A DNA stretch of 64,000 nucleotides, taken from the human T2T-CHM13v2.0 reference genome, Homo sapiens. The stretch is from assembly GCF_009914755.1 (NCBI RefSeq), contig NC_060925.1. One strand, 5' to 3'. Below are positions 1 through 64,000 of the stretch, piece by piece. How positions within the stretch are numbered: position 1 is the first letter of the stretch; the number at the start of each line of letters is the position of its first letter. The notes under the pieces were generated by a model that ran no database searches, had not been told where the DNA came from, and was given only the letters and a program-made list of their open reading frames with translations. The position numbers and the translations under genes were made by a program.

Positions 1-689
1 TGGATTCTGGGCAGAGAAAAGGACTCCTGCTGGGTGGCCCCCTTTTCTCTTTCCTTACATGTAAATTTTACCCACTTAGCCCCTCAATTGGAACAAGATG
101 AGGATTTGTTTGGTTTGCAATTAACAGCTGAGTGAAACCTTCTAGAACTGCAGGCTTTGGGGACACACATTTCCCACCAGGCCTCCACTCCCTTTGTCCT
201 TTCTGCTAAACACTGCTAACCCATACACCTGCTGAGAAATCAGACTCCCCATAAGGTCTATTTCAAAACCACGACCTAATTTGTTTTTGAACTTCAAAAT
301 GATAATATGTAATAGTAAAATGGATTTTTGTTTATAGAGAAGTATTTGAAGAGCCTAGGGACACATCCATGATAAAAGTGCACCGTTTGCTAATTAATAC
401 ATGTCCCAATTTGAGCTCCAGCAGAGAATTTGTATATTTAGTCTGAAGAAAACTCATTTGCCAAAATCTGATCATTTATTCCAGAGTGCACTCACAGTGA
501 CTCCACAGTATTAGACTTGTGTAAAGCTGTTTACCACTCATAGATATTTAAGACTTTTAAAAAATATATACAGTAAATGCCTCATTATTGAGGGGGAAAT
601 AAAAACAATCAAATTTATGAAAGAACCACTAAACAGTGTCATACAGGTGGGACAGGACTGTAGAAAGGGCTGGGCAACCGAAGAACACC

Positions 690-830
690 CAGACTGTAGC
701 TGCTGCTCTACCACTGACGAGCTGTGTGATCTTGGGCAAGTCCCACAGTAGTTTTGATTGTCTACTTCTGTAAAATTGATTAGTTCCACCAATTTGTCTC
801 TGAGCTCTTTTCTAGTTCTAACAATCTAAA
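690..830 (+). mobile_element. MIR/MIR3 SINE fragment
   Basis: Core-like gagctgtgtgatcttgggcaagtc...tctgtaaaat and MIR3-like end tctagttctaacaatcta. Confidence 0.6.
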
Positions 831-2669
831 AAGTTTTTGGAAAGCTTTAAAAAACTAAAGCAATAGTATAATTGGACAGCAGAGTGGAAGGAGGCCTGAT
901 TGACTGGCTCCCCAGTTAGTCTATATTTGTGGAGTCATCGTGTATTAGAAGTTCATTTTCCTTTTTTGTTTCTCTGCCTTTCTCTCCCACCATCCCACTT
1001 TCACACAGAGTAGACCTGGTTGTAGGGACCTCTCGCTTGCTCCATTGTTCGTTTCAGTGGTCTGGAGAGTGGAGAAATCAGACACCAGGACTTGGGAATT
1101 AGAAGGAGTAGGATAAACATCAGACCTCATGGCCTGTTTCTGTCTGAAACTATTCATGGTAGGGGACTCAGGATGAAGTGCTGCTTGACTGACCACCCAG
1201 CCTTCATAGCATTGATTTTAGGAGCCAAACCCACTGATCCATAGTGCACTTTCTCTCAGGACCTCAGGGTGTGAGTGTCTCTGATTTTAGAAAGCAATGA
1301 CATTCCTGAGGCCCCTGGCCCAGAACCATCTTAATTCTGTTCAGTCTTACCATGACTTTTAAGAGAAAGGAGTTAGTTGGAAGCGCCAGGCTGACTTAAT
1401 TTCTGCCAAACTTGGGTTCAAATTTCCCGGGTTCACCTCACTGTGCCTTTAAAACCTAAGCAGGGAAAAAAGTCTAATTAGACTCCCAGCTTTCTTCACA
1501 GGGGCAGTCTAAAGCCTTTATCCATAAGTATGTCCTCCACGGACAAATACTGGGCCCCAAGGAAGGAGGAAGAACGTGTTTGTGGGCACGTCTGGCTCAG
1601 ATTAAGCTGTAGGTAGTATGGGCCTTGGAGCAGCGGGAGGCACTCTGTGTTGGGTAGGTGTAGTTTTCCGACAGCATCAGCATGGTGATCTCCATTTCTC
1701 ATCGAAATCCACCTTACCTGAAATAGGTCTGAATAGGTCCACTCTTCCAGCCTCTTCACTCCTGTGCTTGCCCTGTATCACCTGCTTCCTGCCTAGAATG
1801 AGAAACAGTGCTTCTGTTTTCCTTCCATCCACCAGGAGGGTTTGCCATAGAAATCATTTGAACCATTGGGAAACTCAGCCAAGTGGCACCACATGTGGCA
1901 GAATCTGTGCCTGTTTTTCTGCACAGTGGGGGTTTATACTTTTAGGGGGACTCCTGCCTGAGGCCCAACTTTCTCCCTCATGAAGCTGATATTTGGCAGG
2001 GAGAAGCAAACAAACACTTAAATGGTCAACCAAATTTCAGCTTGTATTAATTATATAATTCAGAGATTTTTTTTTTTTGGCTTAAATATAGCATCATGAA
2101 TACACAGCTGCAGAGACTGTGCCAAACAGCTCAGCCAGCTGTACACACTGCCATCAGCGGAAAACCGTTTTTCTTTTCTCCTGCTTGAGGTGTTATCATC
2201 GGGAGCCATGTGGATACTCCCTGGGCCAAGCAGCCGTCCCTTCAGCACCTTCACAAAAGCAGCCGTGGAGGATGGGCTCTGCCTGTGCAAGGCCTCCCTG
2301 TGGAAGCTGGGTGTGCAGGCCGGGGTTGGGGGCAGAAGAGGGGGAAGGGGGGCGTGTAGCAAAGTCTATTGTGTTGATCCCTCAGAGAGTAACTCTGAGA
2401 AATGAGATGCTATGTCCCTGGGCCAGGGCTACACCAAGAACATTATACCTGGGATAGACACTGTTTTTACATCCTAGTCAGAATCATGAAAAATGTGCTT
2501 CAGTTATGGCAGGACTCTGGCTGGGAACAAGTTCCCAGCTGCCTCTGTTGCTCTCCTGGAGAACTTTGAACTCCATAAAGGGAGGGGTCCAAGATATGTG
2601 CAATAGCCATAGAAAATATATTATAAACCTGAAATAATTAAAGAACAATACCAGGAAGTAAATGATCAT

Positions 2670-3212
2670 ACTATGCCTATACCTAAAACCCTCTGGGTTC
2701 CCTGTTGTGTAAAGAATGAATTTCCAATCTCATCACACAAGTATCTTCACCATAAGACCCCAACCCTTCTTTGTAGCCTTATCTCCTGTCTCCATACCCT
2801 GTATGCGACTCTCTGTCCACCAAAAATTACTTGCTACTTTCTAGACAAGACAAGCACTCAAATGCTTGTTTGTTTTCGTGTGCACGTTCCTCCCTCCCAG
2901 CAAGAATGCCTGATTCTTTCTTCTCCACTTCATGGACATCCACTCATCCTCCTGTTATGACTCCAGTGTGATCTTCTCTTGCTCAGCCCTGACTGACTTC
3001 CCTGGACAGAGCTGGCCTCCCGCTCCTCTGAATCCCCCTGCACTGTCTCACTGTTTCACATCACTTTGCACATCCCCACCAAGGTGTTCTGCTGGCTTCT
3101 CTCCCAGTGGACTCTCAACTCTGCAGGAAGTAGGGACCACCTTGGAAAATGCCCAGCACCTAGGTCAGTGCTTGCCACAAGTAGGTGCTCAATGAATGTG
3201 GGTTGAGTTATT
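2670..3212 (+). mobile_element. L2 LINE 3' fragment
   Basis: Ends in cagtgcttgccacaagtaggtgctcaatgaatg, the L2 3' terminus; pyrimidine-rich body. Confidence 0.7.
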
Positions 3213-3228
3213 TGAAAAATGTTTTTTA

Positions 3229-3437
3229 GGTTTGGTGCAGTGGCTCACGCCTGTAATCCTAGCACTTTGGAAGACTAAGGCAAGAGGCTAGCTTGAGCTG
3301 GGGAGGTCTAGCTCAAGGGCAGGGCAAGGCTAGCCAGGGCAACAGAGTGAGACCTAACCTCTGATTTTGGAAAGCAATGACATTCTTGACATTCCTGAGT
3401 TCCTGACCTCACCTCTACAAAAAATAATAAAAAAAAC
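3229..3437 (+). mobile_element. Old Alu left monomer (FLAM/AluJ-like), internally rearranged
   Basis: ggtgcagtggctcacgcctgtaatcctagcactttgg start, gggcaacagagtgagacc, ctctacaaaaaataa tail; foreign insert at about 3359-3409. Confidence 0.85.
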
Positions 3438-3439
3438 AT

Positions 3440-3955
3440 TAAAAATAAAAGTTTTTAAAATGTAAAACTGTATACATGCTCAGCAGAAAAACTGAAACAA
3501 TACAGAATGTATAACATAGAAAGTGAAAAGTTCCCTGGCATCCTTGTGCATTTATATGTCTAGGTGCACACACACTCTTACACACACACACGCACACACA
3601 CGTGTGCACACACATGCACATGTGTACACACACGCACAAGTGCACACACGTGCATGCACACACACGCCCAGGTGCGCACACACCCACACGCACACACACA
3701 GCACGCACACGTGCGCGCACACGCGCACACACACGCACGCGCAGACCTGCACATGCACCCAGACGTGCACGCACATGCACACACCCACACACACGCACGC
3801 ACACACGCACACACACGCTTTTTAAAAAACAGAAATGGCTCGGAAAGCGCATGTTGTTTTTAACTCTTGAAGTCATCAAGATGTTAGAAAAATCTTTCCA
3901 TGTCAATACTTGCACGTGTGCATACTTCTTACCAAGCATATAGTATTCATTTTCA
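3440..3955 (-). mobile_element. Ancient L1 (L1ME-like) 3' end split by a microsatellite
   Basis: Reverse strand reads tttcactttctatgttatacattctgtattgtttcagtttttctgctgagcatgtatac, typical of an L1ME 3' end. Confidence 0.55.
3564..3818. repeat. Long degenerate (CA)n/(CG) alternating purine-pyrimidine microsatellite
   Basis: About 255 bp of cacacg/tgcaca/cgcgca units; source of the HT/CV-repeat ORFs. Confidence 0.95.
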
Positions 3956-4019
3956 TATTAATGAGGCTAAAACTGTAGCCACAATGTGTTCTAGAATCGC
4001 AAAGGGTCCAGAGGTCACC

Positions 4020-4460
4020 AGGGAATAGCCAGAGAAAACTCGAGAAGATGGGATTTGAGTTTGTCCCAGAAGGATGGTGAGAATATGGATTTTTGGAGAG
4101 GGGCAAGGTGTGAGTGGGGGCAAGTAGCTTCCCAAATGGAGGCAGTAAAGGGAAAGTCATGAGTAGTGCATTTGGGGTGGCAAGTAGATGGCAGCCCATG
4201 TTAGAAGGTTAGCAGTGAGCAGCAGTGAGATATCAGGTGTGAAGATAAATTGGGCATGAATTGAAGGGGATAAATTGGATGCTTGAGGGTTTGGATTTAT
4301 CATGCAGATGATGGTGGTGGAATAAGGGATGGCCTGATGAAATAGTGAGTCAGGAATTTTGTTCCGTAGTTCTTGATGTGCAGTGTGGACTGGGAAAGAA
4401 GAAAATAGAGACAGAAAGCTCAGGCTGAAGCCTCTGGTGTTACTCAGCGGTGACAGGGAA
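4020..4460 (-). mobile_element. L2 fragment
   Basis: Purine-rich antisense L2 pattern (gatttgagtttgtcccagaaggatgg...ggtttggatttatcatgcagatgatgg). Confidence 0.5.
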
Positions 4461-6704
4461 GAGAGAAAGGGGAGGTCATGAATTTTTGTTGAACTCCAGC
4501 TCTGTGCCCTTACAGTGTAGACAACTCACCTTATTATGCCAGTCCCTCCTCCCACCGACACGGTGAGAAGGCTGTTACCAGTAACATCTTACAGATGAGG
4601 ATGCAGAAGAGGCTCAGATCCCTGTGTATATGGCCTGAAGTCAATGGTTTTGAACTTGGAGTCCACATCTGTTTAGCTTCAAAGCTTGCGGTCTTTTCAC
4701 TCTGCTATGCTGTCCTGTGGGCTGGTGAGGAACTGTGGAAAGCAGTGGAAGAGAAGAAGGGAGAGATGAGGATGATGGTATCAAAGTCGAGGGCATGTGG
4801 GGACTCACAAAAGGAGGATTTAGAGTGGCCCAAGGGTTCATGAGGGACCCATAGTGGAGACTCTTTGACTAAAACATTCTGCCTTTGAAATTCTCCTTAC
4901 CAGGACTCTATATTTTGGTGTCATGCTTTTGAAAGCAGTGACTTCTGGAGGGAGTTTTATTGATCTAATCACTCAAGATACAGGCTCTCGAAAAATCTAT
5001 TTTATACCCCCTGCCCTCTCCCACCCACCCAAATTATACTACATTTTCCTCTTTATGACACTCTCTATGAAAATTCCTCGCTTCTAGTGCCACAGACCGA
5101 AATACGACATTTGCTCTAACAGCATTTTACTTGAAATTGTGTTTGGCAAAATGTCTCTTTGCGGTGCCTGGAGTTATCCCGGTCTTTTGAGGAAGGCACG
5201 AGAATGACAGGCTCATGGACATGCATTCGGAAGTAGGAAATGGTTAGGGTCCTCCTCCCTGCTCCCTTAACCTGGAACAAAATCTCCAATAACATTTAAA
5301 GCCGAAGGATCATCTCCAGCACTTCATTTCACTGAACTTCTTTTGTTCAACTTTGCCTGCATCTAGCGTTCACACCTCTAGAGGGCACTGTTTGCCTTGA
5401 AATGAAAGTTCTTTAAGTTTCAATCACCTTTTCCCTCTGGGGTCTATTGTTTTTGCTCTACAGTACTTCGTTTTCTTCCAGAAGGGTTTTCTTTCCTTTT
5501 GTGCCCGTGTATTTGTGGGAGCGTGCGTTTCTCCTTTAAAAGTGAATTTAGTGCGTATGAACATGGCAGATAATTACTCTGACCAAAGCCTCTCATGTCT
5601 GGGCAGGTCTTTTGAAAGCTTTCTTCTCCCATACATTCTTCCGGTGCCCCTCAGTCTGACCCAGGGTGCACCTCCCCCAACCCCAATTATTTCAGTCTGG
5701 GGGTCACCGTCACAGCTCTGCCAATGCATCTCAATCCTGCCTCACAGCTGCCTGGGCTGCTTCAGCCAGGGCTCCCTACTCAGGGCAACTGAGCCTTGAT
5801 TTATGACATCCCTTTCCACAGGTCATGGTCTCTCCTCGGGCAAGACTGCTGATCATGCCACATTTTCAGATTGGCTCTGCACTGCAAACTAATGTCTGGA
5901 AGGACAATAATTTGGCCCTGAAACCCATTTCAACTGTGACCTCCCTCATTCAGTCTGCTCTCTGGACATGAAGGACACCAGGGTGCCCCTTTATGCAGAG
6001 AAGGTGGGTGGGTAAGTATTGCTTCCTACTGCCTCTGTGAAATGTAGACACACACACGCACACACTCCTCAGGCCTCATGTCTGTGCAGTGTAGAAGCAC
6101 TTCAGGAGCTCTGAGCCTAGTTGAGGGTCAGGGCCCACCTGAGCATCCCTATTCTTTCTCCACTCTGTTCCAAGGGCCTAGCAGTTCTCACTTTTCATGC
6201 TGCACACACAAGGGATGAAAGCATGTGTCCTCAGGGGTGGAAATTAACATCAGTGCGTGCTGGGGAGGGTGTAGTTCAGGACCAGAGAGGTGGATGGATG
6301 TGGAGGTACCAGGTGGAATTACCAGGCATTCCTCAGTGAGATAGAGGGGACCCATGGAATGGCTTTAGGAGGAGATGGAAATAACCATTAACTTGACTGT
6401 GATCTCATGTGGAGAGGGCTTCAGCAGCCATCAGTGAGGGCATCCTCTGAGCAACAGCATGTGAAGCTGCAGAATTTATTTTTGTGGACTTCTTTCACCT
6501 TCCTCTTGTTTTTCCTTCCCTCCACAATGTTCTCCTCTCTTCTGGGTACTCTGTCCCACTCTGCCAAGAGGAAGTCCTGTAATCATAGGATGCCAATGCT
6601 AGAAGGGATCACTTTGTCTAGACAAAGATCATTTTGTCTTAATATCTCCATTTTAGAGTTGAAGAATAGGAACTCATCCGCACTGAGGATGTAATGATGA
6701 TAAT

Positions 6705-7170
6705 TATAGTAATAATGTAGCTATGCTTTTTAATGCTCTGGACACAGTTTTAAATGTATGAATGCATTTAATCCTTAGGATAATCCTGATAATATTATGA
6801 CATCGTTTCATAAATTTGAAAACTCATGTACAGAGCAGTTACTTTTTCTAAGTTAACAGAGTTAGTGAGTGGCAGAGCAGAGTCCAATCTAAGCTGTCAG
6901 GCTCTACATGTCATATTTAAGTATATATGCTCAAAAAGTGCATGATTCATTGATTGTGTACTATGTGTCAGGTACTTTACATGTATTATCTAAAATTTTT
7001 GTTAAAACTGTGCTGTAAATCTAATATTCCCATTATATAGATAAATAATTTAATTCTTAGAAATATTAAATAACTTGCCGCTAGCCATATAGCCCATAGG
7101 TGGCCAAGCTGGGATTTGAACTGGGTGTGTTAGGCTCCAAAGTCTGGGTTTGTTTCCTTTATTACATGGT
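6705..7170 (-). mobile_element. Two tandem MIR SINEs
   Basis: Two antisense MIR copies (about 6705-6910 and 6945-7170) with catttaatcct, agttagtgagtggcagagc and gctgggatttgaact. Confidence 0.7.
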
Positions 7171-8044
7171 TCACTCAAGTGACTTAATGCTATTCCAGGA
7201 ATATTTGCATGTTAAGAACAAGACAGGAGGAAAAGACTACACTTAACCAGGAACATTATTCTGGGCTAGAGATTGCAGAAATAAAGGAGTTAGGGAACAT
7301 TAAACCATGTTGGTACTTTGTAAAACATACAAACATCCTTAGACACGTGTCTGCTCAGCACTGCTTTGCAGAGGAAACACAGAGTGTTGGGGAGCACACT
7401 GGACATACAGGCAGAAAAGCTGGGTTTGGCAAAGCGCTCCACCAGCTGTGGGCAATTTTGTACCACTATACTTAACTCTTATGGGACTCAACTTCCTCAT
7501 CTGTAAAATGGAAATGATAAGGCCAGCTCTAACATTTTCATAATAATATTGTAAATTATAAAGCCAATACATACTATTTATTTCTATTTCTTGTGAACTG
7601 GGAATTGAGACCTACAGCCCACAAGAGGTCAGCAGTCTCCCCTCTACTCAATGTGAGGAGGAGGAGGATTGAAGGTCAGGACAATGCGGAGAGTCTTTTT
7701 TTTTTGGCCATAATGGGCAGCCAGTTGACTCAGGCCTTATGAGTGGGCTGGCTAGGGCAGACATTATCTGCTGTCATCCAAGCACTCCTCTCCAGCTTTA
7801 GAACAGAACAGCACAGGAGTCATTGCTTTGCCCCAACTCTGGACAAGGAGGAAGGAGGAGAAGATGGCCCATTAGGTGATAAAGGGAGACTATGGGAGGC
7901 ATGCACCCCTCTACCTTCCAGAAATGAAAACATACGCCTTGAAACAAGATATAATAAGATTATCCATGTATTGTAACACATAAATTAGAATTTTTGTTTG
8001 TTCTGTAACAGTCCAAAAAGTGCAGTTTTAAAATCAAGATCAGA

Positions 8045-8434
<390 letters not shown>

Positions 8435-9794
8435 TTATTGGGTCATTATTACACAGTTGTGTTACTTTTAAATGAGAAACACATTTAGAAATTGTTTCTA
8501 GAAACTCATAGAGAAACCTGAAATTTCTTGTAAAGCTTCTTGCTTGCTTGTGGAAGGTTCTCTTGCTAACATATCCCTGGAAACTGTATCCTTGACAAGT
8601 GCTCAGTCACGATGTGTGTGGAGTGGGGAAGGTGGGGAGACAGGAGCTAAGCTGAATGCATACTGCTGCAGGGGTGGGGCAGGTAAATGAAGTACTACAT
8701 GTCGACTTGCTTGGAAAACTATAAATCTCTGATACTGTTATTAAAATGTAGAAATTCTTTACTTGAGTGGGAGTGGTAGAGAGATTTCCTTGCCCAGCTC
8801 TGAATCCATTCCATCAATATGCATTTGTAGAGGATCAAGGAATGAAAGAATGTTCTTCCTCTCTATAGCCACTACATTTCCTAGAGCCCAGCAAGGTGTC
8901 CGTCACAGGAGGCCATCCAAATTTGTTGAATGCATGTGCTCAGGAAGTATCTTGTCATCACTTTCTCAGATATACAAATAAGAAACCCTTTTTACCCTCT
9001 ACTCTTCATCATGACATCAGGAAGTAATAACTAAACAAAGTGGTCTCACCTAGCCATGACACTCTGTGTGTGTGTAGATAGGGCAGAAATACACAACATA
9101 CTCCCTGGCTCTAAACCAGCCTCTATCTTGAATTTGTACTGTGTCTTTGGCAACACTTGAGTGTGTTTCCATCTTTAAAAACATCAGAGATCACATGTCT
9201 TGATTTTTTTAAAAAAATTAGCTAGACTTGAGTTTGAAGAAGGACATTGAATAACGGATACCTCACATTAAGAATGATTAGGTTTAGTCTCAGATCTTTC
9301 CCAAGTAATTCTATCTTTTTTGACCCTTGTAACAAGGCAAAAATAAGACAAAATCAAAACGAAACAGGCAATAGGAGACGATATAAGTACCACTGAGGAC
9401 AAGCATACATTCTCCATGTTTTCCCACCTAAATGCCTTTACTCATGCCGTGATGTCTGTCTGGGGCACCATTCTCTTATCTTTCGTTGGGTGAAATTCTC
9501 TATATTCAGAAGGACCAGCACCACATGTGGCACCTCTGCCAAGAAACTAGGCTTGACTCATTATGTCTTTTCTTCCCCCTAAACTGTTGCATTTGGCTGT
9601 GTCTTTTTTATGATGTTTACCACACACTTGTGTAGGTTTAGTGTTTTGGGCACATATCCTATATATCCTGATAAATTGTAATTTTTTTTAAGCAATAGGC
9701 ATATTTTCTTGATTTTTCTCTTTATTTTCATACTTCATACACTGAAAATGCTAAATTGAATGTTGTTGAATACATAAATTAATGGAAGAGTAGA

Positions 9795-10120
<326 letters not shown>

Positions 10121-10279
10121 TCAGGTGGTGTATAAACATGAACAGCTTTCTCTCTGAGCTGATATGTAAAGTTGAGGTAGAATGCTTCACTGAGCACCAG
10201 GCAAAATGAAACTGAATGTTCTTCAGCCACTCAAGGCAAGCTGTGAACTTCCCATTATCCTCCCTAAAGCCCAACTATC

Positions 10280-11900
10280 TGCTTATATATGCCTGTCCTC
10301 TCTTGCTAGTTAAGGAAATCTCTCCACCAATTCTCCCTTTTCTCTTCTACAGCATCAAATTTCCCCTTTTTTACTAGACAATTACCGTTCACATACAAGC
10401 ATGCTATAATTTTCCCCATGTTTTTTAAAAAAGGAGAAAAAAAGAAAGCTTCCTGAGCCACTATTTCTCTCCAGTTACTGTCTCATATCTCTGTTGCCCA
10501 TGACCACAAAACTTGCTGAAATGTTTCTCTCTACCCCCATTATCGATACATTGTACTTCTTTTACACCAGCTCCAATCAGGCATTTGCCTCCACTTCTTT
10601 ACCAAAGTGCTGTTGCTAAGCTCACCCATGACCTCCCTGTTGTGAAGTTCAGTGGTCCATTCCTAGCCCTCATCTCTCTTTCTCCACCAGCAGCATTTGG
10701 CACAGATGATCAGTCTCATTACTTTACTTGGCTTCTGCAGTGCCATACTCCTAATTTACTGGTTTACTTCCTAATTCATTGACAATTCCTTCTTTTGTAC
10801 CCTTTGCCGATTCTCCCTCATAGATCCTTAAACTCTAGTATGACTCTGTGGCATAATGCTCAGACTTCTTTTCTTCTCTATCTCTTATCACTTGCTGTGT
10901 GGTGCCTCCAGCCTCATGACTTTAAACATCATCTATGCTAAGGATTACCAAATAGATCATTCTGATCTTGACTTCTCCCCTGAGTCCAGCTGCCTAGTCA
11001 TCGTTTAATCTTGGATGTTTTGAGATGTCTTTAGGCATTTCAAACTTAACATGTCTCAAACCTCACTGTTGATCATGATCATTCCTTCACACTTGTTTAT
11101 TTTCCCTTGTTTTTCCCATTTTAATAACCAGTAATTTCATTCTTATGTTTTCTAAGAGTAAAAACTTTAGTGCCATTGTTGAATTTTAATAAATATCTCA
11201 TAACAAATTCACCATCCAATCTTACCAGCTCTACCTTCTAAGTTTACACAGACTCTAGCCTTTGCTCCTCACCTTTATGTTGATCCTCCTGGTTTAAGGA
11301 CACCCTAATTTATGGCCTCGTTGCTTTTACCCTTGACCCCCGCTATACTCTGTTCTCTGGCTAGCCACCAGAAGTATCCTTTTAAAAGCACAAATCAGAT
11401 CTTATAATTCTTCTGTCAGTGGTTTTTCATCTCAGAATAAAAGCCAATGTTCTTATAATAACCTATCAAGCGGCCAGCCACATTAACCCTCTTATGGTTT
11501 CTCCAGGGGACCAGAATAGTCCTGCTGCAAGGCCTTTGTACCTGCTGTTCCCTCTGCCTGGAATGAACTTTCTCTGGGTTTCCACGCAGCTCACTCATTC
11601 ACTTCTGTCAGGTCTCGTTGCAAATGTCATCTTATCAAGGACACTGTTCCTAAACACTCTGTTTAAAATAGTACTTCCTCTGCCTCTTTCTCTGATTTTA
11701 TTTTCCCTGCTACCATATATTATCACCTGACATCCTATGTATTTTACATATTAACTGTTTATTGCCTGTTTACCCATTGCTAGAATCTAAATCTTTTAAA
11801 AGTGAAATTGTCTTTTTTTCCTCACTGTCTCGTCCTTAGTGCCTACATACAGTGCCTGCCATAAAGATGGTGCTGAAGAAATATTCGTTGGTGTTTAATA
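10280..11900 (+). mobile_element. Long L2 (L2a-like) 3' portion
   Basis: Continuous L2 motifs (ctcatgactttaaacatcatctatgct, ttcaaacttaacatgtctcaaac, ctgttccctctgcctggaatg) ending in cagtgcctgccata...aaatattcgttg. Confidence 0.85.
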
Positions 11901-12015
11901 AACAAAGCAACAATACTAATCAATTTCTACAATTTTTAAGTCTCATACCTTTTTCTTTAGGGATGTGGGAGACAGTGGTCATGAAGGGAGAGGCTTATTA
12001 AAAAGTTGACAATGG

Positions 12016-12356
<341 letters not shown>

Positions 12357-13884
12357 TTAAGTAAAATTCCACAAAAAGAATCATCATGCATGGTTCTAAA
12401 GTAACAGAAAGAATTCTTTTTCAAGACTTGGTATCTCACTTCTCACAGGTTTGCTCTACTCTAAATAACATGCCTAAACACTAGGGACCCATCTTCCACA
12501 TCAGAATAATATGATTCTGCCAGTGTGTGGGATTTGGGAACTAGTGGGGAACAATTCATTTTCGGAAGAGAAGATGATCAATACATTGAGACATTAAAGC
12601 AAATGTTGTTCATTTATACATTGTACTAACCAGTCTTGAGTGCTTATGGGGTATCTTTCTTGGGACTCTGGTTAATGGTGTGAGGAGCAAAGAAAATACA
12701 GACCCTGATCTGCTTCTGTCTTCGTGTAGGCTGATCCCTGTGAAGAAGTCATGGGGGAAGGCTGGCCCAAGGTGTGTGGGTGGAGAGCGAGACAAGAAAA
12801 TGGGAGCAGTCATGAAGCAGTGTCCTGAAATGTCTTGCCTTCCAAGGCCTTGGGGTTTCTGCCAAAATGTGGGTTTTGTAGGGAGGTAAGCAGCTCCAAA
12901 CCTGGAAGGACATGTGGTTGAAATTATAGAAAAAAGACAAAATTATAAAGGAAGCTACTGGATGAAAGGCTGGAGTAATTTTTGTGGGGAGTAGTGAGCC
13001 CCTGTGTATACGAACATCCATGTTGATTCTCATTTATCAGAGTAAGTGCTTGCCTGGCCACATGGTTAGACTGCTCTAACAAACTGTGCCAGATGTTACC
13101 AATAAAAGAGAGTCCTTCTTTTTACATACCATTATTGGCATAATATTTTCTGTTCCCAACTCTTGTGGAGTCACTGTTGACAGCTTGATGAACTAAGGAC
13201 TCACTCTCGGTTTGACTGTGTTTCAATCATGAAAGCCCAAGACTGAAAGCAGAGTTAATAAGAGCTAACTACCTGTCTTGACAGAAAAACATAATATTAG
13301 TACCTCAGGTAGGACATCCCAAGAAAAAAACGGTTTCACGTAAGAAAGTTCCCAGAGGCAGCTGTATAAAGCCCTATTGGTGGGCTTCTAGGTTCAGGAT
13401 ATGTGAGATGTGGATCATACATTCCCTATTGCAGATTGTGTAAGGGAGGGAAGACAGGGAAGATGGAGCAGGGAAGCTAATGACACTATCAATGTGAAAC
13501 ATGGACTAGACCACCTCCAAGTACCTGGCCACTTGTAGATATTAATTGTCATTGTAATAATAATGATAAAATGTAATGACCGCCATTTATTTGGTGACTA
13601 CGTTTTGCGAGCCACGTATTTATATATTATATAAGCATAATAAATATATATATTGGTAGTTTTTGCAAGAGCCTATGAGACAGGTATCAGTTACCCCTCC
13701 ATTTTTCCTTACTGTATTCATGGCCCACTCTCTCAATTCTTCCCCCTTTTTCTGAAGGGGGAAAGTTCTCTTCAGACATTTTGAACCTCCATCTTGTCCT
13801 TCCCATCTCCAGAAGATGCTGGCCTCATACTGACTGAGTGCTTTGAGGTAAGAGCTACGAAAGCTTTATTCATTAAGGACTTTA

Positions 13885-14275
<391 letters not shown>

Positions 14276-17206
14276 ACAAGATCTTTCTTTTGTTAACGTC
14301 CTTATCTCTGATGGCATAACTTCCTTCCAGAGGTGAGAGGGGAAAAGGAGTGAGGGAAATAATAGGTCCTTCTTTGAACACATTATTTTCTTTATTTTAT
14401 AAATGAGAAACCAAGTCTCAGTATAGTGAAATTGGGGCCAAACTGATAAGCAGGGAAAATGTGTTTTGAATTCGGGTCTATTTGACTCAAAAGTCCATAG
14501 ATCATGGGCCGTGTACCTTCTCACGGCTTCTATTCCATTCTTCAACTTGTAGGTCTTTAAAAGATCTGCATGAATGACTCAATTCTGAGCTGGCCCTTTT
14601 ACTATCAGTCTCTCTGTGGGTCCCAGATGCTTATGTTGTTGCTGCATGAATGTCAGGGGTGGGAAAGGCAGTGCTGTATACGGAGGGAAGGAAGGAACCA
14701 TAAACAATACAAGGAGCCACAATTCTGTCTATAACAAGGGGAAAGTGGAAAAATCACCTCTAAACTGGTAATGTGATTGAATAAACTGTTTCTAGATAGA
14801 GTTAGATTAGGTTTCCCATGCAGAGGCCCTATATTCCACTATATGACACCCAGCACCATTCCAGAAAAACAAGTGGTCAGGTCACAACCTGGAGAAGACA
14901 GCTGACCTTGTCCCAGGTAAGGGGTTTGCATATGGAGCCTGGGCTGTGTCCTCCTCCCCTTCTTTACCCTTGAGAATACTGGGTGCCTGTTACTACAGTG
15001 GTAGTCTTTTTACACCCATATCCTCCCCTTCCCTGCAGTTCTTTCTTCCCTTCACCTACCTCTAAATCCATCTGTCCTGAAGTGGGAATTAATGAAAGAC
15101 TCCAGACTTCTGGGTAAAGATATCTTATTCCACTCTTCATTTACTCTACTACTCTCATTCAGTATGACTGTGAGCAAAAAGGTAACCTGTACCTCACCAT
15201 GTATAAAATAAGAGAATATAAGGAAATTTTGAGAGGACATTGAAACCCACAGATAAAACATCCTTAAGTCTAAGGCGAATTGCGCATCGCTGTTTCATTT
15301 TCATTGGGAATAAACCTTGTTTTTCAGTCTGGCTTGTGCCTTCTTTTTTCCTCCTGAATTGTTTTTAATAACTGAAATCGCTATGACATGGATGCAGCGT
15401 GAATTAGATATTTCCTGGTCAGCTATTGATACAGCTAATGGTGCAAAGTCACAATTTATCAATAATTAAACTTGACTCATATAGTTACAAGTTTTTAAAG
15501 GGAGATAAAAAGAAAACTCCAAAATGCAAAACACACAGAGGCTTGAGAATTGTCAGGAAACAGAGGAAGAGGAGAAACCTGAATTATAGAAAAAAAAAGC
15601 TCACTGAAGAACACAAATTAAAAATCTGTATCCAGTTCATGATGTGGACAACATGTGGGCTGCTGTTGTATTGCCAGTCTTTCACAAAAGATTCCATGTT
15701 AACTTATATTTACAGTCTAGGATGTATTATATTGATCTGGACAGTGGGTAAAAGAGATCATAGAAAAAAGTCAGGAGATTAAATTTCTCCACCTAATAAA
15801 ATATTAAACCAGAGAGAAAAAAGGAGGGGGAAAATATAATTAGTAATGAAGGGCTGCACAATTCGGGAGGATATTGGGGGAATACTTGAGAGAAAATACT
15901 AAAGGATGGATAATGACGGCAGAATAGGTTGCCCTAGACATCAAACAGCCCTTCTGGGTTTAAAGAGGTGAAAGACGAGTGAAAAGAATTTTTAGGATGC
16001 TGCTTGAGAGCCATGCAGCATAATTATCCTGTTGGGGGCTTTTAAAGAGTCTTAAGATCACCATTTTGTGAAAGTCCTTTTATTAATTGTTATTATTATT
16101 ATTAATACTGTATGAAAATTGGCCATGAGGTAGCCAACTTTACTTAGGCTATCTACACTTAAATAAATGATTTCATGTGTGGTAGATGGATCGTGTGGTA
16201 TTCAAAAGCACAATCTCACTGATTTCATTGCCATGTATCTATTTTTTTAAGAAAAATTATATGTGTATATGTATATGTATGTTTAAACTCCTTGTTAACA
16301 AAGTATTCTTTTTATTGATTTTATTCAGTTAGTTGCCTTACAAAACGTAATATCATAACTGTTAACATAAAAATTCAGCAAACTGTTGCTAACTATTAAT
16401 AGTATAGTTAGCTGAGCACATGTTATAAGGGAAGGAAAATACCAAAACCCAGATGAAGTTCTTCCATTACAGTCCAGCAGAACAAAGGAGATTCTGTTTC
16501 TCAGACACTTAAATTAGGCAAATAAAAGAGATAGAGTCTCTCTCCTCTGTCTGAAGTGGTCCACCAGTAGAAATATTCTGATTAATATAAACTAGACAGT
16601 TAAGGCATTAGACACTCAAGACATTCCACAGCTTATAATACAATAATGATTTACTTTCTTGGGCTTCAAAGTTTGAAAGTTTTTTTTTCTTTTAAATCAT
16701 TTAAGTATCAAATTGGTGGCTTTTCAGCAGCAGTAACTTCACTCAAAAATAAGCACTCTTCTTCAAAATCTATGTTTTGAATCCTCCAACTCAATTTTTA
16801 GACAAAGTAACTTTAAAGTAGGTGAAGACCACATGTCCTTTTTACAAACTGCTTTTCTTGACAAGAAGTAGTTCAAGGAGGTATTGTTCAGGCTACATTA
16901 CTGGATGGTGCTGGTAAATACAATTTTGGCCGTAGTTTGTTTCCAATTTAGTGACACTGCCTTTTTGGAATAAGATACTAAGGATTATAGCATTATTAGG
17001 ATTTACAAAAACCGCTATGATTTAGTAGCAATTGAACTTCCAAATTTTAACCTCTTGGCAACAAAACCCAATTTCCTCTTTCTTACATTAGCTCCTAATT
17101 GTCAAGACATTAAATAGCAAGCACAAAGATACTGCACTTCTAATTGCAGCATTTGGCAGAAATGAAGGGAAAGGAAGTTGTGCTACATGTTCAAAGGGAT
17201 TGTGAG

Positions 17207-17575
17207 TGTCTTAGTGAACCAGAGTTTCAGTAACAAAATATCATAGACTGGATGCCTGTAACAACAGGCATTTATTTCTCACAGTCTTGGAGGCTGGGAA
17301 CACTAAGATCAAGTTGCTGACAGGTTCAGTGTCTGGTGAGAGCTCCTTTTTCCTGGCTTGTAGATGGCCACTTTCTTTCTGTATCCTTACTTTGTGGGGA
17401 GAAGGAGAGAGCTCTAGTCTCTTTCTCTTCTTGTAAGGATACTAATCCCATCATGGGGGTTCCACCCTCATCTCACCTGTTAAGGCCCAAAGCCCCCATC
17501 TCCTAATATCATCACACTGTGGTTAGGATTTTAACGTATGAGTTTTGGAGGAAAACAAATATTCAATCCATAGGA
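17207..17575 (-). mobile_element. MLT1A-type (MaLR) solo LTR inserted in the pseudogene 3'UTR
   Basis: tgtcttagt...catttatttctcacagtcttggaggctgggaa...attcaatccatagga, 369 bp; 5-bp TSD gtgag (17202-17206) / ctgag (17576-17580). Confidence 0.9.
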
Positions 17576-18084
17576 CTGAGCAACCAAAAGACACCAGGAG
17601 AAGATTAAAATGTTACATGAGGTCTCGTCTTTAACGGTGGCCTTTAATCCTTTAATCCCCCTCCAGGAACCACACTTTTCTGTTTTTGCTTCTCTTGCTT
17701 CTTTTTGTCACTGCAGAGCATCAGTAATCTTTTTCAAGTCATCAACTTCTAAAAAAAGGCACACATCTCCATCTAAGGATACCCCAAACTTGCATAATAC
17801 AGTGACTTTTCATATTGTGTAATTTTATTTTTTAGTAACTTTTCAAAATCCAGGAAGCCATCTCTCCAAAGTGGGTTCAGAGCCTTGGCTCCATAAACTG
17901 TATTAACACCAAACGTCTTTTTGGCTGGTTTGAAGTCTGACTCTTCCTGGAATTTCTTTAGTTTAGTCCCGGTCGAGTTTGCTAATTGTTCTTTGGTGTT
18001 AGCACTTTATGTTCTCCTAACATCTTTTTAATTTAATGTTTTTTTTTTTCCAGTTGCTGTAATTTCTCTTTGGCTTTCTCGAGT

Positions 18085-18181
18085 CATATACATATACATG
18101 TATATAATATTATCTATTTATCTACCTGCCTATCATCTATCTATTATCTATCTATCGATCGATTATTTATCGATCTATCTT
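18085..18181. repeat. (TATC)n/(TA)n microsatellite inside the pseudogene CDS
   Basis: tatctatttatctacctgcctatcatctatctattatctatctatcgatcg interrupts the SEK...EK segment. Confidence 0.9.
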
Positions 18182-18284
18182 TTCTGAAACCTTTACTTCT
18201 AGTTTTACTTCTCTTTCTTTCTTTTCACATCATCACTGTCGCCCCAGTTATCCTTGATATCCTGGTCATTGCCTTCTCAGTTGT

Positions 18285-18540
18285 CCCCGCCAGTGGTATT
18301 GTGGTATTGCCGGCCCCCACCTCCCGCACAGCGGTGCTTCACGGAATTCCTGAGGCGTACTGGGAGCACTGGCACAGCCGCCGCCATTTCCCGGCAGGGG
18401 CACATGGGAGCGACAGCGAGGCGTCAGGGCCGGAAGTGTCCCTGTCTTTGCCCTCGTTGGCTACTGCGGGGCAGGCTGGGACCGAGGCTGTGTGCAGAGG
18501 CCTTTGGTGGCTGCGCACGTTGGGGAGGGGACGTAGAACT
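18285..18540. promoter_or_regulatory. Small CpG-rich island with YY1 and ETS/GABPA motifs (candidate promoter)
   Basis: About 19 CpGs in about 255 bp by eye; GCCGCCATTT 18380-18389, CCGGAAGTG 18430-18438, CGTCA 18422-18426. Confidence 0.55.
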
Positions 18541-18666
18541 CAGAGTGATTTTGAGGTTGGTGAAAAATGTTGGATGTGTAACCTTAGACTGTGGTCTAAA
18601 TGAACCACAGAAATCAAGCTAAAGGGAAAGTAGATAAAACCAGGAGAAAGAACTCTTCTGGATTTC

Positions 18667-19270
18667 TGTTGCGACTGATTACCATATAACGTCTCCTTTC
18701 CCCATAAGATTCCCAGCCCCTACTTAATCACTGCACACTGATCTCAGTACTGCTGTGAAGAGACTTTGCAGAGGTAATGAAAGCCCTAAATCAGTTGACC
18801 TTGAGACTCGGTGGGCCTGACCTAATGATGTGAGTCCTTTCAACGCAGAATTTTCTCTGGCTGGCAGCAGAAGGGGAATTAGAGAAATCTGTAGCATGAG
18901 AAGCCTTCCACATGCCATTACTGGCTTTGCCAGGGAGGTGGCCATGGGGCAAGGACCTGAGAACAGCCTCTAGGAGCCTGTCCATTCCTGGCCAATAGCT
19001 GACAAGAAAACGGGAACTTCAGTCCTACAACTGTGAGGAACTGAGCTCTGCAGACCACCTGAGTGAGCTTGAAAGGACGTTCTTCCCCAGAGTCTCTAGG
19101 TAAGAGCACAGCCCAGCTGACGCCTCGGTTTGCACCTTCTGAAACTGTGAGCAGAGAACCATGTTGAGCTCATAGGACTTCTTACCTACAGACTTGTGAG
19201 ATAATAAATGGTTGTGTTTTAAGCCACTAGGTTGTGGTCATTTGTTACTCAGCAATAAAAAGCTAATACA
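18667..19270 (+). mobile_element. MLT1E-type MaLR solo LTR
   Basis: gactttgcagaggtaat, cttcagtcctacaact, tgtgagataataaatggttgtgttttaagccacta, terminal cagcaataaaaagctaataca. Confidence 0.85.
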
Positions 19271-19585
19271 TTCCTCATCACTGATTCAAGTAACAAAAGA
19301 GGGAAAAATACAGGGACAGCTAGGGACAACAATACATAGCAAAGATATATAGAACCATGGGCTTTGCCTTATAGTTCACGTGTTCTCCACCTAGGAGACA
19401 AAATTATTGAACTAGAAAAAGCATTAAATGGGTAGCTTTGGGCATTCGCATAAAACTCCTAGTGTCTGTTTCTCCCATATGTAAAATGCAGATAATGATG
19501 TCATCCTCATAGAAGAGTTGAAGAAATAATTGAGGTAGTTGATGTGAAAGTGTTTTACAAATGTACAAAATTAATGCATGGGTGG

Positions 19586-19586
<1 letters not shown>

Positions 19587-19622
<36 letters not shown>

Positions 19623-19691
19623 GAGACGGAGTCTCACTCTGTCTCCCAGGCTGGAGTGCAGTGGCACAATCCCAGCTCACTGCAACCTCTG
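19587..19691 (-). mobile_element. 5'-truncated Alu (last ~70 nt plus 35-nt tail)
   Basis: T35 then ggagacggagtctcactctgtctcccaggctggagtgcagtggc...gcaacctct; flanked by gggtggc on both sides. Confidence 0.92.
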
Positions 19692-22600
19692 GGGTGGCAT
19701 TATTTTTAAGCAAACCTAAAAGAGGCAAATTCAAATTTGCAAACAGATATAAGAGGGGATGATTCTATTCTTTCACTGGAGGAGTTTTCTCCCATTCCCA
19801 GTACTATTTCCCAAGGTTTCTGTCTCTTTATTTGGACTTCTTCTGTGCTATGGAATAAAGTGATGGAAGGGGTATTACTATGAAGACTTTGCCAAACAAA
19901 GACAATGGTTAGAAAGGATGCCTTTTATATCTTTTTTTCTATATACTCATATTCTATCCATTGTTACAGCAAAGTTAAGTAACTTTTTTAAAGCTGTTAT
20001 TGTTACTTTTTTCACTCACTTGTATATTGTGTTCATTCATTCATGAAATATGTATTTAGTTCTTGGTATGTCAGGCATTTAGAAAAGCACCATTCTACTT
20101 GGAAGGCTCTGATTTGACGCTAAGAAACTCATTGTTAAGGGCTGTTTTAGAAGGTTTTTTTTTTTAACCTTAGGTTTTTGTGCAAACAGCAGAGTTCAAA
20201 GTCCTCACACCAAAAACACATGCCTGTTTCTTCAGAGAGAAGAGCCATTTGACAAATGCCACCTTTGATCATTTCCCTTATGTGTCCAAGAAACTCATCT
20301 GGGTTCAGATCTGGGAGTCTGTAGTTCTAGATCTACTCATCAATCAATACTGTATTGAAGAATTTCTTCCACAAATTCCTTCAGCAGAACTCTAGGTCTG
20401 TTAACGAAAGCTCAGTTACATTTAATTGAACTTAATTTTGTTGTGAAGTGGATGTGATGTGAGGGCAAATCCTGCTTTTCTTTCCTAACTTGCATTGTAT
20501 GTACTCTGTATTGTGTCAGCACCAGGATCAATGTGACTGCATTTTGTTGACTAGAAGTATACTGAGACTGATGAGGATCTTGGCCAGCCAAGCCTATCAG
20601 CACTTGTGCCCATGGTCAGTCAGGCTCAGGGGCACTCACAAAGCAGAGTAGTCGATTGAAAAGCAAGCATAAAAGATAAGGTTGGACTATGCTTGCGATA
20701 CACCTTATCGAGGCAATCAATGGGGCATGAACTTGGCAGAGTTCTAAGGGACATAAATCCCAAACGTTAAGGTAGGAAGGTGATCATAAGTCAGAATAGT
20801 CAGGAACAGAAGAGAGACTTGGGCAATAGAACATTTTGCGGTGACAGTACAGGCACCAGCAGGGCCTCTCATTGAAGAAGGAAGCCATTTCAGAGCCTAA
20901 AGATTCCTAAAGATTCCTGGGCCTCTGGACAAGAATAAGACTTTTGGTAATGGACACCAGGTCATAGGGAAGATAAGCGGAGATTCAGTTAACTCAAATC
21001 AATGGATATTTATTGAGCACTTCCCTGATTTCAGAGTGCATTTACGACTTTGTACAAAGAAATGACTGTTGTATGGCCCATATTCTTAAAGAAGTTACAA
21101 TCTAGAAGGAGAACCAGGCACCCTACAAGTATTAAGTCAGATATTAATAAGCATTGGAATAAAAGTGACATGCATTTCCAAGTACTATAAGATAAAGAAA
21201 TATTGCATTTTTTGGGAAAGCATGACTTCTGGTTGACAGGTAAAGATCTTTGACAACAACACTTGCTCTGGTAAAACCCATATAAAATGAAAGGCCCCGG
21301 CTTAAGAAGATACAGTATTCACTGAATGTGGAAATGGGTGCAATTCCTTTCACTAGCTGCTACCCCTTCTCTGCCACATACACAAAATCTCTCTTAAGTT
21401 ATCATATGGGCTTACAAAATCTTTCAGCCAACTTTCTGAGTGCCTAGTATGTGCTAGGCACATGATGGGGAAGAAGGACAGTGGAGAGAGGGCAAAGAAT
21501 AAATGCTGTAGTATCTGACTTCAAGGAGTTTACAAGCCAGACAAGGCAGACATCTGAGAGATGGTGACACAGGTCGAGGGGTCTACTAAGCTCCTAAGAC
21601 ACTATTTGTGCTGCCACCGACTGTGCAGGCCTGTAAAATGTGCTATTACCACCTTTATGGGTTTCCAGCTAAATGTCTTGTTTAGAAATGGGAAAAAGTA
21701 CAAGGAAAGGGCTGATAACAGCTTACTCTCCTGTGGAAGATCTTAGGGTTCTTGAAGCTAAGAGGGACTTAAAAATGTAAATTAGACCACAGAGTCATTC
21801 ATCCCAAGCTGTGAGCTATGCAACTCCAGGCAGAAATGTTGGAAAAGGTATCCTCTATTGAAAAAGAAGGCCCCAGCCAGTGCATCTCCAAAGCTAGGCT
21901 GAAAGAAGGAGCAAGCCAGATGGTTTTTTTGTTTAAAGAACCCACAAGGCAGTCTAGGTTTCCAGACAGTTAATAGGGGTGAGAAGTAGGGTTTGAGGGA
22001 TGGGGACTGGGGCAAGCAGAAAATAATTTTAATTCTGACCCCCATTAGAGATGTTCTGACCGGTGATTGGAGACTGTGACCAGAACCTTCTTGATAAGAT
22101 AGGGGGTATCAGTGGGACTTGGGGCTCTGAATATGTATGGCCCAGATTTCTTTGTGTGGCTGATATCTGACTGGATATTTATTCTTCTAGATTACACATT
22201 CTGACTCTGAGGAACAAAGAGCTGGCAAGAGCTGCTCTCTGGTGCTTAATAATTTGAAGGAATTTACATTTCAATGCAGCCCTGTGTTAAATTTCTCACA
22301 CAGTCTCTCTCCCTACTCCCTACTTGCCTTCCCCTCCCCCTAATTTCTTCCAATGGAAAGAACAGACCACTTTCCCAGTCTAGGAAAGGCAGTGGGCAAA
22401 AAGAAAGAAAGAGAAAATCATAGCAACATCATCGGGGGGAGGAGATTTATTGATATTCCACTTAGAATTTATTCCCTCAGAATCCTATTTATTTTATTTA
22501 TGTTTATAAGTCATGCATTACCAAGTACAATGAAATCTCCAGAAAACCCAGAAGGTTAGTTGGCGTTCTCTGTGATTTGAAAGATGAAACAGAGGGAGAA

Positions 22601-24205
22601 AATGAATAAGAAGTGAAGGTGTGGGAGGGGCTGGGGACAGGAATAGGTGGCTTAGGAGAAAACATTTCCTAAGGAATAGCACATGTCGCTTTGGCTTCCT
22701 CTGTGTGAGCAAGTGTGATCCAAATAATTTCCTCGGTCCTTCCCCACTGCCCCTCCCCCTCCTCCCAGGAGAGGGGATTCATTGTCAGGTAATTAACCAT
22801 CAGCATTATAGAAAGCACTCACTAGGCAGAAGTGTGAAAACACATTTACACCTCATATAAATGGGATAGGAGATTTTGCTGTTTGAGTGGCACCTGAGGA
22901 GCCACAAATTGACAAAGATAAAGTCATCCATGGTTATGATTATAAGATCTTAAGTGCTCACATTTTGTTTCTAAAATGGGCCACCCTTTCTCCCTTCATG
23001 CTGATATCACAGAGCATATAGTGACCAGTAGACTACAAGGAGCTTGGGATATAGCTTAGGAGACATGGCAGCCCAGCTAGGATCCTACACTAGTAATTCA
23101 AGGGGTTTATTCTGCCATTGCAAGTGCAGTCAATCAATACACTTGTAAGACATGGTTCATTTGTACCCTAACGCATTGTTTCTGCCTGCAGGATACTGAC
23201 ATACAAGTACATAATTATAATACAGGGTGATAGTACCTACAGAAAAGGCATGCCCAGGAGGTTATGGAAGCATGGAAGTGGCAGTCATGGAAGATTTCAT
23301 GGAGGAAGTGACATGAAATGAGGTTCAGAGAATGAAGAGGGGCTTGTTAGGTGAATTCAATGAAAAAATGGAAACACCAGCGGGATAGTTTGGGTTCGCA
23401 TCGTACATTGTTTGGTATGAAAGAGTGGACAGATGAGGCTAGTTTAGTCTGTAAGACAGGCTTGTGGATGTGCCACAAAATAACTTGGATTTTATTCAGT
23501 AAATGATAAAAAACCTTTATGGAAATAAAGGCAGTCTGTGGATGGGGTGATTAGTAAGGAAAAAAGGAAAAAGGAAAATGGATTTTTATATTCACCATGA
23601 TAAAAATATGGAAACCTTGACACAATACTTTTAAAACTAACCACAGGACAAGTAGGTCTAGACTTCTTCTCAACTGGAGAAGGAGGAGGGAATTAAGAGC
23701 TATAATTTTCATACTCATAAAGATATTCTGGCTAATTATAGTTAGTTCCAACCAGAAACTTCTCAGTAAAGGGGAAAGGACATCTGTGGAACTGGGGGCA
23801 GAGCCTTATTAGCCTCCACGGTAGTATTTAACATCAATTGCTATTAGAAAAGCAAACCTTTCAGTTGAACTGCCTCTTCTCTGGCTCTAAATTTAACTCA
23901 TCTCAATCTTCACTGTAGAAGAACGGGAAATTCCTACTTCACACAACTCTAAGGGGACATTATTAGGTCTGTCCCATCTCCTGTAAGTTATAACTATGAT
24001 TGCACCAAGCCTTGGGCATCTCATAAAAACATGAGGTTCTCTTAAGTATAGGAGGGACATATTTAGGATGAATGAAAAAGGATGTGGGCCCTTTAATAAA
24101 TGTTATTTGATGTCACAGAATTTAGACGTACTTTAGATGTAACAGTGATTCTTCTCTTCCTTAGGCGAATTTATTCTCTTCTTACTGTTTTACAATGTAT
24201 GTATG

Positions 24206-24688
24206 TGTTATTATTCAGGTATCATAAGGCTAACAGATCAGGTGATGAATACCATTGAAGAGATAATTTGTTATCGTTCTTAAGAGGGGGAGGAATGCCA
24301 TGCCACAAGGTGGAGGGAGCACAAGGAAATAAATGTGAGCAGAAATTTTATTGTAGTTTCCATGGGAAGAAATGAGTGAGGCTGCGTAAACAGGTTTAGG
24401 ATTGACTAGTTTGAATAATTTGCATGTAGGAACTACATTTAGTCATCTGGTATCTGGCCCTGTGGTGATCAGCGCAAGGGAATAGAGGCCCAAAATGTTA
24501 GAGCCCAATAGATAGAGGATGTGACTGGGGATATGGGCTCTGGATTGGTTGGTTCGCATAATGAAAGGTGTGCTTGCAGGTGAGTCCTTACTATATCTAG
24601 GAATTGGTTATCTCTGGGAGGGGCTGTTCTTCCAGCATCAGCAAGGACCCAGACAGATATCAAAGCAGCAGAAATGCATGATTAATAT
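24206..24688 (-). mobile_element. ERVL-class LTR (MER76/LTR47-like)
   Basis: atgggctctggattggttggttcgcataatgaaagg, ctaggaattggttatctctgggaggggc, tcagcaaggacccaga match the recalled MER76-type consensus in reverse. Confidence 0.7.
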
Positions 24689-24989
24689 CCCTAAAGACCT
24701 TACACTTTCTTAGATTCTTCTTTGAACTTTCTCTTTTCTCTTTGAAGATTGGCAAGAATCCCCCTGTAAGCATATGATAAGTGATGTCTATAATAGAAAT
24801 AATATGACTTCCTGGTTTCTATGAACTTTTTCTGCAACCTTATAGGAGACACCAGATTTGATTGATTTATGAATGGAATAGTGGTGTGGTAATCTTTTAT
24901 GCTACTTTCTGGATCAACCCAAGAATAGTTGCTACAGCCCACATTTTCTGTTACCAATGCATCAGGTTTATAATTCTGTTAAAGCACCT

Positions 24990-25260
24990 CTACAAGTCAA
25001 GATGTTTTAGGTGGTAATTAAGAGAAAATTCATCTTAAAATGGCTTAAATAAAGAAATTACATTATTTTACTTAACAAGATATATTAAAGTAGAGAATTC
25101 AGGGCCTCAATCGTATTTTCAAAGACCTGGCTCTGTCTTCCTGCTGTGCCATTTTGGTGTGTAGAATTGTCTTCAGGCTGACTCCCTTCAAAGATGCAAA
25201 ATAACTGCAGCTTTTTCAGGAATATGTCTAGACCAAGAAACAAAACAGAACAAAAGTCCA
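24990..25260 (-). mobile_element. Old MLT1 (J/K-like) LTR fragment
   Basis: aaaatggcttaaataaag, caaagacctggctctgtcttcctgctgtgccatt, aaagatgcaaaataactgcagc. Confidence 0.5.
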
Positions 25261-27147
25261 GAGTAAGAAGAGAAATGATTTCTAATTTAAAATTTTTTCT
25301 ATTGACTCCTTTTCAAAGAACTAAAGTTTGGTTTCTTAATTTTCTCTATTTTTTGATCTTCTTTTGTTTCTTTGATTTCAACTCTTTATTTTCTATGTTG
25401 TACTTAATTTTTTTCTTTTTTAGTTTTTAAAAATGAAGCTTTGATCATTGATTTTAAACCTTTCTTTTTTTCTAATGTAAGTGTAAGTATTTAAAGCTGC
25501 CAATTTCCTTGTAAGCACTATTTTAAGTGTATTCTATACATGTTGATATGTTTTGTTTTCAATATCATTCATTTGAAAATACTTTCTAATTTTGTTTCAG
25601 AATTTCCTTTTTGGTTCATGAGTTATTTTGAAATATATTGCTTAATTTCCCTATATTGAAGATTTTAAAGATATCTGTTATTAACATTTAGTTTATTTCA
25701 ATTTTTGCCAGAGAGCATATTTGGTTGATTTCAATCCTTTAAATGTCCTGAGACTCATTATGTACCATTTTGTGTATTTTGAATGTTCCATGTATGCTTG
25801 GAAAAAATTGTGCATTCACAAGTTGTTCTATGTAATATTCTATAAATGATAAATTTGATTAAGTTGTTTGATAATGCTGTTCAAATCTCAATAACCTTTC
25901 TTAGTTTTGATCTACATTTAAAAAAACAATTATTGAGAGAGGAGTGTTAAAGGGTCTAATTATATTTATGAATTTGGCTTTTTCCTTTCAATTCTGTTAG
26001 TTTTTGCATCATATATTTTGAAGATCTGTTATTAGGTACATAGATATTAAGGACCAATTGTTGTTCTGATGAATTGTTCTTATTATGAACTGTTTTTCTT
26101 TATTGTGAATAATACTTCTTGTATTAATGTCTATTTTTGTGTTATAGTTACTTCAGAATTCTTATGATTATGGTGTATCATAAGGCGTATCTTTTACTAT
26201 CCTTTCATTGTAACCTACCTGTATCTTTATAATCAAATTGGGTCTCTTGTAAACAGCATATAGTTAGGTCCGGGTTTGTTTCTTAAAATTTAATCAACCT
26301 CTGCCTCTAATTTATTACATCCAATGTAATTATTGATATGGTTGGCTTTAAGACTACCAGTCTGTTCTTTGTGTTCTATTTGCTGCATCTGTCATTTAGT
26401 TTTATCCCTTTTTTTAAAATGAATTAGTTTTTGGAAACATACAATTGTATTTCTCTCATTGGCTTTTTAGCCACACTTCTTTAGTTATTTTTATTTGTGG
26501 TTCTAGGGATAACAATGTACATTTATAACTTATTCCAGATAACCTTGAATTAACATTAAACCTCTTTACATACAATAATCTTAGCAAGTATAGTTACATT
26601 TAAACAATTTAACCCTTTGTGCTACTGTCATCATACATTTTCTACTTCTAAATGTTATAAACCCAATAATAGTATGAAATAACATATTGTTATTATATTT
26701 TCTTTAAAGTCAATTGAATTTTTAAAAATTAATCTGTAAAAACAGCCTTTTATGCTTACCCACATACTTACTATATCTGGCATTTCTTGTTTCTTCATGT
26801 AAATTCTAGTTTCATCTTGTATCATTTCTATTCAGCCTAAAGAACTTAAACATTTTTTGTTGTGTAAGTCTACTTATGAGAAATTCTCTCAACTTTTCTT
26901 TATCTGAAAATCTCTTCATTTTTTATTCATTTTTAAAGGGCATTTTAACTTATTGTAAAATTATAGGTCATCATTTTTGTTTTCGTTGTTGTCATGCTTT
27001 AACAAAGTCATTCCATTATATATTAGCTTGCACTGTTTTTGACAAAAAGTCAGCAATAATTCTTATAATTGGAACCCTGTACACAGTGTCTTTTTATTTT
27101 TGGTCACTTTAAGGAGTTTGCCTTTGCTTTTAAAACCCGTCGGTTTT

Positions 27148-27542
27148 TTGTTTGTGTTTTTTTACTATACTTTAAGTTCTGGGGTACATGTGCAGAAAGT
27201 GCAGTTTTGTTACATAGGTATACATGTGCCATGGTGGTTTGCTGCACCTATCAACCCGTCATCTACATTAGGTATTTCTCCTAATGCTATCCCTCCCCTA
27301 GTCCCCCACCCCCCAACAGGATGTGGTGTGTAATGTTCCCCTCCCCGTGTCCATGTGTTCTCATTGTTCAACTCCTACTTATGAGTGAGAACATGAGGTG
27401 TTTGGTTTTCTGTTCCTGTGATAGTTTGCTGAGAATGATGGTTTCCAGCTTCATCCATGTCCCTGCAAAGGACATGAACTCATCCTTTTTTATGGCTGCG
27501 TAGTATTCTATTGTTTATATGTGCTACATTTTCTTTATCCAG
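27148..27542 (-). mobile_element. L1PA (PA7/8-like) 5'-truncated 3' end
   Basis: tatactttaagttctggggtacatgtgcag...gagaatgatggtttccagcttcatccatgtccctgcaaaggacatgaactcatcc; TSD ccgtcggtttt 27137-27147 / ccatcagtttt 27572-27582. Confidence 0.95.
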
Positions 27543-28064
27543 CTAGGTATATTATTAAAAAAACTGATGGTCCATCAGTTTTATTATAATATACCTAGGT
27601 ATGGTTTTCTTTGTGTTCTTTTTGCTTGAAGTTTGTTGAGCTTCTTACTCCAAGTGTGTTTGCATTTTTAAGTCAAATTTGCAAAATATGTTATTCATTA
27701 TTTCTTTACATTTCTTTTGTGGTCCAATCTTTCTCCTTCTCCTGTCACTCCAATTACGTGTATGTTAGGCCACTTAATAGTGTCCCACTGGTTACTTCCT
27801 ATCTGTTCCTTTTTATATCATTCTTTTGTGCATTCTTAAGTTTATTGCCCTGTCTTCTAGTTTATTGATTGTTACTTCTTCAGTGTCTAATCTTCTATTG
27901 AGCTCATCTGGTACATTTCAAGTCAGCTATTTCTCAATTTTAGAATTTTAATATTTTACAATTTCCATGTCTCTGTTGAGATTCTGCATCTGTTAATTTA
28001 TTATATTTATTTTTAAATTTCTTTTTATTTTTCCCAAAGACAAATTTGAGATGATAGTTTATTT

Positions 28065-28650
28065 AATGCATTGTTTTGTTTTAGAATGGTTATAAATTTA
28101 CAGAGAAGTTGCCAAGATAGTTCATATACCTGTCAGCCATTCCTGCCTATTGCTAACATTATTACAATGATGCATTTGTCACTAGTAAGAAACCAACATT
28201 GTTTATTGGTATTAAGTAAAACCCACACTTTATTTGAATTCCAGTCCTATTCTCCCTGTAATTTTTAAAAAATGTCAGTCCAGGAGTCCATCTAAAATAT
28301 TACATAACATTTAGTCTTCCTGTCTCCATTTCTTCTGTGGTTTATGAAAATTTATCTTGTTTGTGATAACCCTGAAGGGTTGGACGATGTCAGGTATTTT
28401 GTAGAATGTTTCTCAATTTTGTTTTGACTAATGTTTTCCCACGGTTATACAGGGTGTGGGATTTCACAGGGTGGAGTGCCCATCTAATCACATCATATCA
28501 GGGGTACAGACTAAAATGTGACTTACTGCTGTTGGCCTTTTCTTGGCTGAGGTAGAGCGGGCCAGGATTGTGTACTCTTGCCCTTTCCAAGCTCTAATCT
28601 TTAGAAATACTCCTTAAGCACAGACAGCACTCAAGGAATGGGACATCTTT
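28065..28650 (-). mobile_element. L1MC-like 3' end nested in the older L1
   Basis: ttataaatttacagagaagttgccaagatagt and gtcaggtattttgtagaatgtttctcaatttt. Confidence 0.65.
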
Positions 28651-29610
28651 TTATTTAAAATTGTTTGTACATATTTATAAGAGTTGTTTTGAAGATATTA
28701 CATGTTAATTCTAATATCTGCTTGATCTCTTACCCTATTTCCATTGACTGTTTTTTCTTCCTGGTTATAAGTGTTTTTTTTTCATGCTTCTTTGCATGTC
28801 TAGTACATTTTATTGTTTGTTGGCATAAATATTAATACATTACTTTGTTGTCTGCCTTTAAATAATATTAAGCTTTGTTCTTGAAGGCAGTTAATTTACT
28901 GACTGATCAGCTTGATCCTCTCAAGTCTTGGCTTAAGGGTTTGTTGGGATAAATCTAGAGTAGCTCTACTCCTAAGGCATTGTCCCTTTGAATTTTAAAT
29001 GGAGTGTTTTGTGTGTTCCCAGAGGTTTCTCCACTCTTACTGGTCAGAACACCAGTGCTTCCCAGAACTATGCAACATCCAGAACGTCCACTCTAAGTAT
29101 ATCTTTCCTATACTCAATCTCTGCCATGTTTCATGTAGTCTCAGCCTAGACGGGTGAAAAGTATTTGGCTAATCATTTGAAGAAATTTATATTCAGATTA
29201 TTTGTGATCATTCTTTGGCAGCTCTCTCTTCTGCAGTTCCTTACAAATTACAGTTGCCTCAGTAACTTAAAATTTACATCTCTGTTTCTTTTGCTCATAA
29301 AACTGTTGCTCTCTTTGGGCTCCATTTTGCTGTTGCCATGGTTTGAAAATGACCTCCTTTATATAAAACTAGAGGGTATGTGGCACTGTTATTTTCCCTT
29401 CTCTCAAAGATCACAAACCTTCACCATGAGCACTTTGAGAAATCTTTTCTTAGCATCTTTGTTTCATCAGCATTCAATGTAATGCTTGCATATATTAATC
29501 AGTGAGTAAATTTTAAATTATATGAATAGAATTAATTGTCTGATTAAACTCAAAAGTCATGATCATCCCATCTTTTAGTTTTAATTCCCCAAAACAATGC
29601 ACAGTAGGCT

Positions 29611-29790
29611 GTCACCACAAGAAATAAGTGTGTAAAGTAATGCATATGTTAAATAGCTTGATTTAACCATTTCACAATGTACAGTATCATGTATATCAAA
29701 TCATCATGTGTCTATATATCAAAACATCATGTTGTTCATCATAAATGTATACTTTTTTTATTTGTCAGCTAAAAAATGTTTTTTAAAAAG
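29611..29790 (+). mobile_element. L1MA 3' terminal fragment
   Basis: gtaatgcatatgttaaatagcttgatttaaccatttcacaatgta...atcaaaacatcatgttg; flanked by agtaggct on both sides. Confidence 0.85.
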
Positions 29791-30645
29791 AGTAGGCTCA
29801 TTGTTACTTATTCATGGAAAGAGTTGAGGTGATAAGGTTGAAATTGTGAGGCCACCAGTAGTTTATATCTAGTACTATATCTTTATCTTAGTTTCAGGAA
29901 AGTCCACAAAAAGTTTTTCATTTCAAATAATATTTTAACTTAAATCTTGATTTACCTATTTGGAGATTTCCTTAGTCAAGAAAAAGTCAGTGCTTGAAAA
30001 TTTTTTCCTAACCAGGCTTAACAACATTAACTTATAGTTAAGAAGTAAAACAAATTCTTTTATTTAGAATATTAGGGATAGGTAAAACTGGCCTTGTGAT
30101 TGCCAAACAATTGCCATAAACCAAAGGATGAAACTGAAGATTCCTGTTTTCCTGTTATATATAAGTGTTTTTAATCTTCTTTAGGGAAGTTTTTTTACCC
30201 AGAGAAAATATTTACATATACATTCATAAAGAAATATATTAATAACATGTGCCTTTCTTTAGTTTTTTTTAACTTTATCTTCTTGGGGTTAAAATATCCT
30301 TACCACTAAGAAAGCAGTTATTTCATTTCAAACACTATTATGGTTATCTTCCCATATAAATTTGTGGGTTATCTCTCAGCTTGCTAAGGTTTTATAAGCC
30401 AGAGAGGCTTCTGGCCTGAAGGAGTACTAGATTCTTGTTTATATGGTTGATGGGTTATGTTGAGCCCTGTATATAATCACTAATCCATGACTCCAAAACT
30501 GAAAGAAGGAGGTGGTCATATTGTCTGCAGTTATTTGATTCATGTCAGAAATTACCTATTTCTCAAGTTATTTTGTAGATTCACCTATCTATTCATTTAT
30601 GTAAACAAACATTTCTGAATTCTTGCTATGCATGGTATAAACTAG

Positions 30646-30805
30646 CCCAGGGGTTCTCAGAGTGTGATTCCTGGACCTGTAGCATTAGCATCACTTGGAA
30701 ACTTGAAGGAAAATTTTGGACCTCATGGCGGATCTACTGAATCAGAAACTTTGTGAGTGGAGCCAGCAATTTGTTTTAAGGAGATTTTCAGGTGACTCTG
30801 ATAGA
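30646..30805. mobile_element. MER5A hAT-Charlie MITE
   Basis: gttctcagagtgtgattcctggacctgtagcattagcatcacttggaaacttg...ctactgaatcagaaact...caggtgactctgat. Confidence 0.85.
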
Positions 30806-31881
30806 ACTCCAAAGAGCTCAGAATTAACACAAAATGAGAATCTCAGGTTCTTGAAGATTCAATATCTTCCTTGCCCAAGGTCTCACTACTAGTTAGTAGG
30901 AGAGGTAAAATAGTCTTCTGAAGGCCAAGCCAGGGGTCTTTATACAACATCATATTGATTAGCCACCTCTTGCCCTCCTTTCTACCCCTCCTTCCTACCC
31001 CTCCTTCCCAATGTACTTAGGTTGTATTGTATGTACTTAGGTTGATGTAGAATTGATCTTCAAAGGACTGCCTTTGGTCATCTAGTGGAGAAGCAAATGC
31101 AGACAGAACTGTAGTTACTAGGGCTTGTGAGGAATCCTTTCCCCTTCTCCAGCCAGGTATTTGAACTGTTAGTAAGCCAGCTAGTCAGGCAGTGAGCATT
31201 TATCCCCACTGTGTGCAGGGCACAAAAAGCATATTGCCCTTCGGGTGGTCTAGAACTGGGTGCATGAGAAGAAGAGAAAACAGTTCTTGCTCTTGAAAAA
31301 TTCATACATGCACACATACACACATTTTGAAAATATAGAGGAACAGTTCTGATGATCGCAATAGCAAGGGCAAGATAGTATGTACAAATAAATTATTTCT
31401 GCGGGATCTCAAATCCTAATGCCAGAGCTAGGAGGACGGGGGTTCATCAACCCCACTAATTCACTGGGCAATTTCTGCTTCATTTCGTTAGACAGAGGAG
31501 ATTGTTACCAGAAAGCCAGAAAGGAAATGCCATCTGGGACTGTGTGTGCTTCCAGACAGATGGCTGACTCTTCCAGTTCTGTTTTATTTCTGGCTGCGGA
31601 TCACACACCCCACAGCTACACTGTAAAAATGGGATGTGACGGGACATGGGATGTTGTCAGGATGTTTTATTTTTTTCTCTCTTTTTTTTTTTTGGTGGGG
31701 GGAACTTGTGGTAAAAATAAAACTTAATGATGATCTTCTTGTTTTTATTGTTGTTCAAATTAAGCCCTTGGTTGGCAAAGTAAAGGACCAATAGACCCCC
31801 AGAATTGGAGATAATATACAGGGACTTGGCAGAAAGCCAGGTTAACTTTGAGACTGCTGCTTTGTGGAAACCTTTTGTTAT

Positions 31882-31914
31882 TGTGTGTGTGTGTGTGTGT
31901 GTGTGAGTGTGTGT
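31882..31914. repeat. (TG)n microsatellite
   Basis: Directly visible. Confidence 0.95.
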
Positions 31915-32505
31915 ACCTTGGGACAGTTGGGAACTGTGACACAAAATATGAAGTAGTCCCACCAGACTGGAATGCTTCTCTCTCCTCCACGTTTTTCCTA
32001 CCTTCTTCCCACCCCTGGGCTGCCCTTGCCCCATTGCTAACTCCCTGCAGGCCAGACAGGGGTAGATGCTGCCATTAGCAGAATGGTCACAGTCCAGCTA
32101 CATTTGACCTATTCCGGGCCTTGGGTTTTAAAGTCTAGGATTTGAGCGTTTGGCTGGGAGGTTCGTATAGATGAGGAGTCTCTAGTGCCAAGAGTTGCGA
32201 GGGTCAGAGCAATTACTTAATTTAGTTCCACAGTGTTAGGCATCAGCTTGTTCAATAAGTATTTATTGAGTGACTATTGATTGAATACTACATTATACGG
32301 ATGTAAAAAAGTAAAAAATGATCCCTGAAGCCAATAAATGTACCAGAAAGAACCTTGACATCAGATTCTAACTTATTGGCTTTGTGATTTGGGACAAAGA
32401 ACTAAATGCATTTGGTCCTCAATTCTTCATCTATAAAAGCACTCAATATTGCTGGTGCCCTTCCTCCACCACTTTCCCAAGCCTCATCTCCCATCTGTAC
32501 CTTTT

Positions 32506-32687
32506 CCATGATTCTCAAACTTTGGGGTACATACCAATAGCCTGGGAAGTGCATTAAAATGCAAATTATTTGTCTCAGAAAACTTAATACAATATGTCTG
32601 GGGTGGGATTCAGAAACTTGCAGTTTTAGCATGTCCTGGTGGATAGCTAAAACAGGTCATCGGTGGGCCACACTTTGATAAACTTGG
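32506..32687. mobile_element. MER5B-like MITE
   Basis: tgattctcaaacttt...attaaaatgcaaatt...tctggggtggg...ccacactttgataaac. Confidence 0.75.
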
Positions 32688-32844
32688 CTTTAATACTATT
32701 CCAGCTTTTTGCACCCAAGTTTAACCAATATTTTTAACTCTTTCTCTGAATTCCCATAGCATTTTATTTACATTTCTAAATACTACTTGTTATGGACTTA
32801 ATCCATTATAATAAGGAACAGAAGAAAGAGTTAAGCCTTTAGAA

Positions 32845-33120
32845 CCATTCATTAAGTTAATTAACTCATTTATTCGACAACTACTTATTAACATTTACTA
32901 TGTTCAGTAAATGAACAAAACAGAATCACTGTGGCATTTCCATTCCAGAGAGTTAAGACAGGAGCTAAAAAGCCACTAAAATAATAAGTAAATAATGTAG
33001 TATGTTAGAATGATAAAAGGCATGGAAATAATGAACTGAGAAGCAAAGATCAAAAAGTAGAGCAGGGAAAGAGAATCAGGAATGCTGGAGTTGGGGGGCA
33101 GGTTGCAGTATTAAATGTGG
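32845..33120 (-). mobile_element. L2 3' end
   Basis: cattcatt...catttattcgacaactacttattaacatttactatgt antisense L2 tail. Confidence 0.6.
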
Positions 33121-34089
33121 TTTAAATATTAATTGTATTCATTAAAGGATTTATTTGGCCTTGAGCAAGTCTCTTAACCCCTTAAAGGATCCATTCCCCG
33201 TCTGTAAACCGAGACTAAGAGATCCCAACCTGAAGAATTGTGAGGTTAAGAGAGAATGTGGTATGTGGCTTTATAATACAAATAGGAAACATATCTTTCT
33301 TATCTGTATCCTCCCCTGCTGGGAGGCACACTCATCTTTCTATCCCAAGCTCTTAACAATACTTGGCATGTGGCAGACACTCAGTAAATGTCAATGGTTG
33401 AGGTAGCCAATTACCAAATACTGAGGGAGGAGTATATACAAGGGGTTATGGTCTGAAACCCTCAGCATGGCTCTTTACAAATGGGGTTCACTCTCTGAAA
33501 GAAGGTTAAATTGGTATAGTCATTACTACATTGTGATTTTGAATTATGGTCTGAGTCAGACAATCTCTATAGATCAAAATGGGAAATTCACATGATGCCA
33601 TCAGGTTAATAGTGAGGTTTCCAGGAATGACAGTGGCCCTTACCCTTTCCCTCATTTCCTATAGAATGATTCCCAAATAGTAAGGCCTAGAGAACAAATG
33701 GTCAACTGCTCCTCTTAGCTATTGTAAACCAGACTAGTACCTGGTACACACAATAGGGCTGAAAAAGCCATATTCTCTTCTGAAATATTTTATCTTCTGA
33801 ATTCCAAAGATTCCATTTGGCAAATTTGGTGGGTGAAATATATAGCTTCGAATGGAGAGACTGGAGCAAGAGAAACCACATATCCTGAGTCCCTGCAGCC
33901 CTGTCATGCTGGAAGCAATGCTCGGCTTCTCCCGTTCTGCCCAGCTCTCTCCTTCCTCCACCACTGAGCTGCTGCTGTTTCAGCCCTTCCCTTGTTGACA
34001 TGGGACCTAAAGCCCCTTCTCAAAAAAGAGACATGAAGATGCAAAAGTGGCTGACAGGTTCTTTGATACTTCCAAGATGTCTAAGAAAT

Positions 34090-34315
34090 AATAATGATAA
34101 CTAACAATTATTGAACTCTTATGCATTAGGCCCTGTTTCAAGAACTTTATGTGTATGACACCCACCTTGTGAGGTGGGTACAGTCTTTGTACTCATTTTG
34201 CTGATGGGGAAATTGGGGTTTGGAAAGGTTGAATAACTTACACAAATACAAATCAGGAGGGGAGGTGGGAATATCCATATCTAGCTGACTCTGAAGTGCA
34301 GAGCTCATCCACTGA
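34090..34315 (-). mobile_element. MIR SINE
   Basis: ataactaacaattattgaactctt...cattttgctgatggggaaattgggg...aggttgaataactt. Confidence 0.7.
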
Positions 34316-36168
34316 ATAATGTTTGTACTTTATAAAATATCACCTCTATATAAACAGTAGTTTAAGTAAAATTAATGGGAATGATGTGGAATAGAATTGG
34401 AGAGGGGGCTAGTAGAACAATCTCTTCAGTGAATTATCCTGCTCACCCTAGAGAGGTAGAGGAAGCAAGCGAACTTCCCCTTGCTCTCCACATTTGTACA
34501 ATTTAGGAGGTAGATGACATCTTGGGGTTTCCTTATCCAAGGTCACTGAGCTGGCATCTGCTCCCCAGGTGTTGCCCTTGCCTGGTGGTCAGTGGCCCTA
34601 ATATGCTTAGCTAGGCCTGGCATCAAGGACCATGTGATTTCTGTGTCCTTTGATGAGAGTTCACCTACTGATAAGGCAAGCTGGAGGGAATCAAAAAACT
34701 CAGTCGGGAAAAGATCAAGGCTTGCATTAAGGAGGAAAGAAGTGTCAGTCACTCTGATAGGGAAATAGATTTTCGTGTTTCATTGCACAAGCATGCACAT
34801 GTGCACTCAAAGCCTGCCACGTTTCAAAGCAGCCTTCAATGCCCTGGTGTTCTCTTGGAGGAGAGAGATCTGAAGCCTCTAAAAAGGCTGCAGGTATAGA
34901 GCAATTCACACAGGACACGGCCAACAACCCTCTCCCACTTCCTCTCTTCATCTCTCTTCCTCCCCGCTGTTCGCCTGTGCTTAGTGGTGGTGCTGAGGAG
35001 ATGTTTGTGAATGTGCATGTGTGCACATTTAAATTTAAACATAAAAGGAAGGGGAAAAAAAGTGACAGCTTTGGACCAAAGCAGTAAATATTCATAATGA
35101 ATGGAGGAGTCATCATGAAAGAGCAGGGGCACTTTAAGAAAAGCAAACCTCCTGAGGAAGACAGCTTTGTGGATTCTGTTTAGGATGGCAGCTTAAAAGA
35201 CCCTTCATTTCAGAGCCAGGAAGAGGCAGAGCAAGAATTTGATATACCACACCAGCTTTTTTTCTCTCTTTTTTTCCTCCTTTCCCGTCTTCTTCCTCTG
35301 AATCCCATCTTGGCTGAGCCATGGCAAAACTAAATTAGAAAAACCTGCAGAGCATTGAGAGTCCAAATGAAGCACACAGCCAATTTATCACAACAGAGCC
35401 CAGTTATCTAATAAGCCCCGTATGTAATAAATGTGCTAAGTGCCCACCTTTAACTTCAGCACACAGAGCGGCAGCCAATGGTGGGAGATGGCAGAGTCCC
35501 TGACAAGAGGATGATGTCAGACTCAGCCTGAAGCACTCAGCATCTGGCTTGCATCACTGGCTCTGAAGGGTGCTGAGCCAAGGTGGATGATGTCGAGGTC
35601 TCTGAAGGCAAGGCAAACCACTGCTGAACATTTAGAACTGGAGCAGATGCCTGTTTACAGATAGCTTTGTAAGCTGAGCAATCATCACGAGAGCAGAACT
35701 GGAGAAGCTTGGGTGAGAACAGGTTTCTTTCTTGTTTTTCTGTTTTGGAAAACAGGTGTTTTCAGGAAGAAGAACCTTCATCAGCACACGTTTCCTATCC
35801 AGAGATGAAGACAAGGGTTTTTAGAGATTGTGCATTAGACTATTTTTCTGTCTAGCCAATAAGCAAAGGGAAAAAAATATCATCTGATAATGTCAAAGGG
35901 GTAGAGAGGCAGGATATGGTATTCTTAGTTTACCCCTAGGTAACCTTGGGACAACAGGGTTATTAATCAGAAACGAAAAAAGGCTCGGGGGTCTAAACAA
36001 AATAATCAGGTTGTAGGTCAGTCTTTCAGCTTATAAGGACAGCCGGACACATAGGGTGTCTCTAGAGTCCTGTTGATAATTAGATGATCTTGGTGGAACT
36101 CCACAGGGTCTACACTCAGATCATTAGGTAGAAGTGTATTTGAAACATAAAGGGTTGTTCCTATAGAC

Positions 36169-36373
36169 CAATGGTTTTCAACTTCAGCTGTATATTAGAA
36201 TCACCTGGAGAGTTTTCAAAATGACTGATGCCTGTATGCAACTCTAAGAGATACTGATTTGTTTTTCAGATATTTATTTAATTGGTTGGAGGTAAGGCTT
36301 GGGGTGAAGACATTTAAAAAGTCCACAGATGATTCCAATGATTCCAATATGCAGTGGAGTTTGAAAACCACTG
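36169..36373. mobile_element. MER5-type MITE
   Basis: Terminal inverted repeats caatggttttcaac / tttgaaaaccactg; tagaatcacctggagag. Confidence 0.85.
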
Positions 36374-39300
36374 CAGCAGAGTGAAGATTGGGTTAGAGTC
36401 CACAGAACCAGGAAGTACTGGAAATCCCAAGTTTTGAAATTGACCCATAGGAAGCAGGAATTAGGCTTAAAAACATTGTCATTTGTATAGGTCAAAAATG
36501 ATGAGTCCTCAGTTAAAGGGTCCTCTAGAGTTTGTACTTGGTTCCTAGTCTTGGCCAATTGCTCATCTATATTTTCTTATCTAATGTGTGACTTATAATC
36601 TGCCCATACCTCGAATGGATTTGAGATAGCTTACAATAATAAAAAAGTCACACACATATACATATAATAAATTTTTAGGAAATAGAAAACATTAGAAAAA
36701 ATTATTAAAATTGCCTTTAGGAATGACATATTAATATTAATAAACAGTATAGTTTTTGAGCTTCTGAAACTCCAAGGCAAAAGATAAATTTATTCTCCCT
36801 CTCTTTAAAGACAAGGCATATTCATTTTTAGGGACAGCACTGAATTCTGGATAGAATCTATTGTATAGATTCTAATAACAAGAGCCTTGAGTACACAAAG
36901 TAGACAAATGTTGTTTTTGTTGAAGTTGCAGTGATGATTTCAAGGCTACTATATGAAGTCATGGCTCATTGAAATAATTTTTATGCCACATAGCCTCCAC
37001 TGAGGCCTGCACCCCAGTGACAAGCAGTGAGAGTTATAATGCCTCTGGGAAACTGGTACACCGTAAACTATCAAACTTCAAATTGGCATTCTCTCCTCCT
37101 TGCCTATTTAAAATTGAATTACTGTTAATATATCATTAGTACTTATGCTTCCTTTTTATTCTTTGCAAGGTGAGAATGGGTTTGTGATCATCGTCTACAT
37201 ACTTTTTTCTTTGCCCTCCTTGTGATCAACTATGCATTTGTGAGACTGATTGGTGGGGTTTGGGTGCAATTTGGGTCATGGAAAGTCATTTTTCCCCCAG
37301 TTTGCCTGGAATAAGTTCAAGATAACTTATTCATCCATCAAACATTGATTGAGAACAGATTATGTGCCTGTCACTGTGCTAATCATGGAAATATCAGTCC
37401 GTGTCGGCATGGAAATCAGAGACAATTGAAGCAATAGATACTTGGCAGTACCCTGTGATAAATATAACGGAAGCATGAACAAGACAGATAGCATGGAGAA
37501 AGAGAAGTAAGTTCTCCATAAGGAGAGTCAGGAAGGGCTTCCTAGATTAGATGATACCATGGCAAGGTTTGCAAAGATGAATCAAAATTTTCAGATGGAC
37601 TATTGGGAAAGGCACAGTAGATGGGCGGGGTGGGGGCACTGCCTGGGCAGATGCCTGGGAGCTTTGAGGAGTAATACGCAGTTCACTGCAACAAGAGCTT
37701 AAAAGAGAAGACACATAGATAGCCAGAGGACATAGATAGCCAGGAAAATACAGAAAACATTGTGTTCTAGTACAATTTTGCATATAATCTTTATTCATTA
37801 CACAAATATTTGAGTGCCAAGTATATGCCAAACTTGGGGAGGGGGGAAAACCAACCATAGTTCTGAGTCTATTTTTATAAGCTTTAAACATTTGCAATGC
37901 TGTTGTCATTTCTTTCCACTCTGAGCTAAGTTTAACCCAATTCCATCCTTCTGGGTGTTTCAAGCAGGGCCCATATGGATGGAGGCAGCTCTCTGCTATC
38001 AGAAATTCACCCCCCACCCCCACCCTATTCTCATGAACCACCAGAAAGATAAAGAAAGGAAAGGCAGCGTTGATTATTTTTCATTTAAGTCCTCCATCTG
38101 ATTTTCTTTGAGGCCTCCAGAGTCTGTGCTAATTTCTATGGTGTGTCTAGGTCAATTCAATCCTTACGAATCTGTGTATTGTTGAAACTGGTGAAGACCA
38201 TTGTTTGTCACTCAGATTCAGGCAGGGTGATAACAGAAAGTGAAGAGGGAAGGAGATGGATGGGCCTGACATTGCATTCACACTGGAGAAAACTAAAAAT
38301 AGACCTGAAAGAATCCCCAGAGTCAGAGCTGATCATAACTGCTGGACCTACCCCCCGCCGGCCGTCCCAGTCCTCCCAAAGTAGGCTGCATTCTGTTACC
38401 ACTTCGCCGGGGCTCTGCCTGAAGCCCGGTGTGAGGCTGGGATATCAGGATCATTTTCTGCATCCCATAGGATCTGGTTCCTATTGTCTGTTGCCTATGC
38501 TTTTCTCTTTATGGTACTCTGAGTGGATGGCATTGTAATTATGGTCATAAGTATTAGTAGCAGGTATGACAATGAGTGGAGCTCAAGTCTCTGGCTTTTA
38601 TGTCAACAGAGAAAAGGGTTTTCATTTGTTTCAAATGTAAACAGATGCATATAGGCAGAGTTAGCAATAGATAGAAGAGTGGAGATAGTGGTTTTGTTCC
38701 CCCACACCCGCAAGCTTCTCAGTTATGCAAATTTTTCCCTATGTGACGAACAGGGAGCCTGCTCTCCTCTGGTGTCCCCTTTTTTTTTTTCAATACCCAG
38801 GCTTCTCCTGCTTTTACCTGAGAATGGTTTTGATAATGAGAGAATGGTAAGGGAAGATGTCACATTAGCTTTAAAGCTGTGCACCCTCAGATAGTGTTTT
38901 TGACTGAAACTTCCAGTAAGGGAGTCACCAATCAATCCAGCTCAATCCAATTTAATTCATAATTACTGAGTGTGTCTTTTACTAGCATGTGTAAGAGAGA
39001 CAGCTGTGCTAGATGGACAACTTTACATGCAGCAGTACTAATTTTAAATATTCTGTGAATTTTAAATATTTGAAGTTAACTTTTTGCATTGTTTGGATCT
39101 TAAAGTATATGGTTTATATAAAAGAGTGAAGATGCTTAGACACAATTGTTGGCATTTAAGCAGTTCACTGTAAAGGTGGGGCAGTTGAGAACGAGGTGGG
39201 ACATCTTCTCTGGGGAATAGGAATGTGAATAGAGGTGCCACCTGCCCCAGCTGGCTTGGCTCCTCTTCCTCCTGCCTCATGCTCTGCCCTCTTCTGGCCT

Positions 39301-39769
39301 CCTTGGGCTTACTCTTGGCCAGCTCCACTATCCAGCTCCACCGGCCCCTCTCAGCCCACCTACAGAAGCTTCTTTTAATTTTTCCGTGCCTGTGTGTCTC
39401 TGCTCCTTCTCAAGCGTCCCAGATTCCAGTCTACCTCCATGTAGTCTACATTGTTCCTTCCTCCTTGCTCCTATATTCCTTTGGCTTCCTAGGTTCCCTG
39501 GTCTGTTCTTAGCTCAGAGTATGGATTGAGAGATTGGAGCATCTTACTATATGGTATCTACTTCTCCTTCACCTCTTCTCCCCTCATCTTTCCTTCCTAA
39601 TTCCTTCTGGGAAGTCAAACCTTCCCAAGAAGAGGGGTTCATGTTTTTCCAATTTTGTGCTATCACTAACCTAGTCCTTATTTCAGTGACTTCTTTTGTT
39701 TTCTTAGATCTGATATCTGAGTCACTCCAGTAAACCTCATTTGCACTGCTTCACCACAGATCCCACCCT

Positions 39770-39970
39770 CTGGACTCTGAAGTCAGGCTGCTTGGGTTAA
39801 ATCCTGCATGACCTTAGAAAAATTACTTAACCTTTGTGCCTTTATTTCTACTTCTTCAAAATAAGAAGAATAATAGTTCATACCCACTGCATAGTGTCTG
39901 TGTGAGGATTTGGTGAGATAATACATGCACAACACTTCACCAGTGCTGAACATAAACAAACACATATGCT
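39770..39970 (+). mobile_element. MIR SINE
   Basis: tggactctgaagtcaggctgcttgggttaaatcctg...aattacttaacctttgtgcct...tgtgaggatt. Confidence 0.75.
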
Positions 39971-40748
39971 GCTGCTTCCTGTTACCTATAGAAGGAGATA
40001 CTGCTAGGCCAGGAGGGATACTAGGACCCTGTGTGCCTCATAGCTCCAAAACTTAATCCTTTGTGTCTGTGACTAAGAGCATAAAACCCGAGGTGGTAAA
40101 TGCAATGTTGGGCTCCTGTGGTTTTGGACTTTTTTTTCTGGAGGTTTATGGCAGTACCAGAGTTGGTTGGGAAGGGATTAGAACTCTATTGGTGCTTAGT
40201 GTTTATCACGTCTATGTAAATTCTTGCAGGATAAAAAACACTTGGTAATTATGCTTGGCTGGTTTAGGAGAACAATTTTCCTCATACAAAATAATACCCT
40301 GACCTTGAAGAAAGAAGTTATTAGGCATTTACCCTCAGAAATGACATGTAGCTTTATCTGCAGAGACAGCAATAGATTAAAATATTAAAGGCCACACAGG
40401 CAGAAAGATAGAGGATCTAAACACAACTTAAAATATTATTTAAACTTAATGTTGTATTTATACATTTAATTCATTTTTATTAGCTACCAAGATATTTAAC
40501 ATAAAATAATTAGAACCTCAAGATTAAAACCAAAATGGTTACAATTTTAATTAAACCATCTCATAGGGAATTAGGCTGCATAATGAGAGGCAGCCTGGTG
40601 TAGTGGTGAGAGTCTCCTGGAGTCGGGGGACTGGAAGCACGGCTATCCACTCACAGATCTTTGGGAAAGTCTCTCTTGCTTCAGCCAACACCATGGACTT
40701 AATTGGTCAAAAGAGAGAAACTTAATTTTGATGAGTTCCACTTTTTAA

Positions 40749-41081
<333 letters not shown>

Positions 41082-41648
41082 TAAAGGAAGTCTTATATAG
41101 AATCCTAATACAGAAAAGAGAGTAAAATTAGCCTCTGCCTACTACCTATTCCCTATAGCAGCCAGCCCCGTTGCTGGTCCCCCTGCCCACTAAAGCCCCA
41201 AGGTACCATAGAACACAGAAACAGAACATACTATGAAAACTTGCCTAGGGGATCTTAATGTTTCTTTCCAGCTATAAAATTCTATGATTCTGCTTCTAAT
41301 ATGTCCCTATCCTACATTTCAAAGTCGAGTGCCCCTTTTGTATTTTATTCAAGGATTTTTTTTTAAAGCATCCATGGAACTGGTTTTAGTAAAAAGAAGA
41401 AAAGAAAAGAAGGAATCTTTTGTCACCTGAATTGAATGTCTCTTGTGTCCCATCCTTCCTTTCTCATCTCATTTCCATTCTTCAACCAGCTCTAGTTGGA
41501 ATTTGATCCCAGACTTCTTTGGAGCTATCATTCATTATGATGGTTTCGACTTAGACATCTAACTGACAAAAAGTCTCCTTCATCCACTGTCCTACTTAGC
41601 TTTTGCTTCCCAACTCCAAGTTTCCATCTTTGCTGAACAGCCTGGTAA

Positions 41649-42282
<634 letters not shown>

Positions 42283-44805
42283 AGCCTGGTAATTCTTGAG
42301 TGACTCCTACCCGGGTTCCCATAGACAACTGACCAAGGCTACAGGGCCAGGGAAACTTGATAATTTCTTTTCTATTCCCTAGAATGCTGGGCCTGGCTAA
42401 GATCTGGTGTTGTCATTACATGTTGAGGAATAATCAATTGTCAGTTAAATTTACTGTGAATAAATGAGATATGTAAAAATTACTTGGCATGGTGCTTCAC
42501 TTGTAATAGATAATTGATAAATGTTAGTTCTGCCTTTCCCTCCTTTCGCATGCTTTTCTTCCCTTTGGGCCTATCCAGGACAACTATATCCTCAGATAAA
42601 GCCTATAGGATGTCAGTCAAGGAGCTAGGTGGCTGTAATTCCTTTTAAGACTACCTTTAGCCACTGAATAAATTCATCTGATAGCCTCTGTAAAACCTTT
42701 TTTTGTTGTTGTTTTTAAAGCAAGGTGAGATATACCTACTGCGGGCATTTATGAAAAAAAAAAAGACTTCTCAAATGGTTAAGTATACTAAACCAGTTTC
42801 CTTCTTAGGTATCACTTTCTCTACACTCAGTGCCATATATATTCTTCCTTTGAAACCACTTTTTAAGGTGATAATTTCTTCTTTAGTTCATATAAAGCAG
42901 GGAACATTCTTAGTATCAAATAACAAAATTGTATTCCATTATAAACTCTTATTTCAATTGCTTTTAACAATCTGCAAATTTGTCCATTGGGACTACTTAA
43001 CTACTGTGCTCAATTGCCCAAATATGGATTTGGAAAAGAAAAGAATGGGGTATTGAGATACATACATTAAAATATTCTCACAACTACATTCAGCATTTAA
43101 ATACTAAGAATGTTGGTAGAAAACCATGGCTGGGTTTTAAAATCTGCAATTCTATAATGGAGCTAATTCACAGTGAGCAAGATGTTGTACTGCCCCAGAC
43201 AATGCTATTCAGTGATTAGGAAAAGGTGCCTGTTTTTCTGAGGGTTCTACCCCATGCCAGGGAACTAGACATGGTAAGTAAAGATTGGACTGGATTTCGA
43301 CTCCTACATACTCAATTGCGGAGATTCTTGTGCAGGCTTTTAGATAAGGCTGGTCTGATCAATAATCTGTAACTGTTCTAAAGGAGGAGACAAGGTGAGA
43401 ACAGTCTGAAGCCTTACTGGTTTAATCTTTCCTACTGTGGCCAAGTCTGCAGGTCTCATCTACCCCTTCCATGATCAGGACATTTCACGCATCCTAGTCT
43501 GTCAGGCAGTTTTTCCAGTTGCTGTCACTTGATCTCAACTTTCACACTTTTCACTGGGTCCTATACTTTAAGTCTTCTCAGGCTCTTCCTCTTGGACCAT
43601 CCATTGTTATTAAAAACATCTCTAGATAGTTGTATATTTGTTTTAATTCTGCATGAAAATATTAAAATTATCCATTTTGTTTTGCAAGTAACATGTAAAG
43701 TTCCAGAAAAATCAGAAAATGTGTGTCATAAACATAAAGAAGATAAGTTACCCATAATATTATTAATGAGAAATAACATCACTAGATCAATACTCAGCTT
43801 TTGCATACACCCTTCTCAACCTTCTTATATTTATATTTGAGTATAGGAATCATCATATTTATATATTTTCCAAAATAAGTGTTTGCCCCCACCTCCTTTT
43901 TTATTTTTTAATTCAGCTTCACCTCGGAAGGTGTCCTTTGAGATAAAAAGTAAACTCAGGTTAGGTTTTTTTTTAAAAAAAATACATGGAATGTTATAAA
44001 AAATTATCTATTCTTCTTCATAAGTTGTTTCAGCAAATTTTACTGTATTTTCAAACCTGTAATCTGTAATTCAAACATATATCCACTATGCTGAGTCCAA
44101 AATATGGTTCCTGCTTTAATAAAATGGTACAGCAATCCCTCTGACTTCACAAAATAAAACCTGTTCTCCCAAGGCTAGAGTGGATCCATGGGCTAGGGGT
44201 ACAAATAGGGATGTATACCTCACACATACAAATAAAAGTAGGACCCCTGCTATTTTTTCTTCGGTGTATTTTGGCTATAGGTGCACCCATTGACTTTCAT
44301 TTCACATCAGCTGGATCAATACTTGGCTTTTGCCTGCATAATATTAATTGAGTCTTATGCTTAGAACCCTACAATTCCAACAGCTGCTTCAGTAGAAATT
44401 GGGAAGCACTGATTTGAAGCCTGAAAAGTAAGAAATTGCATTTGCATTACATTGCATTATTGAATTGATTTCATTTCTAGCAGTTTATGTTTTAATAATT
44501 GCCTATGTCCAGTATGCTCTCATTACTTGTAGCTTAAATAAATTAGTACCAGGAATGTGTATCTGTTACATCACTGCAGTGCCTTTGGAAATAACCTCAG
44601 AATGCTTTATTATGCGGACTTTATCTTCCAGCTGCAATGTGGTTTTCTTGTTTTAACCTTAGACTAAATAAATAAATAAATTGCAAGAAAAATAAAAAAT
44701 GAAAAATAAAAATTACTTCAGAGATCATGAATTTTTCATTGTGCTTCAATAATTCTTCTGAAAACCCAATGCTAAATAAAAAATAACTATTTGTGCATAC
44801 TTATG

Positions 44806-44844
44806 TACACACACACACACACACACATGCACACACACACACAC
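44806..44844. repeat. (CA)n microsatellite
   Basis: Directly visible, one tg interruption. Confidence 0.95.
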
Positions 44845-46350
44845 TTACAATATGTTTTCCTAAAGAAGAATTAAAGACAAAAAGAGAGAAGGGGCAGAGG
44901 AGAAAGGAGATATGGAGGAAAATGTGCCATGGTGATAATTTAAGGTTACAATAATTTTTTTATTATTAAGAATTGGTTCCTTAGGACATAAAGTTACATT
45001 AAACAAATATATTTTGTCAACTGTCTTCACAGTTGCCAGAGAAGGCAAAGTGTATACGTGTTTGTGTGTGTGTGTGGTGGTGGTGAAGAAATGGGAGAAT
45101 GTTGGTCTTCTAAACCCAATTAAAATTTAACGCTTGTGTCTTTTTAGCTGACATCTTCGTTTTGGGGGAAAGATTGAGGAAATGCAATTCACAGATGCTC
45201 TTTACAAAACAAAGATATTTTCCTCCTGCTGTAGCTTCTCGGTTTGGTGCAACTGCTAATAGTTCACATAAAGGCACTTGGGATGCAGTTTTAGGCTGTA
45301 GTGTTCTGAAATCCCCTTGAAAAAACTCCTTACCAGTTTATATATTTATTTATTTTTCTAAAGATATGTTCTGGACGCTGGCAAATTGGTCTGCTTCTTA
45401 AGATTCATGTTGGTGCTTTGCTGATGGCCTCTAATACCCAGTTTAAATACACAATAGTCAGAAGGTTTAAACACACCATGTTAATCCAGCATCAGAGATC
45501 TCTGCTTGGCTGTTTATTAAAATAAAATTGTACCTGTATGAACTGGAAAGGGGCACACAGTTGCCGTTAACTGCTTTACCAAATTGATTCTGACTCACTC
45601 GTTTCAAAATGAAAATTGAAATGCTTTAGCTGTTTTTTTTGGTGGGGAATTTGCTTTACTTAGCACTAAGTGGGTATCATTTCTTGTGATTACAGAAAAA
45701 TGCATCATAACTTTTGATTATGCTGCTATTAAGGATGCATGGTAGCAATTGCTAGCACTCGTAAAGTACTGCTAGTGGGTTCTGTGTAACTCATTTTTAT
45801 TTGGAACTGAGTGGAGAAGGAGAGTATGGATGAAGTCCATACTTCAAGTCTTGACTTGCATAATGAACTAATTCACCTGGGACAACAAGGGACTGGGAGA
45901 GAACAGTTTTTGTCAATAGATTTTCTTCCCACTTTAACCTTGGCCCCAGCTGCCACTTACCCCTCTGCGCCTCTCCCAAAGTCAACCCATCAGCCATTCC
46001 TACATTTTTTTATTCCTTTAGTAAAAATGTACAGAGGCGTACTATGTATAAATATTGGCTAGATATGATGGTGTCAAAATGAAGGAACATCCTTGTTCTG
46101 TAGTTCACAATGCAAGGTAAGAGATACCTACGTAATAATTTATAAATCACATAAATTAAAAGTAAATTGGATTAAAGGTGGAAAAGATGACCAGAGCCTG
46201 GATTTCTGAAAAATTAGCTTCTGTCCTCTCATTAGATTGCAAATATCATGAAGGCAGGGATCATGCTTATCTTGTTTCCTTCAGTGTCTTGATCACACAA
46301 CATAGGATACAGTAAGCACTTGATAATTAGCCATTCAGTAAATGAATGAC

Positions 46351-46545
46351 ACATAGTGGTGTGCTTGCCCCAGCTTACACCTTCCTGCAAGAGCCAGTTA
46401 TGCATCTCTCTCCTCAACTCTGTGCTCAATGATGCAAGTTGGTAGCTTGAAATTGGTCATGGTTGGAGTACTTACACCACAACAATTGGAAAACATGACA
46501 AATCAATGCTTTCCCCCCAATGGCTGATTGTTAAACATTTACCAA
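46351..46545. mobile_element. MER63-type hAT DNA transposon
   Basis: agtggtgtgct...gttggtagcttgaaattggtcatgg...tacaccac...gattgttaaacatttacca, as in the recalled MER63A consensus. Confidence 0.8.
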
Positions 46546-47531
46546 AATAGATGGGAAAAAGAGAGGGGGAGAAAGAAAGAGACAGAATATGAGAGAGACA
46601 GTTAAATGCATATTTGCTCTTACAAATGAGACTTTTGCTACAATACCTGTGTAACCATCACATGAGCTAGGCTGCCAACCAGAAAGCCTCCTTTTGCTTT
46701 GGCTAGAGGCAAGCTAAAATATTTCATTTGCCCTAGATCTACATTGGGAGAAAGTAGAGTCCATACAATTTTTCCAGAGGAAGAGTAAGTCTGACAGTAT
46801 TTCTCTATTCTGTGCTTGCCTATCACGTGTATCTAATGTCTTTCCAGGGGAAGCCTCGAGCTTCTTATAGCCATAACAGTGTGAGAGAATAAAACATAAG
46901 GGATCCAGCCTTCTAGGGGCTGAGTGTTGGAACATGTCAAGTTATCACTGTGAGTTCTTGAACTTCAGCATTGTAGCCTAATAAAAATTGTTTGTCCTAA
47001 ATCCTGATGTAACCATGGGAAGAAGTTGAAAAAAGTAGGGAAAGAAAAGAAATCAGGCATTCTGGGCAGAGAATAGGGTGTGAGCAAAAGCACAGAAGTG
47101 GAAAGACCTAGTGGGTATTCAGTGAGCAGCCCAATCTGTAGGAATGGACAGAGAAGTGCCTTGAAGACAAGGGCAAGTTTGGTCTTCAGTTGGTCATAGA
47201 GACCACGAGAGCCTTCTGATTATTTTGGTAAAATAACTGTTGGTATGTAAGATGGTTTGGGCAGGGTACAAAGAGACTGAAGGCAAGGTGGCCAGTGTCC
47301 TATTCAGGCCAAAGGTACCAAGGGTTTGAATTAGGAGAATAGCAGTGGAATTGGAAAGGAAAAATGTATTCAAGAGTTAAAAGCTTATTTGAAAACATAT
47401 GCAGTATGGTAGGTGAAGGAGACCTGAGGGTGACACCAGGTTTTAAAACTGGTTTTGCAGGATAATACTTTTCCTACCAACAAAACCACAATAAAAATAG
47501 AAAGTCTTAAGATGAACTTCATGGCAGATAC

Positions 47532-48031
47532 TGTAGCCAGCATCTGTTTAAACCCCTTTTTCTCTTTCCTTTGTCATTATTGATAGTTAAAACCTCATCT
47601 TCCCAGATTTCCTTTCCATGTGATAGAGTGGTCATGTGACAGAGATGGTCATGTCCAGACAGGGTACTAGACAATGCAACATAAATTGAAGTCTGTTGTG
47701 ATTTCTGGATAAACCATTTGTTTTCCTGATAGAGAAGCTACTTTTTCTGTTTTTTGTCCTGAAATTTTCTCCTGCCTGGAAAGCAGAGACGATGGTTAGA
47801 ACTATAGTTAGCATACTGGGATCATGAAGGAAAGGCCAAAAGTATTTAGAGATTTCAGCCTTGGTGTCTTTGGCTCACTAAATTATAGTCAGCACTGTCT
47901 ACCTATGGATTTCTTGTTGCTGAAAAATTAAATAAACAACAACAACAACAAAACAAAAATAAAAGCACAGCACTTTGTATGTTATGCTCAGTTTCTTTTT
48001 ACTTATAATTGAATGAAATGTAATTAATACA
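47532..48031 (+). mobile_element. Old MLT1 (H/I/J-like) LTR
   Basis: gtggtcatgtgac, tttgttttcctgat, cctgcctgga, ctacctatggatttcttgtt, terminal taattaataca. Confidence 0.65.
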
Positions 48032-48769
48032 ATTGGTAACAATGGTGAATTTGGACTTAGAAATGTTAAATTTGAGAGTAATCACAGAATATCTGGGTAG
48101 AACATGTCAGCAAAGATTTTAAAATTGCAACCTAGCTGCACATACAAATTACCTGAAAAGAAAAAAAATTGCTTGTACTTACCCCTGGCTAATTAAATCT
48201 GAATCTCTAGGGGTGAAGCCCAAGTGACTCTGATGTTTAGGCAGGGTTGAGAATCATTGGTCTTGAGCAGGCAGCTCCTGAGATGTGGATAAAGCCATCT
48301 CTCTAATAGTTGGAGCTGGGAAATGAATAAAATCTCTAATGAGGAAGATAGAAAAAGGAGCAAAGGATACTCTTGAATAAATTAGAAATAAAACTTGAAG
48401 GGAAAGAGGAGCGGTGGAGGACTAAATGTGTCATTGAGGAGGAAGCAGTAATATTAATAAAATTGTGCTGCATACTGAGCATTTCACATGTAAGTTAATT
48501 ACCTCCCCCAGGGTTCCACAAAAATCAGGAGATTGATCCAGGTTTGTTTGATTATATAAAGTCTTTCTTGCTTCACAATTGACTTCCTACTCAATAGATC
48601 CAGTATGATCTTCAAAAGTCCATATCCTTTTAAACTTTTTTTTGCAATATGTGATACTCTTGGCCATTTCTCATCTTCATTTCTTAAAATTATTCTTCTT
48701 TGGCTTCCATTATTCAACAGAACACTAGTTTGGTTTTCTTGTAAATATAGCTAAGATTTAGTAAGCATA

Positions 48770-49005
48770 ATTATGTGTCAGGCACAGTTCTAAGCATGTT
48801 GTAAGTATTCACTCATGTAATCCTATCAATAGCCCTAACAACTGCCCTATGAGGCAGGTACTGTACCTTGTTATTTTTTTTTTTTTTTTTTTTTTACAGG
48901 GAAACAAATGCATAGGCCAAAGTCACAGAGCTGGTAAGTGGCTGAGCTAGTATTAAACCAGGAAATGTTGCTCAAGTCTGTGTTCTTAACTACTGATCTG
49001 TGTAG
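48770..49005 (-). mobile_element. MIR with internal poly-T expansion
   Basis: tgtgtcaggcacagttctaagc...aactgccctatgaggcaggtact...T22 acagggaaac...gtcacagagctggtaagtggc. Confidence 0.8.
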
Positions 49006-49089
49006 TATGATGCTTAAATATATATGCTTTGAAGCCTAACGAATTTATTAGCTGTGTGACTTGAGATGAGTCATTTAACCTCTCAGAGG

Positions 49090-50000
49090 TGGAGATGTGT
49101 GATGGTAGAGAAGGAAGTCGAGAGTCCTTGCTTTGATATCTCTATTTCTACAGAGAATCAGGAGGTAAAATCACTAGAGGAGAAGTACTGGGATGGGAAG
49201 CTTGAGGACTGTTTGAAATAGTTCTTGAAGGAAATGGAAGAGGTTGCTATCCAGGGATATACTGACAATTCTTGAGGCACCATGGGGAAAGGCAGGCTGA
49301 GATCAGAAACCAAGAAGCTGTGGCACCAATATGAGAGACTATGGGGTTTTCTCCAGTAGAGCTTGAAGGTCTAGGTTTAGGATCAGAATAGGTAAATAGT
49401 TGAATGGATTAAGAGTTGGCTGATTGAGCATAGAGGAAAGACAAGAGGTAAGTTGATTGAGGATGTTAACAAGAAAGAGGTTAATGATGTAATTTGTGTT
49501 TTATGGGCTTGAAAAGTAAAGAACTGAAATCAAGAGGAGACAAATTTTGGAGAAAATTGGGATCAAGAAAGTGGTGCTCTGGATGAAATTTGAACAACCG
49601 ATGTTATTCAAGTTAGGGAGTGGTAGAATTAGAAGATTAGTAGGTAGTGACTGATGCAGGCATAGATGCTGGGATCCTTTAAATTAACAGTCTACAAAGT
49701 AGAGCAGTTCCCTGTGGATTGAGGTCCAGGGTGTGGCCATTAGTGTGAATTATTCCAGGGGAGTTAAAAATGGCTGGAATTGAAGAGGGAGGGAATTGAG
49801 ACAAAGTTGATGGAAGACTCTCTTTACAGGGAAACTGAAGCCACCCATGGTGGTCATAAAATCTGAATTAGAGCAATTGGCTGAACCAAATACAAAACCT
49901 TCAGTCAAGATGACTAGAATGTACACAGGTGCCAATGGGGAGAGGGAGAAGGAAACTCGCTAGATGCTTTAAGGGTCTACAGAGAAGATATTTACACAAT
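49090..50000 (-). mobile_element. L2 internal fragment
   Basis: Purine-rich antisense L2 ORF2-like sequence (gaggtccagggtgtggccat, gaaactgaagccaccca). Confidence 0.55.
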
Positions 50001-51082
50001 AGCAGGAAAAAAATGTCTAGAAAAGAGGACATCTTGGAATTCTGAAACATAAGGGAGGGAGAGCATGAGAAGGAAAAAATACGAGGACTTTGAAATGTGA
50101 AGAAGCTAAGATAGACTTATTGTCAAAGGGATTTTAGAGGTAGAAAGACACGACGGATCACCTAATTCAAACTTCTTGTTTCAAATGGTAAAGAGTGAGA
50201 GGGGCAAGCTATTCTCAAATTTATACCACTAGTTAGCAGAACCTAGGATTATTCATTCACTGGTTATTCATTATTAATTCATCAAATATTTATTGAGCAA
50301 CTAGTGTCAATCTTTAAGGATACCAACATGAATAAATCTCATTACCTGTCCTCAAGGAACTTATAGTATGGTGGAGAGAGGTGGACAAAATCCAAAATGT
50401 AATTACAATGTAATGATATAAAGGGTAGGAGAGGGCCTTACAAAGAATGCTTTGGAAGTTTGAAAATGAGCCTCATGCCTAGAGGGAAGGAGCAAGCAGA
50501 GTTGGTTGATTGTGGTATGGGTCCAGGTAGAATTGGAGCAATATAGCTAGCACATGCTAAATTTGAGCAAATTAGACAAAGATGCTTTTTCTTTCAGGCT
50601 AATGTGGCACCTAGCCAGGGCATAGAGCTCAGCAAATTGACCCTAAGCTGGATTTTCTCTAGTTCTTGCCTACTTTTCCTCAACCTTCTGAAATGTAAGT
50701 GGCAGTTCTGGGTAGGGGTAGGTAGAGTACCTGTTATCAGGGAAGACTTCACATAGGAGGTGGATTTAAACCATTCTTTGCTTTCAAGTCCAAAGCTCCA
50801 TTTAATTTCTGATAGCTGAAGAAGTTAACATCTTCTGCTCCACAAAGGAGGAACCTGAGCCATCTACTTAGAGGGAGGGCCTTGAGTAGTGTAGGAGAAT
50901 TAGAGAGTTGACAACTGTGGAAAACACTAGCAACTGTTCCCTCAAAGTTTTAAAACAGAAGAACCAGGGACAGAAGGTACTGTTATTAAATTTATATCAG
51001 AAGCAATTTTTAGTCTTTCAGTTCATCCAGCTGTGGTAGTCTATGATGCTTCTTGGCATCCTAAAGAAAGGGTGATACAGCA

Positions 51083-51155
51083 TCACTCTCTACTTGCTAT
51101 TCACCTATACTCTACTCTATCTTTATCATTTAGGTTTTCATTCATTTTTCAAAAG
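51083..51155 (+). repeat. 73-bp dispersed direct repeat, copy 1 (copy 2 at 52043-52115)
   Basis: The two copies align with only 2 mismatches at an offset of 960 bp. Confidence 0.97.
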
Positions 51156-51442
51156 GGCAGTAATTTGGAGACACTGTTGATCATAAATGGTAAAGTGGTT
51201 TGGACCTAAAGAAGAATTATAGTCTCTCTTCCTGGCTATGCAGGCATGGCCACAGAGCAGTTTTTCTTAAAGAAAATTGATTTAACTAAAATACACTTTA
51301 CCAGTGTGACTGTATAATTGCCTCTAAAACATCTCTATGGAATAGTAGGGTGGTGAATAGCCTAAAGAAAAAGGATATAATGTAATGAGAGAAACTAGAA
51401 GAAAGTGTTAACTGGCCAAAGCAAGACAATATTAGAAGCAAA

Positions 51443-51836
51443 CTATTAGTGAGAATAGATGTAGTAATGTGGTAAAACCTTTAAATCTCAGCAGCTTAAA
51501 ATATCAAAGGTTTATTTCTCTTGTTGCTGTATGTCGCACGTTGGCTAGAGCTTCTACTTCACATCATAACCTGGTCAGACATGCAGACTAAAGAAACCAT
51601 ATCATCTCCAGAACTACTGGTTGCTGAGGCAAAGGGAGAGAGAGAATGTGCAGTGTCTTGCACTGGGAATAGAATGTGTCTGTCCTCAAGTAGCACATGT
51701 CACTTCTGCTCAATTTTATTGGTCAAAGCAAGTCAGATGCCATGTTCAACTTCATGGAAGTAAGGAGGTACAATCCTGCTGTGTGCTGGTGAGGAGTAGA
51801 ATTAAAATATTTGGCATATAGAATTAAGACTATCAG
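51443..51836 (-). mobile_element. MLT1I/J-like LTR
   Basis: aaatctcagcagcttaaaatatcaaaggtttatttctc, tgtcacttctgctcaattttattggtcaaagcaagtca. Confidence 0.8.
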
Positions 51837-51859
51837 ACTTCTTACAGCATCTTTAATGC

Positions 51860-52340
51860 TGTTTCTCCCTTCATCAACCTACTCTATAAACTTCTATCAT
51901 AGTAATCTTCCTAACACATGGAATTCCTCTACCTAAAATCCTTCACAGATCCTCTTTACCTTATGAATTACACCCTGAATCTTTAGCTTCACATTGCAGG
52001 TTTCTTACCGTCTATTCCCAGGAAAATCTGGGATGTCGACCCTCACTCTCTACTCGCTATTCAGCTATACTCTACTCTATCTTTATCATTTAGGTTTTCA
52101 TTCATTTTTCAAAAGTAAGCCCCACAAAGCAAAGGGTTTTTCAGTTCTTCCCTTCAACATCAGGATCTTGTCAGTGTTTTTCAAAGCATGCGTTACATAA
52201 TAGAAGTTTATACCCATGCCTCTTTCCCATTATATGGGAAGTACTTTGAGGACAGAAACTATCTTGTCATTATACGGTTCCCTTTGTTAAGCTTTGAGCG
52301 CAGTGCTTGATGTATGGCAGGTATTCAGTTCATTGAAGGA
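51860..52340 (+). mobile_element. Degraded L2 3' fragment containing copy 2 of the 73-bp repeat
   Basis: cctctacctaaaatccttca, ctttgaggacagaaactatcttgt, gcagtgcttgatgtatggcaggtattca. Confidence 0.6.
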
Positions 52341-55300
52341 TCTTACGTTGTCTTTCTTGATTTGATCTGGTTGAACCTTAATCTACTCTCTTCTTCATGC
52401 CTTGTTTGTAGCCCCCAGGGATGTTCATGGTCAAAGTAGAGGTATCCTGTTGGTGCTCACTATTAATGTTCTGAGTCAGATGTTTGATACTGGGAGCTGA
52501 AATGTTTTTAACTGTTATTAAAAATGGTGCTATTAAAAATAAATAGGGAATATAATTGGTTGGAAAGTCATGAGGAAAGGAGGAGAAAGAAATAGAGAGA
52601 AACTGTAATACTCCTTTCTAAGAAAATCAGAATGATAACTACCATCAGACTAATTTTCATAGATAATTGCACTTTAAATTTTGTTTTCGTCACTAGACTC
52701 TGGATATTTAGAGAGAACGGAGCACATTGAGTCATCTTTATATAAAGTACATACACCATGGTGCTCAATACAAATGAGTTTCTTTTCTATTTTCTGTTAA
52801 ATCTTGGCTTCTCCCTGGTTATGTATGTAGGTTGTGGTCATATGGGGCTAAGTCAGAATGTTCATTTTATAAAATTAGACATGTCAGAGACCTAAGAAAC
52901 TATTTACCTTTTCTTATCTTATTGGTGAAGAAACTGAGATCCAGAGAGAAGAAGCAACATTTTCCTTTCAAGTATGCTATGTGAATATCCACAGATTTCA
53001 TTGACCTCTTTCCTTCCCAAACTTCTAAAATGCAAAATGATAATGATCACTAATAATTGGATTCATTAGTGGGATCAGATTAATCACTTTTGTGAGTTTA
53101 TTGAGTAGATGTTAAGTGTTAGCTACCTTGCAGATTGCTGGAAATGGAAAGAAAAAGGACACAATTTCCTTTATATAATTCCTCTGAGTTTAGTTTACAA
53201 TGTGTAAGGTTCCCTGCTGGGTGCTGAGTGGGAGGCTATTCACCACCCTACTGTTCCATAGAGATGTTTTAGAGGCAGTTATACAGTCACATTGGTAAAG
53301 TGTATTTTAGTTAAATCGATTTGAATGGGGGTTTATTTATTGAATTTTCTAGTTGGTGGTTTAACAATTTCAAGATAAATTAGTTTTTTAAAATTAACAA
53401 TAGGACATGATGATAAACTGTATAATGAGACTGGACATTCATTTTAAGCATAATTTCAAAACAAAATGAACTTACCATAGGGGAACATTCAAAAGCCAAA
53501 TACTTTTGACTGCTAATCTCTGCTTTTCTGAATTGAAAGCCTAGGTTTGGGAATATAACACTCTGTTGGTGAGTTTCTGGACAGAAGCAGCAGTAGCAGA
53601 AATAACAACAGTAATAACATCAACAAGACCTCACAATTTTTTTTTTAATCTTAAAAGAGTTCTATATTAATCTATGTGTTTTTTAATTGGGAAAAGAGGA
53701 AGAGCTATATGATAATCAGCATATTCATTTAGAATCAGGGAAGGGCAGAAGGACTAGAAAAACACTCAAAGAAATGTTATATTAGCACTGATCTCAATCA
53801 TAGATAAAATCCAAATGTGATTCTAAGGGTTTTGTTTCACAGACAGCAAAGGGGAGCTCCTACAAAGGGAGAGAGATGTTGAAGGTGAAAATGAGGTGGT
53901 GGAACTACTCGGGAAATTAAAACTGTAATAAGGCACCAGTGGGTTGTGTTTCTGTCCCTTTGCAATAACCGAATGTGAACAAAAGGGTCAGAGGGCAAAG
54001 GCTGAAGTTCAGCTTAGAAAATGAGGGCTGTCATGCGGCTTCAGGCTGTGCATATGGCAGGTGGAACCAGGCTGACAAATTAGACAGCTCTGGACAACCT
54101 TCATGGTTGAAAATCGGGACTCTTCAGTTTGCTACAGAAGAGAGGGTATAGCATTTGTAGGAAAGAGGAACAGCACCATTTCACAAAGGTTTTAATATGA
54201 GCAACATGCTAGCTCTGCTTGGAGGAGACGGAAACGGAGAAAGAATTAGGAAAGTGGGTGTTTGGTGTGAGACTGAGAGTGCAAAAGGCAAAAATGAAAA
54301 TAAAGAAGAAAAGAGGAATGAGAGAGAGAGAAACAGAGTGTGAGAAGGTAGAGATAAAAATGATGTGAATGAGAGCCAACATGAGCAAGATAGGCTGTGA
54401 GAGGAGAAATAAATGGAAAGAGCTAGCAAAAATGTGTTGGGAGGAGGAGAGCACTAGACAAAGATTAGAGATTTAGAGATAAGGAGAGAGGGTCAGAGGA
54501 AAGAAGACCGGAGAAAGCCAAAAAAAAAAAAAAAAGAAAGCAGGCGCTCCACTGTAAATTCAGGCCTGTTTCAGCATATACAATTTCTAGGGAGCTGCTA
54601 AGAGCTATCTCCTGTCAGCTGGTGCCAGGACATGCTGGGAGTAATGGAGGGACAGTCAGAAGCCAGGAGTGAGCACTGGGTTCAGGCACACAGGTAGCTC
54701 TGGTTGATTGAGCTGAGCCCGATTGAGCTGAGCCCTTGTAATGACAGAGGAGGAACTGCCTCCATATGCTAAAACCAGACGATTATTCTTTATTTTTTAC
54801 TTACAAGCTATCTTTGTTTCATGTGCTCTCAAAAGCCATTAAAATGCTTGTAGCAAAGCTTCATGGTTGCTATGTGCACTGGTCATAATATTCAGGCCAA
54901 GGGGTTATTATAAGGGAGGGAGATAACAGGTTTTCCCAAGTGGAGATTTAAGTAATACTTAACAGTGTGGGCCATCTGGTGAATTCCATGGAAAACAAAT
55001 TGCCTTTCATAAGCATTTTTACTATCTCTACGCCTTGCTAATTTCGGTGGACAAACTATTCCTTAAGGGGTTTTGCACAGACAAAGAATAGAGGGCAGCT
55101 TCTCGGTCCTTTCCTTTGCTTCTCTAGGCTCCAGAAATGTCTTTATTTTCCAGCTTGTCAGAGCCACAGTGGTCAGGATCATTTGCTCTCTTTAAGAGTC
55201 CAGGTGACATCCACTATAGTCTTAAAAGTATTGATTGAACACCTACTATGTGATCCAATAATGTTGGATGCTATGAGAAGGCATAGAATTATAAGAAATA

Positions 55301-55417
55301 GTCTTGTGGACTGTGTCAGTGAGTATAAATTTACACCTTTGAATGTTCTATATCTTCATAGGGACTTGGCATATACACAGATGTATGCATTTTTCATAAT
55401 CAAATACAAATACACAG

Positions 55418-55700
55418 TTAGGATTGTACATTTCATTGTATTTAAATTTTACTTCAAAGGAAAAACAACTATAAATAAATATTGAGGCTTATTTACTGCC
55501 ATGCATACTGAAATATTAAGGGTGAAGGGTACTGATATCTGCAATTTACATTAAAATGCATCCATAAGAAAATGGGCTGATGAATGGAGAAAGGAATGAA
55601 TCAGTGAATAAATACGTGATAAAACAAGAGCAGTAAAACATTGAAATCCAGGTTGTGGGTATATAGGTGTTCACTGTAAAATTCAACTTGAACTGCTTAA
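55418..55700 (+). mobile_element. L1MC/ME-like 3' end fragment
   Basis: tgaaatattaagggtgaag...tgatatctgcaatttac, gtgggtatataggtgttcactgtaaaatt. Confidence 0.7.
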
Positions 55701-55834
55701 TTTGCTTCCTGAAATAATGAGTAAAAAATTAAAAGCTATTGATGTGGCATTAATTCTAGGAGTTAAGAAAAGAAAGTGGTGGGGTAAGAAATGGAGAAAG
55801 AGATGTGGACAGAAAGAAGATAATAAAGGGTAAT

Positions 55835-56353
55835 TCTATTAGTTATCTATTGCTGCACAACAAATTACTCTAAAACATTGGCTTAAAACACCACATTTTT
55901 ACTAATCTCATCATTTCTATGTCAGGAATCCAGAAATGCTTAACTGGGTAGTTCTGGCCCAGAGTCTTTCCTGAGGTTGCAGTTAGGATGTGTTCAGGTA
56001 GTTTAGTCATCTGAAGCCTTCCCTGGGGCTGGAGGATCTGCTTCCAAAATGGTTCACTCACATGGCTTTTGGCAGGAAACCTCAGTTCCTCACTACGTGG
56101 GTCTCTCCATTTGCTGCTTGAGTGTCCTCACCACATGGCAGCTGGCTTTCCCCAGAGTGAGTGATCCAAGACAGGGAGCAAGAAGGAGATGCCATGCCTT
56201 TTACAAGCTAGTCACACACCATCACTGTTGCCATATTTGATTTGTTATATGCAAGTCACTAAGTTCTGCCTATGCTTAAAAAGAAGGGAATTAGGCTTCA
56301 CCTTTTGTAGGGAGAAATTCTGAAAATTTTTGGGTATGTTTTAAAACCACTAT
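55835..56353 (-). mobile_element. MLT1F-type MaLR solo LTR (complete)
   Basis: tattagttatctattgctgc...ctggggctggaggatctgcttccaaaatgg...catggcagctggctttccccagagtgagtgatccaaga...ttttaaaaccacta. Confidence 0.85.
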
Positions 56354-56639
56354 AAAAGCTTAGGTGAGATTTTAGTAGAATTGCTTGCTATCATAAGCAG
56401 ATGGTGAAGGAATCTTAAGTTTCAAGGGTTGCTTAGACCCATGTCTGAGGAATGAAAGACAACAGAATTAGGAAAAACTGTAACAAAGACACCGACTTGA
56501 TCTTTGTGAAGCCAGGTAGGAAGGCAAGGCTGAAGAATCATGCCAGAAAAACCTCCTCATCTAGATGATTACAGAATTCCCACTGAAGCATCTTGAGTTA
56601 GGGTTAGGTGAGGTTGTGAAAAAGTTTAACCTTGGCTCT

Positions 56640-56889
56640 TTAAAGAATTGAGATGAAATTCACATGACATAAAATTCACCATTTTAATCATTGCAAAAGC
56701 ATACAGTGCAAAACTATATAATTCAATGTTTTCAGTATATTCACAATGTTGTGGAATCATCACCACTATCTCATTTCAGAGAGTCATGCCAAAAGAAACC
56801 ATCTAATCATTTAGTAATCACTCCCAGTTTTCCTCTTTTCCCCATCTCCTGGCAACCATTAATCTATTTTCTGTCTCTATGGATTTGCC
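56640..56889 (-). mobile_element. L1MB 3' end fragment
   Basis: attgagatgaaattcacatgacataaaattcaccatttt...ctggcaaccattaatctattttctgtctctatggatttgcc. Confidence 0.85.
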
Positions 56890-57404
56890 ATGACTATGTC
56901 GTTTGGGGTCAAGAAGTAAAAGGGAACCAAGGTCAGACTACCTGTGAAGAATGGCTTGACAAGGATGGGAAGGTGGGAATTGACAAGTCCAAGAGAAATG
57001 GTAGAAGAAAATAATATCCATAGTAACAGAAAAGATGGAATAATGTAAGTAAATTTACATAAGTAGTTTGAGGCCATATTAAAAACTTGAACACAGAGAA
57101 TCTGAATGGTTCTACGCTTAGATGTTACCTGAAAATTAAGGATAATTATAGAGCTTCACTGGACTCTATATTAAAATTTGCTTTGAAAGCACATCTCCAC
57201 ATTATCCTTAGTACTTGAGGATAGATACAGCTATTTAACTGTTCAAAACTATTTAGCTATTCAAAATTGGATTTGTTTTTCCAATACGAAATGTCATCTG
57301 GTTATTTTAGGAGCATAGATAAGAATTTGGTGGAGAACAACTGACTAGGAAGATTGAGATTAAAAGTCTAGTGTTATTTGTCAGTGCAGTGATTGTCCAC
57401 ATGA

Positions 57405-57529
57405 TATAAAGTTGGGTGTGCACAGCAGCACTCCATCATGAAATGGAAGTGGTATAGACGTGATCAGGTCCGAACAGGTCCTGAAGCACAAGTGAGTTCC
57501 AAGAAGTGACCCAAATGCCCATGGTCCCC
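57405..57529 (+). mobile_element. Isolated ERVL internal (pol) fragment
   Basis: Translates KVGCAQQHSIMKWKWYRRDQVRTGPE and, after a frameshift, EVTQMPMVP; resembles ERVL pol QQHSIIKWKWYI as recalled. Confidence 0.8.
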
Positions 57530-57586
57530 AGTTAAGAAATAAGCTGAGTTAAGAAATTACACATAATTCATAGTGTCATTGCTGTT

Positions 57587-58494
57587 AAAATTTTTCAGAA
57601 TTTCTCCCTATGAAAGGTGAAGGCTAATTCCCTTCTTTTAAATGTAAAGGTGTAAATTTATACTCACTGACAGTCCACAAGGTGATTTCTTATAATTCTA
57701 TGCCTCTCTCATAGCATCTAACATTATTGGATCGCATAGTAGGTGCTCAATCAATACCTTAATGGTATTGGTGGATGTCACCTGGACTGTTAAAGAGAGC
57801 AGATGATCCTGACCACTGTGGCTCTGACAAGCTGAAAAACACAGACATTTTTGGAGCCTTGAGAAACAAAAGAAAGGACAGAGAAGCTTGCCTTCTATCC
57901 TGATCACTAAACTACCTGAGCACATCCTGACTGCAACCTCATGACAGACCCTGGGCCAGAACTACCCAGTTAAGCATTTCTGGATTCCTGACATAGAAAC
58001 TATGAGATAGTAAATGTGTGATTTTTTAAGCCAATATGTTTTCAAGTAATTTGTTATGCAGCAATAGATAACTAATACAACTATCCCTTATTCTTTCTGT
58101 CCACATCTCTCCCCATTTCTTACCCCATCACTTTCTTTTCTTAACTCCTGGAATTAGTGCTACAGCAATAGCTTTTAATTTTTTACTCATTACTTCAAGA
58201 AGTAAATCAAGCATCTCAAGTTGAATTTTACAGTGAACACCTATATACCCACCACCTGGATTTTAATGTATTATTGCTCTTTATCATATAATTATCCATT
58301 GATTCATTCCTTTCTCCAGCCATCAACCCACCTTCTTTTGAATGCATTTTAAATTGCAGACATCAGTACCCTTCACCCTAAATATTTCATCCTAAATATT
58401 TCAGTATGTGAGACAGTAAATAAGCTTCAATATTTATTTATAGTTATTTTTATTTTGAAGTAAAATTTAAATACAATGAAATACATGATTCTAA
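57587..58494 (-). repeat. Rearranged inverted duplicate of 55088-56330
   Basis: 57587-57641 = reverse complement of 56276-56330; 57646-57898 = rc of 55088-55340; 57901-58494 = rc of 55418-56013. Confidence 0.95.
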
Positions 58495-58499
58495 AGGTC

Positions 58500-58710
58500 A
58501 AGTATATCTCTGGATCTGATCCTCTTAGCTTTGGATTTCAGCTCTGTGACCTCAAACGACTTAACCTCTTTCTGCCTTAGTTTCCTCTTTTGTAACATAG
58601 GCGTAATCATGCGCTTATTTTTAGCAATGTTAGGTGGACTGAATAAGTCAACATATTAAAGACCTGCAAACAGTGCCTGGCACATTCTAAGCTCTCATAG
58701 ATGTTTACCC
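58500..58710 (+). mobile_element. MIR SINE
   Basis: tgtgacctcaaacgacttaacctctttctgccttagtttcctc...aacagtgcctggcacattctaag. Confidence 0.8.
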
Positions 58711-58711
58711 T

Positions 58712-58747
58712 ATCACTTCTTGGCTTTTTGGCTAAGATCAAGTATAG
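58712..58747 (+). pseudogene. RNU2: U2 snRNA 5' fragment retrocopy (nt 1-36)
   Basis: atcacttcttggctttttggctaagatcaagtatag versus U2 ATCGCTTCTCGGCCTTTTGGCTAAGATCAAGTGTAG (32/36). The symbol names the parent. Confidence 0.9.
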
Positions 58748-59723
58748 GTGTTTGCACGGATAAACTTATTATTAAAGGAAGCACACTCTTTGGGGGAAAC
58801 TAAAGAGATGCAATGTTTCTGTAATCCAATTATTTTAACATATAAAATCCTGCATCTTTTATAGTAGGTCTCTGGGCAGATGGAGTTTTAACTGTTGACA
58901 GTGTAAGACTGTGTGAATGATGCTACTGCAGATTCAGTCACAGTGTCAATCTGCTGACAGTAACTGTTTCCCTTTGACATTTCTCAAAACCAGGACACCA
59001 TCTTGAATGCTTCAAGTGTGAGAAAGAATTCCTCAAAGAGACTATAAGCTTTAAAAATATTAATCTGCATCTGGAATCACTCCTGTGAACATCACATTTT
59101 ATGATACAGATATCTCCTGGGATCTCTGCATCATCAACTTTTTAAAATATTGAATCTATATAATGGAGAAAACATTGCTCTATAAAACATAAAACTTTGC
59201 TGTCAAGAATGGGGGAAAGAAAAGAAATTGGTGAAAGATTTAATAACTGTGGATCCTATGGCTAGAGGCAGATATTCAGCCTTTGAAAAATATTTAAGCT
59301 TGGCTTAAGTGGATTGGCATGAGTACTGCCAACAGGTTACATGACCGGAGTACCAGAGGTAAGCTGCACCATCAAACCAGGTAGAATATGTGAAAGAATG
59401 AGCTCCTTTCTCCCTGGTTCTCAGAAATGCTGCAGTAATGAAGCAGTGACCTACCAACATCCATTGTATGTCTCAAGATCAAAGTCATTTCTTAAAAGAA
59501 AATCCAAGTTATTCTTTAAAAAGTACCATGAGAAATGAAGATAATCAGTTTGGCATGGTCACTGGCCAAAGAGGTTGTGAATAAACACAGCCTGTCTACC
59601 AACTGACTGTCAGTCCTTCACCAGGATATGGAAGTTTCAACCCACTCCACTATTCTGTTCCTCCTGCACTAGAGATGGATGCTAATTTACTAACCAAATT
59701 TGTAAAGAATTTAATGAAATAGG

Positions 59724-59823
59724 GAGAGAGAGAGAGAGAGAGAGAAATGAATGTACTCGTAAAACCCAAGCCAAAAGCTTCCTTCATGACTTGCTCCCAG
59801 AATCAGGATATAGGATGTGGCAA

Positions 59824-59870
<47 letters not shown>

Positions 59871-59933
59871 CAGTCATTGGGCACATCCTATCCGTCTCTC
59901 TCTCTCTGTCTCTGTCTCTCTCTCTCTCTACAT

Positions 59934-59992
<59 letters not shown>
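59724..59992. repeat. Compound microsatellite cluster (GA)n, (TG)18, (TC)n, (TA)25
   Basis: (GA)n 59724-59745, (TG)18 59831-59866, (TC)n about 59895-59929, (TA)25 59937-59986. Confidence 0.97.
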
Positions 59993-59993
<1 letters not shown>

Positions 59994-60009
59994 GTCATGC
60001 TGTCTATGC

Positions 60010-60059
60010 AGATGGGTGCCAAAGTCTGGACAGTTGTGTTGAGACTTTGGCACCCATCT
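60010..60059. repeat. Perfect 18-bp inverted repeat with 14-nt loop
   Basis: agatgggtgccaaagtct (60010-60027) and agactttggcacccatct (60042-60059). Confidence 0.97.
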
Positions 60060-62089
60060 ACAATGGCCATTCTTCTGGCCTTTAAACAAGCCTGCCCTGT
60101 TGATAACCTTCACTGATAATGGCAAGCTACATTTTCTAGCCAGGGACCTCTGTTTTTACTGAGGACAACTGACCACTGTCCCACCCACTGCTTGTTTTTG
60201 GCCTGCTTATCCCCTGCTTTGATGTTGTTTTGGAAAGACTGGCTTTCTGAGCTTAGGATGTAAGACCATTCCATAATGCCCCCTCCTGTTCTGATCTTGT
60301 ATCTTCTATTTCCTCTTCTACCTCTCTGGGTGTAGGGTGATTACGTAATTTTTCTGACTCTTGGAATTCAGTCTTTTTCTTTAGATGTCAGGTTAGTTCA
60401 CCTCTCTGGTTCAGGTTTCCTTGTAATTTAATATAGTAATCCCTGCCCTTCCCCAGACTACTAAAAGCCAATGTCCATTGGTGGCTAGGTCAGTACTGAC
60501 CTCCTGAGGGAGGAATTTTAAAATGGGCCACTATTCAAACAGACATCTAGAAAATCTGTTCTGTCTTGTACAAGTATAAGCAATGTTAAATTGGTCCTTG
60601 GAAGAGTTTCAGAGACAAAGAAAATAATATAAATAGTCTGTTTAGTGGCTTTCTTTCTGAGATATATGAGGGTTTAGGTACCTATTTATATGATTGCCAA
60701 GTTTACTGACTGAGTTGAAGTCAGTGCAGTAAGAAATAACAAGACCTTTATCACAGAACAATGATGTGGAATGGAGAGATTTATTTTGATTGAGGTTAAT
60801 ATTTAGAGGGCAGAATCATAAGGCATGTACCTAAGTTACTGAGAATTAACCATAGATGTCATATAGTTCATCTGAGTCAGGGTGAATAGACAAACTGATC
60901 ACTTAAAATGATACTTAGATAGCATATTGAAAAGACTGACATTTAAACTCCATTTAATGCTGTTGCTGAGGCCTTAGAATGAAGGCCATAAAAATGTACC
61001 TATATGAGGTAGTCTGAAGAAGCCATAATGCTTTTTAGGACACTCATTTGGTATGTTAAAAATGAGTTTTACTAATGAAAAGTGACTCCACTCTGTGGTT
61101 AATCATGTTAAAGAAATGTTCCACATAATCACTGTGAAATTGAATGTTGGTAAATAAGCTGCTTAATATTTATTTAAATAATTTCATAAATGCAGAGGAA
61201 TGAGAAATAAGACATTAGGTCATGATACATAGATTTGGGCAAAGAAGACCTTCATTTCAAAGGGCCAGTGTTTAACTGCAGATATTCCAGAAGCTGTTCT
61301 AAATTCAAAGTATAGTCTTAGTTGTCCAGTATCTTTTTATAAAGTTTATGTGGCCAAATCAGGGCATGCAATTTATGTATGAATGCTATTAGTTTTGCTG
61401 GAACAATTTAAAGGGAAGATCGGAGTTTAGACATTTGCACCGTCTTTGAGGTGCATTCAGGGATCCTGTGGCCTTGTGTGTAGCACAGCATTCTGGAGGG
61501 TGGGGCACTGACTGCCCCGTCCCCTCTTTTTTTTTTTTTTTTTCAAAAACAAGTGATTCCCTTGACTTTTAGACGGAGCCAGATATCATACAACTTTCTC
61601 TATCAAGAAATAAAAGGGGTCTGGATGAGACTTTGAAGGCACTCTTTAAGGGAAATGTTAATCACCCTGATCATGAGCTAAGAATTGTGCCACCCATTAA
61701 TAACTAGGAAAAGTCTCCTGGCAAGGTGTCCATATAAGTAATTAAGACTTTTTAGAATATGATACATCCCATCACTTCCTATCAGTTGAAATGCATAGGC
61801 AATAAATGCAAATAACACATATTATCATTTCTTCAGTATAAATGCTTTGCAGAGAGCTATATTGGAAAACATGAGGTACACACACATATATATTCTATAA
61901 TCAAAAAAGGATTATATGTAAAAAGGTCCAATGTATATAAGCATGGAATTGCCAAGAGTTTTGACTATGGTCATTGAAAAATGTAATATTTAAGGAGTTG
62001 TCATAGATCCATAAGACAGTCTTTGAAAACCATGGAGACTAGAAGAGCTTCTCTGATGGGCAAAAAGACATTAAAAAGAGGTGAAGATG

Positions 62090-62320
62090 AGGCTAGCATA
62101 TTTACAGGTGGCTAAGTGACTAGTATGTGCCTGTGGCTTTACTTATATTATCGTAATCTTTCAAATTACCCCACAAAGAGGCTCTTATTTCATTTTATAC
62201 ATAAGAAAACTGACAGTCAGGAAAGTTAGTTAATTTGTCTAAGTTTGCAGAGCTAGTAAATGGCAGAGCAGGGATTTAAATCTAAGTCTGTTGGACTCAC
62301 AGCCCATAAGCTTTCCAGTA
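62090..62320 (-). mobile_element. MIR SINE
   Basis: cattttatacataagaaaactga...agagctagtaaatggcagagcagggatttaaatctaagtctg. Confidence 0.8.
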
Positions 62321-63732
62321 TGCAAAACAAAATGATGTTGAATATATAAACGAACAGTATTATTTCTGTTTCCTTCTGCTAATACGTGTGACTAATGGGC
62401 TTCTAAGTATATGCCAGAGATGATCAAGTTGCTGCTGGGCCTCTAGTGAAGAAGGTGTGCTGGACCTGTGTGTAATTATAAATGTATTCATTCTGCACAT
62501 ATTTCCTGAGGCTCTTCCATGTTTGTGATATTTTGTAGAGTTCTGACAGGTGATGCAAAGGTGACTGCATCTACAACTTAAATACTGCATGCAGGACGGA
62601 TCATTGAATTGTAAGAATGACTTAACAGCAAAGACTCAGGAAAGACTAGTACAGTAAGCAAGAGCATCTAGGGTGGAGGCATGTGTTGCATATGCATCAC
62701 AATGAAGATGGTGACCTTTTAGTCTGAAAATACAAAGGCTGGGAGGGGCTTGGGGGGATACCAGATGAGAAGTCAGTTGACCATTTAGACTTTTCTTTCC
62801 AAGTAAATACATTTAATACTTCAGCATCCCCTTTTGTGAGGATCCTGGGAAACTAACTTTATTTTTGGTGTCTTGGTTTTCTTATTTGTATCACAGGCAT
62901 AATAATATCTTCTTTACTTATCTAACGTAATTATTTTAAGACTCAACTTGAGAAACTCAGAAAGTTTTCAGTTCTAAACTAATAAAAGGAAGCATCAACT
63001 CTATGAAATTAGAATTAGTCCATAGGGACCTTTAGATCTAATTGGGGTGATATGAGAAGTAGACAAATACAGTGTATTATGATCCAACAGCTCCAAATTA
63101 TAGGGATCAGATTAAAGGCTATGATAGTCCAGTGGGGAATTCATATCTAACTGGGAACTGAGCATGGTCCTTTGCTTAGAATTAGATATACTATTTATTT
63201 TAAACCCCAAAAGGCTTGGTAACATGTTATGGGCAAATGTTTATTAAATGTGAGATGTTTACCAAATGATGACATTGTAGGTTTCTGATTCTAAGTCATT
63301 TAATCTGGATGTAAGCAGCAAATATATTATGAAATTCCCATAAAGGAAATCCAGAGTTTAAATGATGATCTGACTTTGGGGCATTCTTATTTTTATTTTT
63401 ATTTTTTTGCAAGCAAGAAAAAAGGTATGGGAAGTGAGCCACAAGCTGTTTTAGGAAGGAGGTTGTGTATGGTAAAGGTGCATCCCTGCTGCATTTCAAT
63501 ATTTAAAACCCGAGGAGACCTATGGAGACCACAGACAGATGTAGCATTCTGGTTATTTTCTTTTTATTGCTTTCTGGAAGGTATTCATCTTGCAGTGTCT
63601 TACAGTACCATAAGGTACTCTCTACTATCCAGTATCCCATTACCAGGGCATTTTCAATTGCTAAAAACTCCCAGAAACAACTTCATGTTAACTGAGGCTC
63701 ATAAAGATGAGATGTCAGCCCTATAATATGTT

Positions 63733-63822
63733 TCTCCCATCCAAGTACAAAACAGGCCTGACCCTGCTTAGCTTTCGAGATCAGACGAGATCAGGCACCT
63801 TCAGAGTGGTATGGCTGTAGAC
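63733..63822 (-). pseudogene. RNA5S: 5S rRNA retropseudogene, 3'-truncated (nt 1 to ~90)
   Basis: Reverse strand gtctacagccataccactctgaaggtgcctgatctcgtctgatctcgaaagctaagcagggtcaggcctgttttgtacttggatgggaga matches 5S; TSD c(c/t)tataatatgtttct at 63720-63735 and 63823-63838. The symbol names the parent family. Confidence 0.97.
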
Positions 63823-64000
63823 CTTATAATATGTTTCTAAAGCAACTTCTGAATCATCAGAATATGATTAATTATGTTCAGAATCAACTTTATGCCAAAA
63901 ATGTTGTGTTCTAAATAGCTCATAACAGGTAGTTTAGATTATTTCAATTCTGTGTTTCTAATGATCAGTTTTTTGCCTGTACTGAATAAAGGAAGTTACT

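What the first reader, a model, noticed from the sequence alone, without database searches (positions are those of the whole stretch)
18240..18560. Ancient EIF3J retrocopy whose 5' end still looks like a live CpG-island promoter
Seen: the CDS is heavily decayed and an MLT1A LTR sits inside its 3'UTR, yet about 19 CpGs survive in about 255 bp around the old start codon. The stretch carries a YY1 motif (GCCGCCATTT, the ATGGCGGC start itself), an ETS/GABPA motif (CCGGAAGTG), a CRE half-site and TGCGCA. GC-rich sequence continues about 150 bp upstream of the ATG. Established: methylated germline CpGs decay quickly, and YY1 plus ETS sites typify housekeeping and bidirectional promoters. Inference: the retrocopy imported an unmethylated promoter seed that may now drive a non-coding, antisense-EIF3J or enhancer transcript in an otherwise gene-free region.
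Basis: partly seen in the sequence, partly recalled or inferred. Interest (0 to 1): 0.72.

Follow-up and report, generated by a model that had tools for sequence, protein, structure and literature searches.

The report
CpG-rich head of old EIF3J pseudogene
The front end of a very old, broken copy of the EIF3J gene has kept far more CpG sites than its sister copies and sits where an annotated pseudogene transcript starts, so it is probably a small self-carried promoter, which is a known kind of thing.

Summary
Window 18280-18535 has 19 CpGs in 256 bp (GC 66%, O/E 0.68; window-wide O/E 0.175). The ETS 9-mer, the YY1/start-codon 10-mer, a TGACG half-site and TGCGCA are all present.

The stretch is the 5'UTR and first coding part of a minus-strand EIF3J processed pseudogene. 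The pseudogene is collinear with all 8 exons of the parent on chr15, about 16% diverged at non-CpG sites, with its ORF destroyed and an old LTR-like repeat in its 3'UTR.

The CpG richness is more than inheritance. This copy keeps 12 of 32 parental CpGs. Two sister retrocopies of equal or younger age keep 5 of 63 (P=0.001). Its own body has O/E 0.21.

The RefSeq transcript NR_104294.1 (hub annotation) starts at 18414, inside the islet. That is 16-24 nt downstream of the ETS site, and the transcript ends at the inherited poly(A) signal.

Only the CpG backbone and the YY1/ATG motif were imported. TGACG arose in the copy, and the perfect ETS site probably did too.

Best reading: a small, long-hypomethylated CpG-islet promoter drives the sense pseudogene RNA. 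Antisense or enhancer use has no support. Methylation, CAGE and ChIP could not be tested. This is a known class (parent-inherited retrocopy promoters) and of low interest.

The parts
16292..18495 (-). EIF3J processed pseudogene (LOC100422212). Homology to the chr15 parent is detectable from 18495 (parent C15:42345039, 122 nt 5' of the parental ATG) down to 16316.
   Evidence: Collinear intronless matches to all 8 parental exons at 71-82% identity, with non-CpG mismatch 246 of 1498. The ORF is destroyed. The span and the 'transcribed pseudogene' label come from the hub annotation.
18311..18533 (.). CpG islet: 223 bp, GC 68.6%, 18 CpGs, O/E 0.69.
   Evidence: It passes the Gardiner-Garden/Frommer criteria and fails Takai-Jones.
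18414..18414 (-). 5' end of RefSeq NR_104294.1, the annotated transcript start, 27 nt 5' of the old ATG.
   Evidence: Hub annotation only, not tested here. The base is a G preceded by T (read).
18430..18438 (+). Perfect ETS/GABPA-type 9-mer CCGGAAGTG, at -24 to -16 relative to the annotated start.
   Evidence: 1 hit against 0.09 expected. It is absent from the parent and from the three sister copies aligned across the site. Factor binding was not tested.
18422..18426 (-). TGACG (CRE half-site) at -12 to -8. It carries a CpG that is new in this copy.
   Evidence: One search shows chance frequency. The parent and the three sister copies aligned across the site all read TAACT here.
18380..18389 (+). 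YY1-type motif overlapping the old start codon (minus-strand ATG with A at 18387), at +26 to +35 from the annotated start.
   Evidence: The ATGGCGGCGGC core is shared with the parent.
18496..18560 (-). GC-rich sequence 5' of detectable parental homology, with 3 CpGs and TGCGCA at 18512-18517. Its origin is undecided: decayed parental promoter or insertion-site flank.
   Evidence: The local alignment to 246 nt of parental upstream sequence is no better than shuffles (719 of 1000 shuffles score as high). TGCGCA is at chance frequency.
17205..17576 (-). Old LTR-like interspersed repeat inserted into the retrocopy's 3'UTR after retroposition.
   Evidence: It interrupts parental exon 8 at about position 172, roughly 38 nt after the stop codon. 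The genome search gave 4506 first-look candidates, and all 40 that were scored matched, one being the insert itself and the other 39 at 71-79% identity. The family name was not verified.
18108..18180 (.). (TATC/GATA)n microsatellite grown inside the old CDS.
   Evidence: It contributes CpGs at 18156, 18160 and 18171, which lie outside the islet.
16311..16325 (-). Two inherited AATAAA signals. The annotated transcript ends 19 nt after the second one.
   Evidence: Read. Homology to the parental last exon runs to 16316.

Best explanation
The flagged stretch is the 5'UTR plus the first ~130 nt of coding sequence of a very old EIF3J processed pseudogene on the minus strand.

The source mRNA started at least 122 nt upstream of the parental ATG. 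That is at least 28 nt further upstream than any sister retrocopy, so it carried a slice of the parental CpG-island promoter/5'UTR together with the YY1-type motif at the start codon.

At the new site this roughly 225-255 bp piece stayed largely unmethylated in the germline, so its CpGs decayed slowly. It also gained a TGACG site and, probably by mutation in place, a perfect ETS site.

It now most likely acts as a small TATA-less CpG-islet promoter. Transcription starts about 20 nt downstream of the ETS site, runs in the sense direction through the dead CDS and the inserted LTR, and ends at the inherited poly(A) signal. The product is the annotated non-coding pseudogene RNA.

Shown here: the anatomy, the parentage, the excess CpG retention, and which motifs are inherited or derived.

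Inferred: germline hypomethylation, factor binding and promoter activity. The transcript start is taken from the annotation.
For: 1. Parentage. There are collinear matches to all 8 exons of the chr15 gene. The 5'UTR alignment runs from 18495 to the ATG.

2. CpG retention relative to age. This copy is the most diverged of the five copies that have 5' ends, with non-CpG mismatch 0.164. It keeps 12 of 32 parental CpGs. The others are:
- chr2: divergence 0.140, keeps 2 of 32.
- chr9 at 89 Mb: divergence 0.088, keeps 3 of 31.
- chr9 at 99 Mb: divergence 0.095, keeps 3 of 19.
- chr3: divergence 0.046, keeps 18 of 28.
CpG loss per unit of background divergence is lowest here, at 6.0 against 9.7-26.5 for the others. 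Fisher's test against chr2 plus chr9-89M gives P=0.0011. Counting kept CpGs against TG/CA products gives 12/7 against 5/30, P=0.0005.

3. The effect is local. The retrocopy body 16292-18240 has O/E 0.21.

4. Identity to the parent is no higher at the 5' end (72-79%) than in the body (76-82%), so recent gene conversion does not explain the CpGs.

5. This copy's 5' end has 4 CpGs that the parent lacks, against 0 in chr2 and 1 in chr9-89M.

6. The annotated start at 18414 lies inside the islet. The ETS 9-mer is at -24 to -16 and the YY1-type motif at +26 to +35 (hub annotation). [quoted passage not shown]

7. There is precedent. About 3% of expressed retrocopies use a parent-inherited promoter carried in a long 5' end (PMC4772013, passages read).
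Against: - No methylation, CAGE, chromatin or ChIP data could be consulted. The transcript start rests on one RefSeq model, whose 5' end may be incomplete.
- Protection is only partial. 20 of 32 parental CpGs are lost, 7 of them as TG/CA. The islet may therefore have been unmethylated in the past and be methylated and silent now.
- The contrast with the copy's own body is not significant on aligned parental CpGs: 12 of 32 against 1 of 9, P=0.23.
- The young chr3 copy has a loss ratio of 9.7, not far from 6.0.
- The islet fails the stricter Takai-Jones definition.
- Only 81 nt of parental sequence lie upstream of the annotated start. The 5' boundary of the insert is undefined: no target-site duplication was found (208 of 500 shuffles score as well), and there is no significant homology beyond 18495.
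- The polarity of the ETS site is ambiguous at one base. The chr9-89M copy shares the T at that base, while the parent, chr3 and chr2 have C.
- The parent was used as a stand-in for the ancestral sequence.
Confidence: 0.6

Rival explanations
1. Fading relic. The CpG richness is a leftover from an exceptionally CpG-dense parental exon 1/2 (33 CpGs in 271 nt, O/E 0.99), perhaps protected only early in its history. The piece is now methylated and has no promoter function. The RefSeq RNA would then reflect noise or a 5'-incomplete clone.
For: The parental 5' end is very CpG-dense. 20 of 32 parental CpGs are already lost. The islet is short and fails Takai-Jones. The own-body contrast is not significant (P=0.23). 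No paper treats the locus as anything but a nearest-gene label or an array-probe label (5 papers found; passages of 2 read).
Against: Sister copies that started from the same dense sequence fell to O/E 0.12 and 0.23 at equal or lower divergence, whereas this copy is at 0.64. Using their 5/63 retention as the expectation, seeing 12 or more of 32 has binomial P=3e-6. The annotated start and the inherited poly(A) end fit a discrete transcription unit.
Confidence: 0.25
2. The islet is an orphan CpG island that works as a bidirectional promoter or enhancer, making an antisense (plus-strand) or enhancer RNA in the NUF2-PBX1 gene desert rather than, or besides, the sense pseudogene RNA.
For: CpG-island promoters are commonly divergent (general knowledge). 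GC stays at 53-54% around 18800-19100. RefSeq lists an enhancer at 22605-23124, about 4 kb away (hub annotation).
Against: No plus-strand transcript is annotated here, and the only annotated RNA is sense (hub annotation). The sequence from 18706 to 19100 is an old interspersed repeat with no CpG enrichment: only 2 CpGs lie between 18700 and 18900. Nothing testable here points to enhancer function.
Confidence: 0.1
3. CpG retention without a regulatory role: a locally low mutation rate, GC-biased gene conversion, or chance.
For: The counts are small (32 parental CpGs). Only four sister copies exist as controls.
Against: Non-CpG divergence in the same 5' segment is as high as elsewhere in the copy: 0.19-0.20 against 0.16. 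The body of the same copy, 100-2000 bp away, has O/E 0.21. The Fisher tests give P=0.001 and P=0.0005.
Confidence: 0.05

Closest known systems
Retrocopies expressed from a parent-inherited promoter (Carelli et al. 2016, Genome Res, PMC4772013, class A, example hsa_retrop24247; Okamura and Nakai 2008, seen only as a citation in that paper)
   Same: A parental transcript that began upstream of the usual start carried promoter-capable sequence into the retrocopy. The region just upstream of the retrocopy's start (18415-18495) is homologous to the parent.
   Different: This copy is a dead pseudogene rather than a retrogene, and is far more diverged than their cases (their dS range was 0.08-0.39). 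Part of the likely promoter grammar (TGACG and the perfect ETS site) is not inherited. No CAGE support was seen here. I could not check whether this locus is in their tables, because the supplements could not be read.
PPP1R26P1 retropseudogene in RB1 intron 2, whose CpG island CpG85 acts as a promoter (PMC4537222; abstract seen in the listing)
   Same: A processed pseudogene supplies a CpG island that serves as a promoter at the new site.
   Different: CpG85 is a differentially methylated, imprinted island inside a host gene and drives a host-gene transcript. This one is intergenic and tiny (about 225 bp), and its methylation state is unknown.
Housekeeping-type TATA-less CpG-island promoters with an ETS site near the start and a YY1 motif just downstream
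   Same: The ETS 9-mer lies at -24 to -16 and the YY1-type motif at +26 to +35 of the annotated start, within a CpG-rich background. The downstream preference of YY1 is reported in PMC8384218.
   Different: The islet is much shorter than typical islands and fails Takai-Jones. Factor occupancy is untested. The usual positions of ETS motifs are recalled, not checked in a paper here.
Ordinary decayed processed pseudogenes: the sister EIF3J copies on chr2, chr9 (two), chr3, chrX and chr12
   Same: They share the same parent and the same intronless structure, and the older ones have equally broken ORFs.
   Different: The two old sister copies with full 5' ends have 5'-end O/E of 0.12 and 0.23 and keep 6-10% of parental CpGs. 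This copy has O/E 0.64 and keeps 37.5%.

Membership tests
Processed pseudogene (retrocopy) of EIF3J | Intronless and collinear with the spliced parental exons | tested here: met
   All 8 parental exons match in order on the minus strand without the introns.
Processed pseudogene (retrocopy) of EIF3J | Poly(A) tail and target-site duplications | tested here: inconclusive
   The inherited AATAAA signals are present at 16311-16325. The tail has degenerated into A-rich and CATA-like sequence. The best flank match is no better than 208 of 500 shuffles.
Processed pseudogene (retrocopy) of EIF3J | Disabled reading frame | tested here: met
   15 stops in the best tblastn alignment, 38.6% identity, and a 36-aa ORF from the old ATG.
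CpG island (Gardiner-Garden and Frommer thresholds, recalled: at least 200 bp, GC at least 50%, O/E at least 0.6) | Length, GC and O/E thresholds | tested here: met
   18311-18533 is 223 bp with GC 68.6% and O/E 0.69.
CpG island (Takai-Jones thresholds, recalled: at least 500 bp, GC at least 55%, O/E at least 0.65) | Length, GC and O/E thresholds | tested here: not met
   No interval of 500 bp or more qualifies.
CpG island (functional sense) | Unmethylated in germline and soma | not testable with these tools
   Only an indirect signature is available: 12 of 32 parental CpGs kept against 5 of 63 in the sister copies.
Retrocopy with parent-inherited promoter | Sequence upstream of the retrocopy's start is homologous to the parental gene | tested here: met
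   18415-18495 aligns to C15:42345039-42345125. The start at 18414 is taken from the hub annotation.
Retrocopy with parent-inherited promoter | Start site supported by cap-based data, and promoter activity of the fragment | not testable with these tools
   No CAGE or reporter data were available. The literature searches found nothing on this locus's promoter.
ETS/YY1-type housekeeping promoter | Consensus motifs present near the start | tested here: met
   Each motif occurs once in the 64 kb window, against 0.09 and 0.01 expected.
ETS/YY1-type housekeeping promoter | Motifs occupied by GABPA/ETS and YY1 | not testable with these tools
   No ChIP data were available.

The most novel reading that the evidence does not exclude
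The islet is a retrocopy-seeded orphan CpG-island promoter that selection has kept active since early eutherian times. On this reading the perfect ETS site and the new CpGs were built in place on an imported CpG-rich scaffold, and its sense non-coding RNA, or the open chromatin itself, has a function in the NUF2-PBX1 gene desert. It would be a dated, step-by-step example of promoter birth from a 5'UTR.
Probability: 0.1. Interest if true: 0.5.

Novelty: new member of a known kind. Interest (0 to 1): 0.25.

Why it matters
If the islet is truly unmethylated and active, it is a clean, datable example of how a retroposed 5'UTR can seed a promoter. Four sister copies serve as built-in neutral controls. 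The motifs can be sorted into inherited (YY1/ATG and the CpG backbone) and locally born (TGACG and probably ETS). That has teaching value for promoter and lncRNA origination, but it does not open a new question. The class has been described genome-wide and the locus is already labelled a transcribed pseudogene.

Tried and rejected
- Homology of 18496-18640 to 246 nt upstream of the parental 5' end: the score is no better than shuffles (719 of 1000 score as high). I therefore do not claim that the copy carries more parental promoter than the sequence up to 18495.
- Target-site duplication search, to fix the insert boundaries: nothing above shuffles.
- Rfam scan of 15500-19500 at E up to 1: 0 hits. 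The locus is not a known RNA family.
- Gene conversion from the parent as the source of the CpGs: rejected, because identity at the 5' end is not higher than in the body.
- The other CpG-dense spots in the window are not comparable islands. 3566-3816 is a simple repeat. 11961-12370 and 41801-42260 coincide with stretches that the hub lists as masked repeats. I did not identify their family.
- Literature on the locus. The terms LOC100422212, EIF3JP1 and NR_104294 gave 5 papers. I read passages of two of them, where the name is a nearest-gene label in a GWAS or labels array probe cg24596788. Neither the probe's position nor any methylation values are given, so I drew no conclusion from it.
- Carelli et al. 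supplements: could not be read. Xi et al. 2007: not held.
- Orthologous copies in other mammals could not be examined, because no other mammalian genome is held.

Full report
**What is there**

On the minus strand, window 16292-18495 is a processed pseudogene of EIF3J. A search of the window's own genome found the parent on contig 15. All eight exons match the window in order and without introns, at 71-82% identity. Summed over all HSPs, the non-CpG mismatch to the parent is 246 of 1498, or 0.164.

The reading frame is destroyed. The best protein-level alignment has 38.6% identity with 15 stops, and the ORF from the old ATG (A at 18387) is 36 aa. A (TATC)n microsatellite has grown inside the CDS at 18108-18180.

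The genome search returned 4506 first-look candidates for it. All 40 that were scored matched; one is the insert itself and the other 39 are 71-79% identical, many nearly full-length. This is what an old solo LTR looks like. I could not verify the name MLT1A. The parent and the sister copies lack the insertion, so the retrocopy predates it.

**The observation**

Window 18280-18535 holds 19 CpGs in 256 bp, with GC 66.4% and O/E 0.68. The flagged 18240-18560 holds 20 CpGs with O/E 0.64. The retrocopy body 16292-18240 has O/E 0.21, and the whole window has O/E 0.175.

A UCSC-style scan gives an islet at 18311-18533: 223 bp, GC 68.6%, 18 CpGs, O/E 0.69. It meets the Gardiner-Garden/Frommer thresholds but not Takai-Jones.

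The only denser spot in the window is a (CA/CACG)n simple repeat at 3566-3816. The two other spots that pass the 200-bp thresholds coincide with stretches the hub lists as masked repeats.

- CCGGAAGTG at + 18430-18438, 1 hit against 0.09 expected.
- GCCGCCATTT at + 18380-18389, 1 hit against 0.01 expected.
- TGCGCA at 18512-18517, 3 hits against 1.9 expected, which is chance.
- TGACG at - 18422-18426, 12 hits against 15.9 expected, which is chance.

**How much of the stretch is parental**

The alignment to the parent runs from 18495 (C15:42345039) through the ATG (parental ATG at 42345163) and into exons 1 and 2.

The parental ATG is therefore preceded by at least 122 nt of sequence that is also in the copy (109 nt in the copy). 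In the three sister copies with complete 5' ends, detectable homology begins 28-44 nt further downstream, at parental positions 29-45 in numbering that starts at 42345039. The source transcript of this copy thus began further upstream than those of its sisters.

Beyond 18495 I found no significant homology to 246 nt of parental upstream sequence (719 of 1000 shuffles score as well). I also found no target-site duplication. The origin of the last ~40 GC-rich bases, 18496-18535, which carry 3 CpGs and TGCGCA, is therefore open. The flank 18496-18705 is unique in the genome search, and 18706-19100 is an old interspersed repeat.

**Is the CpG richness more than inheritance?**

A search with a spliced-like sister copy found 13 candidates. 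All were scored, and they resolve into the parent plus the same set of retrocopies. Five copies have a 5' end, and one of those is partial.

Each copy was aligned globally to parental exons 1+2, which hold 33 CpGs in 271 nt at O/E 0.99. Results:

| Copy | Non-CpG divergence | Parental CpGs kept | 5'-end O/E | CpG loss per unit divergence |
|---|---|---|---|---|
| This copy (chr1) | 0.164 | 12 of 32 | 0.64 | 6.0 |
| chr2 | 0.140 | 2 of 32 | 0.12 | 19.7 |
| chr9 at 89 Mb | 0.088 | 3 of 31 | 0.23 | 26.5 |
| chr9 at 99 Mb (partial 5' end) | 0.095 | 3 of 19 | 0.57 | 19.4 |
| chr3 (young) | 0.046 | 18 of 28 | 0.91 | 9.7 |

This copy is the oldest of the five and still has the lowest CpG loss per unit of background divergence.

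- Fisher's test of this copy against chr2 plus chr9-89M gives P=0.0011.
- Counting kept CpGs against TG/CA deamination products gives 12/7 against 5/30, P=0.0005.
- Using the sisters' 5/63 retention as the expectation, seeing 12 or more of 32 has binomial P=3e-6.

Results that weaken the case:
- 20 of 32 parental CpGs are gone, so protection was partial or temporary.
- The contrast with the copy's own body on aligned parental CpGs (1 of 9 kept) is not significant (P=0.23).
- The modern parent stands in for the ancestral sequence.

Non-CpG divergence in the 5' segment (0.19-0.20) is as high as in the body. A low local mutation rate or recent gene conversion therefore does not explain the pattern.

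**Which motifs were imported**

- The start-codon motif (the ATGGCGGCGGC core) is shared with the parent, so it is inherited.
- At the TGACG site, the parent and the three sister copies aligned across it all read TAACT. TGACG therefore arose in this copy by two substitutions, which also created a new CpG.
- At the ETS site, the parent reads CACCTCCGCCG where this copy reads CACTTCCGG. Neither the parent nor any of those three copies has the 9-mer. At the critical base, the parent, chr3 and chr2 have C, while chr9-89M shares the T. A derived origin is likely but not certain without an outgroup.
- In all, this copy's 5' end has 4 CpGs that the parent lacks, against 0 in chr2 and 1 in chr9-89M.

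**Function**

The hub annotation gives one RefSeq transcript, NR_104294.1, as a single exon from 18414 to 16292 on the minus strand. Its 5' end lies inside the islet.

Positions relative to that start are:
- ETS 9-mer at -24 to -16.
- TGACG at -12 to -8.
- YY1-type motif at +26 to +35.
- Old ATG at +28.

The transcript's 3' end lies 19 nt after the second inherited AATAAA. Nine of the islet's CpGs lie upstream of the start and ten downstream.

A YY1 motif just downstream of the start is a reported feature of human promoters (PMC8384218, passages read, citing Xi et al. 2007, which I could not open). The usual position of ETS motifs close to starts is recalled, not checked.

The most economical reading is a small TATA-less CpG-islet promoter that drives the sense pseudogene RNA. 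I put this at about 0.6. The relic reading gets 0.25, the bidirectional or enhancer reading 0.1, and non-regulatory CpG retention 0.05.

Nothing I could run addresses methylation, chromatin or factor binding.

**Comparison with what is known**

Carelli et al. 2016 (PMC4772013, passages read) sorted the promoters of 230 human and 243 mouse expressed retrocopies. They found that about 3% inherited a promoter from the parent, through a parental transcript from an upstream start that carried a downstream promoter. About 11% share a neighbour's promoter. Most of the rest are novel promoters, many overlapping CpG islands. This locus fits their first class on the one criterion I could test, and it adds locally born motifs.

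The PPP1R26P1 pseudogene in RB1, whose CpG island acts as a promoter, is a second precedent (PMC4537222, abstract seen in the listing).

Five papers name LOC100422212. In the two whose passages I read, it is a nearest-gene label or labels array probe cg24596788, without position or values. I found no paper on this locus's promoter with those three search terms.

**Verdict**

The feature is a new member of a known kind, at a locus already annotated as a transcribed pseudogene, and interest is low (0.25).

Noticed in passing
window 3566-3816: This is the densest CpG spot in the window (23 CpGs per 255 bp, O/E 1.28 over 3633-3849). It is a degenerate (CA)n/(CACG)n simple repeat, not a CpG island.
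   Followed up: yes
window 63718-63822 (-): A 5S rRNA match over the full model length (44.1 bits against a gathering score of 38). It agrees with the annotated pseudogene RNA5SP62.
   Followed up: partly
L011:2047-2172 (chr3 EIF3J retrocopy): The young chr3 sister copy carries a ~125-bp insert that matches dozens of repeats in the parental introns (Alu-like). It sits at almost the same 3'UTR position (parental exon 8, about 147-167, duplicated on both sides) as the LTR-like insert in the chr1 copy. The two insertions look independent, landing in the same A-rich spot.
   Followed up: no
window 18706-19100: An old interspersed repeat (148 first-look candidates, 67-82% identity) lies about 200 bp upstream of the retrocopy. 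Its family was not identified.
   Followed up: partly
G000:C15:42345206-42345291: The parental gene has a very short first intron of about 86 nt inside its CpG island, splitting the first coding part into two small exons. All retrocopies lack it, which confirms that they derive from spliced mRNA.
   Followed up: partly
window 18403-18405 (-): An ATG lies 18 nt upstream of the old start codon and in frame with it, inside the annotated transcript. In the alignment the parent shows no ATG at the corresponding position. No coding meaning is expected.
   Followed up: no

What the first reader, a model, noticed from the sequence alone, without database searches (positions are those of the whole stretch)
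55088..58494. Shuffled three-segment inverted duplication, a likely fossil of serial template switching
Seen: three non-contiguous donor blocks, A (55088-55340), B (55418-56013) and C (56276-56330), reappear inverted and joined end to end at 57587-58494 in the order C', A', B'. A simple inversion would give C', B', A' and keep the gaps. Identity is roughly 85-90% by eye, with one 64-bp stretch of A differing at only 2 sites. The donor side holds a complete MLT1F LTR while the copy holds two disjoint pieces of it, so the left side is the original and the event post-dates the LTR. The A'/B' junction falls where both donors share ttc. Inference: a fixed germline FoSTeS/MMBIR-type event. Any transcript crossing it could fold into a long, Alu-independent dsRNA (potential ADAR or Dicer substrate), and the high-identity patch may reflect arm-to-arm conversion.
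Basis: partly seen in the sequence, partly recalled or inferred. Interest (0 to 1): 0.8.

Follow-up and report, generated by a model that had tools for sequence, protein, structure and literature searches.

The report
Ancient shuffled inverted duplication fossil
A 0.9-kb stretch of human chromosome 1 is an old, inverted, cut-and-reordered copy of three nearby pieces of DNA, a real but apparently functionless scar of a known kind of DNA copying error.

Summary
Blocks A (55085-55340), B (55418-56011) and C (56276-56331) recur inverted and abutted at 57587-58494 in the order C'-A'-B'.

- **Same age:** all three blocks are equally diverged, 93 mismatches in 887 aligned sites (10.5%), homogeneity P=0.90.
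- **Not separate repeat insertions:** block A and the middle of B occur only twice in the whole genome. The rest of B and C belong to two old dispersed repeats whose other copies are only 68-85% identical.
- **Direction:** the left side is the source, because its LTR is complete and collinear while the copy has A' where the LTR's middle 264 bp should be.
- **Mechanism:** one copy-paste event with serial template switches is the best reading (about 0.6). A simple inverted duplication followed by a second templated replacement cannot be excluded without outgroup genomes.
the junction microhomology is weak, with a 7% chance expectation. The "conversion patch" is not significant, P=0.83. A:A' and B:B' cannot pair together on one transcript, and no transcript is annotated here.

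I estimate an age of very roughly 30-60 My. This is a known kind of event with no sign of function. Interest is low to moderate.

The parts
55085..55340 (+). Donor block A (256 bp). Apart from its copy it is single-copy in the genome.
   Evidence: 26 mismatches in 254 sites. The genome search found 2 of 2 candidates, itself and 57646-57901.
55341..55417 (+). Donor gap g1 (77 bp), not copied.
   Evidence: The sensitive self-comparison finds no counterpart on the copy side.
55418..56011 (+). Donor block B (594 bp). It is a composite of a dispersed repeat (about 55409-55689), single-copy sequence (55690-55830) and the first 175 bp of an LTR (55837-56011).
   Evidence: 62 mismatches in 577 sites, 7 indel events. 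Partial hits fall only on query positions 1-272 or 408-581, at 68-85% identity. The middle part has 2 of 2 genome places.
55837..56354 (+). Complete solo LTR of an old dispersed family (MLT1/MaLR-like by recollection; the name was not tested). It spans the end of B, gap g2 and C.
   Evidence: Many of the 40 scored genomic copies align collinearly to query positions 38-555 of 55800-56400, at 68-77% identity.
56012..56275 (+). Donor gap g2 (264 bp), the middle of the LTR. It was not copied, and A' plus the 3-nt filler (259 bp) occupies its place in the copy.
56276..56331 (+). Donor block C (56 bp), near the 3' end of the LTR.
   Evidence: 5 mismatches in 56 sites.
56332..57395 (.). Spacer between the arms. 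It is ordinary sequence with an old dispersed repeat at about 56638-56890.
   Evidence: The genome search with 56355-57395 gave only hits of 68-77% identity to query positions 283-536.
57396..57584 (+). Isolated fragment (about 190 bp) of an ERV-L-type pol gene (RNase H region), ending 2 bp from the copy's left junction. It is either target DNA or a possible fourth segment; this is unresolved.
   Evidence: Full-length family members carry RT_RNaseH_2, RT_RNaseH and dUTPase above Pfam cut-offs, and rve below its cut-off. No other homology to this family lies in 50000-64000.
57587..57642 (-). C', the inverted copy of C.
57643..57645 (.). 3-nt filler between C' and A', of unknown origin.
   Evidence: Junction display.
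57646..57901 (-). A', the inverted copy of A, sitting between the two LTR pieces of the copy.
57902..58494 (-). B', the inverted copy of B. It carries 14 extra bases where the donor has none (near donor 55509).
58495..58700 (-). Right flank of the copy, an old SINE-like dispersed repeat (MIR-like by recollection). Paralog matches end near 58539.

Best explanation
This is a fixed, ancient, local copy-and-paste rearrangement. It is neither a gene nor a mobile element.

A DNA end at the site now bounded by 57586 and 58495 was extended by copying the opposite strand of sequence 1.3-3.4 kb away. It did so in three separate stretches: donor 56331 down to 56276, then 55340 down to 55085, then 56011 down to 55418. 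Synthesis then resumed on the original template. The same path read the other way round is equally possible.

The result is an inverted 908-bp patchwork, C'-A'-B', with the donors left intact. This is what serial template switching during replication or repair synthesis predicts (FoSTeS/MMBIR, or multi-invasion synthesis-dependent repair).

Shown: the structure, the direction from donor to copy, the equal age of the three blocks, and that they are not independent repeat insertions.

Inferred: that all four junctions arose in one event, and that the process was replicative.

From K2P=0.114 and recalled primate substitution rates of 1.0-2.2e-9 per site per year, the event is very roughly 30-60 My old. 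Nothing indicates a present function.
For: - Three blocks, all inverted, abut with 0-nt and 3-nt joints.
- Divergence is homogeneous: 26/254, 62/577 and 5/56 mismatches, chi-square P=0.90. Inside B the repeat, unique and LTR parts show 11.8%, 9.4% and 10.2%. Pooled, 93/887 = 10.5%, K2P 0.114.
- Block A and B's middle occur only in the two arms, 2 of 2 candidates each.
- No third copy of the composite exists among 1960 candidates, of which 40 were scored.
- The donor LTR is complete and collinear with family members, while the copy holds two disjoint parts of it with A' in between.
- Donors are retained, so this is a copy-number gain.
- There is no target-site duplication (longest shared direct word 4 nt), no poly-A tail, and no GT-AG pattern at the block borders on either strand. 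An RNA-mediated or transposon-mediated copy is therefore unlikely.
- Passages of PMC5120786 say that blunt joints and small insertions of 2-3 bp occur in rearrangements attributed to replicative mechanisms, and that iterative template switches are the distinguishing feature. Passages of PMC2621351 describe discontinuous and inverted duplications produced by multiple template switches.
Against: - There is no perfect microhomology at either internal junction. The only shared word, GAA (ttc on the + strand), sits one base inside the B/A joint, and such a match arises in 7% of random position pairs. About 10% later divergence could have erased or created such signals.
- Equal divergence cannot separate one event from two events close in time. 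The 95% CI is 6.8-14.6% for A and 8.3-13.6% for B.
- No outgroup genome was available, so no empty site and no intermediate state could be examined.
- Two attempts to recover the empty site from paralogs gave no answer (best P=0.07).
- The sequence alone cannot tell replicative switching from end-joining of free fragments.
Confidence: 0.6

Rival explanations
1. Two steps. First, a simple inverted duplication of 55418-56331 (B-g2-C, 914 bp) was placed at 57.6-58.5 kb. Later, a second templated deletion-insertion replaced the copy's 264-bp LTR middle with an inverted copy of A plus 3 nt (259 bp).
For: It needs the same number of junctions (2+2) as the one-step model. A' sits exactly where g2' would be and is nearly the same length, 259 against 264 bp. 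The divergence CIs of A and B overlap widely. The abstract of PMC4352052, seen only in the listing, states that inverted repeats can facilitate further rearrangement.
Against: It needs two rare events at the same 0.9-kb spot, both inverted and both drawing on the same 1.25-kb donor region. A is not measurably younger than B and C (10.2% against 10.6%, Fisher P=1.0). No homology links the end of B to the start of A that would guide a repeat-mediated switch.
Confidence: 0.25
2. Non-replicative repair. Three free DNA fragments derived from a sister chromatid or homologue were captured and ligated into a double-strand break by end joining.
For: The joints are blunt or carry a 3-nt filler and have no clear microhomology. 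That pattern is typical of end joining, according to the discussion passage of PMC5120786.
Against: All three fragments have the same inverted orientation and come from one 1.25-kb neighbourhood with the donors intact. Random capture predicts mixed orientations (chance about 1 in 4 that the other two match the first) and has no reason to favour close neighbours.
Confidence: 0.08
3. The whole of 55085-56331 was duplicated in inverted form (C'-g2'-B'-g1'-A'), and later deletions and a local transposition produced C'-A'-B'.
For: Only that all three blocks lie in one contiguous donor span.
Against: It needs at least three further breakpoints that remove exactly g1' and g2' and also swap A' with B'. 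No trace of g1' or g2' remains.
Confidence: 0.04
4. The blocks are independent insertions of repeat-family members, or an assembly artefact.
For: Parts of B and C do belong to dispersed repeat families.
Against: A and B's middle are found only in the two arms. The arms are about 89.5% identical while other family members are 68-85%. B runs collinearly across repeat, unique sequence and LTR in both arms. About 10% divergence with 10 indel events is not what an assembly duplication looks like.
Confidence: 0.02

Closest known systems
FoSTeS/MMBIR complex genomic rearrangements (Hastings et al. 2009, PMC2621351; complex insertions, PMC5120786)
   Same: Discontinuous duplicated segments, inverted orientation, donors retained, several joints in one allele, and blunt joints or small insertions (passages read).
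   Different: Those cases are recent, mostly pathogenic and tens of kb to Mb in size, and the model stresses 2-5 bp of microhomology. This one is 56-594 bp per segment, lies within 3.4 kb, is fixed and about 10% diverged, and shows no clear microhomology.
Short-range template switch mutations, four-point model (Loytynoja & Goldman 2017, PMC5453318; great-ape survey PMC7954356, seen in the listing only)
   Same: A nearby sequence copied in reverse-complement orientation within a replication-fork-scale distance, creating an inverted repeat and hairpin potential; these are known as fixed evolutionary events (passages read).
   Different: That model describes a single switch-and-return that yields one inverted fragment, detected there as short mutation clusters. 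Here three separate fragments of up to 594 bp are joined out of order, which needs at least three switch steps.
Inverted dispersed duplication or complex SV classes in population catalogues
   Same: A copy-number gain inserted nearby in inverted orientation.
   Different: The internal reordering of three sub-segments is an added complexity, and this copy is ancient rather than polymorphic. Polymorphism was not tested.

Membership tests
FoSTeS/MMBIR-type complex rearrangement | Two or more templated segments joined out of reference order or orientation in one allele | tested here: met
   C'-A'-B', all inverted and abutted.
FoSTeS/MMBIR-type complex rearrangement | Copy-number gain with donors left intact | tested here: met
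   Donor blocks are present, and the donor LTR is complete and collinear.
FoSTeS/MMBIR-type complex rearrangement | Microhomology of 2-5 bp at junctions | tested here: inconclusive
   The perfect run is 0 nt at both internal joints. A shared GAA lies 1 nt inside the B/A joint, with a chance expectation of 7%. One joint has a 3-nt filler. About 10% later divergence blurs the signal.
FoSTeS/MMBIR-type complex rearrangement | All junctions formed in a single event | not testable with these tools
   Only indirect support: homogeneous divergence, P=0.90. This needs outgroup genomes.
Short template switch (four-point model) | One switch-and-return giving a single reverse-complement fragment | tested here: not met
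   Three non-contiguous fragments in shuffled order. The model is as described in PMC5453318.
Retroposed or L1-mediated copy | Poly-A tail, target-site duplication, and splice-like block borders | tested here: not met
   No poly-A, longest flanking direct word 4 nt, and no GT-AG pairs at the borders on either strand.
Independent insertions of repeat-family members | Each block is a family member with many genomic copies, and the arms are no more alike than other copies | tested here: not met
   A and B's middle each have 2 of 2 genome places. The arms are about 89.5% identical against 68-85% for other copies.
   No repeat library was available. Shown only: a complete member, about 518 bp, of an old dispersed family.
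   Three copies share only about 340 bp with one another. 0 of 18 stop-free stretches next to them matched an L1 protein family.

The most novel reading that the evidence does not exclude
The inserted chain has four segments rather than three. The isolated 190-bp ERV-L-type pol fragment (57396-57584) ends 2 bp from C' and has no other family homology within 14 kb. It would then be a further templated piece, copied from a distant locus or from retroelement RNA or cDNA in the same event. That would make this a fixed germline chain mixing local inverted templates with a trans template. A separate possibility is that, if the region is transcribed, the B:B' and C:C' arms give an Alu-independent dsRNA of about 590 bp plus 56 bp.
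Probability: 0.12. Interest if true: 0.45.

Novelty: new member of a known kind. Interest (0 to 1): 0.3.

Why it matters
It is a clean, fully resolved old example of a multi-segment templated insertion that became fixed in the human lineage. Events of this kind are mostly studied as fresh pathogenic or cancer rearrangements. It could serve as a test case for methods that look for complex template-switch fossils in genome alignments.

It also shows that shuffling has a structural cost: two of the three arm pairs cannot form helices at the same time on one transcript.

It lies in a gene-poor stretch with no annotated transcript over it. No biological consequence is expected, and nothing here opens a long-standing question.

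Tried and rejected
1. **Gene conversion patch.** Rejected. The lowest mismatch count in any 64-column window (2) is reached in 83% of permutations, and the longest perfect run (49) in 31%.
2. **Empty site from paralogs of the right flank.** Alignments of four SINE-like paralogs stop at query position 260-261, about 45 bp before the junction. No answer.
3. **Empty site from locus L023.** This locus shares the ERV-L-type segment up to window 57584. The anchored comparison of what precedes it with the window's right flank gave P=0.07-0.96. Not significant.
4. **My own first guess that the left flank continues a MIR.** Withdrawn. That sequence is part of the ERV-L-type segment.
5. **RNA-mediated origin (scrambled or back-spliced transcript copied by reverse transcriptase).** No splice-site pairs, no poly-A and no target-site duplication.
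6. **L1 identity of B's left repeat.** Not confirmed.
7. **A third copy elsewhere in the genome as the true source.** None was found. The tool scores only the best candidates and skips very common words, so weak copies could be missed.
9. **Rfam over 53-61 kb.** Nothing inside the arms.
Full report
**Observation.** In 54000-59500 the repeat finder reports 10 inverted pairs, and all 10 lie inside three blocks. BLAST of the region against itself gives three inverted matches (the sensitive run extends B):
- A: 55085-55340 against 57901-57646, 88.4% over 258 columns, E=2e-89.
- B: 55418-56011 against 58494-57902, 84.4% over 610 columns with gaps, E=1e-168.
- C: 56276-56331 against 57642-57587, 91.1% over 56 columns, E=7e-14.

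The sensitive comparison of 52000-57100 with 57101-62000 found no further block. The next hit was 48 columns at 75%, E=0.001, in low-complexity sequence.

On the + strand the copy reads C' (57587-57642), three filler bases, A' (57646-57901) and B' (57902-58494). The donor stretches 55341-55417 and 56012-56275 have no counterpart in the copy.

**Not a set of independent repeats.** The window's own genome (3.1 Gb, 24 contigs) could be searched.
- Block A has 2 of 2 candidate places, itself and its copy.
- The middle of B (55690-55830) also has 2 of 2.
- With all of B as query, 611 candidates were seen and 40 scored. Only the two arms match along the whole length. The other 38 match either query positions 1-272 or 408-581, at 68-85% identity.
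- With the whole 908-bp copy as query (1960 candidates, 40 scored), the matches were itself, the three donor blocks, and 38 places that match only query positions 327-503, at 76-80%.

B is therefore a collinear composite of a dispersed repeat, single-copy DNA and the start of an LTR, and the composite exists only in these two arms. The tool scores only the best candidates and skips very common words, so weak extra copies cannot be excluded.

**Which side is the original.** With 55800-56400 as query, many of the 40 scored family members align collinearly over query positions 38 to about 555 (for example 38-551, 38-555 and 47-544) at 68-77% identity. The donor therefore holds a complete element of about 518 bp (55837 to about 56354). 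The copy matches only query positions 1-212 (B's end, which includes the LTR's first 175 bp) and 477-532 (C). A' plus 3 nt (259 bp) sits where the middle 264 bp should be. The left side is the source, and the event is younger than the LTR. The label 'L1' for B's left part is also unverified. Three genomic copies share only about 340 bp with one another. None of the 18 stop-free stretches next to them that I sent (of 32 listed) hit an L1 protein family; one sub-threshold Enkurin hit looks like chance.

**Age and homogeneity.** Mismatches are 26/254 (A), 62/577 (B) and 5/56 (C), with homogeneity P=0.90. Within B the repeat, unique and LTR parts show 11.8%, 9.4% and 10.2%. Only 6 aligned sites are in a CpG context. 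Pooled, 93/887 = 10.5% (95% CI 8.5-12.7%), K2P 0.114 and ts/tv 2.1. There are 3 indel events in A, 7 in B and none in C, including 14 bases present only in the copy arm. With recalled substitution rates of 1.0-2.2e-9 per site per year, K/2µ gives 26-57 My. I read this as very roughly 30-60 My, near or before the split of Old World and New World monkeys. The rates come from recall and the date is an inference.

**Junctions.** In donor orientation the copy reads right flank | B | A | ACA | C | left flank. Neither internal joint has a perfect microhomology run. At the B/A joint both donors carry GAA (ttc on the + strand) one base inside the breakpoint. The same criterion is met by 7% of random position pairs in the region. 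The flanks share no direct word longer than 4 nt. There is no poly-A tail, and the block borders carry no GT-AG pairs on either strand. An RNA-mediated or transposon-mediated copy is therefore unlikely, and microhomology neither supports nor refutes a replicative origin. Passages of PMC5120786 note that blunt joints and small insertions of 2-3 bp are seen in rearrangements attributed to replicative mechanisms, and that iterative template switching is their distinguishing feature. PMC2621351 describes discontinuous and inverted duplications arising from multiple switches.

**Mechanism.** The simplest path is a 3' end at the 57586/58495 site that copied the opposite strand nearby in three stretches (C, then A, then B, or the reverse order) and then returned. 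That makes four joints in one event. The main rival has the same number of joints split over two events: an inverted duplication of B-g2-C, then replacement of g2' by A'. Equal divergence favours one event, but A's CI (6.8-14.6%) is too wide to exclude a second event soon after the first. Capture of free fragments by end joining fits the blunt joints, but it does not explain why all three pieces are inverted and come from one 1.25-kb neighbourhood. I put the single-event reading at about 0.6, the two-step reading at 0.25, end-joining capture at 0.08, and the remainder lower.

**Flanks.** The right flank is an old SINE-like repeat whose paralog matches end near 58539. The left flank is more curious. 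57396-57584 matches the pol RNase H region of a long element family, at 84-87% identity over about 125 bp. Dispersed copies of that family share more than 3.4 kb with one another. Their open frames carry RT_RNaseH_2 (42.1 bits), RT_RNaseH (32.9) and dUTPase (41.7) above the Pfam cut-offs, and rve (28.2) below its cut-off. This is an ERV-L-type endogenous retrovirus. No other homology to this family lies in 50000-64000. The fragment ends 2 bp from C'. Its last 54 bp are shared only with one locus on contig 19 (47/54 identical) and partly with a group of mutually similar loci, which are 85-87% identical to one another over about 1-2.5 kb. It may be target DNA truncated by the event, or a fourth templated piece. 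Two attempts to settle this through paralogous 'empty sites' failed (best P=0.07).

A 64-column stretch with 2 differences does exist in A, but one also exists in B, and 83% of permutations do as well. The longest perfect run (49) is matched in 31% of permutations. There is thus no evidence for arm-to-arm conversion.

On dsRNA, the arms would pair strongly. Duplex energies are -386, -769 and -77 kcal/mol, against -84, -156 and -15 for shuffled partners. But the order A B C ... C' A' B' makes A:A' cross B:B'. The minimum-energy fold of 55085-58494 has 534 B:B' pairs, 53 C:C' pairs and 0 A:A' pairs. The hub's gene table lists no transcript over 55-58.5 kb, and Rfam finds nothing in the arms. The dsRNA idea is physically possible but has no support.

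**Comparison and verdict.** The closest known kinds are FoSTeS/MMBIR complex rearrangements (same logic; much larger, recent, and with stress on microhomology) and short-range template-switch mutations (same inverted local copying, fixed in evolution; one fragment only, PMC5453318). This locus lies between them in scale and is a new member of a known kind. I did not search for the locus itself in print and make no claim about that. It is real and neatly resolved, has no sign of function, and is of low to moderate interest.

Noticed in passing
window 57396-57584 (+): An isolated fragment of about 190 bp from an ERV-L-type pol gene (RNase H region) ends 2 bp from the copy's left junction. No other homology to that family lies within 50-64 kb. 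Its last 54 bp are shared only with a locus on contig 19 and partly with a group of mutually similar loci.
   Followed up: partly
window 58712-58834 (+): A U2 snRNA-like pseudogene fragment scores 42.4 bits in Rfam, below the gathering score of 46. Its first 37 nt or so match many genomic places at 88-97% identity.
   Followed up: no
window 59925-60065: A self-complementary low-complexity tract shows up as perfect self-inverted matches. It gives sub-threshold hits to the mir-297, mir-1277 and mir-3688 models on both strands. It looks like a simple repeat rather than a gene.
   Followed up: no
window 19175-19268 (-): This is another, partial member of the same LTR family as 55837-56354, 70% identical over 96 columns.
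   Followed up: no
window about 58390-58416: The copy arm carries 14 bases that are absent from the donor near 55509. By eye they repeat the neighbouring sequence, which suggests a small tandem duplication after the event.
   Followed up: no
window 56638-56890: An old dispersed repeat lies in the spacer between the arms. Many genomic copies match it at 68-77% identity. The family was not identified.
   Followed up: no
loci L022, L024, L025, L026: The best matches to the ERV-L-type fragment lie in loci that are 85-87% identical to one another over about 1-2.5 kb. Two of them lie in opposite orientation on contig 24. They appear to be copies of one duplicated segment.
   Followed up: no
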